Source: Naegleria gruberi (lineage: Eukaryota). Taken from it: a stretch of DNA of 64,000 nucleotides. The stretch lies in NCBI GenBank assembly GCA_000004985.1, contig GG738856.1, one strand, 5' to 3'. Position 1 is the first letter of the stretch, and the number at the start of each line of letters is the position of its first letter. The translations under genes and the position numbers were made by a program. Of the stretch, positions 1 through 64,000 are shown piece by piece. Under the pieces are notes generated by a model. That model was not told where the DNA came from. It searched no databases and was given only the letters and a program-made list of their open reading frames with translations.

Positions 1-555
1 TTAGAAGGTCCATAAAAGGAGCTCCTGAACTCGAATTCTACTAACACTGATTCAAATCTATTCGAAACTTACACTTTCGTCAGAATACCACAAACGAAAT
101 CATGCTTGTAAAAAATTGTTTTACTGGTCATGGGCAATGGATTATCGTATTTCGTATCAGGTGTCATATATCGATTCGTGTTTAATCTTTCAAGTAGTCT
201 TATCTTGCCACTTTTTTTATCTCCGACCAAAATTACTGTTTCGAATAATTTAATTAATTAATTTTCGAATAAATAGATGAAATTCAAACACTAACTTTGA
301 TGCATTTCACTACAAAAAGAATTGCTAACAAATAATTTCAATTTTTCATTCAATTTCCTGTTAAGTCCACAAATTAGTCCACTTTCGTCCACTTTATCAT
401 CAAGAATAATCACAACATGTTCTTTCATTTTTTTTAAAATATTAAATAAATTAAAATCAAAATTAGATCTTTTCTGAATATTGTAATCTAGTTCCCAGTG
501 AATAGATTCTTATATTGGAAAGAACATGGAAATTGCTTTCGAATAATTAAAAAAA

Positions 556-1710
556 ATGACAACTTTGCTTTCGGATTTTTATGAATGGATTTCAAAACTT
601 TCAACACCTAAACAATTAGCTTCTTCTGTCTTGGCACTGTTTCTTCTCGGATCAGGTTTCAGGTTGTGGAAACATTTTACTCCGAAATCTAGACGAAAGT
701 CACCTAATTCTGAAGAAAGAAATCAATTATCCACCCATGCAGAATTATTAGAATATTTATCAACAAATATGCCAATGGAATTTAATCATTGCATCAAGTT
801 TCTATTCGAAACTGTCGATCGTAAGAAATATGCAACAGATTCGAAACTTTCCAATGAAGATTTTCAATTATTGAAACCATATGCAGATTCTGCCATGCCT
901 CTTCGTTGTAATGCCACAATTTCAGCACCTCACATGCATGTCACTTGTTTAAATGCTTTGAAAGATTCGATTAGTTTGGAAAATTCGAAAGCAGACGAAA
1001 TTTCATGTTTGGATATTGGAAGTGGAAGTGGATTTATCAGTGCAGCTCTTTGTCATTTATTGGAATATCATGGAAAGAAGGGAAGGATTTTAGCAATTGA
1101 TCATATTTCAGATTTGGTTGAATTGGGAAGAGAAAATGTTGAACGAGACGAAAGTTCAAAGAAATTTTTGGACGAAACTTATCCAATTCGATTGATTTTT
1201 AAGGTTGGAAATGGATATGATCAAGATTCCATTAGAAATCTCTTTAATGAAAGTTTCCATTTGGAGGATCAACTTTCGAATAATGAAAATATTCCACTTT
1301 TCGATTTAATTCACATGGGAGCTGCTTGTCCAATTCTTCCACAACACTTGTACAAATTATTGAAACCGAATGGTAGATTAGTTTGTCCAGTAGGTCCCTC
1401 AGTTGGTATTCAAGAATTACTTTGCATTGAAAAGCAACTGAAACTCATTTCTCCAACAAGTCTCGAAACGAATCAATTATTCGAAAGTGGAAATCAATTT
1501 AGAGAAATCCAACTCGTCCAATCGATTGCCAAGGTCCATTTCGTCCCATTATTCATCAACACTGAAGAACAGGAGAGACATTTCAATAGATCGAATCCTC
1601 GTCTCATTCAAGTAAATGAGAATGAGAAAGTTGTCGTCCTACCTTACTTGCATTTAATTGATAATTCGATAACTTGTTTGGAAGACATTAAATGGGAGGG
1701 TGATGAATAA
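556..1710 (+). CDS. Protein-L-isoaspartate O-methyltransferase (PCMT)-domain protein with an N-terminal membrane anchor
   Basis: ORF carries AdoMet motif I 'LDIGSGSGFISAA', 'ILAIDHISDLVELGRENV', and a post-motif 'GAACPILPQHLYKLLKPNGRLVCPVG'. This matches the PCMT family pattern VLDVGSGSGY...IDHI...GGRLILPVG. ATG at 556. Confidence 0.6.
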   Translation: MTTLLSDFYEWISKLSTPKQLASSVLALFLLGSGFRLWKHFTPKSRRKSPNSEERNQLSTHAELLEYLSTNMPMEFNHCIKFLFETVDRKKYATDSKLSNEDFQLLKPYADSAMPLRCNATISAPHMHVTCLNALKDSISLENSKADEISCLDIGSGSGFISAALCHLLEYHGKKGRILAIDHISDLVELGRENVERDESSKKFLDETYPIRLIFKVGNGYDQDSIRNLFNESFHLEDQLSNNENIPLFDLIHMGAACPILPQHLYKLLKPNGRLVCPVGPSVGIQELLCIEKQLKLISPTSLETNQLFESGNQFREIQLVQSIAKVHFVPLFINTEEQERHFNRSNPRLIQVNENEKVVVLPYLHLIDNSITCLEDIKWEGDE

Positions 1711-1850
1711 TTAATTAATAACATTAAGTATTGAATTAAATATTTATAATATTTCTATATTTGGTCTTGTTAAATTTTTTGTAATAAATTGAATAAAGGA
1801 ACATTGAACAATAGACAAGTTTCCATTACAAATCATGAGTTTCAAAAAAA

Positions 1851-2867
1851 ATGGGTAAACATGAAAGCAAGGAATATTCACATTTTTCAAATGACGTTTT
1901 ATGGGAAATTTTATCATTTCTCGAGAAGGATTACAAATTTCAAATATTTTCGTTCGGTTTAGTTTCGAAACAGTGGTATGCTTTCATAAAAGAACGACTG
2001 AAATTTTCAGTGACATGTGGAAATGATAAGAAATTGAAAGGTGACTTTCTACAAAATATTACAAGTTGTAAAGTGATGAGAAAAAGTGAAAAAGTGAAAC
2101 TGAGGATTGAAAAGTTGAAGAATTTGACATATTTGGATATTAGTGAGAATTATATTTTTGATAAATTGGTCAATTGGGGAAAATCTTTTGGAAAATTGGA
2201 CAAATTGACCCATCTCAATATTTCAAAGAATCGAATTGAAAGAAAAGGAATCAAATATCTTACCCGAATGAAACAATTAAGAATTTTGGATATTAGTTGT
2301 AATAATATCGATTATTGTGGTCTTTTCCTTATTTGTAACATGAACCAATTGACCAATCTAAATATCAGTCGGAATTTTATCAAAGAGAAATCTATTTATC
2401 TTGTTGATTTGAATCAATTAACAACTCTCATTGTGAGACAGAATGATATTACACAAGTTTCATTTCTTTCAAACTTTACAAAATTGACTAATTTGGATGT
2501 CAGTCAAAATCTTATTGGAAATGAAGGAATTAAATTTGTGGGAGAAATGAAACATTTAACATGTCTTAGGGCTTGTTCGACTGGATTTGATGAAGAAGGA
2601 GCAAAATGCATTGGTCAATTGAGCCAGTTGACTTGTTTGGACGTTAGTCATAATAGTATTAAGAATCAGGGAGTTGAATTTATTAGTCAACTGAGCTACT
2701 TGACAGATCTTACCGTTATTCATTGTCATATAGATCTTGAAGGTGTCGAATTTATTACTAAAATGAATCAGTTGACCAGATTAGACATTAGTCTCAATCT
2801 TTTTGGAACACCTAAAAAGATAGCTACGGAACTATTGAGTGCAAATAAGGAATATTTCAATATATAA
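1851..2867 (+). CDS. F-box / leucine-rich-repeat protein (ribonuclease-inhibitor-type LRRs)
   Basis: N-terminal F-box-like 'DVLWEILSFLEKDYKFQIFSFGLVSKQWY', followed by about nine 24-25-aa LRRs of the form LTxLxISxNxIGxEGxKFI. Paralogous to the 30109-31310 locus. Confidence 0.6.
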   Translation: MGKHESKEYSHFSNDVLWEILSFLEKDYKFQIFSFGLVSKQWYAFIKERLKFSVTCGNDKKLKGDFLQNITSCKVMRKSEKVKLRIEKLKNLTYLDISENYIFDKLVNWGKSFGKLDKLTHLNISKNRIERKGIKYLTRMKQLRILDISCNNIDYCGLFLICNMNQLTNLNISRNFIKEKSIYLVDLNQLTTLIVRQNDITQVSFLSNFTKLTNLDVSQNLIGNEGIKFVGEMKHLTCLRACSTGFDEEGAKCIGQLSQLTCLDVSHNSIKNQGVEFISQLSYLTDLTVIHCHIDLEGVEFITKMNQLTRLDISLNLFGTPKKIATELLSANKEYFNI

Positions 2868-3002
2868 ATATCAAATAGATATTTTTCACATCCCAACAAA
2901 GTTATCCTAATTATTAGCACTTTACAACTTGTAATATTTTGTATAATTGCCACTATTTCCATATCTGAATAGTTTTATATTTGAGATTTAAGGACATTGA
3001 AT

Positions 3003-3120
3003 GGCTACGGCCATATCACGATGAATGCACCTCATCCCGTCCGATTTGAGAAGTTAAGCATCGTCGAGCCACATCAGTACTGAGGTTGGAGACAACTTGG
3101 GAACCTGTGGTGCTGTAGTC
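3003..3120 (+). rRNA. 5S ribosomal RNA gene
   Basis: GGCTACGGCCATATCACGATGAATGCACCTCATCCCGTCCGATTTGAGAAGTTAAGC...GGGAACCTGTGGTGCTGTAGTC matches eukaryotic 5S (GCCTACGGCCATACC...CCCGTCCGATCTG..GAAGTTAAGC...GGGAATACC..GTGCTGTAGGC). The 5' and 3' ends can pair as helix I, and a T6 Pol III terminator follows immediately. Confidence 0.85.
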
Positions 3121-3126
3121 TTTTTT
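3121..3126 (+). terminator. Pol III T-run terminator of the 5S gene
   Basis: TTTTTT directly after the 5S 3' end. Confidence 0.6.
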
Positions 3127-3526
3127 CAGTTTTGATTCTTGTCCATACTATGCAAGAGATTGGATATCGAGCTGTATTTCTTAGGTGAAGGATGAGTTAA
3201 CAATAACTATCTTTCGAATTGGTTCCAAATAAGATGATAAAGTTCACAACAAGTTCATACTATTGTAACAGTGATAGTTCCATGAATCGGTAATATTTTA
3301 TCGGAAAGCTTTACAATAGTTCATGAACCTTTATGAACTTTCAACGATCGTAGTGAAAATCACCACAAAAAAAAATGGCACAACATCAATACCACTACAT
3401 TCTCAACACACAAAACGAACATCATTCCTATTATATGAGGAATAATTCTCGTCCAGAGACTAAACTGCAAGAAATTAAGAAAATTTTCAAGGATAATTTT
3501 ACAAATGAGAGTTAATTGTTGAGTGT

Positions 3527-5566
3527 TTGAAGGGATTTGATGAGAAAATTTATGCCAACTTGTGTTATACAGAGGTGAAGGAGTTGAATTTCCTATCGAG
3601 AATTTCTAAATGGTTATTATTGGGATTCGGAAGAGAAGAACAATCAGAAGGAGTTTTAAATAGTGTAAAATATGATGCAAGAATTGTTGGGGAGTATTTT
3701 AGAATTTTGGATATGGCAATTATACGTGAGCTTCATTACAGTAATATGAACAGTTCTTATTTCTTATTCCCTTCAAAGAATGAACAAGTGTGGAAAGAAA
3801 TTATTAATTATTGTCTTAGTTTGATAGATTTGGCTGATTCTACAGATAGAGGTTTGATAATTTCGTATGCTCTTAAAAGATTTATTCAGAGAGACAATAG
3901 AATTAAAGGTATTGTTGCAGAAAAGAGAGAAAACTTGATTCAAATGATGATTAGATTGACCAGATTTCCAACCAATCAAACATTATTGACAAATAATCAT
4001 TCTCTGATGGTTTATTGGACTCTCAAGTTGCTCAACTTGAGTGGTGCAGAGAAATGGGACGGATTAATTGAACACAAAACAACTTGGGAGAAAATTCAGG
4101 GATTTTACTTGAAAGCATTAGTTGACACTCTTCCTGAAAACTTGCTTGATAGACATTACACTCAAACTCATATTGAACCAAATGAAATTGTAACAGAGGT
4201 GTTTAATCTGGTCAATTCTTGCTATTTGAAGAATGGTGACTCTGTTTCTTGTCTATTTGATGATCAATTGACTTGTACAGGAAATATTTTGAAAAAATGT
4301 ACAATAGTTTCTATGGCAAATACTATCATGAATAGATCAGAGATTGAAATCGATGGTTTGATGCTTAATTCCTTAGCTAGAGCTCTCAAGTTGAAAAATG
4401 ACAATAATGTGTGTAAGCTTTTCAGCTCGAAGATTTCTTCCTTCTTTGAGCAAAATCCAAAACAACCAATTTCCGAGCTCTATTACTCCATAATTAAGCT
4501 ATACAAAAGCAAATATTCTACCTTCAAAGATTATTGTGAAATATTCGACAGTAATGAACAAAGAGAATTTATTTCCAATACTATTATGGATCCTTTTCTC
4601 GACCATTATATGGAAATAAGGAAAGGAACAGACAAAACTTATTTGCAGAATATTGTAGACGGTTTTGAAGCATTTGGGAAAAGTAGCTCGGTTCTTGATG
4701 AGAGAATGGTGACCCTGCTTGTGGATTTTGGTGACAACTCACTCCTATATGCTTATTTACATGAAGGAGGATACTGTCAAATTTATAGTGTCTTTGAGAC
4801 GTTTGCATCTATTATTCAAAACAGAGGAGCTGAGCTGATGAACATTATGGATGGAGCAATGTGCAATCGTTTAGAAAAACAATTAGAATTAAGTATTTCA
4901 AGCTATAATAGTGACGATGGTTGGTTTGCTGTTTTATGTTCAGCACTGGAAAGTGGATTATTTTGGAACATTATTGAAAAATCGAGGCAATTAACTGAGC
5001 CAACCTTTACAATAACTGAGAAATTCAAACAAGGCTACACTTTAGAACTTGTGAAAAAGGTGAGACAAGAACGTGAAGGTAGTACTCAGGATCCTTCTTT
5101 CTACACTCTCTACTGTTTGTGGTTCCTCTTAATGGAGAATATTGAAAAATCTAACAAGGTTAGAAGAGGAAAGAAAACTGAAACATACAGAGCTCTCGTT
5201 AATCTATCTTTGATTCCAAGAGATTATGACTGTGGCAATCCTCGTGATTCTGTGTTTGCCTTTTTACTACTTGCAGAACTTGAGGAAAATGTGGAAGAAA
5301 ACATGAGTATTATTTTGCAAAACATGGATCACATCATTAATAGTATGTATGAACAATCACACAGAAGCACAAGCTTTTTAAGCTTTGCAATAAGTAGACT
5401 ATTGGAAAACATTGAAAGATTTCTCTATCACTACAGTGGAAGAAATGAATTGCATTCAATTCGATCTAATTTAAAACAGGCATTAATTTACTTGCCAACT
5501 TATGAACATCCAAAACTTTTAGAAAATATTCATAATCTTCTTGATGATAATGAAGTTGATCATTAA
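3527..5566 (+). CDS. Hypothetical 679-aa protein, no recognisable domain
   Basis: Long uninterrupted ORF. The track start at 3527 is a TTG; the first in-frame ATG is near 3711, unless an upstream exon exists. Confidence 0.45.
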   Translation: MKGFDEKIYANLCYTEVKELNFLSRISKWLLLGFGREEQSEGVLNSVKYDARIVGEYFRILDMAIIRELHYSNMNSSYFLFPSKNEQVWKEIINYCLSLIDLADSTDRGLIISYALKRFIQRDNRIKGIVAEKRENLIQMMIRLTRFPTNQTLLTNNHSLMVYWTLKLLNLSGAEKWDGLIEHKTTWEKIQGFYLKALVDTLPENLLDRHYTQTHIEPNEIVTEVFNLVNSCYLKNGDSVSCLFDDQLTCTGNILKKCTIVSMANTIMNRSEIEIDGLMLNSLARALKLKNDNNVCKLFSSKISSFFEQNPKQPISELYYSIIKLYKSKYSTFKDYCEIFDSNEQREFISNTIMDPFLDHYMEIRKGTDKTYLQNIVDGFEAFGKSSSVLDERMVTLLVDFGDNSLLYAYLHEGGYCQIYSVFETFASIIQNRGAELMNIMDGAMCNRLEKQLELSISSYNSDDGWFAVLCSALESGLFWNIIEKSRQLTEPTFTITEKFKQGYTLELVKKVRQEREGSTQDPSFYTLYCLWFLLMENIEKSNKVRRGKKTETYRALVNLSLIPRDYDCGNPRDSVFAFLLLAELEENVEENMSIILQNMDHIINSMYEQSHRSTSFLSFAISRLLENIERFLYHYSGRNELHSIRSNLKQALIYLPTYEHPKLLENIHNLLDDNEVDH

Positions 5567-6497
5567 TCTGTAAATTGTCCATCAGAAATTATTAAAGTAA
5601 TATTGATCATTAATGAGTAAAATATTTACCACCTTATATTAATTCCAACTGTTTCTATTTTCGAACTGAAAACTTTGCAAATCTTTCAAAATCTAGATTT
5701 TGATGAAATTCTTCGAGAAGGAGAAAATTCAATTATGAAAATGGTGCACAACATGTTGTGGGTGAACAGAAACAATTAAGCCACTAATGAAAATAGTATC
5801 GGGATAAAAAAGAGAATTAATCTTCATTTAAGAGTGGATCAGTAGAGGTGAATGAAGTCATGCTAGGAGGAACAGAGCCAGGTGGTTCCCTTACAAGAGA
5901 CAAGTCTCCCATAGCTTCCCCACGAGTCAATCCATTCCAGGCGATCTTATAAAAACTTTCTTCCTTTCCACACGAGTTTGAATGGATGAAGATTTTACTC
6001 TCCAAAATTGTTCCCTCACAAAAATAGGGCATTGTTGTGGTTGTGAATATTTTTAAATAATTTTCTTCCTCATCTCATGGAATTTAATTTTCGGGTGTGA
6101 TGAGAATAAATCAAAGGTTTCAAGCAGATAGTAATATTCAATTTGTTGGTGAAAGGCAAAATTATCCTTGTAGAGTGTTATATTCAGAGACCGAAACTTA
6201 AATAATAATTATCATCAAAGTAGTTATGGAACACTTGTAAATCATCATCAAACAGAGAATACGAGTACAACATCCTTCTCAGTTCCTTGAGAAAATGTTG
6301 TGCATTTTTTATTGTGGTTTTAATTTTTCAATTTAAATTACATTTACGACAATTATTTAAATATTAATTATTGCCAAGGTTTTATCTGAGGTTTAGGGTA
6401 GTGGTTGTTTAGCATTATTATGTGAAGTTCACAGCAAACAAAATTCAAAAAAATTGAACCAACATCCACCACGTGCCACTGTTCTCTCCTGCCGAGT

Positions 6498-7436
6498 ATG
6501 AATATCTTGTCGCGCATCACATCCCCTCTCAGTATTGCAATTTCTTCTGGTATTCTTTTACTCATGTCATTCTTTAGCTTTTTCAAGAATAAATCTGCCG
6601 AAACCAAACAAGAAGGCAAACCTACACGTACTACTCAGCAAGGAACCGATTCTACCTATCATGTCAATGATTTACTGATACAGTTTCCAGAGCAGGAAAA
6701 AGATGAACTGTATCACTTGATGAATAGTGAAGAAAATTTAAAATTCCTCCAAGAAAATCCAATTTTGAAAAAGCAGGTTGATGGTGTGGAAGGTTGTTTT
6801 GTATTGGAAAATGTGATAACTCCTCTGGAATGCAAATTGTTTGTGGAAATTTCAGAAAAGATGGGTTATAAACCATCTCCATTGTCTGTTTTAGCAGGAA
6901 AGTTTGACACATCTGTCATTAATAACTCAACAAAGCAAATTAGAGATTCAGAAAGAATTTTGACAGATCTTCCTGAGAAGGTGATTGAAGTTTTGAATAA
7001 GAGAATTGAGCACTTGTTACCTGAGAAGGTAGATATTTATGGAGAGGAATGGACATTGAGAAAGAATACACCAATTAATGAACGTATCAGATTTAACAAG
7101 TACGGTGTCACCCAAAAGTTTGGACCTCATATGGATGCTGGCTATAGGAAGAATGATCATGAAATGACTCAGCTTACTATCATTTTCTATTTGAATGAGG
7201 ATTTCAAGGGTGGGGAGACTACATTCTTCCCAGGTGGAAGGAGACATCTCTTAGAAGAAGCTACTGTGCAAGAGGTCAGAATAGTTCCAAAGATAGGTCT
7301 TGTTAGTGTATTCTTCCAAAATGGTAAATTGAATCATAGGCATGAAGGATCTCCAGTTATTGAAGGTTTCAAGTACATTATTAGAAGTGATATTGCATAC
7401 ATCAAGTCCTCTTGGTTAGAATCTCAAAATCAATAA
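6498..7436 (+). CDS. 2-oxoglutarate/Fe(II)-dependent oxygenase, prolyl-4-hydroxylase-like, with an N-terminal signal anchor
   Basis: HxD...H triad context 'FGPHMDAGYRKND ... NHRHEGSPVIEGFKYIIRSDIAY' and 'FYLNEDFKGGETTFFPGG'. Hydrophobic N-terminus 'ISSGILLLMSFFSFF'. Confidence 0.55.
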   Translation: MNILSRITSPLSIAISSGILLLMSFFSFFKNKSAETKQEGKPTRTTQQGTDSTYHVNDLLIQFPEQEKDELYHLMNSEENLKFLQENPILKKQVDGVEGCFVLENVITPLECKLFVEISEKMGYKPSPLSVLAGKFDTSVINNSTKQIRDSERILTDLPEKVIEVLNKRIEHLLPEKVDIYGEEWTLRKNTPINERIRFNKYGVTQKFGPHMDAGYRKNDHEMTQLTIIFYLNEDFKGGETTFFPGGRRHLLEEATVQEVRIVPKIGLVSVFFQNGKLNHRHEGSPVIEGFKYIIRSDIAYIKSSWLESQNQ

Positions 7437-7488
7437 TTAGAAACTTGCATTCCAATGAAAATACTTGAAATGACTTTGTTGTAAATAA

Positions 7489-9003
7489 TTAATTCAATAG
7501 AGATTGGAAACCTTGAGCTGTTCCATTATTTGGTGCAGGAACAATATTCAAAATTTGACAAATTGTAGAATAAATATCCAAATTTCTAACTACTCCATCA
7601 TATAAAAGTCCAGATTTGAAATGTTTTCCTTGAGCCATAAACAAGCTACTCATTTGAGCGGATTCATTATCAAAGCCATGATTTCCTTGCCCATATTTTG
7701 TACTGCTTGGTGTTCTCTTAATTGAGTATTCAACTTTGGCCAAAATCAAAATGTCAGCAATGCGATCTGATTGAGAGTAGTGAAATCTTGGTGGCATATT
7801 CTTCCTCGTGTAAACACCTTGTATAGCACTAGAGAAGGCAATAGAATTCATAATATTAGCAGCCAGTTGACCATAAATTTCATCGACTTGTGACTTGTCC
7901 TTAAAGTAAAAATCAAAAAATGGTCCATCATTCATATTCAAAACATCTGCTCCAATAATATCCTTTCCAAGTATATCAGAAACTGAAACAACTTGAGAGT
8001 CTGGAGTTTTGGCCATACCATGATCGCTCACAATGATCAAATCTACCTTATCCGTTGCATTTCTCTCATTCAAACCTTGAATGATGAGTCCTACTGCTTG
8101 ATCCACTTTTCTAATAGCTTCAGCTAATTCGGTTGTGTATTCTGGACCCAATGCATGTCCAACTGTATCAACAACCTCAAAATAGGTCAATATCAATCGA
8201 GGTCTCTTATCAGAATCAAACCACTCAAAAATTGTCTTGATTCTATCAGCATATGGAATTGATTCGTCATACTTCTTATAATAAGATGGATACATTCCTT
8301 GAATTGCCACATCTGAACCTGGCCAAAAGTAAGAAGCACTCACCAAACCTTGTTTTTCAGCTGTAACCCAAATTGGCTCTCCAAGCCACCACCTAGGATT
8401 GAATGCTTCTTGTGATCCCAATTTGAAAACAGCATCATAATTGGGATCATAAAATCTATTGGAAACAATTCCATGTGATTCAGCATATAAACCAGTGACC
8501 AAAGTATAATGATTAGGGAAGGTTTTGGAAGGAAAGATTGGTCTCATACTTTTTGCCTTGACTCCCTTCTGATAGATGGAACGTAAATTGATGCAATTAT
8601 CAGTACACATGGACAAGTATTCAGGTTTAAAACCATCCAATGAAACCATAATTACCGTCGAATTGATTTGATGATCAATTATTGGAACCTCCTTTCTATT
8701 CATTGCATTCACAATAATTAATCCAGCAATCACAGCGTTAGCCAATACTATAAACGAGATGATTATGAAAATACCAATCATGATAATACCCAAAGTACGA
8801 ACAGATTTCCGTGAAGGTGATAATACTTGTCTTGATTCATCATCCATGTATTCGGAATCATCAAAACTTGGACCATTTTCACCATCATATCGACTCGCCT
8901 CAATATTGGAGTGAATGAGATTTCGTTCCTGTTCATGTTCTCTACTTGGAGAGGAAGCTTGATAGAGAATTCGTTCATGCTCTCTGAGGTGATGATGATT
9001 CAT
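7489..9003 (-). CDS. Ectonucleotide pyrophosphatase/phosphodiesterase (ENPP / type I phosphodiesterase family), single-pass membrane protein
   Basis: 'VIMVSLDGFKPEYL', 'FPNHYTLVTGLYAESHGIVSNRFYDP' and 'VSDHGM' are hallmark alkaline-phosphatase-superfamily/ENPP motifs. An N-terminal TM 'LGIIMIGIFIIISFIVLANAVIAGLII' is present. Confidence 0.7.
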   Translation of the reverse strand: MNHHHLREHERILYQASSPSREHEQERNLIHSNIEASRYDGENGPSFDDSEYMDDESRQVLSPSRKSVRTLGIIMIGIFIIISFIVLANAVIAGLIIVNAMNRKEVPIIDHQINSTVIMVSLDGFKPEYLSMCTDNCINLRSIYQKGVKAKSMRPIFPSKTFPNHYTLVTGLYAESHGIVSNRFYDPNYDAVFKLGSQEAFNPRWWLGEPIWVTAEKQGLVSASYFWPGSDVAIQGMYPSYYKKYDESIPYADRIKTIFEWFDSDKRPRLILTYFEVVDTVGHALGPEYTTELAEAIRKVDQAVGLIIQGLNERNATDKVDLIIVSDHGMAKTPDSQVVSVSDILGKDIIGADVLNMNDGPFFDFYFKDKSQVDEIYGQLAANIMNSIAFSSAIQGVYTRKNMPPRFHYSQSDRIADILILAKVEYSIKRTPSSTKYGQGNHGFDNESAQMSSLFMAQGKHFKSGLLYDGVVRNLDIYSTICQILNIVPAPNNGTAQGFQSLLN

Positions 9004-9205
9004 GTTGTTGCATTTTTTTTTAATTAAGAAATAAAAATTGAATATTTAAGTGTGAGTGGAGTGATCTTAATAAGGCAAATTTAATGAATGTGTGTGAATA
9101 TGGATTGAAATTTTGTGTAAAAAATCAATGCATTCATTTCATATTTCATTACATTATTGGATTGTAAACTGTGAATTTTTGAAAATGGATGAATTTTTTA
9201 TGTAA

Positions 9206-11101
9206 TTAGGGTGTGTTGGTGAGGAAGATTTTACCAACGAGGAGGTGCATGGTTTTCATCTTTTTAAAGTAATTTTCATTGAGGTGGGATGGAAGGGCTA
9301 GTTGGATTTGATTCGAGTCTATTTGAATGTCATTGATGGCCACAAAGTGGTTGACCTGATCTCTGAGCTGTTCTCGAAGAGAATGTACTGAGCAGATGGA
9401 TTTGGAAAGAGTTACAATCATGTGTTCCTTGACAGAGTCTATCGAATTGAATTGTTGAGTTCTTTCATCGAATTGGTAGAGTTTGACATCATCGAGTGAA
9501 CGAGTAACAATAATTGGATTCGGTCCAAAATATTCATTCACTGATTGGGTTCTGTTTCTTCTCCGTTTCGGTCTGGATTTATGAGTGACGAATTGGCTTG
9601 GTTCGACATTAATTACTTTACAGGTCTTCTTTCGGAGAGTGTTTTCTAATGGAGCTATCAATTTTTCATCCAAACACAAAAGATGTGTAATTTTGAATTG
9701 CTCCACCATGGCACTTAGTGTGATTAGCCCTGTATGGTCAACTCTTCCAGGTGTATTAATCATCCAAAATGTCTTCTTTCCACCAGTATTAATTTTAGTA
9801 TTAATGTTTTTGTAATTTTTGAAAATATTCTTGAAAATTCTCAAATGATCTGCAATAGTTGTACCAGTTGTATCTCCAAAGTTGTAAATATACTTGTTTG
9901 GTGAGTTGTGGACGAGTTCTTTCAGTTTGGAATTGATAGTATTGCACTTGGTGGATAATTTTCCTTGCAACTCGGAGAAGATAAAGTTATTGGAACTGTA
10001 TGTGAAAGCTACACTTCCTGGTAGTGTCATATTATTTTGTCCCATATCCATATCGGAATAGAAACACAATCTCTGATTTTCACTCAGAGCAAAATGCAAA
10101 AAGTAATTGGTTATTGTGGATTTTCCCCTGTCAACTCCTCCAACTACCATAATTCTTGGATTTTCATCCTCCTCAGTAATGGATTGATACAATTTGAATC
10201 TATCCATAAATAATTTACCATCTCCATATGGAATATTTGTACAATCGCCAGTCAACTCTTGCAACTTGTCAATGGTAAATTTGAAATTGTGAAATGCATC
10301 CATATTTGAGGCATTGAAATTAATAGAGTATGAAAAGTCTTCGAGAGCACTTCTATAATCCCCAGTCATGTAAAATGAAACTCCTCTATAAAAGTGAAAC
10401 TCTCCCAACAAGACTCTATCTCCCTCAGTCATGATTAATTTCGAATAATCACCAATTGCATTGCCATACATTTGTCTCTGATAGTAAATCTGAGCTCTCA
10501 AACTCAGTGCTCTATTATTATTTGGGTCAATATCCAACATCCAATTCAACGATTCAAGAGCTTCTTGGCTTTGATCCATCCTCAACAAACAATCAACCTT
10601 ACAATTCATCACATCCAACATGAGCTCTCTAGTAATCATTGGACTCACTTCCAACTCATCCTTACTCAAAAGGAAAAAATCATCAATAGCCCTCAAACAA
10701 TTCTCATTCTCCCTGTTCAAATTATATCTTTGAATAATTTCCAAAATATTTTCAATTCTTTCCATTAAATTATTTTCCATTTCCAAAATTGCAAAATTAT
10801 TATCAGTATGGTCTTGATTTTCCATCACATCACCACCACCAATACTACTACTAGCAGCCATTGAAATGGAGGAATTTAATATTTTACCATTCAGAGTTGA
10901 ATAATTAAAGTCCGATGATGAAGACAATCCAACAATATTATTCAAGTAATTATTATTATTGCAATTGTTGATGAGTAATAATTTCCTCATTGAATGCTTC
11001 AAAAAACTCCTTTTAAAACCATCACCACCACCAGCACCACCAATACGACTACGGATTAAAACATTCATCACGTTCATTCTCTTCTTCATATTTTTTTGCA
11101 T
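9206..11101 (-). CDS. Clp1/Grc3(NOL9)-family polynucleotide 5'-kinase fused to an N-terminal TPR-like region
   Basis: P-loop 'VVGGVDRGKSTITNYFLHFAL' followed by 'DMDMGQNNMTLPGSVAF' (Clp1 pattern GxxxxGKST...DLDxGQ...PG). Later 'WMINTPGRVDHTG'. TPR-like helices upstream ('IYYQRQMYGNAIGDYSKLI...FYRGVSFYMTGDYRSALEDF'). Confidence 0.6.
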   Translation of the reverse strand: MQKNMKKRMNVMNVLIRSRIGGAGGGDGFKRSFLKHSMRKLLLINNCNNNNYLNNIVGLSSSSDFNYSTLNGKILNSSISMAASSSIGGGDVMENQDHTDNNFAILEMENNLMERIENILEIIQRYNLNRENENCLRAIDDFFLLSKDELEVSPMITRELMLDVMNCKVDCLLRMDQSQEALESLNWMLDIDPNNNRALSLRAQIYYQRQMYGNAIGDYSKLIMTEGDRVLLGEFHFYRGVSFYMTGDYRSALEDFSYSINFNASNMDAFHNFKFTIDKLQELTGDCTNIPYGDGKLFMDRFKLYQSITEEDENPRIMVVGGVDRGKSTITNYFLHFALSENQRLCFYSDMDMGQNNMTLPGSVAFTYSSNNFIFSELQGKLSTKCNTINSKLKELVHNSPNKYIYNFGDTTGTTIADHLRIFKNIFKNYKNINTKINTGGKKTFWMINTPGRVDHTGLITLSAMVEQFKITHLLCLDEKLIAPLENTLRKKTCKVINVEPSQFVTHKSRPKRRRNRTQSVNEYFGPNPIIVTRSLDDVKLYQFDERTQQFNSIDSVKEHMIVTLSKSICSVHSLREQLRDQVNHFVAINDIQIDSNQIQLALPSHLNENYFKKMKTMHLLVGKIFLTNTP

Positions 11102-11284
11102 TCGATAAATTGATGAACATTTTGTCCGTCATCAAATTCCGATCATCAAATGAATATTTAAATTATTTAAATTCAATATGATTAATAATATTCTCATGGA
11201 TGAAGAAAATCTAACGTGGATTAGTTAAAAATCTCAGAAAGTTTTCTTCTTATCGGAGTAAAAGTTTGTCAAACTCCTTAAAAA

Positions 11285-12943
11285 ATGTCTCAACAACAAG
11301 AAGCATCTTCTGCAGCCTCATCTACTGCAACAATTGTTGAAGAGAAAATCACAAATAATAACAAGGCTTCTTCATCATCGGCATCTGAACAACAGCAAAG
11401 AGATGTTCCCAAGCTGAAATCACAAGTAAATAAGCAAAAACTTCAAAAGGCTATCAAGGAACATCTTCCTCCTAATCATACATTGTGGAGGGAGGTTTTT
11501 TCATTTCTGGAGAGTGATGATTTGTTCTTTGGTGTTGGATGTGTTTGCAAATGTTGGAAATCTTCATATTTGGATGGAATGACGAGGAATTTATTGATCA
11601 TGTTTAATAGGAATTTACAAACATATTGTGAAAATAATCAGATTAATGAATCGAGTAGGGAACAATTGGCTCGTAGGACTTTTATTGAAATGTGGAAGGA
11701 ATATATTAAATTATTGATTATTAATGATTTGTCACAGATAATAAGATTGGACACTAGAAAGCTTCTCCTTCTCAATTATAATACAAGTGCAAATGATCAT
11801 CATTCGGAAGAATCGAGGTTATTTGAAAAATTTGCAAATGAATTGTGTGACAAGGAAAGAATGCTTCCTATCACCACTAAGAAAGAGTACACAACCATGT
11901 CGATGGAATTGAGAAATATTCTCGTAGGAAAGGGAGCCAATAATAATAATGTAATTCCAACCATTGATAATTCCATTACCATCAAGCCAGTGACAAGCTC
12001 TACCTCTAGTTATAGTATTAGTATTGATGAAAATCCAAATGAAGAAAAGACAGGCCTTTTGAATTCTTACAAGAAGATCAGAATTTCCAACTTTGACATT
12101 CAAAATAAGACTATGATTGAATTGTTGGAAAATCAATGGAAGCAATACTTTTCCAGATTTGTATGGAATCATCAGAGACCTTCAATGCTTCAAAAGACTG
12201 ATCTCACCTCTGGAGAGGTTGTTCTTGACTCTGAGCAAGGTGAAAAATCTGTTGGCATCATTCAAACCATTCTCAATATGTTTGGTTGTAATTTTGAGAA
12301 TGACTTGTCTGCATCCAATGAAAGTTTCAGCTCTAGTTTGTCACTGGGAGATGGTAATGTCAATGTTTTGAATATTTCCCTCTTTATTAATGGAGAGTTT
12401 GGCAGTTTTATTGCTGATGGATATTCAGAGGTTGGATTTGATTTTATGGAGAGAACTTTCAAAATTGGAAAGCAAGTTTATCAATGTAAATTGAATTTGT
12501 GTGGTAAGTTCCAAAGTTTAAAACCCTTAATTTACAATTAATAATAATATTTTACAATTATTTGTGTGAAATATCTATGTGGAAATTAACAATAATTAGC
12601 TGGATCTAAACGATTCATCAGTGGAGGACTCATTCAAACCAAAAATTCAGACTATGTCATTTTGTGCACAACCAATGCAGATATGACTCAATATGAATAC
12701 TTTGAAGCCTACGATACCAATCCAATGACTGAATATCTCCTTGTTCACTTAAAGACTCCACTCTCAGAAGATCTCAAAACAGAAGAAGTTGAAAGAATGA
12801 GAAACTTTTCCAAAACAATTCTCAAATGTCCATTTATTTCCTTGGATAAGGAAACCTTTGGATCCAACATTCCACTCATGTATTGCATTATTTTGCATCA
12901 CTGTCTCAAAAATCAAACCTTCTCATCTTCTAGAAGAAAATAA
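11285..12943 (+). CDS. F-box protein, two exons (11285-12503, 12600-12943)
   Basis: F-box-like 'LWREVFSFLESDDLFFGVGCVCKCWKSS'. A 96-nt intron at 12504-12599 has GTAAGT at the 5' end and AATTAG at the 3' end. Removing it joins ORF 11285-12541 in phase to ORF 12662-12943 (...KLNLC-A-GSKRFISGGLIQTKNSDYVILCTTNADMTQYEYF...). Confidence 0.6.
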
Positions 12944-13037
12944 ATTGTTATCCTCACCACTTCAATGTAAATAATAATTAAATTAATCTTTGATTCAAAT
13001 AATATCCAATGATTAAAATTGTCATTGTTCAAACTGA

Positions 13038-13307
13038 TTAATGTTGTGATTGATCCTTATTTCCCTTCTTGAAAAGATAGGCAAGAGACAATCCAATAAC
13101 AACACCTCCACCCAATAGTGAATATCCAATACCAGTTGCTCTGGCCATTTGTGTTCGGGTGGCATGAAAAGTCTTTGGATTTTTAACTGTTTCCTTGATC
13201 ACATTTTGTATTTTGATTTCTTCGGGATTAATTTGTTTTCCTTCCTTCTCCAATTTTTGATATTGTTTAACAAACTCCTCACTCATATCTTCACTTTTCT
13301 TTTCCAT
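13038..13307 (-). CDS. Small hypothetical protein (89 aa) with a C-terminal transmembrane helix
   Basis: ATG ORF with a charged N-terminus and C-terminal 'IGYSLLGGGVVIGLSLAYLF' followed by basic residues, resembling a tail-anchored topology. Confidence 0.3.
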   Translation of the reverse strand: MEKKSEDMSEEFVKQYQKLEKEGKQINPEEIKIQNVIKETVKNPKTFHATRTQMARATGIGYSLLGGGVVIGLSLAYLFKKGNKDQSQH

Positions 13308-13439
13308 CTTTTATCAATTCTTTCAATCACTCCTAATTATTCTTCTTATTTTGATACTTGAAAGATTTAGCCCGCCAAACAAGTTTCAATTTTTTTGTAA
13401 AATTAATTTTTTAAAAAAATTCTAAGAACCACAACCAAG

Positions 13440-13745
13440 CCTCAACACTCTCACTCACAAAGTTGGTCAGAGAATGATAAGCAGCAAAAGATCTTCATGC
13501 CCAGGTCTTAAGATCACTCCGACCCCTCTGCTTGCAGAGACGTAGTTACGATGGAGTTATTGAGTCATAACTGTGCCAAAGTTAAGCGCCACGATTGGTG
13601 GGGTTTCCTGCTGAGAGTGGTGGAGAAGCTAATCAAAGGGTATCATTCGTTGGAAACACTTGTATGGCTGAGAGATTCACCGAGTAGCAATACTCAATGT
13701 AGTCTCAATAATAAGCTGTATAGTGTGGGATGATACTACCTCACA
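13440..13745 (+). ncRNA. Candidate structured ncRNA in a GC-rich intergenic island (RNase P/MRP-like motifs)
   Basis: About 300 bp at roughly 48% GC sits inside roughly 30% GC intergenic DNA. It contains 'CCCAGGTCTTAAGATCAC' (compare eukaryotic RNase P CR-I 'GGAAGGUCUGAGA'), 'GTATGGCTGAGAG' (compare CR-V 'AAUGGCUGAGG') and a hairpin CTCTGcttgCAGAG. The ends (ATCTTCATGCCCA / TGGGATGATAC) can pair, P1-like, and are followed by TTTTG. Confidence 0.3.
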
Positions 13746-14145
13746 TTTTGTTTTGATATTTCTATATTCTCTTATTTTCTAATACAGAAATTTTATGAGT
13801 TTATGAGATTGCACTAATTGACAAGTTCATTGACAAGAAGAAGGACATGTACTCTCTCTATTCCTTAATATTATTTGAATATTAAACTCAATATCTTATT
13901 CTTTAGCTCCCAATGCAAAAGGCATTAGAGCATGAAACCTTCCAATTCAATTTTTTTCAATTAGAACGTTAGACAACTATTTTTAAATTCCTCATCACAG
14001 ACACGTTGAATTTTCTCTAACAAAAAAATCATCAATTATTCATTATTTCTCCTCAGCAGAAAGTTTTGGCAAAGAAGAATTTAATTGATCATCACTATAA
14101 TATATTAAATTTATTAAATAATAATAATAACAACAAAAATACAAA

Positions 14146-14742
14146 ATGCCATCAATGGATGATTTAGTTTTTAATCTTAAATTTACAAGCAAACAATTCC
14201 AAAGAGCTTCTAAAAAAGCTGAAAAGGAAGAAAAGAAGGAAAAGGACAAGGTTAAACAAGCTATGGAAAAGGGTAATCTTGAAGGTGCTCGTATTCACGC
14301 TCAAACAGCCATCAGAAAAAAGAATGAAACTATTAACTTTTTGAGACTTTCATCAAGAATTGATGCAGTTGCTAGTAGAATGGATACAGCCATCAAGATG
14401 AATAGGGTGACATCAACTATGGGTGGTATTGTTAAGGGAATGGATAAAGTTCTCGGAGCAATGGATGCTAGTAAAATTGGAGCAATTTTGGATAAATTTG
14501 AACAACAATTTGAAGATTTGGATGTTACTAGTCAATACATGGAAAGTTCAATGCAACAAACAACAAGTTTGTCAACACCTGAAGATGAAGTCAATCAACT
14601 CATGGCCGAAGTTGCTGATGAAAATGGTTTGAATGTTTCTGAAAAATTGGGAGCAGTCAAAACCAAGAAGGATGATATCCAAAGTGTTCAAGTTGATGAA
14701 TTATCGGAAAGATTATCCAAACTCAAATCCCAAAAATTGTAA
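14146..14742 (+). CDS. CHMP1: ESCRT-III subunit CHMP1 (Did2/Vps46 homolog)
   Basis: 'DDLVFNLKFTSKQFQRASKKAEKEEKKEKDKVKQAMEKGNLEGARIHAQTAIRKKNETINFLRLSSRIDAVASRMDTA...LDKFEQQFEDLDV...DELSERLSKLK' aligns along its length with CHMP1 ([76 protein letters not shown]). Confidence 0.85.
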   Translation: MPSMDDLVFNLKFTSKQFQRASKKAEKEEKKEKDKVKQAMEKGNLEGARIHAQTAIRKKNETINFLRLSSRIDAVASRMDTAIKMNRVTSTMGGIVKGMDKVLGAMDASKIGAILDKFEQQFEDLDVTSQYMESSMQQTTSLSTPEDEVNQLMAEVADENGLNVSEKLGAVKTKKDDIQSVQVDELSERLSKLKSQKL

Positions 14743-14837
14743 ATTAACCCATCTATTGCCAACACCACATTTGATTTTGTAAAATATTGAATATTTAAAA
14801 AAAATATAAAAAAATGATCTTTTCAATTTTAAAAAAA

Positions 14838-15180
14838 ATGGTCAAGATCCATATTGAATATTGTACTGCGTGAGGTTTGTATTTTACGTAACAAAATTAA
14901 CCGACAAATATTAATTTCTTTATCAATACATTTAATAATAATAATAATATCAATAGGATATGCCTCCAAATTTAGAAATGCTAAATTGTTTATTGAAAAG
15001 AATATTGAAGGTGCCACTGTAGAAGGTAATACAAAGTCCAAGCCTAGAGCTGGAGCTTTTGAAATTACTGACGAGAGTGGTAACTGCTATTACTCCAAGT
15101 TGCAAACTGGTACTCATATTACCAATGAACAACTTGAAGAAGTAGTCAAGGCCATTAAAAAGTCAATGGAAGACAAGTAA
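14838..15180 (+). CDS. SelW-like (Rdx family) selenoprotein with an in-frame UGA Sec codon. Exon 1 is 14838-14874, intron 14875-14956, exon 2 14957-15180.
   Basis: Exon 1 'ATG GTC AAG ATC CAT ATT GAA TAT TGT ACT GCG TGA G' gives MVKIHIEYCTA-U. GTTTGT...AATAG intron (82 nt) joins in phase to exon 2 '(G)YASKFRNAKLFIEKNIEGATVEGNTKSKPRAGAFEITDESGNCYYSKLQTGTHITNEQLEEVVKAIKKSMEDK'. The whole protein aligns with SelW ([28 protein letters not shown]...GTPQATGFFEV...GKL[IV]HSKK...). Exon 2 has no in-frame ATG of its own. Confidence 0.7.
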
Positions 15181-15330
15181 TCTTGTTTTCTTGATTGACT
15201 TTTTGGATCAAGACAATTGTACATTTCGCCGCTATTCTCTCAATGATCCTAACAATGTGTGTTGAGAATTTAGTGGAGTAGTGTAGATATGTTCTTGATC
15301 TGTAGGGCCAAACAGGTTAGATTGTGAGCA

Positions 15331-15382
15331 AGTAATGAAAATGTTGACCTGGTGAGTGACAACTCTGCAACCTTGAATTACT
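15331..15382 (+). promoter_or_regulatory. Candidate SECIS element in the 3' UTR of the SelW-like gene
   Basis: AGTA-ATGA-...-TTGA-ATTACT: the flanking AGTAAT/ATTACT can form helix I around an AUGA...UGA quartet candidate. Helix II and the apical loop could not be folded convincingly by eye. Confidence 0.25.
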
Positions 15383-15677
15383 GGAGTCTGCATCCTTCTA
15401 ATAGATCAACTCTGGGGGGTTCTTTGTTTGAGAAATCAGGCAACATTCTTCTGCGTTTCCTCTCAATCAACCTGCAATAATATTATGTGAAATATATTCA
15501 ACACTAGTAAATTTTTCTTTCACATAAATTGTTGTGATTTATCTTTTTTTCAATGAAATTCAATAAGAAGAAACACTGTTTCATACATTTTCATATCCCT
15601 TCCAACATTTTACCTATTAACATATTAACATTTAATTCAATTTAATAAGAATTTAATATTTAATTTGATATAAAAAA

Positions 15678-16769
15678 ATGCAAAAACGTGAAACCCTCAC
15701 TTCCTTACCTCCAGAGCTTTTCTTCTCCATCCTATCCTACCTCGATAATTGGCAGGAAAAGATACAATTCTGCACCCAATTTACTCGTGCCAAGGAGAGA
15801 AATTGGAGAGAAACATTGAGGGGAATGATTTATGAGAAGAAAACTCATGAATTGGATTTTATTGTTAATGTTTTGCCTCAAAAATTGTTTGTACAGAGGA
15901 GTCGTTGGAATGTCAAAAAAGAACAACCAATGCCTTACTTTGCAAAATTGGTGGACTTGTTGAAATTTGTCAAGAGTAAAAGAAGACATGACATTATGTT
16001 CACAAAAAAGTATGGTAATAGGAAATATAGCTTATTGGGATCTGTTTTGATTTCTTTCAAAAAATACACCAAAAAGGATAACGTTGAGGAGGTCAATGAA
16101 ATTCTCCTTCCTTTTATTAATTACTATTTAGAGGAGGGATTTGAATATTATGGAAATTATTCATTCATAACAAACGAGTCTAATTTTGTAGCCCTACTAA
16201 CTATGGTTGAGTTAGGTTGTTTGGATACTGTTACTGATATTCTTACCAACAAGATTGGTGAATTCAAATTTAATGATAGAAATGCTCAATCATTACTTGT
16301 CAGATTTATGAAATCCCTAGTTCCTCTCGAGGTTTTGAAGAAATGCCTTATTGAAACAAGAATAATAACAGCCTCATTGTTGGTTTCACCTAAAGAACTC
16401 TATCGAAACAGATACATTTCTCATTGCATAGTTTTTATTAATGCAAAGATGGATTACACAAACTGGGAATATTTCAAAAATCTCATTGATCTCATTTCAG
16501 ATCTAATTCTAGAGGCATGCACTAAGGAAGAGTTGGAAAATAATAATCATAGAACTAACATGTTACAATTATTTGGAAAGAAAACGAAAACAGCAGATTC
16601 TAGTTTCGAGTATTCTTCAATTGATTTTCTTGCTGAAACAATAACAAAATCGGAAAAACCAACTTCAAATAAGATGAAGTTTTTATATCATGTGGAGAAT
16701 AGAGTTCGAGTTTCCATTGTACCTCGTTATAAGAATTTAGCTGAATATTATGCAAAGAGATGGATCTAA
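15678..16769 (+). CDS. F-box-like hypothetical protein (363 aa)
   Basis: N-terminal 'LPPELFFSILSYLDNWQEKIQFC' has the F-box pattern; the rest is unrecognised. Confidence 0.45.
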   Translation: MQKRETLTSLPPELFFSILSYLDNWQEKIQFCTQFTRAKERNWRETLRGMIYEKKTHELDFIVNVLPQKLFVQRSRWNVKKEQPMPYFAKLVDLLKFVKSKRRHDIMFTKKYGNRKYSLLGSVLISFKKYTKKDNVEEVNEILLPFINYYLEEGFEYYGNYSFITNESNFVALLTMVELGCLDTVTDILTNKIGEFKFNDRNAQSLLVRFMKSLVPLEVLKKCLIETRIITASLLVSPKELYRNRYISHCIVFINAKMDYTNWEYFKNLIDLISDLILEACTKEELENNNHRTNMLQLFGKKTKTADSSFEYSSIDFLAETITKSEKPTSNKMKFLYHVENRVRVSIVPRYKNLAEYYAKRWI

Positions 16770-16791
16770 AAGCTTTAAAACCTATTTGATT

Positions 16792-18666
16792 TTACAATTG
16801 TTTATTGAGCGAGTTCAATAAAGTCGATTCAAGTTTTGAATAAATGGTCAAATCAATTAGTGCATTCGGATGTGAAAATTGTTGAGGTTGACAAACTTGT
16901 TGGAGGGGAGGCAAAATTGGTAAGGTAATTTCATGGAATGATTTCGAATAATTATTCGAATAAGAATAGAAGGCACGAGTTGCTGCACCTAATGTTGTAC
17001 TATCAGCAGCGTTAGGAATAATGTGAACAGTGGAATTAAAGACATTGGACAATTGTTGGAGAAGAGTAAGGGAATTGGAAGCACCACCTGTCAAGACAAT
17101 TCTAGGTGTTTGTTGTGGAGTGAGAAGGCCATTATCTTGGGCATGTTTACGGAGGGACATGAATTGAGAGAGAACGAGTGATTTCAAATCCATGGACTTG
17201 AGAGCATTGGATTGTTCTACTTGTTGCATTGAAAGTAGTTGCTTGAATTGTTCATCATTGAGTAGTTCGTAATTTTCACAATTGTCATATTTGACAAATC
17301 TATAAAATCCATTTTGAATATGTTGGGGAGTATGAGGAGTAATTTCTGGAAATTGGAAATAAAATCCAATCAAATGCTCCACAGTTTTGAAAATTCCTGA
17401 ATCACTTTGAATTTGAATTGGACTTGGATATGGAGAGCCGATGATATTCTCAAATTCCTTCCAATCTCCATTGCAATACATGGAGCAGAATAAATCTCTG
17501 ACCATTCCTCCGTTTTTAAAGCAGAGTAAGTAGAGGTATTTTTCCTCATTCGATGATAAATGATAGCTAGGATTGATGAAAATGTGTCCCTCCAAATTAT
17601 TGCTCACATGAAGTGAATTTTCATTAACGAGTCCAAATATTGTGTGACTGGTACCTAAGGAAATGCAAATATCATGATTACTTCTCAGAAGGAAGGATGA
17701 AGAATTTTGATTATCACCAGAGAAGGAGCAAACTTGACAATCCTTTGAGAATTGGAATTTTTCACACAGCTTTTGATGAACTTTTCCAACAATAGCATTG
17801 GAAGGAGTCAATTTCTTATCTAAAACCTTTTCAAAACCCTCAACACTTTGATTGGTTAATTTTGACATGGTTCGCAAAATATCTTTCGACCATTCCAAAC
17901 TGTGAATGTCCAATAAATTCATTCCTGATCCATCTGAAAAATCAATCGATTGATACTCTCCAACGAAATAACTTGCAAAGAATGAGGAAATTAAACAAAT
18001 TCTTTCACAATTGTCTTCCAATTTCTTTCCAACCTTTTGGGCGAATTTTACAATTTGACTAGCTGTGAATCTTTCATGAGCAGTGCTTCCACTAATTTTC
18101 ATTAATTCTTCTGCACCTCCTACTCCATTTTCCAGTTGTTGACAAATCTCAGTTGTTGAACTATCCATCCAAATAGGACAATTCTTCATTGCAAAATCAC
18201 TTTCCTTCAAATTCCACACACCAACACCACCCTCTTTTCTCCTCTTCCACAATTCCTCCACACCATTCTCAGAATTCAAATAATTTGCAGCAACATAGAC
18301 CGATCCATGCTGCTGAGCAGAGCCTCCAATACACCTAATTCTCCTCCTAATTTCCACAGGAATCTTCTCCAACAATCTTTCCAAAGCCTCAACGAACATT
18401 AAAATCGGAGAAGAAACCTCTCCAAGATCCTGCTTCTCTCCCTCATGAATCAAAACACCACCCTTTGTATGATAGTGAGGACACTCTGAATCATAATGAA
18501 CATGATCCGAGTGTAGAATTTGAAAAGGAGAATCGAGTGATGAGACCACACTAATCACACTCGCTTTCATTGATTGTGTTCCGACATCAATACCAAGAAA
18601 AAAGAATTGTTCTTGTTCATCATCTTCATCATGATTGTGAATAATGCCCTTTGGTGGTTGAGACAT
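16792..18666 (-). CDS. FGGY-family carbohydrate kinase, xylulokinase-like
   Basis: N-terminal 'FLGIDVGTQSMKASVI' (FGGY phosphate-1 motif), 'GGVLIHEGEKQ...SSPILMFVEALERLLEK', 'CIGGSAQQHGSVY' and C-terminal 'LTGGASNSLTLLQQLSNVFN' parallel human XYLB. Confidence 0.65.
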   Translation of the reverse strand: MSQPPKGIIHNHDEDDEQEQFFFLGIDVGTQSMKASVISVVSSLDSPFQILHSDHVHYDSECPHYHTKGGVLIHEGEKQDLGEVSSPILMFVEALERLLEKIPVEIRRRIRCIGGSAQQHGSVYVAANYLNSENGVEELWKRRKEGGVGVWNLKESDFAMKNCPIWMDSSTTEICQQLENGVGGAEELMKISGSTAHERFTASQIVKFAQKVGKKLEDNCERICLISSFFASYFVGEYQSIDFSDGSGMNLLDIHSLEWSKDILRTMSKLTNQSVEGFEKVLDKKLTPSNAIVGKVHQKLCEKFQFSKDCQVCSFSGDNQNSSSFLLRSNHDICISLGTSHTIFGLVNENSLHVSNNLEGHIFINPSYHLSSNEEKYLYLLCFKNGGMVRDLFCSMYCNGDWKEFENIIGSPYPSPIQIQSDSGIFKTVEHLIGFYFQFPEITPHTPQHIQNGFYRFVKYDNCENYELLNDEQFKQLLSMQQVEQSNALKSMDLKSLVLSQFMSLRKHAQDNGLLTPQQTPRIVLTGGASNSLTLLQQLSNVFNSTVHIIPNAADSTTLGAATRAFYSYSNNYSKSFHEITLPILPPLQQVCQPQQFSHPNALIDLTIYSKLESTLLNSLNKQL

Positions 18667-19077
18667 TTTTTAAAGATAATATTTAAATAATTTACAATGA
18701 TGATGATGAAAAAGCTGTAAAGCATTGTTAAGGAAGATAAAGTAAGGAAGAATAAAACTGTAAATTGATCATGAATGGAGAAGAGTACCAAAAAAGTACT
18801 TTTCCTCATCAATAATTGACCAAACCAAGAATTGATAATTATAATCCGTAATTACAATAAAGCAATATTTAACTCATCATTCCATCTCCAATTACTTCTT
18901 CTCTATCACCAAATATCATCTTGTTCTTCTTATTAAAATTATTTTTCATCAATGAATTGTTTTAAAATTTTGATCATCTTTATTTTTGTAACAATTTCCG
19001 ATCGTACAAGTTTTTAGCTGTTACGAATCTAAGAGTTATAGATGATCATCATTATCTTCATTTACAATATGATACAA

Positions 19078-19539
19078 TTATTGTTCAGAATTCAAAGGAA
19101 CGTGGGTTTCCTTAGTTTCGACGTGCTTCAATTGAACGTTGGCGTTCAACAATTCATCTTGGAGAGTCTTCTTCTTTTCACCAGTTTCCTTCTTGGCTTC
19201 TTGATTGGCTTCGAATTCCTTTTCCTTTTGAATCAATTCATCGAGGACTGAACCTTGCAACTTTTCCTTGGTTTGCTTCTTAGCTTCAACAGTAGCTTCG
19301 AATTGTTTTTCCTTTTCTTTCAATTCATCGAGGACTGAACCTTGCAACAATTCTTTAGTTTGTTTCTTGGCTTCTTGATTGGCTTCGAATTCCTTTTCTT
19401 TTTCCTTCAATTCATCAAGGACAGTTCCTTGCAACTTTTCCTTGGTTTGCTTCTTGGCTTCAATGGTAGCTTCGAATTGTTTTTCCTTTTCCAAGACTTC
19501 TTTCAAGACGGCAGTTGGGACTTGTGGTTGTTCAGACAT
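19078..19539 (-). CDS. Charged repeat protein with C-terminal LKHVET WH2/thymosin-beta-like motif; probable start at the MSEQPQ ATG (19539)
   Basis: Four tandem 29-aa repeats 'VLDELKEKEK[QE]FEA[TN][IVQ]EAKKQTKE[KL]LQGS' and a terminal 'LKHVETKETHVPL' (compare thymosin-b4 LKKTETQEKNPLP and actobindin LKHAET). The track ORF extends upstream through an implausible hydrophobic leader. Confidence 0.4.
   Translation of the reverse strand: MSEQPQVPTAVLKEVLEKEKQFEATIEAKKQTKEKLQGTVLDELKEKEKEFEANQEAKKQTKELLQGSVLDELKEKEKQFEATVEAKKQTKEKLQGSVLDELIQKEKEFEANQEAKKETGEKKKTLQDELLNANVQLKHVETKETHVPLNSEQ
19185..19535. repeat. 87-bp tandem repeat, about 4 copies, inside coding sequence
   Basis: The unit 'cttcttggcttc[tt/aa]...gcttcgaatt...cctttt...caattcatcgaggac...ccttgcaac...' recurs at 87-nt spacing and encodes the 29-aa protein repeat. 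Confidence 0.6.
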
Positions 19540-19864
19540 TTTTTTGTAAGAGTTGATTGGTTTATTGTTGTATGAAGCATCAAGTATATTAAGCTTGATC
19601 TCGTCAACAATGATCAAAGAAAAGGCCTCTTGAGACAGAGGTTGACAGACAAGCAAGAGGTGACGTGCAACTACAATTTGATTGACAAACAACATACCTA
19701 TCAATCATGAAGCAACAATGACATGATGATGTGAAGACTTGTAATGGATAAAACAGTACACCTCTACGATTTTTTTTCACAAACTGTAGAACTATGGAAG
19801 AATATGATGTGAGATAATTAAACATTTTGAAAAAAGATTTTGAAATGGTTAAAGGGTTAATAAT

Positions 19865-21757
19865 TTATTTTTTGAATTCTTCCTTCTTGGTGGTGAGGAC
19901 TGTTGCCAAAAACTTGATATTCTTGTCTGTCTTTTCTTCTTGAATAGCCTTTTCAAATTTGCTGATTTCATTGTAAACTTCTCGTCCATGTTTTGTCTTT
20001 AACAAGGCAGAAATAATGTAGGATGCCTTCTTTTCGAAAATGTATTGTTTGCAATGGCCCTTGACAAGTTTGAAAACACCATCACAGAAACCTCCTTCAC
20101 TCTTCAAAATAATGCTTGACATGGTGGTCTTGACAAATATATTGTGGAAATCAAAATCTTTGGATTGTATCAATTCTAACAGCTTGGCTGAGATTGGTTC
20201 GAAATCTTTGTTTTCTGTTGAGAGGGCGAATGCTTCCTTAACGACAAGGTGGCCATTAGTATCAGCAATAAGGGTTGATAAATTTTCACAAATTCCAGTA
20301 ACAATAGATGGACCGAATGAGAGCAATAATTCTTGTCTAATCTTATCTTGACCCTTCTTGCTCAAAACACCATCTTTCATCATTTCCTTTCTCAATTCCA
20401 ATTCATCAAAGAGTTTTGTAGCTTGACTGTTACCAAAAACTTTAGAACTACCTGTGAGCAAGTAACGAATTGGTTTACAAGCTTGTTGGTGATGTAAGAG
20501 GTCGGATAAAACTTTTCTGAAATGCTTCAAAATCTTTTGATTCAAGAGAACAGTATCGTCAATACACTTGAACAAGTATGAAACGACAACTGAACCGAAA
20601 CAATCTTGAGAGGCCAAAACAGCCAAGTTATTGTGTGGATCACTGTTGGTGAGATCATCTTCCTTTTGCTTTTCTTCAGCACCTTCACCATCAACATTTT
20701 CTTCTGCAGAACCAGCAACATCAACCTTAGATCTAGACAAACTTCTGACAATGAGCTTTCTTTCCTTTTCGTTGGCATATGCAATACAGAGGAGGGAAAT
20801 CTTACAACCGAGGAGAGTATGGAGGATGAGTGGAATAGCACCAGCTTCAATCAAATCGTAGAGTGTGAATTTAACATGTGAACTGTCACCACATTCAAAA
20901 ACGTCAATAATGAGCTTTTGAACAACGGCCAAATCGAAGAGTCTCTTTTGGAGAGCGTTTTGAACAATCTTGGTCAAATCTGAGACAATGGTCAAAACAG
21001 CACCTGTCTTGATATTGTTATCGAGAGAATCCTTAAGAGAGTCATTCATCTTGCTTTCTTCATTAGTCCACAAGAAATCTGAGCCATAGAATTCTTGAAC
21101 GAAGAATCTCTTTTCAGTATAGTTCCACAATTCAGTGTAGCAATAGTCGAGAACTTCTCCTGAAAATCTTTGTTGAATCATTGTCTTCATATTTCCAAAG
21201 AAAACTTCCTTATAAAATTCGAGTCTTTCCTTTTGATCCTTAATCTTAACTACGTGATATTTCATAACCTTCATTACTAATTTGTGTCCATAAATATTTG
21301 AGGATAAAACCTTAAGATCACCCTTGATTTCTTTAATAACAATATTTCTCAATTTTTCATTTCCGTACTTGAGAACAGCTTGTAACAAACGACTCATATC
21401 GGAACGAAGTGATAAACTACTAATAGATCCTTCAATATATTCTAAAGCTGTTTCGAGAATGTCAATCTTTTTACTTCTCTTCTTTTCTCCCAATTGCAAA
21501 AATTCGTCAAGAGCTCTCTTAGCCATTGTTGTACTATCTTCACGCTTCAACTTCTTTTTAAAATCAGAAATACCACCACCATCTTTTCTATTTTCCGATG
21601 ATGTTTCAGAGTGCAATCTCTTTGTTGGGGCATTCTTCTTAAAACCGCCTTCACTCTTATTAAATCCCTTCTTATTATTATTAGATGATGAGAAAGAAGG
21701 CTTCTTAAAATCCTTTTTACCGCCCGATGATGGCTTGCCTGTATTTTTGTTATTCAT
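19865..21757 (-). CDS. Nucleolar Pumilio-family protein (PUM3/Puf-A/Puf6-like)
   Basis: Basic KR-rich N-terminus, then PUF-like helical repeats ('LLQAVLKYGNEKLRNIVIKEIKGDLKVLSSNIYGHKLVMKVMKYH'), then a C-terminal CPL-like region. Domain call from pattern only. Confidence 0.4.
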   Translation of the reverse strand: MNNKNTGKPSSGGKKDFKKPSFSSSNNNKKGFNKSEGGFKKNAPTKRLHSETSSENRKDGGGISDFKKKLKREDSTTMAKRALDEFLQLGEKKRSKKIDILETALEYIEGSISSLSLRSDMSRLLQAVLKYGNEKLRNIVIKEIKGDLKVLSSNIYGHKLVMKVMKYHVVKIKDQKERLEFYKEVFFGNMKTMIQQRFSGEVLDYCYTELWNYTEKRFFVQEFYGSDFLWTNEESKMNDSLKDSLDNNIKTGAVLTIVSDLTKIVQNALQKRLFDLAVVQKLIIDVFECGDSSHVKFTLYDLIEAGAIPLILHTLLGCKISLLCIAYANEKERKLIVRSLSRSKVDVAGSAEENVDGEGAEEKQKEDDLTNSDPHNNLAVLASQDCFGSVVVSYLFKCIDDTVLLNQKILKHFRKVLSDLLHHQQACKPIRYLLTGSSKVFGNSQATKLFDELELRKEMMKDGVLSKKGQDKIRQELLLSFGPSIVTGICENLSTLIADTNGHLVVKEAFALSTENKDFEPISAKLLELIQSKDFDFHNIFVKTTMSSIILKSEGGFCDGVFKLVKGHCKQYIFEKKASYIISALLKTKHGREVYNEISKFEKAIQEEKTDKNIKFLATVLTTKKEEFKK

Positions 21758-21986
21758 TTTTTTTTCATCAAATTGTTTGAGTTACCGCTTTTTTCATCAC
21801 CAAATAAAATTTTCATCATTAATTTTCTATTTTTTCAATGTTGATGAATAGTTTCAATACCGTAATTGATAATTTACTTATTTCTGAGAAGGGAATAAAT
21901 TTATTGTTTTCATCATATTGCTTGAGGCTAGAATTTTCTCTGTGTGATGATAATTAAATTGTAAATGCGAAATAAATTGAGAAAAA

Positions 21987-23096
21987 ATGAGTAAGCGAAA
22001 ATTAGTGTGTGATGACGATGAAGACGAAGAGATTGAAGAATTCAAGGCTTCGGTTGTGAATCAAATCATAGAAGTGAGTGATGAGGATAGTTTGGATAGT
22101 CCATTGAAGACTATTACCACTCCGATTAATCCTCCTAAAAAACCTAAAATTCAATCAACCTTGGTAGAAAACAAATCAACTCCAACAAGTAAGAATCATC
22201 AAGCAACAACAACAACTCCAAAGAAGGATCTTAAATTGTCAAAGAAGGGAGAATCTAGTAATAGTAAAACAGCATCAACACCAAAAACTCCAACTACTCT
22301 CAATGTAAATACAAACAAATCAAGCCTAGGAAGTACTAGTAACAATTCATCATCGAAAAAACAAACTCTCTCACCAGAAGAATCAAAGAGCAACAAGGCA
22401 ACTACTCTCGGAGATATACTGGGACCAGAAACTAAGAAGGAAAAGAAGAATGCAAAGAGTAGATTTTGGAATATTGCAAATTGCCAACCTGTAAATTATA
22501 AGGATATCGAAGATTGGGAGGATTTTGTGGATACTGCAGAGGAGAAATATCTCGGACCAAATAGAAATAATATTAATGTTTATATTAGAGAGGAGGAAGT
22601 GAATGTGATTTATCGGTGGATTGAATCTTTTAAATCTGCAAAATCTACATTGGCTGCTAGAGTTGCAAGAAATGTAAAGGAACGAAATGACAATAGTTTT
22701 GATGAAAGAGTTGAGGAAGAGAATTGGAAGAAATTGAATACTCTCACTGCTCGATTGAAAAATCTCTTAATGAATCACGAAAATTTAACAACAGAAGATT
22801 TGGGCAAAATGAAAGAATGTAGTCAAGTTCGAAAGAAACGTATCGAGGAAGAGAAGAGAGAAAATGAACAATCAGAGAGGGAACATCAGGCACTCAAGAA
22901 TCAATCAGATATTGCCCAGATTAAATACTTTGTTTTTAGAGATGGTCCAGTGCGTGGCCAAAAAGAATACTTTGAATGGAAATCCCTCATCAATATGAAG
23001 AATCTCTTCTCTGGAGCTGCAGCTGCTGCACAAAACAACCAACAACCCTCCTTTGAAGACTCTGATGATGAATTACTGAATGGTGATATATTCTAA
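21987..23096 (+). CDS. Hypothetical Ser/Lys/Thr-rich protein with a C-terminal coiled coil (369 aa)
   Basis: ATG ORF; acidic N-terminus 'CDDDEDEEIEEF'; low-complexity S/T/K tracts; charged heptad-like C-terminus. Confidence 0.4.
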   Translation: MSKRKLVCDDDEDEEIEEFKASVVNQIIEVSDEDSLDSPLKTITTPINPPKKPKIQSTLVENKSTPTSKNHQATTTTPKKDLKLSKKGESSNSKTASTPKTPTTLNVNTNKSSLGSTSNNSSSKKQTLSPEESKSNKATTLGDILGPETKKEKKNAKSRFWNIANCQPVNYKDIEDWEDFVDTAEEKYLGPNRNNINVYIREEEVNVIYRWIESFKSAKSTLAARVARNVKERNDNSFDERVEEENWKKLNTLTARLKNLLMNHENLTTEDLGKMKECSQVRKKRIEEEKRENEQSEREHQALKNQSDIAQIKYFVFRDGPVRGQKEYFEWKSLINMKNLFSGAAAAAQNNQQPSFEDSDDELLNGDIF

Positions 23097-23234
23097 ACCA
23101 AGCAAAAACCAGACCATCAACCAGATCAATTTTACACCTACCAAGAGAAAACTATAGAACCTTATTAAATGTATATCATCGTCATGAAGATCAACAACAT
23201 TACGTGCCCTATTAATCATATCATATGAAATGTT

Positions 23235-24649
23235 TTGAATGTGCAAACTCAGATTTTACAAATTTCCATTACAAAAAAAATGCCACCACACGCAAAGAAG
23301 CCAAAAGAAACACCACTCACCGAATCGGAACATGAAGTTACATTAAAATATGGACAAGCAATAATTATTAAAAATTCCACCATTAAAAAGATACAAATTA
23401 CTGATGGAGTGTTGAATATTTTCGGAACGGAATTTAATGCTAATGGAGAAGAAGGTGGTGTTTTGGATTTTTCTGCAGGTGGTGAATTGATTGAAGTTGT
23501 TGGTATGAATATGAGTCTGGAAAAGAAGGATACTACATTAAAGATGAATATTTTGGGAGAAGCTGAACAAGCATTTACTACTGTGGAAAGTAATCCAAAA
23601 TTTATGGAAAGTGTATTTGAAACTTTTGATAAAATTAAGGGAGGAATGAATCATGTGAGAGTATTGATTGTTGGACAAACTGATAGTGGTAAATCAACTC
23701 TATCAAGAATTTTATTCAATCATGCCTTGTTTTCCAATGAGAGAGATCAAGAGGAAAGAATTTGTGCATTTGCTGATATTGATGTTGGACAAAATCAACT
23801 TTCAATTCCTGGAAGTATGAGTATGGTCTATGAATTGCCATCTCATGAGAGCTATTCGAAAGTTGACTCTGTGATGAAGTCTAATCCACTTGCCACTATT
23901 GTGAATAGTCATGCTTTCAACTTTGGAGATATTTCACCAAAATCCACAATTTATTACGATCATATCTGTAAGCAAATGACAACATACTATGATAATATTA
24001 TCAAAAAGAATGCTGATGTGAAGAAATCAATGTGGATCATTAATACATGTGGATGGGTTGAAGGTCAAGGATATGAACTTATCAAGAATGCCATCTCCTC
24101 ATGCAATATAACTCATGTCATTTCATTCGATCAAAATACTACACGTAACTTGGAAAGAGACACCAAGAATGTTGTAATTATTCCTCTCGAAAAGAGTAGT
24201 CATGTGAAAAAGAGAAGTACCAATTTCAGAAAAGACACCAGAGCTGCCAATTTCAATTCCTACTTTAGTAATAGATTGAATACTCTTACCTTACCATTGG
24301 ATAAGGTGAAATTATGTATGATTGATTACAAGACTCAAAATTCAGCAGTAAGTATAATGTCTGACTGATTTATTGATTTAATAATTGATTTAATATTAAT
24401 GTAAATATTATATTTTAGAGAGCTTTGACTGTGAGTGATAAGTCATTGAATAGAATTAATTCAATTTCTACAGCCGATAATCTTAAAGATGTGGCAAACA
24501 AGGAAGTTCGCATGTTTGTCGTATTGCAAGCATTCAACCCAGAAAAGAATACTATTACATTATTATTGCCTGGAAAGGAAAAGAAGGAATCATTTGAAAA
24601 TCTTGAAAATCCATTACAACTTCTTGGTGGTTCCATAATCTGGAAGTAA
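23235..24649 (+). CDS. CLP1: Clp1 polyribonucleotide 5'-hydroxyl kinase homolog. Exon 1 is 23235-24347, intron 24348-24418, exon 2 24419-24649.
   Basis: 'VRVLIVGQTDSGKSTLSRILFNHAL...CAFADIDVGQNQLSIPGSMSMV' matches human CLP1 '[24 protein letters not shown]...VELDVGQGSVSIPG'. A 71-nt GTAAGT...TTTTAG intron joins in phase to ORF 24425-24649 (...NSA|RALTVSDKSLN...). Confidence 0.7.
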
Positions 24650-24836
24650 TCAACAATAAACTACGTTCAGACTATTGTTTATAGTTGTTCAAAATTCAGG
24701 GCACTAAATATACTGATTAGTCTAAAGGTTCGTTTTTCAAATGGCATCGTGATATTTATATTATATTTGAACCAAATTGACCAAGATAAAGATATTATTC
24801 TTGGTGTGTAGTCGAGAAAGAAAAGCATTGTTTATT

Positions 24837-24955
24837 GGCCACGTAGCTTAATTGGAAAAGCAGAACAAATGGTTTCAGTACTGAAACTTAACTGCAGTAA
24901 AAAATTCGCATTTCATTCGTAGAAAAAGATGTGGGTTCGAGCCCCACCGTGGTCG
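24837..24955 (+). tRNA. tRNA-like Pol III gene, 119 nt, carrying a roughly 46-nt insertion (probable intron-containing tRNA; anticodon not resolved)
   Basis: 7-bp acceptor GGCCACG/CGTGGTC; D-arm GCTT-AATTGGAA-AAGC (A-box-like TAGCTTAATTGG); T-arm GTGGG-TTCGAGC-CCCAC (B-box); discriminator then TTTT. Between D-arm and T-arm lie 87 nt instead of about 41, including a perfect 14-nt palindrome TTTCAGTACTGAAA. Confidence 0.5.
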
Positions 24956-25161
24956 ATTTTTTCATTCCACTTTTTCTATATTTCAAATTTCTTTTTCTTC
25001 CAATTTACGTTGTTCTAAATTGAGTTATCGAGAACGAGTTGTGATGTTCTTTTTTACTTTCTCCCTCCATACTTTGTACCATAAATGGTAGCTTGTAGCA
25101 GCAATTATGTGAATTAAAATTGTAATACTCTTGAAAAATAAATAAATTTTTTTGAGGAATA

Positions 25162-27303
25162 TTACATGGAAACTAATTGTTTTCTCAATAGCATTACAAG
25201 GGTTAATGATAAAATAACCATGAATGCACATATACCAAAAAACCAGTACAACGAATCAATGTCCTGACCTGGGACTTTGACATTCATCCCCCAAATGCCT
25301 GACAAGACTGACAATGGACCGAAAATGGAGGCAAAAACTGTTAAACGATTCATAAAGGCATCAGTTTTTTGTGCATTTTGGGCAATTTCAATTTGAACTC
25401 TTGTTAAATAATTAGTATGGGATTGATGAAGTGAATCTCTGGCAATATCCAATCTATCACAACAATAGGTCAAGTGATCCAACACATCTCTCAAATATAA
25501 TTGAATTTCCTTATCAATAAATGGAAGAGGAACTCTGCTCGATACCAAATAGGTTATCATCTTTTGCTTGGGTAAAAGTAATTTTCTCAACACAATAGTT
25601 CTTCTCTTATTGAGAGCAATTCTCCACAATAAATCTTCCTTCTCAGTAGTATTTAGTGAAACAGTAAATTCGTCCAAAGTATCACATTCTCTCGTTAAAC
25701 TGTCAACCTTTGGAATATAGACGTCAATGATGGCATCTAAGTAGGCATAGAAAACCCATGAAGGGCTTGGAATGGTTGTACTTTTTCTTTTACGAACAAC
25801 ATCAGCACTGTCATTCCTTCTTGGTGTTGATTCAGCACGGATCTTTTCAATAATATCTCTCTTTTCTCTAATGGATTTACCATGTTTGAGCTTTTTACGA
25901 TGTTTGGCATCAATTTCAAATTCCTTTTCAATTCTGTTCATGAGTAGATCCATTCCTTCAATTGGCTTATCGTGAACCGTAATGATACAATTTTCAAATA
26001 TCAGTACATTCAAGTGACATGGTAAATAATCATTACTTGCTACCTTATCAGCAATTTGACCTGTAAAAATCATAAACATGTAATTATCGAAAACTTCCCA
26101 CTTTTCACCACTATCATTGTTAATCATATCTTCTGAGGTCAAGGAGTGAATTCCAAAATATTTCTGCAGTGTATGTATATCATCAGCACTGCTTTGTTGA
26201 CAATCAATCCAAAATGATTCTGCATCTTGATTTTCGCCAGTGATGTGATCTAACATGTGTTGGGCTGTGTCAAATCTGTGGCACTCGTATCCCAAACCAA
26301 CAACTATGAATCTCTTTTCTGCCTTTTCAAAACTTGGCATTCCTTTCAATATATCCCTAATATTTCTTCCAATGACATTATCCTTTTCATTTACAGCATT
26401 GGCAAACACATCAGTAGCAGAAGTAGGAGAGCTAGGAGTGGTCAAATCTATACTTGGTCCATTGTTTCCTTCAAAGATATCTGCTTCATCTTTACCGTCT
26501 GTTGACGGAGAGCCAATTGTAGATGGTGTTTCTGAAATACTACTCCTCACATCATCAACAGTTGTTGCATTATGTTGATCCATAATAATTGGTGTTGGTG
26601 CACTCATAAGAAATCCAAAAGCATGCGAAGACATTGGAGAAATCAATGAATGTGGAGTACTGCCACTACTATTCTTCATTTTCAGCTTTCTGTTTTCATC
26701 CAATGAATTAGGATCCACAGATAAATGATTTGGCTTTTTAGAATGTATCTTCTTAGTGTTACTCTGAGTCTTTTTGGATCTTGATTTCCTATCTGGAATT
26801 TTAATCGGTTCTGTTCTCATTACTGATTCATTATTTGTTTCTCCTCCATTATTTGTATTAGTAGATCGATTCTTTCCCTCTTCATCAGTATCAGAATTTG
26901 AAACTCCACTACTTTCATTATCACCAAATGTTACTTTCTTTCCGAATATTTCGGGTGATGAAGATCTTCTCCTTCTTTGTTCATCTCCAAGTGATGTAAT
27001 ATTAACATTATCATTCGATAGCATTGTACCTAGTGTTTCTGATGTATTTGTTGTTGTAGTTGTAGTGGTTGGTTGTGATTCTTGTTCTTCATCGGCAAGG
27101 CTTTCGGATGATGAGGCTACTTCGATTTGAATTTCTACAACCTCCTGGTCGTTAGGATCATTGTTAATAGAAGGACTATCGATGAATACATCATCATCAT
27201 TGGTAGTATTCTCTGGTGGTTGAAGTCTTCCGTTTATATTGTTAGAATTTTGTGATGAGGGTGAAGAGTTTGAGAGAATTTCCTCTTTGTAAAATCGCGA
27301 CAT
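25162..27303 (-). CDS. CorA-family Mg2+/metal-ion transporter (Alr1/Mrs2-like) with a long Ser/Thr/Asn-rich N-terminal extension
   Basis: C-terminal two TM helices bracket the signature 'GIWGMNVKVPGQ' (GMN motif): 'FASIFGPLSVLSGIWGMNV...LYWFFGICAFMVILSLTLVMLL'. Confidence 0.65.
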   Translation of the reverse strand: MSRFYKEEILSNSSPSSQNSNNINGRLQPPENTTNDDDVFIDSPSINNDPNDQEVVEIQIEVASSSESLADEEQESQPTTTTTTTNTSETLGTMLSNDNVNITSLGDEQRRRRSSSPEIFGKKVTFGDNESSGVSNSDTDEEGKNRSTNTNNGGETNNESVMRTEPIKIPDRKSRSKKTQSNTKKIHSKKPNHLSVDPNSLDENRKLKMKNSSGSTPHSLISPMSSHAFGFLMSAPTPIIMDQHNATTVDDVRSSISETPSTIGSPSTDGKDEADIFEGNNGPSIDLTTPSSPTSATDVFANAVNEKDNVIGRNIRDILKGMPSFEKAEKRFIVVGLGYECHRFDTAQHMLDHITGENQDAESFWIDCQQSSADDIHTLQKYFGIHSLTSEDMINNDSGEKWEVFDNYMFMIFTGQIADKVASNDYLPCHLNVLIFENCIITVHDKPIEGMDLLMNRIEKEFEIDAKHRKKLKHGKSIREKRDIIEKIRAESTPRRNDSADVVRKRKSTTIPSPSWVFYAYLDAIIDVYIPKVDSLTRECDTLDEFTVSLNTTEKEDLLWRIALNKRRTIVLRKLLLPKQKMITYLVSSRVPLPFIDKEIQLYLRDVLDHLTYCCDRLDIARDSLHQSHTNYLTRVQIEIAQNAQKTDAFMNRLTVFASIFGPLSVLSGIWGMNVKVPGQDIDSLYWFFGICAFMVILSLTLVMLLRKQLVSM

Positions 27304-27544
27304 TTTTTGATATATAATAATACTAATAATTGTTATTTAAAAAAACAGATTAAACAATTAGTGCAAAAGACCTAATTGAATATTTGCTATTCTTTTTAAG
27401 GTATAAAATATTAAATAATTAATTTGTAATTTTTTTAGAATTTATATTTTAATAATTAAAATCACAAGTTGCTCAGCAACATTCCCTGTGGTTCTTGTGA
27501 CGATGAAAAAGTATTGTTATTGTGTGTAAAAAGCTTGTGAAAAA

Positions 27545-28675
27545 TTAATTCTTATAATTGACATCCATAAAGTAGTCTGCCTTACGTCTCCATCTTGACA
27601 ATGGTTCCAAAGCAGCTTCTTCTAAAATAACAGGTGTCATTCCTAAATCTTCAAATCTCATTACATTTTGTGGCTTTTCCTTTGGAAGAACATGGTCAAA
27701 GCTCATTCTGATTGGCAAGTCAGAAGTCCAACCAGGAGTATGTGTGTATTCGTTAATATAACCAACAAGTTGTCCGACAATTTCAGGTATCATAACCTTA
27801 CCACCTGGCTTTTCATCTATAATTCTAGCAACAGTATCGACAAGTTGAGACCAAGTGAAAACTTCAGGACCAGCCAATTCAACAGTCTTTCCTACAGTTC
27901 TACTATTTAATACAGTTCTGGCAACAGCACGACCAACATCACCAACAAAAACAGGTTGGACTTTAGCTTGACCCTTTTGTGTGAGTGGAATGAGTGGGAA
28001 AATTCTAATTTGTTTAGCAATTAAATTCAAGAAACCATCTTCTGTTCCGTAAGCGTTAGCTGAACGAACAATGGTAGTATTATCAAAATTGCTCAAAGCA
28101 GCTTCTTCAGCCAATCCTTTTTGTTTCCAATATTCGGATTCAGAGTTTTTATCAGCGTTCAACAATGACAATTGAATAAATCTATCAACATTTGTTTCTT
28201 TACAGGCTCTAGAAATAATTTCTGCTGATTCAACATTGGAATTGTAGACTGTAACATTGTCGAAAATTCTCTTATGATCACGACCAATACAGTTAATAAC
28301 AACATTAGAACGAGCACAAATATCGAGTATAGAATCGTATCTCTTCAAGTCAAATCTCATAGCAACAACTTGACCGACGTCTCCCATACTTCTCTGGTTC
28401 ACAATATCGAATTCATTTCTTCTCCAAGGTGTAATAACTTGATAACCAGCATCAGCAAGTGCAGCAACAACATATCTACCAACAAATCCTGTACATCCGA
28501 AAACTGTAGCGACAGGGAAGGTAGTATGGGTGTTAACACCAGCAGCACTTCTGAAAGCGTCAATATCTTGTCTACCAAATCTCTTTGTGATAGTATTTGT
28601 CTTGATATCACTCACTTGATGAAATGATGATGAGACTTTTTTGATAGAATTGGCGAGTCTGCAAGTTTTGTTCAT
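27545..28675 (-). CDS. NDUFA9: Complex I 39-kDa subunit NDUFA9-like NAD(P)-binding protein
   Basis: N-terminal presequence-like region, then Rossmann 'ATVFGCTGFVGRYVVAALADAGYQVITPWRR' (compare NDUFA9 GATGFLGRYVV...G.QVIIPYR). Size is that of an SDR-fold protein. Confidence 0.55.
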   Translation of the reverse strand: MNKTCRLANSIKKVSSSFHQVSDIKTNTITKRFGRQDIDAFRSAAGVNTHTTFPVATVFGCTGFVGRYVVAALADAGYQVITPWRRNEFDIVNQRSMGDVGQVVAMRFDLKRYDSILDICARSNVVINCIGRDHKRIFDNVTVYNSNVESAEIISRACKETNVDRFIQLSLLNADKNSESEYWKQKGLAEEAALSNFDNTTIVRSANAYGTEDGFLNLIAKQIRIFPLIPLTQKGQAKVQPVFVGDVGRAVARTVLNSRTVGKTVELAGPEVFTWSQLVDTVARIIDEKPGGKVMIPEIVGQLVGYINEYTHTPGWTSDLPIRMSFDHVLPKEKPQNVMRFEDLGMTPVILEEAALEPLSRWRRKADYFMDVNYKN

Positions 28676-29272
28676 TTTTTAAAAGACTTTAAAAAAATTA
28701 CAAGAAATTATTTTTTAAAAAGATTTAAAAACTACCATGAGAAGCTTATTGTCATCGTGATGAATACATTGATAATTAAATAGTTGATCTTTAATAATCT
28801 TTAATAGTAAAGATAATTCTACTCATCCTTCCGTTCACTCTCCTTTATTTTTCAACATGAATATTATTTGATTGGCTGAAATGCATTTCATCTCTTTTCA
28901 TCCACCTTCACCAATCTCCTTCCGAAATATTTTAAATCAAATCCTCTCTTCCTACACACTAGTAACACAATAACTAATCATCCAATCCAATAATGACAAT
29001 GATTCACTCTCCCAAACATGGTCCTAACATACTATTTTTATAGCCTCAATATTTCCATCCTTAGACTTCCTCAATATGTACAATAGAAAAGAACGCAAAC
29101 ATCTCTCTACCTGCTTAATTCAATAGCTTGGCGAATACTGGAAAGTACTCCACGCACATGATGATGAACATCAATGATGGCAATTTTGACTGTTCCTGAA
29201 CGTTAAAAGTACAAATTTAAAAATCTACAGTTATGCATTAGAGAGAACAAACAACTCTCCAGAGAAAAAAAA

Positions 29273-29995
29273 ATGTACATAGCAACTGGAAGCGGAAGAG
29301 ACTCGTTTATATTCCTTGGTCCTCAGGAAAGGCATGGAAAGTATGGAAAACTCATCAAGAATGTTCATTCAGAACAAAAACAGACAAGAATTAATGAATT
29401 TTGGGATAAGGCAGATAAGAGAGAGGATAAATATACTCTACCATCAGGTAATAGAGAGAAGGAAAATTCGGCAACTACAAGGTTTAAGGTTCAGGGAGCT
29501 CCTTCTGAATTGGACGATAAAAAGTGGTTCTCCACTACCACTAGTGCAAATGGTGGTGTAAAGAATGCTTCCTATAATTCGAGTTCTTTGGCAAGAAAAA
29601 CAGCCCAAGATATAACCCTCTCCGAACCAAGAATTCCAAAATATAGTGGTCATGTACCAGGATTACACAATGTGGTTGGTGCTAGTCCTCACAGCTCAAA
29701 ATTCCAAGAGAGAAGTTATCAATCGATGGACTTTGGAAAGAGCTCTTCTTTGGATGGGTTCAATAATACAGTTTCGTTACCATCTCTTTCCAGATCATCA
29801 ACAGCTAGCTCATCAAACAGGCAACAACCTGAGACTTCATTCAGAGTTTCATCTTCGAGTAGAACTTTTACCAGATTTGTTTCTCCAGTTAGATCGTCCA
29901 TTCAGACACACCATTCTGGTAGCTTTGCTGGTCACGTTCCTTCTTCAGTGTCTGGTTTTTCAAACTATGAATTGTCTACCTCTATGAAATATTAA
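29273..29995 (+). CDS. Hypothetical Ser-rich protein (240 aa)
   Basis: ATG ORF with no recognisable domain and a low-complexity S-rich C-terminal half. Confidence 0.3.
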   Translation: MYIATGSGRDSFIFLGPQERHGKYGKLIKNVHSEQKQTRINEFWDKADKREDKYTLPSGNREKENSATTRFKVQGAPSELDDKKWFSTTTSANGGVKNASYNSSSLARKTAQDITLSEPRIPKYSGHVPGLHNVVGASPHSSKFQERSYQSMDFGKSSSLDGFNNTVSLPSLSRSSTASSSNRQQPETSFRVSSSSRTFTRFVSPVRSSIQTHHSGSFAGHVPSSVSGFSNYELSTSMKY

Positions 29996-30108
29996 TTTAT
30001 TTGACCGTTTGAATGCTATTATCATTAATCTGAATCAATAGAAATATTCATCAAGTCAACCTCAACAAATTAATCACATCAATAAACACGCTTTTTTTCA
30101 GCTCTTCA

Positions 30109-31310
30109 TTAATTGTTATCGTGTGTAATTTGAGTATTCATTTCGTCAATGGTATTTGCGTCCTTTTTTGCTTGGCCTTTTTTACTTGAAGAAACAGAGA
30201 GAATCATTAATTTCATATTACTAACAGCTCTAACTCCTTCATCAGATAAATTGTTCTCACCAATATCAAGATTGGTCAATTTGCTCATCTCACTAACGCA
30301 TTTAGCTCCAATGTCAGAAATATCACAGTTGAAAAGTTCAAGTGTAGTCAATTGTTTCATATCACTAATAAATTTAGCTCCTTCATCACCAAATTGATTC
30401 CAAGCAATGTTAAGGTCAGTTAACTGTTTCATTTCGCTGATTTTTTGAGCTCCAATAGGGTCAATGTTACAACTATTTATATCAAGAATACGTAATTGAT
30501 TCATTCCACTGATATATTCAGATCCTTTGTGACGAATATTATTGTTGCTAATATCGAGATCAGTTAATTGTTTCATTTCAAGAATATGTTTGACACCTTC
30601 ATCACCAATATTATTTTCACCAATATTAAGACGTGTCAATTGTTTCAATTCAGATAAATGTTTTGTTCCAACATCACCAATATTGTTGAAATGAATAGAG
30701 AGTTCAGTTAATTGTTTCAATCCACTAATAAATTTAGCACCTTCTTCTTGAATATTGTTATTGTTAATTTCAAGATTGGTCAATTGTTTCATTTCACTGA
30801 TATATTTAGTCCCTTCTTTACCTAGATTGTTCAATCCAACACTGAGAGTGGTTATTCTTTTCATTTTGCTTATATGATTGGCTCCATTTGCTACAATATC
30901 ATTGCCATGAATATCGAGAATAGTTAAATTATCTAGTTCACTAATATACTTGGCTCCTTCCTCACCAATCCAATTTCTCGAAATATTTAAACTTGTTAAA
31001 TTATGTTTCATTTCTAGAATATCCTGAACTTGTTGTAAATTAATACAACTTTCAACACTGAGAATTCTCAATCCTTTCATCAATCTAAATATTTTACAAT
31101 CAAAATTTTCATCCGGATGAAAAAATTTCTATTCACTTGCAGAGTTTCAATATTTTCCAAAAATTCACCTTTCAATTTCTGGTCATTCTCACAAATAAAT
31201 AAAAGTTTAGATAGTTCCCGCACAACAGCAAACCACTGTTTCGAAACTAATGCACAACTCACCACTGAAAATTTAAACTCATTACAAAAAGATAAAATCT
31301 CCGAAAGCAC
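30109..31310 (-). pseudogene. F-box/LRR paralog of the 1851-2867 gene, split across two reading frames. F-box piece is 31080-31310, LRR piece 30109-31083.
   Basis: 'LSEILSFCNEFKFSVVSCALVSKQWF...ENDQKLKGEFLENI' parallels 'VLWEILSFLEKDYKFQIFSFGLVSKQWY...GNDKKLKGDFLQNI'. About 12 LRRs follow in a frame offset by +1 at about 31080. No GT...AG interval of compatible length could be found there. It could also be a sequencing artefact. Confidence 0.45.
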
Positions 31311-31519
31311 ATCATTGGAAAATACATCATCCGAAAGTTTCTTTTTTACTAATTCCTCTTTTTCATTATTGATAATTGAAGAATTAATTTTTCCTCCGAA
31401 AGAATTTCAAAATCTTGACGACTTCGTTTGCTCATTTTTTTTTTGTAAAATTCTCAAATGAAATCCTTGTAAGATATCTAGTCTGTTGAATAGATATTTG
31501 TGTTTTACATTGATGTGGG

Positions 31520-34065
31520 TTATTTTTCACTTGCAACATGAACACCAGTCCAATTTTCAGGAGGATTCTGTATGTAATAGTTGCATCTCTCAATCATTGT
31601 TTGAGTGGCCTTATCACCAGCAAACAATTTAGCACATGTATTGAATTCCATGCAAGCTTGTTCAAAGCTTCCAGCAAAATATTGATCCAGAGCTGATTCA
31701 TATTTCTGAATAAAAGCTGCCTTTTCTCCTTTGGCATAAAATGTTGAAGAAAATTCCAAATTTTTAGATTGAAGCTCATAAACAGTGCATCCTACACTCT
31801 TTCCTTTTACACTGACCTTGTCCAACTTTCTCAATGTAAATGTTTCAAATATTTCAGGTTGACCAGCAGTTGACTCACTAATCATCACCTCAGTTCCATA
31901 GACCTTATTTTGTCCTTCCAAACGAGAAGCTAAATTTACAGCATCTCCCATGCATGTATAGTTCAATCTCCAGATACTGCCAATATTTCCAACAACGCAA
32001 CTTCCAGTATGCAATCCAATCCTACATCTAAACAAGGGTTTTCCTTCTAAATCCCATTTTTCTCTCAATCTTCTCATAGCGGTTTGGCATTTGATAGCTG
32101 CTCGACAAGCTGGAAGAGCTGTATTCATCATTGCTGAAGGTGCTCCCCACAAGGCCATTACCGAATCACCTAAAAGAATATAAGAGTTAATTATTTAACA
32201 CACTACTTACCAATATACTTATCGAGAGTTCCTTGCTCTTTAACAATTTCTTCAGTCATGACATGAAAATATTCACTGACATGGGTGATTAACAATTGAG
32301 GAGGAAGCTCTTCACTCCATGTTGTAAAGTTCTCCACATCTGAAAATAGAATGGTAATATTATCCAACATTGCTCCACCAAGTTTCATTTCAATTCCCTT
32401 TTCGACCATTTCAACAATCAAGTGTTTTGGAACAAATCTCATAAATGATCTCAATGTTGTTTTCATCTTATCAAAAGCTTCACCAAGTTCAATAATTTCT
32501 CTAATTCTAGTTTTTAAAGGTAAACTTCTATTTACCTCCAATCGAGAAATAGCCTTACTTTCATTGGAAAAGTAACCAAGAGGTCGAGAAACCTTCACTG
32601 AAATATAGTAAGCTATAACAATACTAACAATCACGAAAATAACACTAACCACCACATTGAGGCCAGACATTAATAATAAATTTCCAATAAAGTCTGTCTC
32701 TGGTGCTGAGATGAATACCAACCATTCAACATTGAACCCCTCTGAGGATGAAACAACATCAAAGCTCATTAAATTAACAGCTCCATAATGAAAACGATTC
32801 AAGGACTTTCTACCAGCATAGACCTTCTCTGTGGTAGATGGAATAATGTTAACGATAATATGTCGTAGCATTTCATTTGGAATTTCTTCAGCTTCAGGAA
32901 TACTTAATGAACCATCACTATTCTGAATGACCAATGTTTTTAAATCCTTGTAGGCAATAACTCTCTTCCTGTATGTTCCATCTCCATTCTTATTCAGCTC
33001 AATAATACCCAAAATTCCATTCGTAGAAAATTTAAATGATTGTACAAATTCCACGAGTTGCTTGATAACAACAGTAGTGCTGACAACACCAATATATTTT
33101 GAACTATTAAAGGGAGAGTAAATGGATTCCTGATATGAAACATAAACCTGTTCTTCCACATAATCAGCAACTTGAAGTGCTATTGGTGTTATTGCCTTTT
33201 CATAAATGTGAGATAATTTGTAATATTCGTCATTTCTTGGATCGTAAACTGATGGATAATCCTCTTTTTTTGCAATTGCAATAAATGTTCCATTTCTAGT
33301 CAATTGATACGTATCTAGATAGGTAGTATTCGAAGAGGGATTAAACACAAAGTAGAGCTTTTGTCGTTTTTCATAATACTGTCGATACCAAGGTAAATTA
33401 GTATCACTGGAATAATCTGAAGAGTCCACTGAATTGACATATAGATAATCTCCATTAGGAGGTGTAAAATCCATCAAAAAGACCAACAATTTATGTTGGG
33501 AGTGTGTCCTTGCCAATATTTTGAAAATTGTTTGATAATTTTCAGAACTGTAAAACAAATCATCACTTGTTTCCTTCATATAGTAATCATCAAATACTTG
33601 CTGACGTTGAGCAGCTGCCAATATAATACACGTATCCAAATAATTCGAAACATAGGTATTTGCCTTCTCTACTGCACTTGTAACAACGAGATTTTCAATC
33701 TGATTGGCAGTAATTAATGAGAAGGTAATTGAAATAATGGTCAATAAGAGAATTGGCGACAAAATCAATGTACACATAGCCCCCAGCAGTGAGAATTTAA
33801 AACTAATATAGAGAGTTTGCTGTTGGAGTCCATAAACACTGGTGGAAGCTTCCGTATCAGCATCAAACATTTCATTGCCGACTATAACTTGTCCAAATGA
33901 TGAAGGAGGCAATGAAACATTATTACTATTATTGGTGTTATTGGTGTTATTAATGTTATAAAGTGAATATTGCGAAAATCTTCCTTCTTCTGGAGCAGAA
34001 TTTTGTTGTTGGAAATGTTTCCTAGCTAGCTCGGGTTGTATTCTATTGCCTTTGCCAGTCATCAA
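31520..34065 (-). CDS. Receptor-type class III adenylyl/guanylyl cyclase: two TM helices flanking a roughly 350-aa extracytoplasmic domain, then a cytoplasmic cyclase domain. Exon 1 is 32211-34065, intron 32170-32210, exon 2 31520-32169.
   Basis: Cyclase motifs 'ILFSDVENFTTWSE', '...TLDKYIG|DSVMALWGAP' and 'CRIGLHTGSCVVGNIG...RLNYTCMGDAVNLASRLEG'. A 41-nt GTAAGT...TTTTAG intron splits the conserved KxIGDxxMA motif, and the phases match. TM segments 'LLGAMCTLILSPILLLTIISITFSLI' and 'LLMSGLNVVVSVIFVIVSIVIAYYI'. Confidence 0.7.
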
Positions 34066-35072
34066 TAATTGTTGTAATTGTTTTTCATAATATTAAATTA
34101 AATTAGCAGCAAGCAACGATCATCATTGTAGTGTAATGTTCAGAGATGGAAAAAGCATTTGATGGTGTTTGATGGAAATTAGAGTTTCAATATTTAATAA
34201 AAGGAGCACTGAGAGGTTGATGTCCACCTTCACTGATGAAATTACAATGATTGTTGTGATGAAAACTCATGATGTTGTACTACATTTTTTTAGTGCAGGC
34301 CAAGTTCTAACAAAACTGGAAGTTGAGGAAGTAATGGCAATGATACCAGTGCTTTGAATAGGAGCAGTTACACTTTTTGTTGTTGAGGAAGTAATTGAGC
34401 AATAGGTAGTTGATGAGGCAATTTCTCAGGTTGGATCATAAGACATACAAACAAGATTGTCATAGACTTGCAAGCGTTGAAGATCAACCTTAGATAAAAA
34501 GAACGAACTGATAAATGAATAATCGATTAATATTGTTCAATAATAATACATAACAATTTAACAGCAACTTTCTAATCGTGTAACTATGTGAGAGTTTCAA
34601 TCAAACAAATCAATGAATTTCTAAGGTTCTGATAATTGAAATTCAAAAGCCACAATATTAAAAAATTCCAACCTTGTTAAAAACTCAAAAGATTCTTTCT
34701 AGTTGCCCGATTTGAGGTGGCATTCTTCCATCACCCATCGATTTTCATCAAATCAACAACAGCATGCTTCTTCACAACTTGACCTGTGATGACGATGATG
34801 GAAGGACTATTATCACACACAACAAAAAAATTAGATCAAACGTTTGCCACCATCATAGCAAAGAGGGTAATTCATATTCGTTGTTGTTAACCATTATACC
34901 ACAATAGTAGTAGTAACATTGTTATCTTTGCTATTGAACAGTGTCTGCGGATTCTTGTTCATATATCTTTAAAGAATCCAGTAGTAGCAGTATAGATAAT
35001 CAAAAGGCTGCTTATCATATATTTTCCACTAAATATCTTTCCTAATCTAAACCCTATTTAATTTATTAAAAG

Positions 35073-38000
35073 ATGAACAACAATTCATCATCATCAACAA
35101 CCAATAGTAGTAGTAGTAGTTGGCAAGCAGTTCGTGAATGGCTCCTCGTGAATGATAAACAACAAGACACATGGGAACAAACTCTCATCAAAAAGTTGTT
35201 GAATTCCTCCTCCGATTTTAACAAGTCCATCCTCATTGTCGAAGATTCACTCCATGAAGGATCTTCCACATTGGAAAATCTATCCTCCATCTACTCTATC
35301 AAAAACACCACCCTCTCAGCAGCAGATTCCAATACTAGTATTTATGCTGTTTTCCAAGTAAGAATTGAAGGAATGACTTGTGGTAATTGTTCGGGATTGG
35401 TCACTAGAGTAATGAAAGGATATTTGAGTGACAGATTTAATTCAAGTCAAGAGAGTGTGATTGGAAACTATTTCCATCATGTGAGTCTGGAAAAGAAGAG
35501 ATTAGTTTGCATTGTTAGGAGTGATTGTTTGGATCCATCGAAAACACATGAGGATGAAATTATGCAAATCATAGCCCATATCAAGGATAATACTAGCTTT
35601 GATCCTTTTCCAATCAAGTCGTTTTATAAGACGCTGGAAGCAAATGCAAGTGTGTCAATTGTCAGAGCTGGTTTTGAAATTGATCATGAATTAATTACTG
35701 AAGAAGTTTTGCAAGGAAAAACAACAAGAAACAAAAGAGACACTGTCATTCTTGTAAGCGACAAGAAAGATATGGCTAAACAATCGTCACCACAAGAAAT
35801 ATCAAATGCTCTCAACGATGCTTTGAACAAAACACCAACATTAACAACATCAACCATGAAAAATGATGATGATGAATTCGAGGAAGTGATTGATTTGAAT
35901 AGAGACAGTTTGGATAATGAACCAAGTAGTTTTGCTGGTCTTTTGGATGATGAAAGTGATGAAGGAAAAATTCCAAAATCTGCCAGCAAGGCATCCTTCT
36001 TTGATTCAATTTTGAAAGCTGTTGGACTCTCACATAATATTTCTAATCCATATACACGAGTTGGATTTGATGAGGAGGCTAGTCAAGAGATTGAATTAGT
36101 GGACAATAGTGGAAGTTTAGATCTAAATGTAACAGGTATGCACTGTTCGTCATGTGTATCAAAAGTAGAGGGTACATTAAAGAAGGTGAATGGTATCAAG
36201 AAGGTTTCTGTTTCCTTGATGACCAACTCTGCCACTGTAGATTATGATCCAGCCCTTCTCACATCTCAAGAAATCATTGAGGAAATTGAGTCTATTGGGT
36301 TCCAAGCTTGTAAAAAACCACCAAAAACAAAGAAACAAGACGCAGTTGACCAATCCTTCCTTATTATCAATGAATGGAAGATCAAGTTTATTGTTTCCCT
36401 CCTCTTGACCATTCCTGTTGTTGTTTTGACCATGTCCAACAAGAGCAAATACTCTGGTCAAGAACTTCAAATGTTCAGATTCCGATTTTCTGCATGGGAA
36501 AAGATCAAATATGTATTACTGAATTATGGATGTATGCTCTTGACATTTATTATTCACTTTATTACTGGTTGGCATTACCACAAGAATGCCTTCAAAGCTT
36601 TGAGAAATTACTATGCCGACATGAATGTACTGATATCATTGAGTACTAATGCTGCCTTTTTCTATTCTATTATTTTATTATTTATTAGTACTTTGGAAAT
36701 GTTTGGAATTATTAATCAGACAGTATCCAAAGCACCATCCTATTTATTTGAAACTTGTGCCATGACTTTAATGTTCCAAAATCTTGGTAAATATCTGCAT
36801 TCTATTGCAAAGAACAAAACAACTGAATCTCTCTCAGCACTGGCTCAACTTCAACCTGCCAAGGCCAATATTGTTGAGAATGTGAAGGATGAATCTGCTC
36901 TATCTTTCAGTGCTAATACGAGAGAAGTTTTCGTTGAGGAAGTTTCTGTTGGAGACTATGTCATGGTCAAATGTGGACACACTATTCCTTGTGATGGAGA
37001 AGTTGTTCTTGGACAATGCTTTGTCAATGAGAGTATGCTCACAGGAGAATCAAAGAGAATTTACAAAAAGAAAGGAAGTAAGGTTCTAGGTGGTACTGTA
37101 AATGAACAATTTTCTGGCAGTGAAGATGGTGGAGTTATTATTGTGAAAATCACCAAGACTGGTCAAGATAGTGTGTTGGGACAAATTATCAACCTCGTAC
37201 AACAAGCTCAACACAATAAGGCTCCTATTCAAGAGTTTGCCGATAAGGTCTCTAAAGTTTTCGTTCCTATTGTGGTGGCCTTGTCTCTTTTCACCTTTGT
37301 AACTTGGTACTTCTTCTCTGTGACTGGTACTGTTAATAATGGAGCCAGTAGAGTTGATTCTATCATGTTTGCCCTCATCTTCTCCATGTCAGTTCTCAGT
37401 ATTTCCTGTCCTTGTGCGATTGGTTTGGCAACTCCAACAGCAGTTATGGTTGCAACAGGTATTGGAGCATCTAATGGTATTTTGGTGAAGGGAGGACTTC
37501 CATTAGAAATTGCACACAAGGTGAATTGCATTTGTTTTGACAAGACTGGTACAATTACTAAAGGAAAGGCTTCAGTTGTGAATTATGGATTCTTTGCTGA
37601 AGATGCTTCAAAGATTGGTATTAAGGAACAAGAGTTTTTCGAAATTCTTGTCGGAGCTGAAAGAGCTAGTGAACATCCTTTGGCTGAGGCTATTGTCAAG
37701 TATTTCTCACCAAAGATTGAACATCACGTCGATCATACTGACACTTCTCTCAGTATCATTGGAGGAAAAGGTTTAAGATACATCTATACAAATAAGAGTG
37801 ATATGAAGCAAAATACTGTTCTAATTGGTAAATCCTCATTCCTCAGTCAAGAAGGTGTCATTGTTACTGATACCAAAGATCAGAAATTTGAAAATACCAA
37901 GAAGAGTCTCAAGGAGGGCCATACTGTTGTTTTCTGTTCTGTAAATAATAATTTGATTGGTTATGTTGCTCTCTTTGATGAAATGAAACCTGAAGCCAGA

Positions 38001-38546
38001 GAAGTCATCAAGACATTGACTGAAGATTTTGGAATTAGGTGCATTGTTATGAGCGGTGACAACAAGCAAGCAGTTCAACAATCTGTTTCATTACTAGGCT
38101 CCAAATTGGAATACCTTCACGATAAGACACCAAGTGAAAAATGCCAATTTATTGAATCACTTAAAAAGCAAGGTTTTACTGTTGCTATGGTTGGAGATGG
38201 CATTAATGATTCACCATCTTTAAGTGCTGCTGATGTAGGCATTGCCATTGGTGACGGAACTGATGTTGCCATTAAGAGCTCTGACATCATCTTGTTAAAT
38301 TCTGATTTGAGAGATGTAGTCACAACCATTGACTTGTCTAAAAAGACCTTCTCTAGAATTAGACTCAATCACTTACTTTCTCTTGGATATAACTTGTTCA
38401 TGATTCCATTGGCATGTGGTGTATTGTGGCCTTTCTATGGTATTGTTTTGCCACCTTATTTATCTTCCATGTTAATGATGTTCTCCAGTTTGAGTGTTTT
38501 GGCAAGTAGTTTGTCTCTTCGTCTCACTTTCAATAAGAGAAAATAA
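35073..38546 (+). CDS. Copper-transporting P1B-type ATPase (ATP7-like) with two HMA domains
   Basis: HMA motifs 'GMTCGNCSG' and 'GMHCSSCVSKVEG'; TM-CPC 'SISCPCAIGLATPTAV'; phosphorylation site 'FDKTGTIT'; 'VGDGINDSPSL'. Confidence 0.9.
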   Translation: MNNNSSSSTTNSSSSSWQAVREWLLVNDKQQDTWEQTLIKKLLNSSSDFNKSILIVEDSLHEGSSTLENLSSIYSIKNTTLSAADSNTSIYAVFQVRIEGMTCGNCSGLVTRVMKGYLSDRFNSSQESVIGNYFHHVSLEKKRLVCIVRSDCLDPSKTHEDEIMQIIAHIKDNTSFDPFPIKSFYKTLEANASVSIVRAGFEIDHELITEEVLQGKTTRNKRDTVILVSDKKDMAKQSSPQEISNALNDALNKTPTLTTSTMKNDDDEFEEVIDLNRDSLDNEPSSFAGLLDDESDEGKIPKSASKASFFDSILKAVGLSHNISNPYTRVGFDEEASQEIELVDNSGSLDLNVTGMHCSSCVSKVEGTLKKVNGIKKVSVSLMTNSATVDYDPALLTSQEIIEEIESIGFQACKKPPKTKKQDAVDQSFLIINEWKIKFIVSLLLTIPVVVLTMSNKSKYSGQELQMFRFRFSAWEKIKYVLLNYGCMLLTFIIHFITGWHYHKNAFKALRNYYADMNVLISLSTNAAFFYSIILLFISTLEMFGIINQTVSKAPSYLFETCAMTLMFQNLGKYLHSIAKNKTTESLSALAQLQPAKANIVENVKDESALSFSANTREVFVEEVSVGDYVMVKCGHTIPCDGEVVLGQCFVNESMLTGESKRIYKKKGSKVLGGTVNEQFSGSEDGGVIIVKITKTGQDSVLGQIINLVQQAQHNKAPIQEFADKVSKVFVPIVVALSLFTFVTWYFFSVTGTVNNGASRVDSIMFALIFSMSVLSISCPCAIGLATPTAVMVATGIGASNGILVKGGLPLEIAHKVNCICFDKTGTITKGKASVVNYGFFAEDASKIGIKEQEFFEILVGAERASEHPLAEAIVKYFSPKIEHHVDHTDTSLSIIGGKGLRYIYTNKSDMKQNTVLIGKSSFLSQEGVIVTDTKDQKFENTKKSLKEGHTVVFCSVNNNLIGYVALFDEMKPEAREVIKTLTEDFGIRCIVMSGDNKQAVQQSVSLLGSKLEYLHDKTPSEKCQFIESLKKQGFTVAMVGDGINDSPSLSAADVGIAIGDGTDVAIKSSDIILLNSDLRDVVTTIDLSKKTFSRIRLNHLLSLGYNLFMIPLACGVLWPFYGIVLPPYLSSMLMMFSSLSVLASSLSLRLTFNKRK

Positions 38547-38600
38547 ATGAAAGATTAATTTATTTACAATGTATTTCTAATAATTTTAATAGTGCAATGA

Positions 38601-38960
38601 TTAATGTCCAAAACCATACAGAGTTCTTCCATGTCTTCTCAATGAATAGACAATATCCATCGATGTTACAGTTTTCCTTCTGGCATGCTCTGTATAGGTA
38701 ACAGCATCTCTAATAATTCCCTCCAAGAAATTCTTCAAAACTCCTCTGGTTTCATCATAGATTTGTCCAGAGATACGTTTCACACCACCTCTTCTGGCCA
38801 ATCGCCTAATGGCTGGCTTTGTAATGCCAGTAATATTATTTCTTATCACTCTATTTGTTCTCTGAGAGTAAAATGCATTGAGAAATTAAGTATTCTGTTG
38901 AACTACCTACTTTGAATCCACCCTTGCCAAGACCTTTACCTCCCTTTCCTCTTCCTGTCA
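38601..38960 (-). CDS. H4: Histone H4. Exon 1 is 38910-38960, a 48-nt intron is 38862-38909, exon 2 38601-38861.
   Basis: Exon 2 '[86 protein letters not shown]' is nearly identical to canonical H4. Upstream exon 'ATG ACA GGA AGA GGA AAG GGA GGT AAA GGT CTT GGC AAG GGT GGA TTC AAA' encodes [17 protein letters not shown] and joins in phase 0 across GTAGGT...CTCTCAG. Confidence 0.85.
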
Positions 38961-39454
38961 TTTGATGTTGAGATTTTTTTGTTTTTATTTGGTTTTGTTA
39001 TTTTTGAGTAGGGAAATGAACTCTCAGTTTAACGAATGTTCCAAATTATTTCGTAATTAGGCAAAGTTGAGTAATATATTTACAATAAATGACAAAAGCA
39101 TTTACAGTTAGTAAGTTTATTTACAATTTGCGGAGTTACTAAGCGCCATGTAATTTTCTGCAGATAATTAAATCATGAAAATATTTTATCATACGAAAGA
39201 CTAAGTGTATGAATACTATTGGAAAGATCAGCAATTCTTGGATAATGTTAAAATGGAATGATTAAACTTATATGCAGTTTCGTATAGTTTTCAATTCCAA
39301 GTTCCATTTTCAATGAATGTTACCAATGCAAAATTTTGGTCAATTAGGTAACCCATCACTTCCGTTCCATTTCATTCAGTGTTAAACAAATCCAATACCT
39401 TCAAAATCAAAAAAAAATATAACAACATTCCTCTGTTTTTTCACTATTCGAAAC

Positions 39455-39844
39455 ATGGTCAGAATAACCGATTTCAAAAAGACATTCACTTGTCCAAAAT
39501 GTCAATCCCAAAACGATAACGCCACCATCAAACAAGCAGAAAATTATGTAGTCACAAGAGAATGCTCCTCATGCTCTCATCAGCAAACTCTTTTCATTCC
39601 AGCAACTTCAGGTTTAATTCCATTAGAAAGGTCAACCAAAGCTTGTACTGCCACATGTTCCTGCACACAATTCAGACCTACCCATAATGATGGAATTACT
39701 TGTGAGTGTGGACATTTGGGAAGTTATCATGGACATTCCTATGGTTTGGGTAGAGATTTAGTGATGAAGAGTTCACTCATTGATAATGGAATTCTTTCTT
39801 TTGATGTGGATAGTTGTGCTGATATGGTGGAGGATAATCAATAA
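39455..39844 (+). CDS. Hypothetical Cys/His-rich small protein (129 aa)
   Basis: ATG ORF with CxxC pairs ('CPKCQ', 'CSSCSH', 'CTATCSC', 'CECGH'), possibly zinc-binding. No family assigned. Confidence 0.3.
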   Translation: MVRITDFKKTFTCPKCQSQNDNATIKQAENYVVTRECSSCSHQQTLFIPATSGLIPLERSTKACTATCSCTQFRPTHNDGITCECGHLGSYHGHSYGLGRDLVMKSSLIDNGILSFDVDSCADMVEDNQ

Positions 39845-40130
39845 TTTTAATAATTGAATGTAAATTTGATGATGAATGTGGATGATTGGTTCTTCAATAA
39901 AAAAATGTCTCACAACAGAACAGGCAAATTTGATGATGGAGAATAATTTTATTAATGTATTATTATATAATTAATATGAAAGTTTAAAATATATTAGCTG
40001 TTTTTCGGAATAATGTTTGGTGGCCAAGTAATGGCTTGATATGGTGCAAATTGTGCAACTGTAGTGGTTAAGCTTGCTCACTTACAAATCCTGTAAATTC
40101 TGATGGCGCCAAATCATCGTCCATGATTTC

Positions 40131-43100
40131 TTGTTTGAAAACACAAAAGAATTTGCCTTGATCAAAACGAGTTCATGCTTGCGAGGAATTCTTCAGCGAG
40201 CAAAAATCATATGCAACACAAGAATTCATCAACAAAAAAAATCAAACAACAACAATTGTCCTATTTTCACAATGTTGAATAATAATAGAACATTTAAACC
40301 ACCAATAATTGATAATAATGTAACTCTTGGTTTGGGTCCTGACAGAATGGGTGTTTTATTCACGGATATGTTGACAGCCATTAGAATTCCTGCCAATCAT
40401 TGGTTATTAGCTTTGATCAGTGGTGGTAGTGGTGCTGATGATCAACAAGTGAGAGTAAAGCTTGTGCATGAAACGTTCCGATATGTAAATTCAGAACCAA
40501 CTCTTGAAATGAGCCAGGAAATTGACTTGCAGTTCCAAGTCATGTCACGATTGATTTGTATTCCACCAAATCAACAACAATTGATAGAATATTATAGAAA
40601 TACATTGCCATCAGCAGATTATCTTCTTTTTGAGAAGTATCACAAGTGGAATATAAGAATTGAATCGGTGGTTTACCAAAGATATGTGACTCTTGATGTT
40701 GTGTTAATTTGCCAAAATGAAAAAGAACTTCCAAAGAATTCATTGGAGTATTTAATGAAGACAGCTCCATACACGTTTAGAGATTTCCGTCTTCTTTATG
40801 AAAATTGTGAATTGTACAGTAATTTATTCAAGGTTGACTGCGAAATGTTTCAACAATTCTTTGGACGAAACTATCCTCTTGTTTGTACAGTCAAAGATGT
40901 AGATTCTAATCCAAATATTATTGGAAATAATAACATGTCCATTCAAAATTCATTCTCAAGATTTGCCAGAATATTAATGGATTTGAATTTGGGCAAATGT
41001 ATGATGATTGTGAAATTCGAAACTAAAGATGACAACATCAAAAGAAAGTGGTGCGAGAATGGGATAAGCTACGAAGGCCATTGCTACAAATTCTTTAGCA
41101 CTTCCAACTCTGGAATGAAAGGCAGCTCTGCAGTTTTTATCAACTCAACCTTACTCAACTTGGAAACTGTCAAACTTCTCGTTGGAAGCTCCTTCGACAA
41201 GGCATTACAGACAGGTGGTGTCAGAAAGGTAGCAAGCAGAATTGGTCTCAGTATTGGAACAAGCATTCAAAGTTTAGCAACTTTTGAATTTGATCAAATT
41301 TTCTGTCTTCCACAGAACATCGAAGATGAGTTTCCAATAACTGATGGTTCTGGATTAGCAAGATCTGATTTCTTTGAGGAGATTTTAGAAAAGACCTATG
41401 CCATTCCTTATTTCGAAATGGAAAAATTGGCAAAACATCCAGAAATGAAACTCTCCAGAAGGTTAGAAACTGATTACAAAAACGTGAGTGCCATTCAAGT
41501 GAGAATGCTTGGAGCCAAAGGAGTTTTACAAAAGATTCCAGATTCATTGTGGAAAGTATTGCAAGTCAAGTGGAAATTCCCAGATTCAACAAAGGTGATT
41601 TTGAGAAATTCAATGATCAAGTTTGAAACTGCTTATTACAAAAAGATTGATGTATTGAGTTATTCATCTGCTACGGGAGGGTCGATTTCAAGAGGAGTCA
41701 TGTCTTGCTTATTGGAGAGGACAGATCACAGAGAGGAAATGGAAGAAATTTTCATGAATGATCTCGACGATTATTTGAAAGAAATGGAGGACAATAGAAA
41801 TGATCCAATCTATGTCTGCAACTATCTTTTAACTGGAACAGGTAATACAAAGGAAGGATTGGCCAAACAATTGATTATGGCAGATCATCCACTCAATAAT
41901 TATTTCATTGATTCAGTAATTAGAGAAAATATCAAAACAAGACATTTGGGATTAGTCAATGATAATCTTTCTTTCAAAATCAACAGTCATTATTGTGTCA
42001 GTGCGTTGGGAGGTGTGGATGAAAGTGGGGAACTCAAAGAAGGTGAAATTCACATTAATTGTGATGCCTTTACAAATAGCCCATACTATCTGGAACTCGA
42101 TTACGTTTTAGTTTATAGAAATCCTTTGGGGTATGAGGGTGATATTCAAAAACTCAAAATTAAGAAAAATCCTCAATCAGAATTCCTCAAATCAAGACGA
42201 AACTCAATCACCTTTGCCATGTCCAAGGGCACTAGAAATCCTATTGGATTTATGCAAGGCGGTGATTTTGATGGTGACAGATACAATATCATTTTCCATC
42301 CAAAGATTGTGAAATATTTCAAGCAAGACGAAAGTTTGAATTTGGATTATAATAATAATGATATTTACGAACAATTTAAAAAGAATGAATCTATTTCCAG
42401 TCTGGAGACGATACCTGTTATGCAACCCAACACCAACCCAACCATTCAAGACATTATTGAAGAACACATTAACATGTTCACTGAAAATTCTCCAATAGGT
42501 ACTTTAAGTGGTTACACATCTAACCTTAGAGAAACAACTGATATTCCAAAGAAAAAGTTGGCTTCCAAGCTATTCGCAGATTGTATCGATTCTATTAAGG
42601 GAAGTTCATTCCCTTATGACCTGATTAACATTGTAAAATCGAAAATTCCTGAATGGGAAGAGTATTTGAATGAAAGAGTTAAGAAGAGTGAATTTTGGAA
42701 AGATGAAAATCTGTCAAATCCACAACCTAATCATTTAGTGTGTAGAATGTTTGATATGGTAGTACAATCGTTGAAGAAAATCACTGAAGATCCAATTAAT
42801 ACTCAACTCGATCCTGATTTTGAAACACCTAATCCAAAATATTTGAAATTCCATACTCAATGGAAACAAGAATTCGAAAATCTTTTCAAAGAATGGTGCA
42901 ATTATTGGACAAAGCAATTATCAGCCAATCCAGAAACAGAAAAGGACAAATCTGAAACTAAATCACACAAGAGAATTTTACTGAACAAAATTAAGGAAAT
43001 TCTTCCACTGCAAGAAGAAAAAAGTGAATCAATTGACTGGCGTGCAAAATTCAATGAAGGAACAGATGGCAATGATATGAGATGTGAAAAGGCAGCATTC

Positions 43101-43316
43101 TTTATGAGGTATAATCATGTGCAAAATCAGAAAGGTTTAATCAAGAGATTGCAAAGTCCTTTCGTCTATACTTGTTGCATGCTTTATTTGAATATTTACA
43201 AGCAATTCAAACAATTTGAAAAATTTGGAAAAATTCCACAGATTGTTTCATCCAATTACAAAGTTTCTCTCAAGAAACAACTTTCGAATATCACAAGAAC
43301 AACACCTGTAGAATAA
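40131..43316 (+). CDS. Cellular RNA-dependent RNA polymerase (eukaryotic RdRP / RRF family)
   Basis: Catalytic signature 'GGDFDGDRYNIIFHP' (DxDGD), with surrounding conserved blocks 'QVRMLGAKGVL' and 'LVYRNPLGYEGDIQKLKI'. The track start is a TTG; the first in-frame ATG is at about 40272. Confidence 0.8.
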   Translation: MFENTKEFALIKTSSCLRGILQRAKIICNTRIHQQKKSNNNNCPIFTMLNNNRTFKPPIIDNNVTLGLGPDRMGVLFTDMLTAIRIPANHWLLALISGGSGADDQQVRVKLVHETFRYVNSEPTLEMSQEIDLQFQVMSRLICIPPNQQQLIEYYRNTLPSADYLLFEKYHKWNIRIESVVYQRYVTLDVVLICQNEKELPKNSLEYLMKTAPYTFRDFRLLYENCELYSNLFKVDCEMFQQFFGRNYPLVCTVKDVDSNPNIIGNNNMSIQNSFSRFARILMDLNLGKCMMIVKFETKDDNIKRKWCENGISYEGHCYKFFSTSNSGMKGSSAVFINSTLLNLETVKLLVGSSFDKALQTGGVRKVASRIGLSIGTSIQSLATFEFDQIFCLPQNIEDEFPITDGSGLARSDFFEEILEKTYAIPYFEMEKLAKHPEMKLSRRLETDYKNVSAIQVRMLGAKGVLQKIPDSLWKVLQVKWKFPDSTKVILRNSMIKFETAYYKKIDVLSYSSATGGSISRGVMSCLLERTDHREEMEEIFMNDLDDYLKEMEDNRNDPIYVCNYLLTGTGNTKEGLAKQLIMADHPLNNYFIDSVIRENIKTRHLGLVNDNLSFKINSHYCVSALGGVDESGELKEGEIHINCDAFTNSPYYLELDYVLVYRNPLGYEGDIQKLKIKKNPQSEFLKSRRNSITFAMSKGTRNPIGFMQGGDFDGDRYNIIFHPKIVKYFKQDESLNLDYNNNDIYEQFKKNESISSLETIPVMQPNTNPTIQDIIEEHINMFTENSPIGTLSGYTSNLRETTDIPKKKLASKLFADCIDSIKGSSFPYDLINIVKSKIPEWEEYLNERVKKSEFWKDENLSNPQPNHLVCRMFDMVVQSLKKITEDPINTQLDPDFETPNPKYLKFHTQWKQEFENLFKEWCNYWTKQLSANPETEKDKSETKSHKRILLNKIKEILPLQEEKSESIDWRAKFNEGTDGNDMRCEKAAFFMRYNHVQNQKGLIKRLQSPFVYTCCMLYLNIYKQFKQFEKFGKIPQIVSSNYKVSLKKQLSNITRTTPVE

Positions 43317-43532
43317 ATTGTTAATTATTTGTTTCAGAAATATTCATGTTACATGTACAAAGACTAGTTTTATGAATTTATTTGAAAATTAGTTTTCAAA
43401 CCTCCAAGCTAGAAGGTTCCATAAAACAATCTCTTCAATATATTTTTCACTTTCCGAATCCTTCGAATCTTTCACATGTCATCAAGTCACTTCCCCAATT
43501 TCACATCATTTCAAAAAAAACATTAAAAAAAA

Positions 43533-46500
43533 ATGTCTTCTACATGGAAACGTGTCCCTGAAAACACTCTCGGCACCGTCCTCTACTCACGTGCCAGTGA
43601 AGGTCGTTACCAAATTACACTCAACAAGGGAGATCGTGTTCGTGTGCAGGCAAAGAAAGATGGTTGGTTGTTGGTTGAGTTGATTGATCCATTTGAAGAG
43701 CAACAAGAATTGGTATCACCTAGAGGAGGTGTGTCTAATACTTCATCACCTACTGCTATTTCGAATAGTACTTCGTCTTCTTCGGATAATTTGGAAGGTG
43801 CTAGAAAATTTTCTATTCGAAAGGCATCAGTTGCGCCATCAACACAAACAACTAATCCACAACAACCAACAAGTAGAGTTTCGGCTGCTGCCTCTAAATT
43901 TGGTGGAACTACAACTCCTCCACCAAGACCTTCGAGACCAAATCCAAAATCTGCTGCTGCTTCGTCTCAACAAATATCCGAAAGTGATTCTCCTTCATTG
44001 GAACAGAAAAAATCACAACTTTTGAAACATATTGTTAGAATTGGTATCTATCCAGAGGTTTTAATTCGATTGGATTCTGATCAATCTTCACCAACTGCTC
44101 AAAATGAAAAGAGCAGAAAATTGCCAACTTTTGAACAAGCTGTCGAATTTTCTGAAAATCCATTGGCTCGTGAAATTTTGCAAGTTATTAGAGAATGGTC
44201 AAGTGAATTGATTAAATTAAAGAATGAGAATATGATGGAAGAATATTATGCAGTAAAACGTCAAATGGCAATTTTAGTTGGTTTGAGAAAGAAGATTACA
44301 GATTACAATTTCCAAAAAGATGCAGATGAGAATCAAAAAGAAGAAATTAGTCAAAAGGTCATTAAGGTTATTGAAGAGGGTTCTAGAAAGTTGAATTTGG
44401 ATTTGATTGTTCGTGTGAATGATGGTCCACAAAAAGGTCAACGTGCCAATGAATCCAACACTTCAGTTATTGATCTTTTTAATCAATATATGGATGTACA
44501 AGATAAGGAAGATATTGCAAAGAGAAATCGTAAAGTTCGTGAAGAATTGAAACATTTGAGATCTCAATTCCTTTCAAATCAATCAAAGAATAACGCAACC
44601 ACTCAACTTGAACAATTACAAAAGAAGGAAAATGATTTGGTTTTGAAATTGGATTCAAACTTCCCAATTAATGATCCACTCCAACGTGCAAGATTGAGAC
44701 ATGAACTTCCACGTGGAAATGTTCATCTCCTTCTCAATGTCGAAGCTTGTATGTTCACATTCGGTGAGGATGCTGAAATTTTCTTCTCCGTTTACAATTA
44801 CACTGAAAAGAGATACATTACAGAAGATTTTGCTTATCCTGTCACTCCACTAGGTATGCCACGTGACACTCGTCTCATTACCAACACAAAAACACTCTTT
44901 GCCGATATTTCCGAATCTCAATACCTTCAAGAATTGTATTTGGTTGTGAAAATCTATCGTAAAGGTAAAATGTTATTCGACATGAAGGCCAACACTAAAA
45001 AAACAGGTCTTCCTCCTATGGGTAGTGGAATGATGATGGCTAGTGCCTCAGCTGACGATATTGAAGAAGAAACCAGTTATAGAAGACCATTCTGTTGTAC
45101 ATTAATGCCAATTACTCCAGAAGTTATTGCAGAACACATGATGGATGAGAGAGAATTCCAACCTGGTACACTAGTTCTCTACACCACTCCAAAGGAAGAT
45201 TTATTCTCCAAATTGCCAGATATTATTATTGAAGGAGGTGGTCCAATTGAAAGAATTCCACAAGATAAGGCCATTGGTATTGGTATCTCATTGAAATTAT
45301 TCAACAAACCACTCGATAAGGTCTTGGAAGAAAATAAGGATACTCTCTCAATGCAATCTCAATGCTGTATTACAAAGTGTATAGATTTGCCAACTAGTTT
45401 CCATCCAAAAATTGATAGAAATGACATGTATATTACATTCACTAGAGGTAAATTCCTTGAAACTCGTAACGTCAAGATTATGACAAAGGTTTATTCAAAC
45501 TCTACAAAGAATACTATTCAATGTATTGATAGATATCAATGTCTATTCAAAACACCATTCACACACTATCACAGTTCAATTCTCTATCACGTTCCAAATC
45601 CTAATTGGAATGAAACATTCAAAATGTCGCTCTCTCAAGAAGCTCTCCTCAATTCAGTCCTCGTTATCATGCTCTCCAACTGTACTGCCAAGAAGAAGCA
45701 ACTGACTGAAAGATTCGGTGTTGCCTTCTTGAATTTGAAGGATGATTTGGGTATGGTTTCAAAGGGTGAAAATGACACTGGAATAATTCACGTTCCAGTT
45801 CACAAATACATCAAGGATATGGAAAAGAATATTTTCGAATATGTCAACTCCCCATCCAAGTTGGCACCTACCAAGGATTACATTGTTATCAAACTCAAAC
45901 TTTCCTCCACTCAAATGACACAAGATGCAACTCTTGATACTTTCATTCGTTGGGAAACCAAACAATATCCAACTCGTTTGATTTTGGATAACTTCAGCAA
46001 GCTTCCACTCTCAACAATTGCTCCATACTGCAAAGTTGTTTGCAATACCTTGTTTGATATTCTCACCAGAAAGAACGATTCAGAAACTTCCAAGTCAGTA
46101 TTCGAAACATTGCTTTCTCTTGCCAACAAATTGGTTCTTCCAGAAAATGCCGAACATCTTGCCATGTTTAAACAATATATTGCTGATTGTTTCGAACACA
46201 GTGATCCAGAAATTCACAAATGCTTCCTCGAATGTCTCATTTCCAATTTGGAGAACTTTGACGAAGAGGATGCCAAGGAAAGTTCTGAACAAGATGCTGT
46301 CAGAGATAAGGTAAAGACTGTTGTTACCATTGTAAAGGAAACTCTCCTGGGATTGCCACTCGTTTTGCTCTTCATTACAAAGAATAGAAGAAATTATGAA
46401 AAGGAAAATCTCAAAGGAGGTCTCTCCAATGAGGATTACTTCAAGACTGTGAAGGAAGTTTTTGAAAAGATTAGTAGAGTCATTTCAATTACATCTTGTC

Positions 46501-49448
46501 AAAAACTCTTTGATGCTCAAGATCAATTGATCAAATTATTGTCACCTTTCATTTTGAATGTTAATGAAGAGTTCCCAACTGCTAAGAAGACTAATATTGC
46601 CACATTGGTTAAAGATTTTATTGAATCCATTCCAAATACAGGTAGATTGGACACAGTTGAAGGAAAATTAGGTCTCATTCGTCAATGCTGTTCATCAGAC
46701 CTTCTCAAATCAAGAGAAACAAGAACTGTCATTTTGCCAATGATTTTGAATCAAGTTGAAAAGCAAAAAGCTGTTTCAAACTCATTGAGTAGACGTGTCT
46801 GTTCTGGAATTTTGGCTGACGTCTTGGCTACCATTCAAAGGGCTCTCGTTCAAAGAAATGACAGTTATACAGAAGTTAAGAAGGACATGTATCTCTTCTT
46901 GACTAAATTGCCATACATTAGAACAATGTTTAATGAACTTGCCAGAGAAAGTGAAGAAGCAGAAGGAAGAATTTCAAGATTTGGCAAACGTGACGATTTG
47001 GAATCCTTCCAAGAACACAGAGAATACGAAAGAATTCAACAAACCAGAGCTCAACTCTTCTCAGTTGTCTTGTGTATCTTCTACTTGACTGATTTTGACA
47101 TGATTCAAGAATATTTCCAACGTGACTTTACCGATGATGAAAAACTCCTCATTCAACAATACAAGGATGAAGATTTACATGAATTGGCCCACACCGATCA
47201 CTCCAAAGAAACTGGTATGAAGAGAAAGGTCCTTCCAAAGGAAGATGCTGCTTCTAGAGTGAAAGCTAAGAGAGTTTCTGATATTTTCGAATTGATTGAA
47301 TCAATGATTGATCATTCTCCAATTCCAGAATATTGGATTGCCTTCAACGTCTTTGCCTATCACAGTATTATGAAAACTATTGAAAACTTTTCAGAATATT
47401 TACAAAAACACCATGTCAGGACTTTCGATCCAAAGTTGTGGAATCGTTTATTCGATTTGTACTATAGATTTGCATTGTGTCCACGTTTGCAAATTGAAAA
47501 ATTCTCACTTTCCAAGCAAACCAAGTTTAATTTACATGGTGATTTGAGAGTTGACTGTGTCATCTTATTCAGAAAGGTATTCGAAAGTTTGTCAACTGAA
47601 CACCAATATTACTTTGTTCCTGATTTGATTGATAGAGTTTTGAGACTTGCTGCTTCAATTCCAAAACAAGAAATTTACGTTCAAACTCTTAATATTTATT
47701 ATAACATTCTCAAATTGGAATTCCAATCTGAAAAGAGTTTGAAACATACTCAAGGTTTGACAGCTGTTGTTTTCGATGAATTTATTGTCAATGATCGTCT
47801 CACAGATGATAAATTCAAGGAATTCTTCGTTGAAGTTTTGGATGAACGTTTCGAAAAGGACGAACTCTTAAAGACCGATGGTAAACAATTCATGAACCAC
47901 ACCAAGAGATTTATGGAACTCGTTGCCTCTGTCAAACGTTTCACTGATGACCAGGAAGATCAAAAGACAAGTGCCTTACTCCGTGTCATGCAATACGTTG
48001 CCTCCACTCAACAGGAAGAAATCTACTTCAAGTACATTCACATGCTTGCAAAGAATCATGAAATCAACTCTAATTTCATTGAAGCTGGTATGTCCATTTT
48101 GAGACATGCTGAAAAGTTGTCATTCACTGTTGCCAATCCAAAACTCTTGCCAGCTCTCTCACAAGAATATCCAGAGGAACCTGAATTCAGAAGAAAGGAG
48201 AAACTCTACCATCAAGCCATGCGTTACTTTGATTTGGGTAAGGATTGGGAAAGAGCTATCAAACTCTCACGTGAATTGGCACCAATTTATGAAACTCAAA
48301 CTTTCGAATATAAGAAATTGGCCGAACTTCTCAAATCTCAAAGTGAATGGTTCTCCAAGATCTTTGATCAGAAACGTTTCTTTGCCTCCTACTTCTTTGT
48401 TGGATACTATGGTAAAGGATTCGAACCATACGGTTTGCAAAATAAGGAATATGTCTATAGAGGAAATGAAGCTGAACGTTTGGTTGATTTTACTGAGAGA
48501 ATTACTAAGAGATTCCCTAATGCTGAAATGTTGCAACCTTTGGAAGATGCCCCAGAGGAGAAGAAACAAGCCGATGGACAATACATTCGTATCATTACTG
48601 TCTATCCATCCTCATATAAGGAAATTGAAACCAAGTGCACAACTGTTGCTAGAGAAATGACTGTCTCTAAGAATATTACCTCCTACGAATCATTCAATGA
48701 TATTAAGGTATTCAAGATGAGTAAGACCTATAAGGGACATCCAAAGGATAAGAAGATTAATGAAATTCGTGACTTGTTCACCGATTTCATTTTCTTCATT
48801 ATTGATAGTAATCAAGAATCAGCACCATCTCACCATGAAACTTCATTCCGTAAGAGTATTTCCTACATTAAACCAATGCCAATGGTTAAACCATCAACAG
48901 CAGCAAGTGGTGTTGGATCCGCTTCAGCTGAAGATGTGGAAATTATGATGACTGGTGATGCCTTTCCAACTATTGTACGTAGAAAGAATATCATTTCACG
49001 TAAGCAAGCAGTCTTGAATCCAATCGAAAATGCCATCAAGAATATTGAAGATAAGAATGTAGATCTCAATGAACTTGTTCTCAATCACATGGTAGATACC
49101 AAGCCAGATACTAAACAATTATCCATGTCTTTGAACGGTACCATTGACGCTGCTGTTCATGGTGGTATCAATAAGTATATTGATGCATTCTTTGTTCCTG
49201 ATTGGATCCAAGAAAATCCACAAGAAATTCACAATGTTAAGAGATTACAACGTGCTCTTGCAGTTCAATTGGAAGTTCTTGAAAAGGGTTTAGAAATGTA
49301 TCGTAAATTTGGTTCTGCTCAAACAAAGGCTCACGTCGATCACTTGTGTGTCATGCACAACAATATGAAAGAACAATTGGCTGAAACTATTTCATTCGAT
49401 TATGCCTATTACTTGACTGAGGAGTACAAAAAGAAAGCAAAGGAATAA
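43533..49448 (+). CDS. DOCK-family Rac/Cdc42 guanine-nucleotide exchange factor (1971 aa)
   Basis: Size and architecture fit DOCK: an N-terminal SH3-like region 'YQITLNKGDRVRVQAKKDGWLLVELIDP', a central C2/DHR-1-like region, and a C-terminal DHR-2-like helical domain. Assignment by architecture rather than exact motif recall. Confidence 0.5.
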   Translation: MSSTWKRVPENTLGTVLYSRASEGRYQITLNKGDRVRVQAKKDGWLLVELIDPFEEQQELVSPRGGVSNTSSPTAISNSTSSSSDNLEGARKFSIRKASVAPSTQTTNPQQPTSRVSAAASKFGGTTTPPPRPSRPNPKSAAASSQQISESDSPSLEQKKSQLLKHIVRIGIYPEVLIRLDSDQSSPTAQNEKSRKLPTFEQAVEFSENPLAREILQVIREWSSELIKLKNENMMEEYYAVKRQMAILVGLRKKITDYNFQKDADENQKEEISQKVIKVIEEGSRKLNLDLIVRVNDGPQKGQRANESNTSVIDLFNQYMDVQDKEDIAKRNRKVREELKHLRSQFLSNQSKNNATTQLEQLQKKENDLVLKLDSNFPINDPLQRARLRHELPRGNVHLLLNVEACMFTFGEDAEIFFSVYNYTEKRYITEDFAYPVTPLGMPRDTRLITNTKTLFADISESQYLQELYLVVKIYRKGKMLFDMKANTKKTGLPPMGSGMMMASASADDIEEETSYRRPFCCTLMPITPEVIAEHMMDEREFQPGTLVLYTTPKEDLFSKLPDIIIEGGGPIERIPQDKAIGIGISLKLFNKPLDKVLEENKDTLSMQSQCCITKCIDLPTSFHPKIDRNDMYITFTRGKFLETRNVKIMTKVYSNSTKNTIQCIDRYQCLFKTPFTHYHSSILYHVPNPNWNETFKMSLSQEALLNSVLVIMLSNCTAKKKQLTERFGVAFLNLKDDLGMVSKGENDTGIIHVPVHKYIKDMEKNIFEYVNSPSKLAPTKDYIVIKLKLSSTQMTQDATLDTFIRWETKQYPTRLILDNFSKLPLSTIAPYCKVVCNTLFDILTRKNDSETSKSVFETLLSLANKLVLPENAEHLAMFKQYIADCFEHSDPEIHKCFLECLISNLENFDEEDAKESSEQDAVRDKVKTVVTIVKETLLGLPLVLLFITKNRRNYEKENLKGGLSNEDYFKTVKEVFEKISRVISITSCQKLFDAQDQLIKLLSPFILNVNEEFPTAKKTNIATLVKDFIESIPNTGRLDTVEGKLGLIRQCCSSDLLKSRETRTVILPMILNQVEKQKAVSNSLSRRVCSGILADVLATIQRALVQRNDSYTEVKKDMYLFLTKLPYIRTMFNELARESEEAEGRISRFGKRDDLESFQEHREYERIQQTRAQLFSVVLCIFYLTDFDMIQEYFQRDFTDDEKLLIQQYKDEDLHELAHTDHSKETGMKRKVLPKEDAASRVKAKRVSDIFELIESMIDHSPIPEYWIAFNVFAYHSIMKTIENFSEYLQKHHVRTFDPKLWNRLFDLYYRFALCPRLQIEKFSLSKQTKFNLHGDLRVDCVILFRKVFESLSTEHQYYFVPDLIDRVLRLAASIPKQEIYVQTLNIYYNILKLEFQSEKSLKHTQGLTAVVFDEFIVNDRLTDDKFKEFFVEVLDERFEKDELLKTDGKQFMNHTKRFMELVASVKRFTDDQEDQKTSALLRVMQYVASTQQEEIYFKYIHMLAKNHEINSNFIEAGMSILRHAEKLSFTVANPKLLPALSQEYPEEPEFRRKEKLYHQAMRYFDLGKDWERAIKLSRELAPIYETQTFEYKKLAELLKSQSEWFSKIFDQKRFFASYFFVGYYGKGFEPYGLQNKEYVYRGNEAERLVDFTERITKRFPNAEMLQPLEDAPEEKKQADGQYIRIITVYPSSYKEIETKCTTVAREMTVSKNITSYESFNDIKVFKMSKTYKGHPKDKKINEIRDLFTDFIFFIIDSNQESAPSHHETSFRKSISYIKPMPMVKPSTAASGVGSASAEDVEIMMTGDAFPTIVRRKNIISRKQAVLNPIENAIKNIEDKNVDLNELVLNHMVDTKPDTKQLSMSLNGTIDAAVHGGINKYIDAFFVPDWIQENPQEIHNVKRLQRALAVQLEVLEKGLEMYRKFGSAQTKAHVDHLCVMHNNMKEQLAETISFDYAYYLTEEYKKKAKE

Positions 49449-49568
49449 GCAACTGGACGATTCGGAAGCTGTGTAATAAAAGTTTCAAAATTATACCAAT
49501 CAATTGTACTTTTATTAAGGTAAAGAGAGTAAAAAAGTAGATTTAGAAGTTAATTAACTTAGGTTTAG

Positions 49569-51799
49569 TTACCTCTTTGCAGGTTCTCGAGGTTTTGTTT
49601 GTTTGGGGAGCTTTCTTTTCATTTGATAAGTAACTGTTGTGCTACCAACTGAGGGAGATGATATCTCATTTCTCCTTATCATTCCTTGATCGTATTGCTC
49701 CATTCTATGGACATTATTTACATCAGAGTTAAAGATATTCGCTAAGGAAGGATTCTTCTTGGCAAATTGGGATTGAGTTTGGGGTCTGCTACTGTTTTGG
49801 AAGGTAATAATGGTAGGTTGAGGTTTGGAAAGATTATTGGATTTAGAATCATTCTCAAGAATGATGAGTTTGTTGAAGGAGGAAGGCATTGCCGTTTGAG
49901 CTCTATCGCTCGATTGGTCAACCTTGATTTTTTGAATCAAAGGTTTAGGATTATTATTTGAAGTAGAAACAACATTTGAATTGTGTTGTTGGTTATTTGG
50001 ATTAGGTCTGAAGCCACCTGTAAAGTGCTGGTTATGACGTACTGGAAATTGTTTTTGAGGATGTTGTTGCTGTTGTTGAATTTCCAGATTCCTAGAGCTG
50101 TTTTCTCGAGAGAATATTTCTTGTGGCATTTGGGGCATTGAAGGTTTTTCATGTGCCTTAATTAACATGCCATTAGGAGCCAGGTTAAAGTAGCTGCTGT
50201 TTCTTCTCGGTTTTGGATGAAATGGGCTGATTAATACTGCATGATTCAATTCTTGACGTTTTTCTTGTCGGTCCCTTACTGTTGGAGTGCCTAGTTTGAG
50301 TATTTGTCTCGAATTTGATGATGAGGAGCTTGCAGTTGAAACTGCCGAATATGGGGTGAAAGCTCTATCTTGATCAGAGTCTCCCTCATCTATATCTTCC
50401 AACTCGTCAATTAATTTATCATGATTTCCGTAATTATCATTAATATACACAACATCTACATTAGTTTTGTCATTTCCTCGCTTCTTCTTATCCACATTTT
50501 CCTCAATCAAATATTGTTTAAAACAAGACATGATCTTTGGAACAACTGATTTCCATATTGAATCAAAAACTTCCCACTGTGCTTCATAGAAAACAGCTGA
50601 TTGAGCTTCAATTGGAGGGAATCCCTTGTTGAGCTGCACCTTGATCCTCTCTGCGAACTGAATGGATTGAGGGCTCTGTGGGGTTTCTCTAGGTGTTTTC
50701 TTCTTGTTAGCTCGGAAATTGGGAGTTGATTTGTTCAAAAAGGAGTCAGTTCCAAGAGGGTGTGGCAATTTCTTCTGAGCAATATCCATCACCAGAGTCT
50801 CCTCATAATCACCATCCTCTGCTATCACCTCTTCTACTTGCCCTCCAAAAGGACTCATTGTATTTGAGGGTGAAATGATTGGTTCTTGACTTTTATGAAT
50901 TACATCAAAACTGGAATCAGGCCTCACTCCCTCAATCGCTGTCGAAGAAACAAGAAAATGTGGAAACTTGGTTGACCACTGAGTGGCTATTTTCTCCATT
51001 GTTAACTGTTCCGTATTATTCTCTTTCAGTCTATTTTTCCTCTTATTTCTATTAGTTGTTGATGATGGTTTTGTCTTGGGTGATGCCTGTTTGTTGGAGG
51101 GCGAGAAACCATATAACTTTTCATCCAATTCATCAAGTACTGTTTTCAGTTTTTCTTCTGCTTCATTTTCCAAATCCTATTTTCTATTATGAGAGCTTGT
51201 TCGTGATTAAAACTTACAAATATGAATTCAAATGATGATTGCTCGGATCCAGCACTGTAATCGTGAAAGTTTGTATTAATTGTAGAAAATTCTGATGATG
51301 TTTGTGTTTTTGAACTACCATGAAAGAAGTTGCCTGAGGTTGGAGGATTGGTTGTTGAAGGAGAAAAGGTAGAGTCTCCATGCCTTTCAGATGTTGATGG
51401 TGATGATCGAGAGCTTTCGCAATCCTCTCCAACCAAAGACATATCAATTACTAAGGAATCCGTTGACTTGTACTTTTCATAGGATTGTCGTAACCTAGAT
51501 AGAGGTTGTTCCTGACTTTCCATAAATCTAACCTCTCTATGACCAGCTATCCGTTTAATACTCTCAAAAGATCCTCTCAATTCAACCACACTATTCGACG
51601 ATTTTGTCAAAGTTCCCTTGCTGTTATTCATTGTATTATTATTACTAGAATAATTATTGTTCATAATTAAGTGATGAATCTGTTGATGTTGTTGCTGCTG
51701 TTGTTGATGAGTAAATGTTGTTGTTGGAGCCTGCTGATGATGACTCGCAAAGCCTATCAGTGGAGGAGAGAAACCATCCCTCGTAAGGCTCTGTATCAT
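49569..51799 (-). CDS. Hypothetical low-complexity (Q/N/S-rich) protein. Two ORF blocks joined by a 41-nt intron at 51177-51217.
   Basis: ORF 51146-51799 ends '...SSFEFIF' followed by GTAAGT. A 41-nt GTAAGT...AAAATAG intron joins in phase to '(D)LENEAEEKLKTVLDEL...' of ORF 49569-51173. Poly-Q and poly-N tracts. Confidence 0.5.
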
Positions 51800-52282
51800 T
51801 TTTTATAGTAGTGTGATGATTGTTGTTGTTTGGCGCCAAAAAAAATACGTTGAACAAAAACTGTAAAACACAAAGTACAACAACAATTGGAAAAGAAGGT
51901 GCTGATGATGAGTTGAATATTTAGTGTTGTGGCATCACGCCAAGTCTTAATGCTATATAGATATGCCGAATGGATGTACCTGATTATTCTTTTCGGTTAT
52001 GATTCGATATCTTTGTTGCAAATGGATAAGGATAAAACCTCCTATTAAGGATAAGGATGCCTCTATTTTACAGCTTATTTATATTTGTTAATTGAAACCA
52101 ATTCAAACAAAGCATGAGCATGAACTTTGTTTTGCTCAACGCAATATATATAAAAGTAATAATAACTAGAATATATTTTGAAAGTGTGAATTATTTCCTC
52201 ACCATAAAGAATAATGCTCTGTTTGAGGGATGATAATGATTCACAACAATATCTGATAAATTATTTCAAAAATGGCTTAATG

Positions 52283-53206
52283 TTACCAGCTTTCAATTGT
52301 AGAAATCCAACCATGATCATTTAGAAATTTGAATTGTGAATCACATTCAAACTCTTCAGTGAAGTGTGATAACCATTTAGTTTTGTCAATGGCCACCAAT
52401 TCTGCAGCAGTTTTATATTTTCCATCATGTAATTGATAGGGCATTTGGAAATAGGCCAAAACTATAGCTTGAATATCCTTTCGAAAGCATCTCTTGAAAT
52501 ATTCCTTCCAAATTTTGACATTTGGTTCCAATTTATCATTTGACATTTTTTTCCATGCTTGGAGGAATGGACTGGCAATTCTCAACGAGTTGGAGGTATA
52601 TTTCAAAAATATAAATCTGCAAATTGGTAGGAAAAAGTAATTGGTAGCATGAGGGAAATGTTTAAATAAATAGAATGGGTCATATTCCATTAAATATCTA
52701 TTCGAAAGAGGATCTCTGCAAAGATAATAATTTTCAAGTAATAAATGCTTAAAATCCTCGAAATACCTTGGTCTTGCATGGAATTTCTCTAACATACCCG
52801 AACGATTTCTTTCCAAATCTTTCAAAATATAATAATGTTGCTGTTTACGAATGACTTTCATCAAAATTGTCGTTCTATTTTCAATGCAATTATTCTTTCC
52901 AACTTTTTCAAAATCATCGCTCAATTCCATGAAAGAATTATTCTTGAATTGTTTCCTCTTTGTCTTACTCAAGTTTCGTCTTAGATTTTGAAGATATTTC
53001 AATTGGATCATCCACACCCTGTAGGCTTCCGAACTTTTCAAAAATTCATAAACTAGTGATGAGGAAATCAGCAAATTACGTAAATCATCCAAATTGCAAT
53101 ACGAATAAATATCCAATATTAACTCTGTGGGGAGAGAAATTATACTGATCGTCATCTCGGAATTATTTTGTGATGATGAATGTTCAATAGCATCTTGTTG
53201 AGACAT
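52283..53206 (-). CDS. F-box-like hypothetical protein (307 aa)
   Basis: 'SLPTELILDIYSYCNLDDLRNLLISSSLVYEFL' is an F-box-like N-terminal motif. Confidence 0.4.
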   Translation of the reverse strand: MSQQDAIEHSSSQNNSEMTISIISLPTELILDIYSYCNLDDLRNLLISSSLVYEFLKSSEAYRVWMIQLKYLQNLRRNLSKTKRKQFKNNSFMELSDDFEKVGKNNCIENRTTILMKVIRKQQHYYILKDLERNRSGMLEKFHARPRYFEDFKHLLLENYYLCRDPLSNRYLMEYDPFYLFKHFPHATNYFFLPICRFIFLKYTSNSLRIASPFLQAWKKMSNDKLEPNVKIWKEYFKRCFRKDIQAIVLAYFQMPYQLHDGKYKTAAELVAIDKTKWLSHFTEEFECDSQFKFLNDHGWISTIESW

Positions 53207-53299
53207 TTTTTATTGATTTTTTAAATAGATAGATGAAATATAAATACCAACAATTGAAATAAGAATAATATTATTGGAGAGTTGTTTGATCATGATAAT

Positions 53300-54064
53300 T
53301 TATTCAAAAAGCTTTGGCCAAACCTTGACAATTTGTGTAATAACTTGAATGACTGGAATTCCTTCATTTGGTGGACCTTGTAATCCTTGTTCACAAACCC
53401 AACAAGCATTCCATCCCATATCAATAGATGCCATAATATTCTTTAAATTGTCATCAGCAAAGTAAATTTCCAATTGACCAGTAGCAACCATTTCCTTCCA
53501 ACTCAATTGATGTTGATCACATGAACCACTTGGAAGACCTGAAAGTTCAGCAGCCAATTCATAAGAGTGTGGATGAGGTTTCACAGAAAGGTCCAAATCT
53601 TCATAACAAACAACCTTATCAAAAAGTTCAGTGATTCCCAAATGATCCATCAATCTATTAGCATGTTTAGAATCAGAATTTGTGAATAAAATCAACTTGT
53701 CAATATTTGTTTTCAATTTTGAAATCATTGCATGCAATTCAACATCATTCTTGGTCACTCCATCCAATCCAAAACCCGAATGTACATAATGATAAAAAGT
53801 CAAAGGATCAACATCATATCCCTCATGAATTAATCCTCTCAGAGTTGTTCCGTGTTGTAAATATAAATTAATACTCTTTTCCATTGGATTTTCAATTGCT
53901 AAAACTTCACTCAAATATTGTGCAATACGATCCCTCACACACATTTACATTTGAACTCTTTGGATACAAACAATCATCCAAATCAAAGAAAAAATATCGG
54001 AGTGGTCGATTCTTGTTGGTGCTCTCGGAGGATGATGAAATTTCTGTGGTGGATGGTTGAGACA
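53300..54064 (-). CDS. HAD-superfamily hydrolase, SDT1-like pyrimidine 5'-nucleotidase
   Basis: Track ORF 53300-53944 has HAD motifs 'LILFTNSDSKHANRLMDHLGI' and 'FDKVVCYED...KPHPHSYELA'. Motif I 'RYFFFDLDDCLYPKSS' (compare yeast SDT1 FFFDIDNCLYKSS) is encoded just upstream and reaches an ATG at 54064. Whether it is contiguous in frame is ambiguous because of a 1-nt disagreement between my reading and the ORF track at about 53941. Confidence 0.55.
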
Positions 54065-54467
54065 TTTTTTTTTAAAGTTGAAAAAGATTCTTGAATAATA
54101 ACCCACCACGATTTGATATATTTAAGTAATTAGTTGTTATCTATGCGTATCAGAGAATGAATTTAATTGAAGTCTGACTGGTGAAGTGTGGACCAAATTC
54201 ATAATTTGAATGTCATTGTAAAACTATCAATGTTAAACGTGAATTTTTACAATGCCAATCACATCCAAAACCTTCTTCGATTTCAAATCTTCACAACCAT
54301 GGCAATCACTGCACTAATAAGAAGAAAAACTTTAAAAAGGTTCTTTCACTTTTTAAATTTAAAAAAAAATTTAGAAAAAAATTTAACGGCTAGTTTCATT
54401 GTTTCCCTCCTTTGATATCAAACCCTTATCATCATCACACAACAATATTGATAATATTAATCTAAAG

Positions 54468-56282
54468 ATGCCACTCCCAGAAAAAGTTCGTAGATATACC
54501 TTCTACATTCTCGGAGGAGCCATCTGCCTAGCAATGACCAGTTTGATTTTGTATAACAATTATATTCTGATAGAACCACATTTACATACATTGTTCTGGA
54601 GTTTGTGTACGAGTATTCTACTGACCAAAGTAAAACAACCAATCAAGGCTTTCCTGGAGGGTTTCACCTCGGGGGTGAATATCAAACTTCGATTTGTCTT
54701 TCATTTGTTTTTCTGGGGGAATTACTTGTACTTCCTGGTGTACTTTTTGATGAGATGGTACACGTATAATGTTTCGGAGAGATTTGTGTTTACCATTTCG
54801 TTTATTATTGTTGGTGTGATTCTAATGTCGCCTTTTATATTGTCGGCTGATACACTGTCGACTATTATTGCAATGATATTGGCTTCATTTGTGTTGATTT
54901 CGATTACATTGTTGGTTGCTAGGACTGGTTATATGGAAAGTATGAAGGCAAGGTTTGTTTTTTCATTATTTCACTATTTTAATTATTGAATTTAATTGAC
55001 TTGTGCCTTAAATGATTAATTGTTCACATGTTTGTGAAATTCTATTTAATTAATGGTTAAATTATTGAAATATTAGCTCTGTAATTAAGGAATTTATTGA
55101 AAAGAATAAGGAAGTATTTCTAGAAAGTATGAATAACTATAAGGAAAACATAATCCCTCAAAATGTCACTGATATTAGTATCAAATCAGATAATGTAACG
55201 GTGTGGAAAACAGCTGAACGGTATTGTGACTTTATGCTGGGAGTAGCCAATAGTCAGTACGACTTTGTGAAAAATGTCACAAATCTAATTCATACCAAAA
55301 ATACGACAAATGACTCTATTGAGACGATATTGGGACCAAAGTTCTGTAAGAGTCAGGTTATGTACTTTCAAGATAATTTATACTCATTCATTCAATATGT
55401 ATTGAACTGGATGACTTCTAATATTAGTGTATTTGGCTACACACTTCAATCATTCTTCCAAACTCTGGTTGACTTGATTTCAAACTTTAAGGATTTTGTC
55501 TTTTCCTCCTTTATATTTATTTTATTTGTTTTCTACTTTGTTCAGAATGATGAATTCTTTATTGATAGCATGAAACGAATTTCACCACTCACTGAAGAAG
55601 AATCCACCATTCTCATTGACAGTATTGATACAAATATCATCAAAACTCTTTATTATTTATGCACGTTTGCCATTTGCAATTTTATAGTCACTACCTTGTC
55701 ATTCTATATTGTTGGCTTTGAAATTATTTTCATTTTTGGTATGTGTGTAATTATTTCAATAATTAATTACTTAAATTTTTATAATATTATTTCAATATTT
55801 TAAATTGAATTTAATGGAATAATTTGAAAATAGGTTTCTTGTCTGCATTCTTGTCAGTCATTCCAATTATTAGCAATTGGATTATTTGGATTCCTGCCAC
55901 AATCTTTGTCCTCTCGAGAGATGGTATCATTAGCTCCAATTGGATCATTATCTTTGCATCTCACATTTCACTCTACGTGATTGATAATATCATTTACACA
56001 AACTTTTTCAAGAAGCAACACCCAACCATGTTGGGAGTTTCCATTTTGTTAGGTGTATATGTTTTCAATCATTCAGGAATTATCAAGGGTCCTTTGTTTA
56101 TTACATTGGGAATGACATTTTTTGACATTGCCACAAAATATATCAATAAGGATAAGAAGGAAGATGGAGAAGATTCAGAAGGTGGAGGTTCTGGTTTGAG
56201 ACATCATCGTTCAAAGAGTTTCTTTGATTTGATTGCAGAAGATTGGAGCAGTATCAAATATGAAGATGATTCCAAAAAGTAA
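54468..56282 (+). CDS. AI-2E/TMEM245-like polytopic membrane protein encoded by three ORF blocks (54468-~54952, ~55090-55738, 55834-56282)
   Basis: All three blocks are highly hydrophobic multi-TM sequence. The second intron, 55739-55833, runs GTATGT...AAAATAG and joins in phase (G|GT = Gly). The first intron, about 54953-55089, runs GTTTGT...AATTAAG, but its exact donor is uncertain. The last block, 'FLSAFLSVIPIISNWIIWIPATIFVL...ITLGMTFFD', is the AI-2E family core. Confidence 0.5.
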
Positions 56283-56603
56283 TAAATTCAATGAAATCAT
56301 AACAAGTTGATTTGTTACATCGCACCAATTTCTAGTTATATCTTTCCAAGATGATAACAACAAAACCATCCATAGATTTTAAAGAATTAAATTTATTTTC
56401 CAAATGTATTTACCTAAATTTCACCACTATTATATAATACAAATCCTCATCCATTATTATTTGAAATCCCAATATGATGAATGATTCATACAAACGCGTT
56501 GAATAGATATAATAATAATGATGAAAATTTTATCTTCATCATTACAATTATCCAAACAACAATATCGTAAAATTAGTGATGATGAAAAAAGAGGGAGAAA
56601 GAA

Positions 56604-57140
56604 TTATTGGGAGGTAGTAGTAGCGTCGGTGGATGGAGTAGATTTCTTTTGATTAACAAGTTCTTCAAAATGTTGCTTTGGAACCTTTTCTGGGGCGTAG
56701 GCCAAAGTAGAAACATCCTTGTGTTCTGGGTTGAAGAAATGTCCTGGAGGATAGTGTCTCTTTTCTGGTTCACCAGTATAGTTTGGAGTGTGTGTTGGTC
56801 TGACACCAAATCCTTTTCTATTAGTTTCAGCTTCCGTTGGTGGTTCTTCTCTCAATCTATGAATCCACATATGCCATTCAGCTGGAATATCAGAGGCATC
56901 ATAAATTCTATCCTTACGAGCAAGCTCCACCCAACGTCCTCTGTTAAGTTCTGTTGGTAGTGTTGTTTGCCAATAAGTGTTTCCAAATTTATCTTTACCA
57001 ACAAGTTGTTTATCACCCTTTTCCCACCAAACTTCTCTGAGAACGTAGGCCTTTCTCAAGGTTTCCCTCCAGCCAAGAGTCTTGATGTCGTTCCAAAGCG
57101 AAACTTTAGCTAACCAGAATCCTCTAAAATAATTGGACAT
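56604..57140 (-). CDS. NDUFA12: Complex I subunit NDUFA12 (B17.2)-like protein
   Basis: 'LVGKDKFGNTYWQ' and 'IPAEWHMWIHRLREEPP' match NDUFA12 'LVGEDKYGNKYYE' and 'PPEWHRWLH..TDDPP'. Confidence 0.6.
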   Translation of the reverse strand: MSNYFRGFWLAKVSLWNDIKTLGWRETLRKAYVLREVWWEKGDKQLVGKDKFGNTYWQTTLPTELNRGRWVELARKDRIYDASDIPAEWHMWIHRLREEPPTEAETNRKGFGVRPTHTPNYTGEPEKRHYPPGHFFNPEHKDVSTLAYAPEKVPKQHFEELVNQKKSTPSTDATTTSQ

Positions 57141-57551
57141 TTTTTTATCTGATTTGTATTTTATTATTTTTTTAAAAATATTAAAAATATTATCTTCACA
57201 TGTGTGAGATTGTAGTAAGCAAGAAGCTTATTCATTGTGTGTTTATTTGTTGGAAAGGAATGTTCTTCTATTGGGAATGCGATGGATGAAGATTTAGTTG
57301 AAGTAGATTCACGGAAGAAATTTAAAGAAATTTACTTGGGCAAAGCTTTAAAAAGTAATAGTTATTGATGATGATTTGGTAACTTTAATAAGAATTTCAA
57401 TAATTCATACTATTACTATCTTCTTGAGGATACTTTCAATTATTTGATGATAATTTTCTAAAAAGTTATCAGTTGAGCATGATGATGATAGCATTATGAT
57501 TCGGAATAAATACTTTGAATTAGCTATTCGATTCAAATTTGAATATCATCA

Positions 57552-57896
57552 TTACCACAACCATCCAAAGAGGGAGAAAGAAGAGGATGACGAGGATTTT
57601 GAACTTTCTCCATTCAACTTGTCCAACTTCTTATTATTTTGTTTGAGTTTGAAAGAGGCCTTTTCTACACCTTCTTCAATTTCTTCGAGGGTTGTTGTTT
57701 GATCATCCAATTCATTACCTATTGCTGTGGCAATATTCTTGACTCTTACCACGGAATTGTACAATCGATCGAGTTGTTCATCTTGACGATCTCTATGGGC
57801 TTTTTGAATTTTCAAATATTCTTCATAGTTAGAAGGAATGGTTTTTGAGGTAGTTGACAGATTGTTTTGGTTGGTAGAGGAAGATACTTTTGACAT
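57552..57896 (-). CDS. Small SNARE-motif protein (Bet1/Sft1-like Qc-SNARE)
   Basis: Heptad SNARE motif 'QLDRLYNSVVRVKNIATAIGNELDDQTTTLEEIEEGVEKASFKLKQNNKKL' with a short hydrophobic C-terminus. Confidence 0.4.
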   Translation of the reverse strand: MSKVSSSTNQNNLSTTSKTIPSNYEEYLKIQKAHRDRQDEQLDRLYNSVVRVKNIATAIGNELDDQTTTLEEIEEGVEKASFKLKQNNKKLDKLNGESSKSSSSSSFSLFGWLW

Positions 57897-58116
57897 TTTA
57901 TTTGGAATGTTTATTGGAATGAGTGAACCTCATTAAATTCAATTTTCTAATTTATTTTTAGCTTACAACGGTCAATGGAACTCATTAACAACGATTAACC
58001 ACAACAAATAAAGGATAAGGAATAGAGAAAATACTTCTTGAGAAAAATAATAATTAAAATCTTCACACATGATGTTAGATTAGAGAATTTTATTATTTTA
58101 ATAGTAAAAATGTGAA

Positions 58117-58480
58117 GGGGTCTTGGCGCAGTCGGTATTATTAATAGATTTTAGGGTAGGTAACGCTCTCAATCTACCTCAACGTAACTTTAAATATAAA
58201 CTTTAAATATATTTTTAGAAAGGGTGGTTTGCGCTCTCAACTACTGTTACTCTTTCAGGTACTGTTGCTATTTCAACTACTGTTGCTCTTTAATGTACTG
58301 TTGCTATACTTTACATTGAATTGAATTTATTGATCAATTATTTCAACTTTTGAAGATTTCTTACTATTAATAATGTTATTTTTAGAGGGTGGGTTGCGCT
58401 TTAAGTAGGTCAACGCTTTAAGGCGGTAGCGCGTAGGTCTCATAATCCTAAGGTCGTGAGTTCGATCCTCACAGACCCCA
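58117..58480 (+). tRNA. tRNA-Met(CAU, elongator-type) gene interrupted in the D-loop by a 291-bp insertion. The 5' part is 58117-58136, the 3' part 58428-58480.
   Basis: GGGGTCTTGGCGCAGTCGGT + AGCGCGTAGGTCTCATAATCCTAAGGTCGTGAGTTCGATCCTCACAGACCCCA reconstitutes a perfect 72-nt cloverleaf: acceptor GGGGTCT/AGACCCC, anticodon loop CTCATAA, T-loop TTCGATC. It is near-identical to eukaryotic elongator tRNA-Met and is followed by a T7 terminator. The two parts are separated by 58137-58427. Confidence 0.65.
58137..58427. other. 291-bp insertion inside the tRNA-Met D-loop (small non-autonomous element or non-canonical intron) with internal repeats
   Basis: Three copies of a roughly 30-bp motif TTTTAG(A)GGGT[AG]G[GT]T..CGCT[CT]T[CA]A at 58149, 58216 and 58378; four tandem roughly 18-bp units '(c/g)tactgttgct.t.t' at 58236-58312. 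'CGGT'/'GGT' is repeated at both junctions, possibly a target-site duplication. Confidence 0.45.
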
Positions 58481-58482
58481 AC

Positions 58483-58489
58483 TTTTTTT
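58483..58489 (+). terminator. Pol III T-run after the tRNA-Met 3' end
   Basis: TTTTTTT two nt after the discriminator base. Confidence 0.6.
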
Positions 58490-58572
58490 ACATTTTTTTT
58501 TATTATAATTGCCAACATTATTTCAACAAGCTAAAAATACTATTGTATTTCCATCTTTCCAAACTTAAAAAA

Positions 58573-61500
58573 ATGTCTAAACAACCTCAAGCCAAACAAG
58601 TCCTTGCCATTGTAGAAAAGATCGGAACAAAGATCGCCATTGCTAATGGAGGCAAGAGTTTGGAAAATCTTTTGGATAATCATCTCGTTCAATTGTTGAC
58701 CCTGTTGGGTTTTCCAGAGGCTTCTGTGAGGAATAAAGTTATTGAAGTTTTGAGTAATACTGTAAATAAGAGAGTCAAACTTGAATCAACAACAATTAAA
58801 TTGCCATTTGGTAAGATTTTGGAATTGTTTCAAAAGGAAATATCAAATTCTTTTATTAAGAATTTTGCTGTAATATATCTGGATATGGGATTCCCTCAAT
58901 TGTCACCAAGTGAAATGACTGAATATTTACCAACATTCTTCCAAGTACTTCCATTATTGAATTCCAATCCAAGCGACAATACATCAGTCTCTAACAAACA
59001 GCATCAAGCAATGTTTCTAAGATTTATTGTGGAAGCTGTTTGCAATCTAACCTATCCAGAAAAGGAGGAGGATGCATTGGAAAAGTTTCAGGAAATTAGA
59101 AATTGTGGAACATCTACATTGGACATTTTTATTGACTTTGCCATAGATTTCATGCTATATAAACCATCCCAGAAATCCGTCGGAAGTATGCAAACAATCT
59201 ATCCTAATGGCTTGAATGTTATCAAAATTAAGAGAATTTTGGGAAGTAGGGAAACTATCGAAGCTCAAGAACTTCAAAAACGAAAGATGAACCTTTTGGA
59301 ATTCTTTACAAAGAGTGCATGCTTTTCAGAGAATCAACAATTTCTCGTTCTAGTGATTGGTATGTCTCAACAAGAGTCAACTGATCAATTGGGATCAAGA
59401 TGTGAAGTTCTCATCAAGAAGCTTTCCCCAGACTATGAGGAACCAACCTTCATTCAAAAGCTCTTCTCCATATATTTGGGAGATTCTTCGAATGGTATTT
59501 CTCAAGCATCTCTTCCTCTCAAGTATAAGATTTTATCTTATTTATGCAAGTCTACACTGGCAGCCAATCACTTCCCTCAAACTCACCTCGTACTAATGGA
59601 TTCTCTTTTCAGTGAATATGCTGGAATGAAACTGAGAGGATTTGGTATGCAATTTTTCATGTGGGTCATTCAAGAAGGAACAGCCATTGAACAAGAATAC
59701 GGCTCAGAAGTATTCAGATCCATTTTATCAAACATTTCACGATTGTCTTCATCAACCAATTCTTCGACATTCTCCATGAATGAAATTGCCATGTTGAAAG
59801 AGAATATGTATACAGCTCTAGGTAGTTTTGCAAGAAAATTCCCTCACTTTGTTATGGACAGATTTGATTTAGTGGAGAGATATTTTGATGCTATTGCATT
59901 CGAAGATACAAGAATTCGTGTTGCCATCTTGCAAGGTCTCTCCAATTTAATTTATGCTTTCAAAGTTAATTTTATGAATAATTCTGAAGAGGAAACTAGA
60001 GCTGTTCGTGTTAGATTTGAAAACTTATTCTATAGTTGGGTTGTTGAGAGAAATACAGGCTTAAGTGATCTTTTGACTGGAAAATCTACTCATCAAAATA
60101 TGCAACTCTCTGCTAAATCAGCTGTAAACTCAGCTGTTTTGAGATGTGCCAACAGTTTATTCCCATTTGATAATGTAGTTTCTAGGTTTTTATGTTTATT
60201 CTGCACAGCTGGAGGATTTGGATCTGGTGATAATGTCTCCTTGAGCCACCAAATCAGAGAGGAATGTTTAAAAGGAACAGATTTGGATAAATTCACAAAG
60301 GCAAGACAATTGGATCACTGGGTTATTAACAAGAAGGGTTCAGATAGCAGTGAAAGCTCAGAAGAAAATGTGAACAAGCTTCCAATGTTTCTTACTGTCA
60401 AGTTTAGTTTCCCAACTTTTAAATCAGTTGTTGGATATATTTTTGATTTCATGACCAAGTTTGATCCAGCCATAACCAAGTCCAACACTATGCCTGCCCT
60501 GAACAAGATTGTTGCTCCTTCTGCACACTCAGCAATGATCAAGTTTTGCTTTGACTGTCTAGCAGAAGAATGTAAATTACAAAATGTTTCCATGTTGGAA
60601 AGAATTGAGAAAATGTCACAAGAAATGCTTGATGACAATGTCAAGGATGACTTTGAAAAATTCTTATACGTTATTGAAAAATCATTCGATGATAAGGTAT
60701 TGCTCTACTCTGGAACAACCTCCAATGCTACAGAATTATTGTTAGAAGCTTCTGAAACTTTGCTTAGACTCCTTCTTTCATTGAAAGACAAACCAGATTA
60801 TGTCAAGTATATTTCTAGAAGATTTAGCTTCTTGCTCGATGAAAAGGGTCCATTCCTTTTTGATTTAATGCTGGGAAGTTATAATGATATTGCCAGAGAG
60901 AAATTCTCTAAATTTATTGCCCTTCTCTTTATCTTTATTCGTCAAGATCCAGAAAAGTCATCCCAATGTGAAAAACTTATAGGAATTTGGAAAGATTACA
61001 TTGAAAAGCAATTCGGCAACGCTAACACGATGTCTGATCATAAGGGTGAAGTATGCGCTCTTGGAAGCATCTTGACTTTGGGTAGTATTATCAGTCTTAA
61101 TTATGCTTCTCAATCCTCATCATCAACAGAGCCATACTTGTTGGATGCATTCAAACTTATTTTAAGTATTTTGAGTAAGATTCCATTGACAAACTTGAGA
61201 GAACCTCTTCACCAAGCTTGTTATTTGGCTGTTGGTGAAATGGGATATAGTGGAGTTTTGCAAGACTACTTCGCAAATTATTTCACCCCAACCATTGATG
61301 AATTACAATTTGAGGTTAGTGCAACTCTTCCATCGAAGGAAATTAACTCTATGGATGATTTGGTGACCTTATTTGTAAAACTTGTTGAAAGATATGCATC
61401 ATCCACTCGTCAAAAGAACTCATCAACAACTAATGAAAAGATTTTAGAAAGATTGATTATAACTGTAGGAAAAGTTTGTGTTGGATCTAATAAGAATAAT

Positions 61501-64000
61501 GATCCAAAGGTTGCTGATCACGTTGCAGCTATTATCACTGTTCTCTTCCAATTGAACAATGTCAAAACTACAAGTATTCCAACAACAGGCACTGGTGGCT
61601 CATCAAATAGCAGTGAAATGACTGCTACTGCACCACAAGCTGCCTTCGATGAGAATATTTCATTTACTGTTGGTGAATCGCTTGCCTTGATTGGAGGTGG
61701 TTTGAAGCATTGTGAACTTGCTAAGGATGATCCATACTTTGTAATCTACAATCAAAAGAATGCATTTTCTTCAGATGAAGAAGAAACTGAACATTATGAT
61801 GGCAACTTGAGAACAGTTCTCAGTAGATTGGTTCGTGAGTGTGTATTAAATCCAAAGAAGATTGTTCGTCAAGCTTCTAGCATTTGGTTATTGGCAGTGA
61901 CAAAATACAGTGGTCAATCCAATGCTTTATTCAAGAAGTACATCAAGGAAGTCCAAAGAGCTTTCTCTCTCCTTGTTACTGAAAATAATGAAGTTACCTC
62001 TGAAGTTGCAGGTAAGGGCCTGGGTTATGTCTATGAAATGGCAGAGAATACAGACAGAAAACAACTTGTCGACTCCTTAATGAACTATTTGATCGGAAAC
62101 AAAAAGCCACAAAACCTTGCTATTATTGAAGAGCCGGAGGAGCTCATGCTTTTCCCAGCTGGTGAGGAGCATCAAAAGGGTGGTAAGAATGCACCAACAT
62201 TGTCAACCTATAAGGAACTTGTTGATGCAGCAACAGATATTGGTAGACCTGAGATGATTTACCAACTTTTGGCTGTATCCAATCACAATGCTATTTGGAA
62301 TGCAAAGAAAGCTTATGCATTCTCTATGACCTCAATTCTTGGAAATCTGTCTGGTACCTCCCTCTTGGAAGATAAGGAGTTTGAAAAGAGTTTACCTCAA
62401 CTTGTTCCAAAACTTTTCAGATTCCTCTTTGATCCAAATCCAACAATCAGTGGTTCTATGAAGGAAATGTGGAAATCCCTTTTCGGAAGTGAAAATGACA
62501 AGACCAAACAAAATATGATCATTTCTAAATATTTGCCAAGAATTATGAAGGAATTATTGAATGGATTGAATCAAGAACTTTGGAGAATCAGAGAAGCTTG
62601 TTGTTATGCTATTTGTGAATTGATTGGTGGTAGCAGTTCAAAGACCTTTGAAGAAATGGCGCCATTTATCAAAGACTCATTCCAAAAAGTTTGGAGAGTA
62701 ACAGATGATGTCAAAGACACTTGCAGAAAGGCAGCTCAAAGTGCCCTCACAAAACTCAGCAACTTTGTTATCAAGGCATGTAATCCAACCTATACAAGCA
62801 AGAGAGAAAATGTTTCTCGTGCTCTTGCTATTGCGATTCCATTGTTGTTGCACGAAGGTTTGATTTTCCCATTCAAGGATGTTGTTCATTCTAGTTTGGC
62901 TACTTTGAAGGAAGTAGTTCATGTATCAACTCACTATATCAGACCACATATTCACGAAATTGTTTCAACATTATTGCAACAAATGTCTGTTCTTGAACCA
63001 GCTCAATTCAACTATATTCAAATGAATGCAGCAGAGTACGGTATTTCTGTGGAGCAATTGGAAAGTTTGAGATTGTCTGCCATGTCCAGAGGAGGTCCAC
63101 TGTCTGAAATCATTATGGATTGTGAAAGACATGTTGATGAAAGTGTTCTTCAAACACTTGTTCCAAGTCTTTTGGAAGTACTCCAGGTTGGTGTTGGTCT
63201 TCAAACAAGAGCCCACTGTGCCAAGTTTATTGCCTCTTTGGGTAAATTCCATGGAAGGTATCTGAAAGACTTTGTCAATCCTCTTGATGTTGCCATCATG
63301 AGTGCAATCAGACAAACAGAATCAATGGCTGAGAAGAAAGAGTTGGCTACAGCTCTTTCCCAAGTTGTTAAGAATGGTAAAGTCTCAGAGGCAAAACGTG
63401 TCTTGGTTGAAATCCTTAACATGTACACACAAGAGGGTGAGGAAAATGAGAATGAAAATTCTGCAGATGAGTTGAGAATGATGAGTGCCTTAATTTTGGA
63501 ACAAATCAGTAAGAATTGTACCATTCTCTTGAAGAGATTCTACGACATTGCACTCCCAATCATGTTCATTGCCAGACACGACAAGAGTGAGAGAGTTAGG
63601 AAAATGTGGGACTCTGTCTGGGAAGAATCTACCAATACCTCTGTTAAGAGTACTTTGGAAATCCATATCAAGGTGATTGTTGACAGATGTATTCAATTGT
63701 TGGGCCACCCAACTTGGGAATTGAAGAGACAAGGAGGTAGTGCTCTGCAAGAAGTTGCAAGTGCTTTGGGTATTCTGCTTAATGAAAAACCACAAGAAAG
63801 AGAACAAATGATTACAGCTCTCCTCAATTCTATCACTGGTCGTTTGTGGGAAGGAAAGATTGTACTTCTCAAGGCTCTTGGAAGTGTTTGTGAAACATTT
63901 GTTTCAAAGGAAAATCAACAAGTTTCTCAAGAGATGAAAATTTTGGATATTCTTCAAAAGGAATGTAAGAAGAAGGATGTAGATTATAGATTGGAAGCTC
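58573..64000 (+). CDS. ECM29: ECM29-like proteasome-associated HEAT-repeat protein, 5' partial (ORF open to the window end; absent from the ORF track)
   Basis: ATG at 58573, then at least 1800 codons without a stop on my reading. N-terminus 'LVQLLTLLGFPEASVRNKVIEVLSNTVNKRVKLESTTIKLPFGKILELFQ' parallels ECM29 'FLPPVLLKLSS..E.VRKKVMELLVHLNKRIKS...IQLPVE.LL.QYQ'. HEAT-like repeats throughout. Confidence 0.55.
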   Translation, partial: MSKQPQAKQVLAIVEKIGTKIAIANGGKSLENLLDNHLVQLLTLLGFPEASVRNKVIEVLSNTVNKRVKLESTTIKLPFGKILELFQKEISNSFIKNFAVIYLDMGFPQLSPSEMTEYLPTFFQVLPLLNSNPSDNTSVSNKQHQAMFLRFIVEAVCNLTYPEKEEDALEKFQEIRNCGTSTLDIFIDFAIDFMLYKPSQKSVGSMQTIYPNGLNVIKIKRILGSRETIEAQELQKRKMNLLEFFTKSACFSENQQFLVLVIGMSQQESTDQLGSRCEVLIKKLSPDYEEPTFIQKLFSIYLGDSSNGISQASLPLKYKILSYLCKSTLAANHFPQTHLVLMDSLFSEYAGMKLRGFGMQFFMWVIQEGTAIEQEYGSEVFRSILSNISRLSSSTNSSTFSMNEIAMLKENMYTALGSFARKFPHFVMDRFDLVERYFDAIAFEDTRIRVAILQGLSNLIYAFKVNFMNNSEEETRAVRVRFENLFYSWVVERNTGLSDLLTGKSTHQNMQLSAKSAVNSAVLRCANSLFPFDNVVSRFLCLFCTAGGFGSGDNVSLSHQIREECLKGTDLDKFTKARQLDHWVINKKGSDSSESSEENVNKLPMFLTVKFSFPTFKSVVGYIFDFMTKFDPAITKSNTMPALNKIVAPSAHSAMIKFCFDCLAEECKLQNVSMLERIEKMSQEMLDDNVKDDFEKFLYVIEKSFDDKVLLYSGTTSNATELLLEASETLLRLLLSLKDKPDYVKYISRRFSFLLDEKGPFLFDLMLGSYNDIAREKFSKFIALLFIFIRQDPEKSSQCEKLIGIWKDYIEKQFGNANTMSDHKGEVCALGSILTLGSIISLNYASQSSSSTEPYLLDAFKLILSILSKIPLTNLREPLHQACYLAVGEMGYSGVLQDYFANYFTPTIDELQFEVSATLPSKEINSMDDLVTLFVKLVERYASSTRQKNSSTTNEKILERLIITVGKVCVGSNKNNDPKVADHVAAIITVLFQLNNVKTTSIPTTGTGGSSNSSEMTATAPQAAFDENISFTVGESLALIGGGLKHCELAKDDPYFVIYNQKNAFSSDEEETEHYDGNLRTVLSRLVRECVLNPKKIVRQASSIWLLAVTKYSGQSNALFKKYIKEVQRAFSLLVTENNEVTSEVAGKGLGYVYEMAENTDRKQLVDSLMNYLIGNKKPQNLAIIEEPEELMLFPAGEEHQKGGKNAPTLSTYKELVDAATDIGRPEMIYQLLAVSNHNAIWNAKKAYAFSMTSILGNLSGTSLLEDKEFEKSLPQLVPKLFRFLFDPNPTISGSMKEMWKSLFGSENDKTKQNMIISKYLPRIMKELLNGLNQELWRIREACCYAICELIGGSSSKTFEEMAPFIKDSFQKVWRVTDDVKDTCRKAAQSALTKLSNFVIKACNPTYTSKRENVSRALAIAIPLLLHEGLIFPFKDVVHSSLATLKEVVHVSTHYIRPHIHEIVSTLLQQMSVLEPAQFNYIQMNAAEYGISVEQLESLRLSAMSRGGPLSEIIMDCERHVDESVLQTLVPSLLEVLQVGVGLQTRAHCAKFIASLGKFHGRYLKDFVNPLDVAIMSAIRQTESMAEKKELATALSQVVKNGKVSEAKRVLVEILNMYTQEGEENENENSADELRMMSALILEQISKNCTILLKRFYDIALPIMFIARHDKSERVRKMWDSVWEESTNTSVKSTLEIHIKVIVDRCIQLLGHPTWELKRQGGSALQEVASALGILLNEKPQEREQMITALLNSITGRLWEGKIVLLKALGSVCETFVSKENQQVSQEMKILDILQKECKKKDVDYRLEA

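What the first reader, a model, noticed from the sequence alone, without database searches (positions are those of the whole stretch)
14838..15400. SelW-like selenoprotein gene with an in-frame UGA (C-T-A-U motif) that the ORF track misses
The 37-nt first exon (ATG at 14838) encodes MVKIHIEYCTA, then TGA at 14871-14873. A GTTTGT...TAG intron (14875-14956) follows. Its removal fuses in phase to the ORF body 'GYASKFRNAKLFIEKNIEGATVEGNTKSKPRAGAFEITDESGNCYYSKLQTGTHITNEQLEEVVKAIKKSMEDK'.

The joined protein aligns with selenoprotein W position by position: Y-C-x-x-U-G-Y; ...G-T-x-x-TG-FEV; ...G-LVHSK; ...IK. The redox CxxU site sits exactly at the TGA. The downstream exon has no start codon of its own, so the TGA must be read through. 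The simplest explanation is selenocysteine.

A SECIS-like AUGA...UGA motif bracketed by complementary AGTAAT/ATTACT lies about 150 nt past the stop (15331-15382). This implies a complete Sec-incorporation machinery in this organism, and a stop-to-stop ORF track will systematically miss such genes.
Basis: partly seen in the sequence, partly recalled or inferred. Interest (0 to 1): 0.8.

Follow-up and report, generated by a model that had tools for sequence, protein, structure and literature searches.

The report
Unannotated SelW-like selenoprotein gene, Naegleria

Summary
The window is Naegleria gruberi. Exon 1 (14838-14874) plus exon 2 (14957-15180) encode an 86-aa Rdx/SelW-like protein (Pfam Rdx E=2.9e-10; TIGR02174 48.9 bits) with a CTAU motif and TGA at 14871-73. 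Three intronless relatives from metagenomes read straight across the proposed splice junction and keep the TGA. Substitutions on both sides of it are mostly synonymous. Every relative inspected carries TGA at this site: 7 other eukaryote-type loci and 36 bacterial loci. N. gruberi is already known to have the Sec machinery. The likely SECIS is a longer hairpin at 15348-15440 with an invariant GUGAC/UGA core, a conserved unpaired UUGAAU, and covarying helices (11 of 31 pairs changed on both sides, 92.5% of cells paired, 0 of 500 shuffles as good). It deviates from the consensus in three ways: GUGA, AA 16 nt from the core, and a long helix III. Rfam does not detect it. Verdict: a new member of a known kind with an atypical SECIS. 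Sec incorporation and splicing are inferred, not shown.

The parts
14838..14874 (+). Exon 1 (coding part): ATG, MVKIHIEYCTA, Sec codon, and the first base of Gly13
   Evidence: It is covered by the Pfam Rdx and TIGR02174 matches. It is collinear with the intronless orthologs L001 478-511, L038 31-64 and L039 516-561.
14862..14873 (+). CxxU redox motif: TGT ACT GCG TGA (C9-T-A-U12). The Sec codon TGA is at 14871-14873.
   Evidence: It aligns to the CxxC/CxxU motif of mouse SelW and MIEN1. TGA is found at this column in L001, L038, L039, L040/L041, L042 and L043, and in 36 of 36 marine bacterial relatives.
14875..14956 (+). Intron, 82 nt, GT...AG (GTTTGT...ATAG), phase 1 inside the Gly13 codon
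   Evidence: It is 17% GC against 36-38% in the exons, and there is an in-frame stop 5 codons after the TGA if it is not removed. It is absent at the same place in L001, L038 and L039. It is not a repeat within the window. Splicing itself is inferred; no transcript data were available.
14957..15180 (+). Exon 2 coding part: (G)GYASKFRN...SMEDK, with stop TAA at 15178-15180
   Evidence: It is 79-80% identical at protein level to P0001/L001 and 75% to P0123/L038. Codon-position identities of 84/90/57% against L001 show purifying selection.
15348..15440 (+). Proposed SECIS element (whole hairpin), 176 nt after the stop codon and about 400 nt after the UGA in the spliced mRNA
   Evidence: It is 80% identical to L001, while the UTR flanks are 47-53%. 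The structure was scored on three species: 92.5% of cells paired, 11 of 31 pairs changed on both sides, 0 of 500 shuffles as good, and slid controls gave 25-56% paired. It is the only hit of my SECIS descriptor in each of the three 3'UTRs, at homologous positions.
15348..15353 (+). Helix I, 5' strand (CCUGGU). It pairs with 15434 and 15436-15440; A15435 is bulged.
   Evidence: 5 of 6 pairs change on both sides among the three species.
15356..15360 (+). SECIS core, 5' strand: G-UGA-C. Proposed non-Watson-Crick pairs are U15357.G15432, G15358.A15431, A15359.G15430 and C15360.U15429.
   Evidence: It is invariant in all three species (5/5). It fits the published core consensus UGAN/KGAW (PMC3753652). 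The GUGA type is documented in Ostreococcus, Chlamydomonas and sponge. The sheared G.A pairs are inferred.
15361..15374 (+). Helix II, 5' strand (13 rungs, with C15368 bulged). It pairs with 15416-15428.
   Evidence: 5 of 13 pairs change on both sides. The lower helix is only 2/10 and 2/9 identical between the window and L038 yet stays paired. The bulge sits at the same column in all three.
15375..15380 (+). Unpaired 5' bulge GAAUUA, which carries the conserved AA (15376-77) of the UUGAAU motif
   Evidence: UUGAAU is invariant in all three species. It lies on the 5' strand between helix II and helix III, as in type II SECIS elements. There are 16 nt between GUGA and AA, which is longer than usual.
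15381..15415 (+). Helix III (15381-94 with 15404-15) and apical loop (15395-15403)
   Evidence: 12 pairs, 100% paired, and 9 of them invariant. The only length change in the whole element is a 2-nt indel in the apical loop. The upper part is 82-96% identical among species.
15429..15432 (+). SECIS core, 3' strand: U-GA-G (UGAA in L038)
   Evidence: U-G-A is invariant (3/3). The neighbouring second GA (15432-33) and the 5' GA (15354-55) are not conserved in L038, and that fixes the register of the tandem G.A pairs.
15331..15382 (+). It is not part of the feature as such.
   Evidence: In L001 the bracket pairs only 3 of 6 positions, the ATGA is displaced by 5 nt, and there is no conserved inner helix.

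Best explanation
Window 14838-15440 (+ strand) is a previously unannotated Naegleria gruberi gene for an 86-residue, roughly 9.7-kDa SelW-like (Rdx family) protein with a thioredoxin-like fold. Its redox motif is Cys9-Thr-Ala-Sec12. The primary transcript loses an 82-nt intron that splits the Gly codon immediately after the Sec codon. During translation the UGA at 14871-73 is decoded as selenocysteine by the eukaryotic recoding pathway. In that pathway a SECIS hairpin in the 3'UTR (15348-15440) presents a kink-turn core, GUGAC on the 5' strand against UGAG on the 3' strand, with tandem sheared G.A pairs. A SECIS-binding protein (SBP2-type) recognises the core and recruits the Sec-specific elongation factor with Sec-tRNA(Sec). 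All of these factors have been described for N. gruberi. The mature protein most likely cycles between a selenol/thiol form and a Cys9-Sec12 selenenylsulfide, acting as a small thiol-dependent oxidoreductase as proposed for SelW. Shown here: the gene structure by comparison with relatives, family membership, conservation of the TGA, purifying selection on both sides of it, and a conserved covarying 3'UTR hairpin with a SECIS-type core. Inferred: the splicing event itself, actual Sec insertion, the sheared G.A geometry, SBP2 binding, and the redox function.
For: Organism: the neighbouring ORF is identical to N. gruberi XP_002679659.1. Family: Pfam Rdx E=2.9e-10, full length; TIGR02174 CXXU_selWTH 48.9 bits against a cutoff of 34.2. 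The closest solved sequences are MIEN1 and mouse SelW, with the CxxC/U motifs aligned. A model of the exon-2 part (pLDDT 75) has mouse SelW as its best fold match (TM 0.62, probability 0.91). Splice junction: the intronless orthologs L001, L038 and L039 read ...EYCTA-TGA-GGN-TAY... without interruption. Selection: against L001 there are 42 identical codons, 29 that differ only synonymously and 15 non-synonymous; codon-position identities are 84/90/57%, and 79/88/37% against L038. TGA conservation: all eukaryote-type relatives fetched (L001, L038, L039, L040/41, L042, L043) and 36 of 36 bacterial relatives carry it, while the flanking synonymous sites vary. The bacterial relatives have their own covarying in-frame SECIS hairpin. 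Other eukaryote-type relatives have canonical 3'UTR SECIS elements: L039 folds into GUGA type II without constraints; L040 has AUGA type I with 10 of 10 rungs; L043 is hit by Rfam SECIS_1 at 26.7 bits. SECIS in the window: the block is 80% identical to L001 against 47-53% in the flanks. On three species 92.5% of cells are paired and 11 of 31 pairs change on both sides; 0 of 500 shuffles match this and slid controls give 25-56% paired. The core GUGAC/UGA and the UUGAAU motif are invariant. It is the single descriptor hit at homologous positions in all three UTRs. The element stays 3' of the CDS even though the gene is inverted relative to its CHMP1 neighbour in L001. Precedents for GUGA cores and long mini-stems come from PMC3473315 and PMC2375036. 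The Sec machinery in N. gruberi is reported in PMC4561486, which cites da Silva 2013.
Against: There is no transcript, 75Se-labelling or mass-spectrometry evidence, so splicing and Sec insertion are inferred. Rfam's SECIS models give no hit even at E<=10 on a 126-nt stretch. The control shows that Rfam also misses two of three canonical-looking SECIS elements of relatives, so this negative carries little weight. The element departs from the SECIS consensus. Its 3' core is UGAG in N. gruberi and L001, where the consensus has A or U at the last position. There are 16 nt between the core and the AA, against roughly 11-14 in the usual search patterns (that range is from my own knowledge). The internal loop is small, and helix III is 12 bp. 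The minimum-free-energy fold of each single sequence is not exceptional (z = -0.1 to -0.7) and differs from the consensus structure. My descriptor is loose, giving about 10 chance hits per 128 kb. The covariation rests on only three sequences. The fold match to SelW is not statistically significant (E=0.12), and the model lacks the first strand.
Confidence: 0.88

Rival explanations
1. The gene is real and Sec-encoding, but the conserved hairpin 15348-15440 is a different 3'UTR element (a stability, localisation or regulatory structure). The true SECIS would then lie elsewhere or be too divergent to see.
For: Rfam gives no SECIS hit. The AA spacing and helix III length are atypical. The upper part is conserved at sequence level (82-96%) far beyond what a SECIS is known to need. 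The single-sequence fold is not exceptional.
Against: It is the only conserved block in the 3'UTR. It carries an invariant RUGA...GA core placed exactly between two covarying helices. No other SECIS-like candidate exists in any of the three UTRs. A Sec-decoding eukaryotic mRNA must carry a SECIS somewhere in its 3'UTR.
Confidence: 0.08
2. One reading: AGUAAU bracket, AUGA at 15335, UGA at 15374) is the SECIS.
For: The motifs and a perfect 6-bp bracket exist in N. gruberi, and AUGA is the commonest core sequence.
Against: In L001 the bracket pairs only 3 of 6 positions. The AUGA lies 14 nt rather than 19 nt from the conserved block. The stretch between AUGA and UGA folds at only -1.7 kcal/mol. 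In L038 the sequence upstream of the core shares no similarity with it. There are no unpaired A's at the right distance.
Confidence: 0.02
3. The TGA is a genuine stop: the locus is a pseudogene or a fortuitous ORF, or exon 1 does not belong to the gene.
For: The gene is absent from the N. gruberi annotation. TGA is used as a stop by at least one long ORF in the window.
Against: The TGA and the coding frame on both sides are conserved in three Naegleria-type species, with mostly synonymous change, and in every more distant relative inspected. Exon 1 is needed for the full-length Rdx match.
Confidence: 0.01
4. The UGA is read through as a standard amino acid (Cys, Trp or Arg by near-cognate tRNA, or a reassigned code) rather than as Sec.
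For: Database translations of relatives show W at this site. TGA is rare as a stop in this genome: TAA 19, TGA 1, TAG 1 among long ORFs.
Against: The W's are artefacts of translation under genetic code 4; P0018 also reads through its own terminal TGA. The site is the redox-active Cys/Sec column of the Rdx family. Long ORFs in the window are delimited under the standard code. The Sec machinery and a SECIS-type element are both present.
Confidence: 0.02

Closest known systems
Eukaryotic selenoprotein W (SELENOW; mouse SelW structure PDB 2npb) and the Cys-containing paralogs Rdx12 and MIEN1 (PDB 2ljk)
   Same: It has the same Pfam/TIGRFAM family (Rdx, CXXU_selWTH). It is a single-domain protein of about 85-90 residues with a CxxU motif near the N-terminus at the same alignment column. 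It shares G-x-FE(V/I) and (Y/H)SK motifs. Sec is encoded by UGA together with a 3'UTR SECIS.
   Different: Similarity is only 19-24 bits to mouse SelW and 23 bits to MIEN1, so orthology to vertebrate SELENOW was not established. The motif is CTAU rather than CGAU. A characteristic VEGNxKxKPRxGAFE(I/V)T segment is shared instead with a set of protist-like and bacterial sequences.
Bacterial 'SelW-like' CxxU selenoproteins, the most abundant selenoprotein family in the Sargasso Sea survey (Zhang, Fomenko and Gladyshev 2005, PMC1088965)
   Same: They are 32-45% identical, with the same N-terminal KIHIEYCxxU-x-Y, EGN, PRxGAFE and YSK motifs and the same length. TGA is at the same codon in 36 of 36 loci.
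   Different: The bacterial genes carry the recoding signal inside the ORF: a 6-bp hairpin with a 5-nt G-containing loop, 18 nt after the UGA, with covariation. The Naegleria-type mRNAs have no conserved hairpin there and instead have a 3'UTR element. The N. gruberi gene has a spliceosomal intron. phmmer ranks eukaryote-type relatives (54-152 bits) above bacterial ones (34-47 bits), so a recent transfer from bacteria is not indicated.
GUGA-type and long-mini-stem type II SECIS elements of Ostreococcus, Chlamydomonas, sponge and Dictyostelium (PMC2375036, PMC3473315)
   Same: A G precedes the UGA of the core. The unpaired A's sit in a 5' bulge between helix II and an additional helix III (type II). 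An 'extremely long mini-stem' is described for the Dictyostelium deiodinase-like gene and for many Ostreococcus SECIS elements. Mismatches occur just after the core.
   Different: There are 16 nt between the core and the AA, with 13 rungs plus a bulge in helix II. The canonical elements of the relatives L039 and L043 have 12-13 nt. The 3' core reads UGAG in two of three species. Helix III is 12 bp, and the upper 49 nt are nearly invariant across species. Rfam SECIS_1 does not detect it.

Membership tests
Rdx family (SelW/SelT/SelH; Pfam PF10262, NCBIfam TIGR02174) | Profile match above the curated cutoff over the whole domain | tested here: met
   Pfam Rdx scores 40.6 bits against a cutoff of 22.6, covering profile positions 1-73 of 74. 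TIGR02174 scores 48.9 bits against a cutoff of 34.2, also covering 1-73 of 74.
Rdx family (SelW/SelT/SelH; Pfam PF10262, NCBIfam TIGR02174) | CxxC/CxxU redox motif near the N-terminus, at the family's conserved column | tested here: met
   C9-T-A-U12 aligns with the CxxC of MIEN1 and with the SGAC of the SelW chain in 2npb (Cys10Ser/Sec13Cys in that construct, from my own knowledge). C9 and U12 are invariant in the 19-sequence family alignment.
Rdx family (SelW/SelT/SelH; Pfam PF10262, NCBIfam TIGR02174) | Thioredoxin-like beta-alpha-beta-beta-beta-alpha fold | tested here: inconclusive
   Only the exon-2 part could be submitted. The model (pLDDT 75) shows alpha1, two strands and alpha2. The best PDB match is mouse SelW (TM 0.62, probability 0.91), but E=0.12. 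This is consistent with the fold but not significant.
Selenoprotein W proper (orthology to vertebrate SELENOW) | Closer to SelW than to other Rdx subfamilies, and single-domain with no signal peptide, transmembrane segment or extension | tested here: inconclusive
   It is single-domain, 86 aa, with no extension. However, MIEN1 (23.1 bits) and SelW (19.2 bits) are not discriminated. The closest relatives are unnamed protist-like and bacterial 'SelW-like' sequences. I therefore call it SelW-like, not SELENOW.
Eukaryotic selenoprotein gene | In-frame UGA at a position that is Sec or Cys in homologs, with the coding frame conserved downstream | tested here: met
Eukaryotic selenoprotein gene | The Sec codon is conserved in orthologs of close relatives (it is not a private nonsense mutation) | tested here: met
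   L001 (80% aa identity), L038 (75%) and L039 (54%) all carry TGA.
Eukaryotic SECIS element | Core quartet UGAN/KGAW with tandem G.A/A.G pairs, preceded by A or G | tested here: met
   The 5' strand is G-UGAC. The 3' strand is UGAG in N. gruberi and L001, and UGAA in L038. Both are invariant and flanked directly by covarying helices. The last position is G rather than A or U in two of three species. The non-Watson-Crick geometry is inferred. The consensus is taken from PMC3753652.
Eukaryotic SECIS element | Helix I and helix II flanking the core | tested here: met
   In helix I, 5 of 6 pairs change on both sides. In helix II, 5 of 13 do. Overall 92.5% of cells are paired, against 25-56% when the partners are slid.
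Eukaryotic SECIS element | [quoted passage not shown] | tested here: inconclusive
   A conserved unpaired AA is present in the invariant UUGAAU, in the type II position. However, 16 nt separate GUGA from AA. The classical search patterns use about 11-14 nt (from my own knowledge), and the relatives L039 and L043 have 12-13 nt.
Eukaryotic SECIS element | Recognition by a curated covariance model (Rfam SECIS_1, RF00031) | tested here: not met
   There is no hit at E<=10 on 1 kb or on 126 nt. In the control, the model finds only 1 of 3 canonical-looking SECIS elements of relatives, and that one falls below its gathering score. SECISearch3 could not be run.
Eukaryotic SECIS element | Location in the 3'UTR at a sufficient distance from the UGA | tested here: met
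   It lies 176, 158 and 66 nt after the stop codon, and 400, 385 and 281 nt after the UGA, in the three species.
Eukaryotic selenoprotein gene | Sec machinery (tRNA-Sec, SPS2, PSTK, SepSecS, eEFSec, SBP2) in the genome | not testable with these tools
The literature reports SPS2 and the machinery in N. gruberi (PMC4561486, which cites da Silva et al. 2013).
Eukaryotic selenoprotein gene | Selenium actually incorporated at the UGA | not testable with these tools
   This needs 75Se labelling or mass spectrometry.
Bacterial SelW-like selenoprotein genes | SECIS hairpin inside the ORF immediately 3' of the UGA | tested here: not met
   The hairpin is present with covariation in the marine relatives. 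There is no conserved hairpin in the three Naegleria-type mRNAs: -2 kcal/mol, with broken pairs.

The most novel reading that the evidence does not exclude
The Naegleria lineage uses a distinct, extended SECIS architecture: a GUGA core, a 13-rung helix II that puts the AA 16 nt from the core, and a roughly 49-nt upper module (UUGAAU plus a 12-bp helix III plus the apex). The upper module is almost sequence-invariant between species whose synonymous sites are near saturation. That would point to a lineage-specific recognition determinant, for example an extra protein contact or a signature shared by all Naegleria SECIS elements. It would also mean that standard SECIS models under-detect heterolobosean selenoproteins, so the published N. 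gruberi selenoproteome is an underestimate.
Probability: 0.3. Interest if true: 0.55.

Novelty: new member of a known kind. Interest (0 to 1): 0.35.

Why it matters
The finding adds a concrete, well-supported selenoprotein gene to Naegleria gruberi. To my knowledge only a thioredoxin-reductase-like selenoprotein and the Sec machinery have been reported for this organism, and this gene is missing from its protein annotation. The case illustrates two systematic blind spots. Gene callers either truncate Sec genes or, in metagenomes, translate the UGA as Trp under genetic code 4. Curated SECIS models miss protist elements. The three-species alignment also gives a testable structural model of a heterolobosean SECIS. 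That model could be used to search N. gruberi and the pathogen N. fowleri for further selenoproteins. None of this changes current understanding of Sec decoding.

Tried and rejected
1. Rfam scans of the locus at gathering and permissive thresholds gave no SECIS hit. The control on relatives shows low sensitivity, so this negative carries little weight.

2. Single-sequence thermodynamics did not help. The fold z-scores of both candidate hairpins are unremarkable.

4. I considered other ATGA sites in the UTR (15243, 15553). Read by eye, the first has ATGA inside a hairpin loop and the second forms a plain Watson-Crick hairpin. Neither passes the descriptor.

5. I considered an alternative register for the tandem G.A pairs (G15432/A15433, or the 5' G15354/A15355). 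I rejected it because those bases are not conserved in L038.

6. I considered recent transfer from marine bacteria, because the first relatives found were all bacterial. I rejected it as the preferred reading after the exhaustive HMMER search found closer eukaryote-type relatives with introns and 3'UTR SECIS elements.

7. I looked for a relic of the bacterial in-frame SECIS, or a Sec-redefinition hairpin, just after the UGA. The N. gruberi mRNA alone shows a hairpin there, but it is not conserved.

8. I checked whether the intron is a repeat or an introner. It has no other copy in the window.

Only the exon-2 part could be modelled.

10. Searches for further Naegleria-type orthologs, such as N. 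fowleri, found none beyond L001 and L038.

11. The da Silva 2013 paper and the SECISearch3 supplement could not be read.
Full report
**1. The observation**

- ATG is at 14838. The reading is MVKIHIEYCTA, then TGA at 14871-73, then a single G.
- An 82-nt GTTTGT...ATAG interval follows (14875-14956). It is 17% GC, against 36-38% in the flanking coding sequence.
- Removing it gives a 261-nt reading frame in phase that ends at TAA 15178-80.
- If it is left in, the frame stops five codons after the TGA.
- The mechanical ORF list shows only a 108-aa TTG ORF that runs through the intron in another frame. An ORF track does therefore miss the gene.

**2. Organism and context**

The next ORF downstream (15678-16766) is identical to Naegleria gruberi XP_002679659.1 / NAEGRDRAFT_64891, which lies on a 602-kb scaffold. 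A Snf7-family CHMP1-like gene lies upstream and an FGGY kinase gene downstream. The window holds no tRNA gene.

A search of 5.8 billion predicted proteins with the reconstructed protein returned no N. gruberi entry. The gene is therefore absent from the deposited annotation. No paper in the searchable library mentions Naegleria together with SelW.

**3. The protein**

With Sec written as Cys, the 86-aa product matches two curated family models end to end.
- Pfam Rdx: E=2.9e-10, 40.6 bits against a cutoff of 22.6, covering profile positions 1-73 of 74.
- NCBIfam TIGR02174 'SelT/SelW/SelH': 48.9 bits against a cutoff of 34.2.

Both matches include the exon-1 residues. The nearest solved structures by sequence are MIEN1 (2ljk) and mouse SelW (2npb), with the CxxC/CxxU motifs in register.

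Only the exon-2 part could be submitted for structure prediction. The model (pLDDT 75) has alpha1, two strands and alpha2. Its best PDB fold match is mouse SelW (TM 0.62, probability 0.91, E=0.12), which is consistent but not significant. The calculated mass with Sec is 9.68 kDa.

**4. Comparative test of the gene model**

This was the decisive step. Three relatives were recovered from metagenome contigs.
- L001 (ENA ERZ4903137): 80% aa identity. Its CHMP1 neighbour is 95.8% identical over 71 aa, so it comes from another Naegleria.
- L038 (JGI 3300002220): 75% identity.
- L039 (JGI 3300030540): 54% identity. It is transcript-like, with an AATAAA signal and a poly-A run.

All three are intronless here.

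Divergence is dominated by synonymous change on both sides of the TGA.

| Comparison | Identical codons | Synonymous-only | Non-synonymous | Identity at codon positions 1/2/3 |
|---|---|---|---|---|
| N. gruberi vs L001 | 42 | 29 | 15 | 84 / 90 / 57% |
| N. gruberi vs L038 | not counted | 35 | 20 | 79 / 88 / 37% |

A pseudogene or a fortuitous ORF is excluded.

**5. The wider family**

One metagenome scan returned 36 marine loci that are 32-45% identical.
- All 36 carry TGA at the same codon, while neighbouring synonymous positions vary.
- They sit in gene-dense contigs next to an HflK-type gene.
- They carry a hairpin 18 nt after the UGA whose closing pair occurs as C-G (6), U-A (5) and A-U (5). 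This is a bacterial in-frame SECIS.

They correspond to the bacterial 'SelW-like' family of the Sargasso Sea survey (PMC1088965). Database copies of these proteins show W at the Sec site, which is an artefact of translation under genetic code 4.

An exhaustive HMMER search then found closer, eukaryote-type relatives.
- L040/L041: IEYCIA-TGA-SY.
- L042: KIHVEYCTS-TGA-GY, followed by a GTTTGT...TAG intron four codons further along.
- L043: VEYCNS-TGA-GY, with two GTAAGT...CAG introns.

phmmer ranks the groups as follows. The mouse sequence was typed and from memory.

| Group | Score against the N. gruberi protein (bits) |
|---|---|
| Naegleria-type orthologs (L001, L038) | 152, 123 |
| Other eukaryote-type relatives | 54-85 |
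| Marine bacterial SelW-like | 34-47 |
| Mouse SelW | about 24 |

The gene therefore belongs to a eukaryotic SelW-like clade. A recent bacterial origin need not be invoked.

**6. The SECIS**

Its ATGA lies 14 nt rather than 19 nt from the conserved block. The inner stretch folds at only -1.7 kcal/mol.

*Conservation points elsewhere.* Against L001, the 3'UTR is 47-53% identical except for one block at 15348-15440, which is 80% identical. RNAalifold folds that block into one long hairpin.

*The third species supplies the covariation.* Its helix I and lower helix II sequences are almost entirely different (2/10 and 2/9 identical) yet remain complementary. The core GUGAC (5/5), the 3' UGA (3/3) and the UUGAAU motif are invariant.

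*Formal scoring of my explicit structure on the three sequences:*

| Measure | Observed | Controls |
|---|---|---|
| Cells forming a standard pair | 92.5% | 25-56% when 3' partners are slid by 1-3 columns |
| Pairs changed on both sides and still paired | 11 of 31 | mean 4.3 in shuffles, 0 of 500 reach 11; 0-4 in slid controls |

*Anatomy in window coordinates:*
- Helix I: 15348-53 with 15434 and 15436-40.
- Internal loop: a small loop between helix I and the core.
- Core: G-U15357 G A C on the 5' strand against U15429 G A G on the 3' strand.
- Helix II: 13 rungs, with C15368 bulged.
- Bulge: an unpaired GAAUUA carrying the conserved AA.
- Helix III: 12 bp.
- Apical loop: 9 nt. It holds the only indel in the whole element.

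*The register of the tandem G.A pairs is fixed by L038.* The neighbouring GA dinucleotides on both strands are not conserved there.

*Descriptor test.* My loose SECIS descriptor gives about 10 chance hits per 128 kb. It returns exactly one hit in each of the three 3'UTRs, at homologous positions.

*Linkage to the gene.* The element stays 3' of the CDS even though the gene is inverted relative to CHMP1 between N. gruberi and L001.

*Relatives have canonical 3'UTR SECIS elements.*
- L039 folds without constraints into a GUGA type II SECIS, with AA 13 nt after GUGA.
- L040 has an AUGA type I element with 10 of 10 helix-II rungs.
- L043 is hit by Rfam SECIS_1 over the full model at 26.7 bits.

**7. 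Caveats on the SECIS**

- Rfam gives no hit on the Naegleria element. It also misses the L039 and L040 elements.
- The 3' core ends in G in two of three species.
- The AA lies 16 nt from the core.
- Helix III is long.
- Single-sequence folding is unremarkable.
- GUGA cores and very long mini-stems do have published precedent (PMC3473315, PMC2375036).
- I could not run SECISearch3.

**8. Mechanism**

- Shown: the gene structure by comparison, family membership, a conserved TGA under purifying selection, and a covarying 3'UTR hairpin with a SECIS-type core.
- Established elsewhere: the Sec machinery in N. gruberi (PMC4561486, which cites da Silva 2013).
- Inferred: removal of the intron, SBP2/eEFSec-dependent insertion of Sec at UGA 14871-73, and a Cys9-Sec12 selenenylsulfide redox cycle like that proposed for SelW.

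**9. Unexplained**

The upper 49 nt of the hairpin are 82-96% identical among species whose third codon positions are only 37-57% identical. That is more sequence constraint than a SECIS is known to require.

**10. Verdict**

The finding is a new, unannotated member of a known family in an organism already known to use Sec, with an atypical SECIS variant. Interest is moderate to low, at 0.35.

Noticed in passing
window 14146-14742 (+); L001 1113-1328 (-): The upstream Snf7-family CHMP1/Did2-like gene has a 95.8% identical ortholog in L001. There it lies downstream of the SelW-like gene on the opposite strand. The SelW-like gene together with its 3'UTR element is therefore inverted relative to CHMP1 between the two Naegleria genomes.
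   Followed up: partly
window 14875-14956; L042 about 2455-2523; L043 57-105 and 216-257: The intron just after the Sec codon is specific to N. gruberi. It is absent in L001, L038 and L039. L042 has an intron with the same GTTTGT...TAG ends four codons further along. L043 has two GTAAGT...CAG introns at other positions. Intron positions in this small gene therefore differ between lineages.
   Followed up: partly
window 15371-15419 (A6 columns 28-76): The upper part of the SECIS hairpin (UUGAAU, helix III, apex) is nearly sequence-invariant: 40/49, 42/49 and 47/49 in the three pairwise comparisons. Synonymous sites of the same genes are only 37-57% identical. This is more constraint than base pairing or known SECIS requirements explain.
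   Followed up: partly
L002-L037 (e.g. L003 1696-1740): Marine bacterial SelW-like genes carry an in-frame SECIS hairpin, UUUGAN-CGUGU-NUCAAA, 18 nt after the UGA. The third base of the Asp/Glu codon covaries with the third base of the Val codon (C-G 6, U-A 5, A-U 5).
   Followed up: yes
proteins P0003-P0122, P0124, P0144: Hundreds of database entries for this family show Trp at the Sec position, and some read through their true terminal TGA (P0018). The metagenome gene callers translated these short contigs under genetic code 4. This is a systematic mis-annotation of UGA-Sec genes.
   Followed up: yes
L039 1-1013: The contig is a head-to-head palindrome of one transcript. It holds two inverted copies of the gene, an AATAAA signal and a poly-A/T run. 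This is probably an assembly chimera, and it produces spurious Rfam miRNA hits at 392-558.
   Followed up: partly
L039 845-888; L040 689-739; L043 422-487: Rfam SECIS_1 detects only one of three canonical-looking SECIS elements of protist-like relatives, and that one (26.7 bits) falls below its gathering score of 35. The model has poor sensitivity outside metazoa.
   Followed up: yes
window, all long ORFs: Of 21 ATG-initiated ORFs of at least 250 aa, 19 end in TAA, one in TGA and one in TAG. N. gruberi shows a strong preference for TAA as stop codon in this region.
   Followed up: no
window + strand 6043, 9171, 13164, 17332, 35947 and others; - strand 53748, 31168 and others: My loose SECIS descriptor hits 24 places in the real window, against about 10 +/- 3 in shuffles. 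I did not check whether any of the other hits lies downstream of another TGA-interrupted gene.
   Followed up: no
spliced mRNA, 16-34 nt after the UGA (window 14969-14987): The N. gruberi mRNA can form a 7-bp hairpin, AAUUUAG-AAAUG-CUAAAUU, at the position homologous to the bacterial in-frame SECIS. It is not conserved in L001 or L038, so it is probably chance.
   Followed up: yes

Follow-up and report, generated by a model that had tools for sequence, protein, structure and literature searches.

The tRNA-like gene that lies just downstream of Clp1 in a 64-kb stretch of Naegleria gruberi DNA (the window) is, in the reading towards which we lean, a lineage-specific Pol III gene derived from a tRNA whose anticodon-arm region has been disrupted. 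It would most likely give a non-decoding tRNA-like RNA or be a pseudogene, and it would stand beside Clp1 by accident. The features on which this reading is built are collected in Table 1.

Table 1. Coordinates of the genes and gene parts discussed in the text (positions within the window)
Feature	Position (strand)	Description	Basis
TPR-Clp1 paralog	9206..11101 (-)	631 aa	Pfam, PDB, identity to window Clp1
Clp1 exon 1	23280..24347 (+)	N-terminal region and P-loop kinase domain	ORF, Pfam CLP1_P, PDB matches
Clp1 intron	24348..24418 (+)	71 nt, GTAAGT...TTTTAG	In-frame spliced product
Clp1 exon 2 and stop codon	24419..24649 (+)	C-terminal domain	Weak Pfam Clp1 C-terminal match, 0.0044
tRNA-like gene, 5' part	24837..24862 (+)	Acceptor 5' strand GGCCACG, U8 A9, A26	Rfam alignment and sequence
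D arm (A box)	within 24837..24862 (+)	GCTT-AATTGGAA-AAGC	
Insert	24863..24909 (+)	47 nt, AT-rich, between tRNA positions 26 and 27	Brute-force deletion analysis
Sole candidate anticodon arm	24910..24926 (+)	A-UUUC / AUUCGUA / GAAA-A	Best of all single-intron solutions
tRNA-like gene, 3' part	24927..24955 (+)	Variable loop AGAT, acceptor 3' strand CGTGGTC, discriminator G	Rfam alignment
T arm (B box)	within 24927..24955 (+)	GTGGG-TTCGAGC-CCCAC	Rfam alignment and T-arm scan
Pol III terminator	24957..24962 (+)	T6	Read from sequence
CorA-type Mg2+ transporter gene	25162..27303 (-)	Convergent with Clp1	Pfam CorA 7.4e-48, 61% identity to N. fowleri protein
tRNA-Met, 5' part	58117-58137	D-loop split by 291 nt	
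tRNA-Met, 3' part	58429-58480		

The tRNA-like gene and its anticodon-arm region

The gene (24837-24955, plus strand, 119 nt) matches Rfam RF00005 with 40.3 bits (E = 4.8e-05; gathering score 29) in an alignment that covers the full model (1-71), with 17 model positions of the anticodon-arm region filled by 64 nt. The acceptor (7/7, one G-U), D (4/4) and T (5/5) stems keep all of their 16 base pairs, the conserved nucleotides U8, A14, G18G19 and TTCGA are present, and decay is confined to the centre of the gene. The promoter consists of an A box (TAGCTTAATTGG) and a B box (GGTTCGAGCCC), and the T6 terminator compares with T6 after the 5S gene and T7 after tRNA-Met. The initial annotation had described a Pol III tRNA-like gene whose acceptor, D and T arms are perfect and which has A and B boxes, and the Rfam score and stem counts confirm it. 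Among the features that mark a tRNA, a score above gathering, a 7-bp acceptor stem, a 4-bp D stem with G18G19 and a 5-bp T stem with a TTCRA loop were all found; a 5-bp anticodon stem with a 7-nt loop bearing U33 and a purine at 37 was not. Two other identities were considered and rejected. In a SINE head the layout would not fit, as the B box is at the 3' end with the terminator directly after it, and tRNA-Sec, which G73 and a UCA triplet had prompted, was set aside for want of a 9/4 fold, a 6-bp D stem and a stem flanking UUUCAGU.

A brute-force search through every one- and two-intron solution found no conventional anticodon arm in the gene, which bears out the earlier remark that no such stem could be seen. 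The best single deletion gives 4/5 anticodon-stem pairs, and no two-intron solution combines 5 bp, U33 and R37. With canonical 37/38-intron tRNA genes the gene shares extra sequence between the A and B boxes and a length that lies within their range, but it differs from them in that an intron at 37/38 is impossible, because a 5' exon ending at position 37 pairs with no 3' stem strand: positions 27-31 (GAACA) are without a complement before the variable loop. The routine tRNA with a canonical 37/38 intron, named earlier as the finding that would take away the structural oddity, is thus not among the solutions. A class II tRNA (Leu or Ser) with a long variable arm was likewise rejected, as the complement of positions 27-31 is found nowhere in the gene.

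A cloverleaf-sized product was obtained only by removing 47 nt between positions 26 and 27. This gives an Arg(UCG)-like tRNA with the anticodon at 24917-24919 and an arm of four AU-rich base pairs with an A27-A43 mismatch, in which U33 is present and position 37 is a U. A pyrimidine at tRNA position 37 is very rare. The MFE fold of the 72-mer spliced in silico is a full cloverleaf, which ARAGORN calls Arg(tcg). Folded without constraint, the whole transcript has an MFE structure (-31 kcal/mol) that is not a cloverleaf and in which the insert sequesters the T arm; the candidate anticodon arm forms in the fold constrained to a cloverleaf (-28.8 kcal/mol). On the unspliced gene ARAGORN, which had been proposed as a check, called no tRNA in its default mode, and the -i mode gave a weak Glu(ttc) with a 4-bp mismatched stem and an intron at 35/36. 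We rejected this call because 159 of 711 arbitrary deletions of the gene were also called tRNA, with many different anticodons. A scripted scan found no strict bulge-helix-bulge (BHB) motif anywhere in the gene and no relaxed hBH/HBh' motif at the exon-intron junctions (junction 26/73: central helix 2/4, inner helix 0).

The central 64 nt have a G+C content of 31% vs 56% for the tRNA flanks and in composition match the surrounding non-genic DNA. Inverted repeats are enriched in them (P about 0.01-0.04). The perfect palindrome reported earlier in the extra sequence is real, and by self-match its length is 16 nt rather than 14 (GTTTCAGTACTGAAAC, 24872-24887); a second one of 8 nt (ACTGCAGT) is also present. 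The hairpin of the longer palindrome is worth -5.5 kcal/mol, and the fold of the insert as a whole is no more stable than that of shuffled sequence (z = -0.7). Runs of four or more T are absent from the 47 nt. No other copy of the insert was found in the window or at the related loci described below; the same holds for the insert of tRNA-Met, and a mobile-element origin was rejected on these grounds. Kinship of the two inserts (TTTCAGTACTG vs TTTCAGGTACTG) was also rejected, the similarity being not significant by estimate. A 16-nt direct repeat flanks the gene (24684 and 25009) with 14/16 matches, which is within chance. Metagenome scans gave 0 matches with the 3' 23-mer of the gene and 113 with the D-arm 19-mer, the latter apparently all in unrelated tRNAs, many of them clustered as in phage or bacterial contigs.

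Clp1, its downstream spacer and synteny

Clp1 is a two-exon gene with a GT-AG intron and a product of 432 aa. The protein matches the Pfam domain CLP1_P (PF16575) at 1.8e-41 and carries the Walker A motif GQTDSGKST, the Walker B motif DIDVGQN and the clasp motif NTCGW. Its top PDB matches are C. elegans Clp1 (4OHV, 5.5e-28) and human CLP1 (8HMY, 2.8e-24), with Grc3 at 5.4e-11, so that by these scores it sits closer to Clp1 than to Grc3/NOL9. N. lovaniensis Clp1 aligns with it from end to end (45% identity, 3e-129), and it falls into the same 90% cluster as N. gruberi XP_002679661.1, likewise of 432 aa. With the Clp1 5'-hydroxyl kinases 4OHV and 8HMY it shares CLP1_P, both Walker motifs, NTCGW and the C-terminal domain, and it is predicted to be a kinase; it differs from them in that the N-terminal Clp1 domain (PF16573) was not detected by Pfam. 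The identity of the Clp1 ortholog first placed at 23235-24649 therefore stands, with a coding sequence that starts at 23280 and is divided by the intron. The close spacing to the tRNA-like gene also stands, the distance from the stop codon being 187 nt and not 190.

The tRNA-like gene lies inside a 512-bp spacer bounded by the convergent Clp1 and CorA genes. Two loci from a related species (L004 and L119, 99.8% identical to one another and 67-76% identical to the window in nucleotides) keep the order of a CPL-domain gene, a gene for 369 aa, Clp1 and the convergent CorA. There about 15 bp separate the stop codons of Clp1 and CorA, and a tRNA between the two genes was not found. The N. lovaniensis Clp1 locus is also without a downstream tRNA; the tRNA nearest to Clp1 in that species is an Asn gene 4.7 kb upstream, with two genes between. 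The initial annotation had taken the Clp1-tRNA adjacency as a lead on how interrupted tRNAs are processed and had asked whether Clp1 is next to a tRNA in related genomes. The linkage is absent both at L004/L119 and in N. lovaniensis, and coincidence, which the annotation had itself allowed for, is to be preferred.

The pairing looks accidental, a result of where in the spacer the gene happens to lie, because a close relative has the same neighbouring genes without a tRNA between them. We give almost no credence to the idea that Clp1 and an interrupted tRNA resembling its substrate are co-located or co-regulated for a function. Human CLP1, whose structure (8HMY) matched the window Clp1, associates with the tRNA splicing endonuclease, and this and the 187 nt of proximity are all that speaks for such a link. 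Against it, the pairing is missing both in the syntenic relative and in N. lovaniensis, the 3' end of CorA is about as near to the tRNA-like gene (207 nt) as Clp1 is, and Pol II and Pol III transcribe their genes independently of each other. Synteny already contradicts a functional adjacency, which should not be treated as a lead, and in this respect our result is mainly a clean-up.

Interrupted tRNA genes and their interpretation

The window holds a second interrupted gene, tRNA-Met, whose D-loop had been reported as interrupted and is indeed split by a 291-nt insert (Table 1). Its exons are flawless and, when joined in silico, give a canonical tRNA-Met(CAU). The insert contains four T4/T5 runs, and Naegleria Pol III genes end at T4-T7. 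No BHB motif was found at the junctions, with at most 3/4 pairs in the central helix and flanking helices of 1 bp. Both tRNA genes of the window are interrupted at non-canonical sites with flawless exons and none is normal, which would be odd if interrupted genes were rare and counts against a pseudogene. In Willaertia the variable region of a Pro(UGG)-like gene is interrupted; the gene has acceptor and D-stem mismatches and C8, and it gave no Rfam match even at E = 10.

One possibility may be that the tRNA-like gene encodes a functional tRNA-Arg(UCG) and that 24863-24909 are an ectopic intron (at 26/27), which splicing endonuclease and ligase would remove as in Cyanidioschyzon merolae, with tRNA-Met and the Willaertia Pro gene as further examples. 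It is attractive that exact removal of the 47 nt leaves the 72-nt cloverleaf described above, that the anticodon arm forms already in the constrained precursor and that flawless exons, here as in tRNA-Met with its canonical joined product, accompany an insert without T4 or longer, which would allow full-length transcription by Pol III. The comparison with the ectopic-intron genes of C. merolae (Soma et al. 2013, PMC3728597) goes further, as these too are nuclear genes interrupted outside 37/38, the cloverleaf being restored in silico in our case, and as the D-loop of Met and the variable region of Willaertia Pro are intron sites seen there, the D-loop being the commonest. The Arg-like and Met genes differ from them in that neither BHB nor relaxed BHB was found at the junctions (central helix 2/4 in Arg). 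This absence is not decisive, because in C. merolae splicing also removes some ectopic introns in which no central helix can be recognised (PMC3728597). The sub-standard restored anticodon arm, with its A-A mismatch and U37, is a further difference, and an arm of 4/5 bp that adjoins the variable loop and carries U33 has by estimate a chance probability of about 0.05 and is weak evidence. The Met gene differs by its 291-nt insert, whose T runs are of the length that ends Naegleria Pol III genes, the Willaertia copy carries the stem mismatches and C8 noted above, and our literature search on Naegleria and other Heterolobosea turned up no ectopic tRNA introns. We consider a spliced tRNA-Arg unlikely, and quite unlikely the general proposal that Heterolobosea (N. 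gruberi, perhaps Willaertia) carry ectopic introns in nuclear tRNA genes, at the D-loop, at 26/27 and in the variable loop, that are removed without an obvious BHB to give functional tRNAs. If this were true, they would join the red alga C. merolae as the second eukaryotic lineage with such introns, independent of the first, with a splicing endonuclease of relaxed specificity or a different excision mechanism, and the lineage-specific TPR-Clp1 paralog might belong to an expanded toolkit for RNA-end healing. Expression and splicing of the interrupted genes would widen the range of eukaryotic tRNA intron positions and bear on substrate recognition by the eukaryotic splicing endonuclease.

A decidedly improbable variant is a tRNA-Glu(UUC) in which 30 nt (24878-24907) form a canonical 37/38 intron, with the connector expanded and the variable region long. 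Its anticodon stem would be AAAUG/CAUUU and its loop GU-UUC-A|G, with U33 and A37. No other site in the gene comes closer to a BHB geometry, with 4/4 pairs in the central helix, 5 bp in the outer helix and bulges of 3 nt at gene positions 41 and 71. The inner helix, however, is 1 bp only, several chance motifs of similar score came out of the same scan, G32 is unusual and the model differs from the constrained MFE fold. In its product of 89 nt the D and anticodon stems would be separated by 5 nt where 1 is usual, and the variable region would be 17 nt long and unstructured; to our knowledge no tRNA has such a layout. Glu(ttc) is also the call of ARAGORN -i, but from another UUUCA motif and with the little weight that its calls on arbitrary deletions leave it. 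It is improbable, too, that the gene serves as a non-decoding scaffold in the shape of a tRNA, be it a Pol III RNA that displays the hairpin of the palindrome or a B box that binds TFIIIC and separates the convergent genes Clp1 and CorA as a boundary. Selective preservation of the A and B boxes, terminator and acceptor and T arms around an unconstrained centre would suit such a role, as would a 7-bp hairpin formed by a 16-nt palindrome that is locally improbable. Against it, the gene is missing from the syntenic relative, neither the metagenome scans nor the window and related loci gave another copy or a family, and the insert folds no better than shuffled sequence.

Taken together these points lead us to favor a disrupted tRNA gene, in which 47 nt of AT-rich filler DNA bearing a palindrome would have come to interrupt an Arg(UCG)-like tRNA at 26/27. 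Pol III could probably still transcribe the gene, and RNase P/Z could probably trim the product. The transcript would offer the splicing endonuclease neither the 37/38 geometry that it measures in eukaryotes nor a BHB motif at the junctions, and the leftover anticodon arm would be sub-standard; it is because of these three shortcomings that we hold the product to be most likely non-decoding. The recurrence of disrupted tRNA genes (tRNA-Met in the window, the Pro-like gene in Willaertia) supports a disrupted gene, and the unusually high count of 924 tDNAs in N. gruberi (PMC2888827) fits many tRNA-derived relics. With tRNA pseudogenes and relics the gene shares a match to the model, intact promoter boxes and terminator without a functional anticodon arm, and a lineage-specific, non-syntenic, single-copy occurrence. 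It differs from them in that decay is not spread along the gene and the defect is a discrete AT-rich block of 47-64 nt with a palindrome. The flawless stems outside the centre count against a pseudogene, as they imply that the gene was disrupted only very recently or that its tRNA scaffold is under selection. A simple recent insertion into a normal tRNA should have left a normal G+C-rich anticodon arm beside the insert; as none is found there, a single insertion is too simple a history.

A TPR-fused Clp1 paralog

The second kinase of the window had been described as a Clp1/Grc3-type protein fused to TPR-like repeats. The fusion, the P-loop and the Clp1 family hold, the gene lies on the minus strand, and a Grc3/NOL9 identity is ruled out. 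The protein has a basic N-terminus, which hints at an organellar location, TPR repeats at about 170-275 and a Clp1 P-loop kinase with C-terminal region at residues 298 to 626. Pfam gives CLP1_P at 4e-27 and TPR_1/TPR_2 above their cut-offs, and the motifs are GGVDRGKST in the P-loop and DMDMGQN in the Walker B region. It is 28% identical to the window Clp1 (3e-32) and differs from Clp1 5'-hydroxyl kinases in two respects: TPR repeats stand where these have the N-terminal domain, and NTPGR replaces NTCGW. Its matches in PDB (human CLP1 2e-12 vs Grc3 0.0072) and its top relatives mark it as a TPR fusion derived from Clp1 and not as Grc3/NOL9. A query with the whole protein drew mostly TPR and low-complexity candidates; with the kinase half, a full HMMER search through 1.84 billion proteins placed heterolobosean Clp1 orthologs as the nearest relatives (1.8e-30 to 2.8e-16).

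Structure of the tRNA-like gene downstream of Clp1

Rfam scores the tRNA-like gene at 40.3 bits, where the gathering score is 29, and no other tRNA in the 64 kb exceeds that threshold. This score and the sequence bear out the perfect acceptor, D and T arms and the A and B boxes described in the initial annotation; both boxes are good, and a T6 terminator lies two bases past the discriminator. The Rfam alignment places 64 nt where the model has a 17-nt anticodon arm. The palindrome noticed earlier in the gene is real, although its length is 16 nt rather than 14. ARAGORN in default mode found no tRNA over the window.

All 17-nt anticodon arms obtainable from one or two excisions were enumerated, with a variable loop of 4 or 5 nt. 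The full enumeration gave no standard arm, in agreement with the conventional stem reported missing, and the proposed check for a routine tRNA with a 37/38 intron gave no solution, since nothing upstream of the variable loop can pair with positions 27-31 (GAACA). Among two-intron solutions, none combined 5 pairs, U33 and a purine at position 37. The best single solution, an excision between positions 26 and 27, leaves the arm A-UUUC/AUUCGUA/GAAA-A directly 5' of AGAT and the T arm. In its MFE fold the 72-mer left by this excision is a complete cloverleaf, ARAGORN calls it Arg(tcg), and folding the precursor under constraint of the tRNA core yields the same candidate arm. We take the acceptor and T arms of the gene to resemble those of human tRNA-Arg(CCG/UCG), a lead and not a test. 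The candidate arm is weak (four pairs, three of them A-U, with an A27-A43 mismatch and U37), and we estimate at about 0.05 the probability that an intact hairpin of 4/5 bp, U33 included, arises at this site by chance. ARAGORN is no arbiter for such excision products, since 159 of 711 arbitrary deletions of the gene received tRNA calls, with many different anticodons.

A simple geometric script scanned all junction pairs for the bulge-helix-bulge (BHB) splicing motif (4-bp central helix, 3-nt bulges, flanking helices) and detected no strict motif at any position of the gene. The 26/73 junction has a central helix of 2/4 and lacks an inner helix. Gene positions 41/71 come closest to BHB geometry, with a central helix of 4/4 and an outer helix of 5 bp; they would place a 37/38 intron within a Glu(UUC) arm, AAAUG-GUUUCA|G-CAUUU. 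In the 89-nt product, 5 nt would separate the D stem from the anticodon stem and the variable region would be 17 nt long and unstructured, a layout that to our knowledge matches no familiar tRNA architecture; the scan also gave chance motifs of similar score.

The central 64 nt have 31% G+C, compared with 56% for the tRNA flanks, and contain more inverted repeats than expected (P about 0.01-0.04). Folded without constraint, the full transcript has an MFE structure (-31 kcal/mol, against -28.8 kcal/mol for the cloverleaf-constrained fold) that sequesters the T arm. This structure is not a cloverleaf because 24903-24913 (AAUUCGCAUUU; insert and start of the candidate anticodon arm) pairs with 24927-24937 (AGAUGUGGGUU; variable loop and 5' strand of the T stem) over 11 bp, four of them G-U (gene positions 67-77 and 91-101). 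The low G+C, the inverted repeats and this fold therefore make the centre of the gene look like intergenic filler rather than conserved RNA. Sequence scans of metagenomes retrieved no orthologue or paralogue of the gene. A D-arm scan of metagenomes found several apparently unrelated tRNA genes with the same D arm (contigs L048, L037/L115, L052 and L007/L096), also with long insertions between the D and T arms.

Features of the window and of Willaertia magna contig L002 (JBEGDK010000064.1); arms of the tRNA-like gene are read from the sequence
Feature	Position (strand)	Description
tRNA-like gene	24837-24955 (+)	
Acceptor stem		GGCCACG/CGTGGTC, 7/7 pairs, one G-U; discriminator G
D arm		GCTT-AATTGGAA-AAGC
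T arm		GTGGG-TTCGAGC-CCCAC
Palindrome	24872-24887	GTTTCAGTACTGAAAC
Best single excision	24863-24909	47 nt
tRNA-Met(CAU)	exons 58117-58137, 58429-58480 (+)	insert 58138-58428, 291 nt, AT-rich, in D-loop
Pro(UGG)-like tRNA	L002:3576-3784 (+)	5' two-thirds (GGGAACACGGCCTAGCGGTATGATACTCGCTTTGGATGCGACC), gap about 140 nt, matching T arm and acceptor strand
Clp1	23280-24649 (+)	two exons, 71-nt GT-AG intron; 432 aa
TPR-Clp1	9206-11101 (-)	631 aa
CorA	25162..27303 (-)	
5S rRNA	3003-3121 (+)	105 bits, T6 terminator
RNA 3'-terminal phosphate cyclase (RTC)	L002:1-724 (+)	

Other interrupted tRNA genes and their origin

The D-loop-interrupted tRNA-Met of the initial annotation was confirmed. Its Met(CAU) match (58427-58472) is sub-threshold in Rfam at 24.9 bits, and a first, local search found no 5' acceptor strand nearby. 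A wider search found a perfect Met 5' part 310 nt upstream (58117 GGGGTCT-TG-GCGC-AGTCGGTA), which places the split of the gene in the D-loop. The exons are flawless and when joined in silico give a canonical elongator-type tRNA-Met; a T7 terminator lies 3' of the gene. Both insert junctions carry the 5-nt repeat CGGTA, and no BHB motif was found at them. The insert is repetitive (an 18-nt tandem unit x4.3, a 13-nt unit x2 and three copies of AGGGTGGNTTGCGCT), with no other copy in the window. Four T4/T5 runs lie inside it, and Pol III read-through appears doubtful since the Naegleria Pol III genes examined end at T4-T7. The 5S rRNA gene is a single copy between protein-coding genes, outside any rDNA unit or tandem array.

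In the Pro(UGG)-like copy of Willaertia, the acceptor stem and the D stem each contain one mismatch, and position 8 is C. Rfam gave no match even at E=10, and after in-silico excision of the insert ARAGORN gives Pro(tgg); the copy looks like a decayed pseudogene. Of the tRNA genes seen in the roughly 180 kb of heterolobosean DNA inspected, one was canonical and three were interrupted.

Most economically, heterolobosean genomes would hold many disrupted tRNA-derived genes; 924 tDNAs have been reported for N. gruberi (PMC2888827). We lean towards reading 24837-24955 as a disrupted tRNA relic, still Pol III-competent and unable to yield a decoding tRNA. That the interrupted N. gruberi genes instead contain ectopic introns seems to us improbable, even though the exons are flawless in both genes and the repeats within the tRNA-Met insert have diverged by about 20% which, if they arose in place, implies time with the exons staying intact. 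C. merolae offers a possible parallel, as its D-loop and variable-arm introns are truly spliced, some without a central helix (PMC3728597). Several observations speak against such introns: the anticodon arm of the tRNA-like gene is poor, no junction is BHB-like, the T runs of the tRNA-Met insert resemble terminators, and the Willaertia copy is decayed.

Clp1, its neighbourhood and the TPR fusion

The Clp1 gene was rightly taken for the ortholog: its CLP1_P domain scores 1.8e-41 and its closest structures are C. elegans Clp1 (5.5e-28) and human Clp1 (2.8e-24), with Grc3 at 5.4e-11. The alignment of the protein with N. lovaniensis Clp1 covers the full length, and the protein shares a 90%-identity cluster with N. 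gruberi XP_002679661.1, likewise 432 aa. We take the window as nuclear DNA of a heterolobosean, almost certainly N. gruberi.

Its adjacency to the tRNA-like gene had been offered as a functional lead, with the caveat of coincidence, and comparison with N. lovaniensis and one metagenomic relative upheld the caveat, not the lead; Willaertia magna was the third source of comparative sequence in the analysis. Two contigs of this relative (L004 and L119, 99.8% identical; each 67-76% identical to the window in nucleotides) share the window's gene order over >7 kb: a CPL-domain gene, a 369-aa gene, Clp1 and the convergent Mg2+ transporter gene CorA. In this species about 15 bp separate the stop codons of Clp1 and CorA, and Rfam gives no tRNA at the locus. 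The spacer in the window measures 512 bp, and the tRNA-like gene occupies its middle, at similar distances from Clp1 (187 nt) and CorA (207 nt). In N. lovaniensis an unrelated gene starts 61 bp after Clp1, no tRNA lies directly 3' of Clp1, and the sole tRNA in the vicinity, a canonical Asn(GUU), lies 4.7 kb upstream. With the locus free of a tRNA in these relatives, sequence comparison indicates that the gene is a lineage-specific occupant of the spacer, and its link to Clp1 is most likely coincidental. The window CorA is 61% identical to an N. fowleri protein. The Willaertia RTC gene is unrelated to the tRNA-like gene finding, yet with it one more RNA-end enzyme lies close to this marker, about 9 kb from the Willaertia CorA homologue.

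For TPR-Clp1, the window's second Clp1-family gene, the TPR repeats are genuine and the CLP1_P domain (4e-27) and P-loop were recovered, but the Grc3/NOL9 side of its earlier Clp1/Grc3 typing was not, the protein being nearer Clp1 (2e-12) than Grc3/NOL9 (0.007). It is 28% identical to the window Clp1 over the kinase and C-terminal domains. Its best relatives by HMMER among 1.84 billion representatives, a library that may not cover the N. fowleri proteome, were heterolobosean Clp1 orthologs and one 143-aa metagenomic fragment, with no full-length counterpart from N. lovaniensis or Willaertia. Given this and its closeness to Clp1, it looks like a lineage-restricted, Clp1-derived fusion, not a Grc3/NOL9 protein. 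The counterparts found were only two short ENA metagenome fragments, with none among the proteins annotated for N. lovaniensis or Willaertia. TPR-Clp1 has intact Walker A and B motifs and carries NTPGRV where Clp1 has NTCGWV, and its basic, acid-free N-terminus may be an organellar presequence.

Follow-up and report, generated by a model that had tools for sequence, protein, structure and literature searches.

One tRNA-Met(CAU) gene of Naegleria gruberi lies in two parts, with 291 nt of repetitive DNA between them. Within the 64-kb stretch of DNA that we analysed (the window), this split gene occupies a 676-bp spacer with a small ORF on one side and ECM29 on the other, and its exons of 20 and 53 nt can be joined with zero bases lost or gained. 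The locus is confirmed as a genuine interrupted elongator tRNA-Met(CAU) gene with a base-precise join. With somewhat more belief than doubt, we favour the view that it is a spare elongator tRNA-Met gene which an insertion has recently inactivated, rather than the carrier of a new kind of tRNA intron.

An elongator tRNA-Met gene is interrupted in its D-loop

The split gene, its insert and its surroundings comprise the following features:

57552-57896, minus strand: small ORF, neighbour of the split tRNA gene
58117-58136, plus strand: 5' piece of tRNA-Met(CAU), 20 nt, GGGGTCTTGGCGCAGTCGGT; acceptor 5' strand, U8, G9, D-stem 5' strand and D-loop nucleotides 14-20
58124-58135, plus strand: A box TGGCGCAGTCGG, within the 5' piece
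58137-58427, plus strand: insert between tRNA positions 20 and 21, 291 nt, 69% A+T, 41% T
58428-58480, plus strand: 3' piece of tRNA-Met(CAU), 53 nt; its first part holds A21, the D-stem 3' strand and the anticodon arm (loop CTCATAA, 58439-58445), and the rest holds the variable loop, the T arm with the B box (58458-58470), the acceptor 3' strand and the discriminator A
58483-58489 and 58493-58501, plus strand: Pol III terminator-like T runs, T7 and T9, starting 3 nt past the discriminator base
58573 onwards, open to the window end, plus strand: ECM29 gene (ECM29_N, E = 4e-112)

ARAGORN called no tRNA in the native sequence, and the Rfam tRNA model matched the 3' piece only, with 24.9 bits. 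Once the insert had been deleted in silico, ARAGORN returned a 73-nt tRNA-Met(cat) with a perfect cloverleaf. Elongator tRNA-Met is characterised by a CAU anticodon together with U8, A14, G18G19, U33, a GTTCRA T loop, G1:C72 and T54. The joined 73-mer has this profile, as judged from the ARAGORN cloverleaf, from a 72/73 match to an uninterrupted gene (described below), from the identity of its D arm and from the marks themselves, with the elongator marks G1:C72 and T54 found by direct reading. None of the 73 exon bases departs from what a working tRNA would have. The earlier note on this DNA had described pieces of 20 and 53 nt that rejoin as a flawless elongator tRNA-Met, 291 bp separating them between D-loop positions 20 and 21, and a Pol III terminator at the end; all of this is borne out, the insert measuring exactly 291 nt and the T7 run being followed by an additional T9. 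The CGGT that is repeated at the junctions permits four further insertion registers, back to 16/17.

Concerning the surroundings of the gene, the window is nuclear DNA of N. gruberi: both the ORF at 21987-23096 and that at 57552-57896 match predicted proteins of this species, encoded on a 602-kb scaffold, with 100% identity. Protein searches with both neighbour genes returned no Naegleria orthologue besides the queries themselves.

Uninterrupted counterparts occur in other eukaryotes

A metagenome scan that used the anticodon and T arms as the query gave 125 tRNA-Met genes of other eukaryotes, 124 of them full-length, and all of these 124 environmental genes are continuous. The D arm that is rebuilt when the exons are joined, TGGCGCAGTCGGTAGCGCG, is present and unbroken in nine of them. 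The 52-nt 3' exon, used as a metagenome query, had 0 matches. We also searched a 63-aa antisense ORF that spans the 3' junction against 1.84 billion protein representatives, which led, by way of the match P0012, to L121 (ENA ERZ929261), a metagenome contig of 2041 nt. This contig carries an uninterrupted tRNA-Met gene that is identical to the join at 72 of 73 positions and has the same acceptor stem, the sole change being T33 to C; the last ~21 bases upstream of it resemble 58098-58116. It is this gene, together with the D arm shared with nine continuous genes, that confirms the observation of an interrupted gene at our locus. The source organism of the contig is compositionally similar to N. 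gruberi (34.5% G+C in the contig and about 34%, or 34.3%, in the window).

The top match of the antisense-ORF search, P0004, was discarded as an unrelated 700-aa tandem-repeat translation, and four bacterial-genome matches of the 5' 20-mer, all in GC-rich coding sequence, were attributed to chance. Plasmid, phage and viral collections gave no match.

For N. gruberi, 924 tDNAs have been counted by tRNAscan-SE (PMC2888827), so that the loss of one tRNA-Met copy among about that many would be affordable. The argument that the gene must still be functional if it were the only copy, which had been raised before, is thus unlikely to apply, given this count (PMC2888827) and the near-identical uninterrupted gene in a similar organism.

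The promoter boxes are intact and lie far apart

The following features bear on transcription:

3003-3121: 5S rRNA gene, ending in T6
58149-58152, plus strand (sense): T4 run inside the insert
58212-58216, plus strand (sense): T5 run inside the insert
58348-58351, plus strand (sense): T4 run inside the insert
58379-58383, plus strand (sense): T5 run inside the insert

In a contiguous internal promoter, about 30-60 nt separate the A box from the B box, and a T-run terminator accompanies the pair. In the split gene both promoter boxes and the T7 terminator are intact, the distance from A box to B box is 322 nt in the native sequence versus 31 nt once the exons are joined, and the four T4-T5 runs lie between the boxes. 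Since the insert holds four runs of T>=4 against a window background of 2.7 per 291 nt, it shows no avoidance of Pol III stop signals. The Pol III genes of the window (n = 3) end in T6-T7, and with N. gruberi genes ending in this way the T4-T5 runs may leak as terminators.

The insert is built of nested, diverged repeats

Within the insert and at its junctions we distinguished the following elements:

58130-58136, plus strand: left copy of the junction direct repeat, AGTCGGT, with the perfect CGGT at 58133-58136
58137-58147, plus strand: inverted repeat, left arm ATTATTAATAG, the first 11 nt of the insert
58137-58184, plus strand: repeat unit 1, TATTAATA core, TTTTAG, GGGTAGGTAACGCTCTCAA...
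58186-58211, plus strand: perfect tandem duplication, 2 x 13 nt, AACTTTAAATATA
58212-58246, plus strand: repeat unit 2, TTTTTAGAAAGGGTGGTTTGCGCTCTCAACTACTG, continuing into the 18-nt array
58229-58305, plus strand: tandem array with a period of 18, 4.3 copies, 77% matches, consensus TTGCTCTTTCAAGTACTG
58362-58414, plus strand: repeat unit 3, ACTATTAATAATGTTATTTTTAGAGGGTGGGTTGCGCTTTAAGTAGGTCAACG, which holds the right inverted-repeat arm
58364-58374, plus strand: inverted repeat, right arm CTATTAATAAT, 53 nt inside the right junction
58397-58410 and 58414-58427, plus strand: short tandem duplication, CGCTTTAAGTAGGT and CGCTTTAAGGCGGT, the second copy ending at the 3' junction
58421-58427, plus strand: right copy of the junction direct repeat, AGGCGGT (6/7 versus the left copy), with CGGT at 58424-58427

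The three units, of 35-50 nt, each consist of the TATTAATA core followed by TTTTAG, GGGTrG, T..CGCT and YTMA. Their AGGGTrG..T..CGCT motifs, at 58153, 58221 and 58386, are 70-80% alike, and the mean column identity of the units is 69%. Elsewhere in the 64-kb window the unit motif has 0 occurrences, with 0 expected by chance. Three repeated motifs, an array of four 18-bp copies and a CGGT at both junctions had all been pointed out in the earlier note, and each was recovered here at the positions listed. The junction repeat comprises 4/4 perfect bases, or 6/7 when extended, and a CGGT would occur by chance at a fixed site with a probability of about 0.002.

The 11-nt inverted repeat is perfect and was equalled in 13 of 20000 shuffles, a rarity that is partly due to its palindromic core, TATTAATA, belonging to the direct repeat. 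In RNA, the helix formed by ATTATTAATAG and 58364-58374 gains three G.U pairs into the exon, and such a helix at the start of the insert would draw the junctions together, as the stems of introns do. The insert is non-coding, with longest ORFs of 27-31 aa, and an exact look-up of the ORFs across it gave no match in the collection searched.

The junctions carry no bulge-helix-bulge motif

[quoted passage not shown] In this motif, hBHBh' in full and hBH / HBh' when relaxed, a 4-bp helix is flanked by 3-nt bulges that contain the two splice sites. We enumerated candidate structures in each of the five splice registers, letting bulges range over 0-4 nt and the central helix over 3-6 bp, and none of the registers gave a BHB, hBH or HBh' motif. 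The best junction arrangement was a GTCG/CGGT helix with a 1x1 A14.A21 loop and without 3-nt bulges, which is not a BHB. A strict hBHBh' scan of the whole precursor gave 61 matches, none of which would excise the insert, compared with 44 +/- 8 in shuffles.

Regarding length, canonical eukaryotic tRNA introns measure 6-133 nt and those of the G. theta nucleomorph 3-24 nt (PMC4090602), so that the insert, at 291 nt, exceeds the eukaryotic maximum more than twofold and that of the G. theta nucleomorph 12-fold. The exons do rejoin into a canonical tRNA, as those of BHB-dependent ectopic introns do, and the insert has neither the motif nor the length of such introns. The proposal that it is an intron of the kind described in Cyanidioschyzon and nucleomorphs is consequently not supported: the junctions were folded and the defining BHB is absent in all five registers, and 291 nt falls outside the reported ranges. 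Two precedents remain relevant. In Archaea, ectopic introns are known from position 20/21 (PMC4090602), and in the G. theta nucleomorph most ectopic introns lack a BHB and are still spliced (PMC3728597). Conversely, a eukaryotic tRNA gene with an insertion in its D or T arm is generally taken for a pseudogene when it is one of many synonymous genes (PMC4090602).

Other kinds of RNA signal were sought within the insert. It folds no better than its shuffles (plus strand, z = -0.99; minus strand, z = -0.39), it holds no TGATGA C box and no CTGA D box, and at E <= 10 Rfam gave only snoR17, with 19.5 bits versus a gathering score of 60, so that no known RNA was recognised in it. A spliceosomal GT-AG intron was dismissed on inspection, as no GT...AG pair rebuilds the tRNA.

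The junction repeat points to insertion of DNA of uncertain class

The direct repeat at the junctions, CGGT at 4/4 or AGTCGGT / AGGCGGT at 6/7, has the form of a target-site duplication and points to an insertion event. By blastn, no second copy of the insert or of any part of it was found in the 64-kb window, and copies were also absent from the searched collections, which exclude the N. gruberi genome; a mobile origin is therefore unproven. Terminal inverted repeats are lacking, since the left arm is terminal and the right arm lies 53 nt internally, and with no inverted repeats at both termini and no poly(A) the insert fits no standard transposon class. Of the earlier idea of a mobile insertion with a target-site duplication, the insertion event stands, on the strength of the 4/4 or 6/7 repeat and the lossless join, and the label of MITE or SINE does not, the MITE label being unproven. 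That the insertion inactivated the gene, as was also suggested, is plausible from the 322-nt spacing between A and B boxes, the four T runs and the lack of a splice motif.

Several more specific origins were considered and set aside. A tRNA-derived SINE brings internal A and B boxes of its own and has a 3' tail that is A-rich or made of simple repeats; here there is no poly(A) at either end, and the resemblance between insert and exon is within background. On inspection, no target between A and T, no TG..CA ends and no poly(A) were seen, which disposed of a Helitron, an LTR element and a SINE. Nor are the insert units recognisable as degenerate versions of the 5' piece and the flank upstream of it, local alignment scores being within background: for alignment to the insert, p was 0.90 with the 5' exon, 0.36-0.40 with the upstream flank in the window and 0.09-0.10 with the upstream flank in L121. 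Had the units been shown to be such degenerate versions, this would have pointed to selective maintenance of the outer copy.

A second tRNA-like gene in the window is also interrupted

The window contains one other tRNA-like gene:

24837-24955: Arg-like tRNA gene, 40.3 bits, ending in T6

This gene has normal acceptor, D and T arms, but 47 additional nt set a possible anticodon hairpin apart from the D arm, so that its insertion, too, lies outside 37/38, at about 26/27. The finding hints that such genes may be commoner than rare accidents. The Arg-like gene may equally be a relic, because its anticodon loop, AUUCGUA, is atypical. A common origin of the 291-nt and 47-nt inserts through TTTCAG(G)TACTG was rejected (p = 0.24).

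A proposed young, inactivated gene copy and the alternatives to it

On the explanation that we favour, an ordinary Pol III-transcribed elongator tRNA-Met(CAU) gene of N. gruberi would have been the starting state. In one event, AT-rich and internally repetitive DNA, about 287-291 bp of it, would have entered the D-loop between nucleotides 20 and 21, and the insertion would have duplicated four, perhaps seven, target bases. Mature tRNA would then no longer be made from the split copy, given the 322-nt box spacing that TFIIIC would face, the four T4-T5 tracts ahead of the 3' piece and the unmarked junctions, at which the absence of a BHB-type motif leaves the tRNA-splicing endonuclease with no mark. 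The insertion would be recent and its DNA would have arrived ready-made, with its repeats already diverged, because these are 70-80% alike while the 73 exon bases are undamaged. At 10-12% neutral change, 73 bases would remain untouched with a probability of about 1e-4 to 5e-4, which excludes an old dead copy. The insert may stem from a non-autonomous transposon, perhaps with small-RNA genes as its targets, or it may be filler DNA picked up when a break was repaired. Flawless exons, promoter boxes and a strong terminator would also fit a functional gene.

Indeed, flawless exons beside diverged insert repeats imply either a recent, ready-made insertion or exons under selection, and the latter is what would be expected of a gene that still works and carries a very long ectopic intron at 20/21. 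Here the 364-nt unit would be transcribed and the intron removed independently of a BHB; a helix of 11-14 bp between the intron start and 58364-58377 would draw the junctions together, and splicing would proceed as for most Guillardia theta nucleomorph introns. We regard this as unlikely, although the exons, both boxes and the terminator are flawless, the junction-anchored helix is present, divergence of the insert repeats in situ would require selection on the undiverged exons, the archaeal use of 20/21 (PMC4090602) and the BHB-free splicing of most G. theta nucleomorph ectopic introns (PMC3728597) provide models, and the Arg-like gene of the window is interrupted outside 37/38 as well. The insert has no BHB, hBH or HBh' motif and no structural signal, exceeds the eukaryotic maximum of 133 nt and, 12-fold, the longest G. 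theta ectopic intron, includes four T4-T5 runs and imposes a 322-nt A-B spacing, and plenty of other tDNAs exist. Our searches of the literature, which did not cover the genome paper, brought up neither ectopic tRNA introns nor tRNA-targeting elements for Naegleria. The junction direct repeat is, moreover, atypical of endonuclease introns; to our knowledge, it is not one of their features. Extending the idea to N. gruberi nuclear tRNA genes as bearers of long D-arm introns that are removed without a BHB (the 291 nt at 20/21 and, possibly, the 47 nt of the Arg-like gene at about 26/27) seems to us quite unlikely.

The insert might instead have grown in place, a small duplication or insertion in the D-loop having been expanded by replication slippage to a minisatellite-like 291 nt. 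The nested repeats (13 nt x 2, 18 nt x 4.3, the tandem duplication that ends at the junction and the three 35-50-nt units) agree with such growth, as does the likeness of AGGCGGT in the last unit to AGTCGGT in the exon, but neither the 5' exon nor the upstream flank resembles the insert above background. Growth would also be slow, and the exons of a dead gene would have decayed meanwhile; because of this decay, unless expansion was very fast, the proposal collapses into that of a functional intron, and we consider it highly improbable. Scarcely credible is a split tRNA of the Nanoarchaeum kind, with one transcript for each piece and joining in trans. A T4 run does follow the 5' piece after 13 nt and both pieces are intact, but there is no complementary leader and trailer that could form a BHB, and the 3' piece lacks an A box. 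We know of no split tRNA from eukaryotic nuclei.

A special case of the favoured explanation, the young insertion, is a non-autonomous transposon of the Dada type that targets the A box and D-loop of tRNA genes with a 6-7-bp duplication. Dada elements insert at fixed sites in tRNA, U1 and U6 genes, including tRNA genes of Perkinsus marinus in which the duplication lies inside the A box; their duplications are 6-7 bp long, they have no terminal inverted repeats and only short sub-terminal ones, and internally deleted derivatives exist (PMC3706591). The 7-bp junction repeat with one mismatch, located in the A box and D-loop, and the lack of inverted repeats at both termini fit this description, but no second copy of the insert was seen in the 64-kb window, the duplication is perfect over four bases only, and the inverted repeat, terminal on the left and 53 nt internal on the right, does not follow the symmetrical sub-terminal pattern. 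We therefore hold a Dada origin to be improbable.

Comparison with known systems and implications

Among known systems, the eukaryotic tRNA pseudogenes with D- or T-arm insertions (Yoshihisa 2014, PMC4090602) likewise involve a member of a multi-copy isoacceptor set with extra DNA in the D arm and an otherwise tRNA-like sequence. In those pseudogenes the insertions are described as short (PMC4090602), whereas here 291 nt of repetitive, direct-repeat-flanked DNA lie between exons that are otherwise undamaged. The split gene shares with Dada targets (Kojima and Jurka 2013, PMC3706591) that a multi-copy Pol III gene is hit in or beside the A box by DNA without inverted repeats at both ends; the duplication is 6-7 bp in Dada (PMC3706591) and 7 bp with one mismatch here. 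The hosts of Dada include the protist Perkinsus and animals, and the literature searched held no report of Dada in Heterolobosea.

In its position outside 37/38, at the archaeal-used 20/21, and in its canonical rejoined tRNA, the gene resembles those with ectopic introns in C. merolae and Archaea (Soma 2013, PMC3728597; PMC4090602), but the latter introns bear a BHB, whereas the insert is BHB-free, several-fold longer, contains T runs and is flanked by a direct repeat. The Guillardia theta nucleomorph introns (Kawach 2005), as they are summarised in PMC4090602 and PMC3728597, lie in the D and T arms, mostly lack a BHB and are nevertheless removed; by the same summaries they measure 3-24 nt and sit in single-copy genes that must work, within a reduced genome, in contrast to the 291 nt found here. 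MITEs, finally, are like the insert in being non-coding, AT-rich, smaller than 600 bp and bounded by a short direct repeat; unlike them, the insert has no inverted repeats at both termini and is present as a single copy in the 64-kb window.

As standard tRNA finders miss it, the split gene would, on the favoured explanation, be useful mainly for annotation. If the intron reading were true, ectopic tRNA introns would be extended to a free-living heterotroph far from red algae, with the longest known intron of this sort and one that lacks the usual splice motif, and the choice of splice sites by eukaryotic endonucleases would become testable in a culturable organism. Long BHB-free introns in N. 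gruberi would further mean that a eukaryotic splicing route beyond red algae and nucleomorphs ignores both the 37/38 ruler and the BHB rule. If, as we favour, the locus is a young insertion-inactivated copy, it would represent a clean, datable knock-out of a tRNA gene by insertion in a little-studied protist, and would provide a lead to the inserting element or repair process, possibly a transposon that targets small-RNA genes in Heterolobosea.

An uninterrupted tRNA-Met on a metagenome contig

An uninterrupted counterpart of the split elongator tRNA-Met(CAU) gene was found on a metagenome contig (L121, 2041 nt, 34.5% G+C).

L121 (ENA ERZ929261) 25-97, minus strand of the locus: uninterrupted tRNA-Met(CAU)

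When both pieces of the Naegleria gene were joined without the 291-nt insert, the resulting 73-mer was identical to this tRNA at 72 of 73 positions; the L121 gene carries C33 where U33 is the near-universal base, and a 609-aa ORF devoid of Pfam domains lies upstream of it. The similarity extends beyond the genes, as around 20 bases directly 5′ of both are alike (58098-58116 in the window, TTAATAGTAAAAATGTG; 98-117 in L121, TTAATAATAGATAATGTG; blastn E = 4e-7 for an alignment that includes the exon). This upstream likeness could reflect either a conserved promoter element or copies of recent common ancestry.

An ORF also runs antisense to the split gene.

58327-58518, minus strand: 63-aa ATG ORF, crossing the tRNA-Met 3′ piece into the insert

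This ORF is absent from a collection of 15 billion proteins and is almost certainly spurious. It nevertheless proved useful for probing related tRNA genes for antisense ORFs that overlie them.

Other genes in the window

3003-3121, plus strand: single dispersed 5S rRNA gene (105 bits), placed between protein-coding genes and ending in T6
55129-55803 and 55824-56282, plus strand: two adjacent ORFs matching the AI-2E transporter profile

Their matches cover successive stretches of this profile, positions 109-231 for the first ORF and 224-323 for the second, and the two are probably one gene that either a frameshift or a short intron interrupts.

A second tRNA-like gene

24837-24955, plus strand: tRNA-like gene (Rfam tRNA, 40.3 bits)
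24873-24886: perfect 14-nt palindrome TTTCAGTACTGAAA
24891-24898: 8-nt palindrome ACTGCAGT

This gene has normal acceptor, D and T arms and a T6 terminator at 24957, with 64 nt in place of the expected 17-nt anticodon arm. The sole anticodon-arm-like hairpin therein is ATTTC-ATTCGTA-GAAAA (24910-24926); if this is the anticodon arm, the gene would be a tRNA-Arg(UCG) with a 47-nt insertion at approximately 26/27. The acceptor stem presumably resembles that of animal tRNA-Arg(YCG), and A32 and U37 would be unusual. Both palindromes lie within the putative insert, and we detected no bulge-helix-bulge splice motif in the gene. The insert shares TTTCAG(G)TACTG with the 18-nt tandem array of the tRNA-Met insert (58253-58264), a likeness that is not significant (p = 0.24). 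There are two readings of the gene: a further relic left by disruption, or a second case of ectopic interruption.
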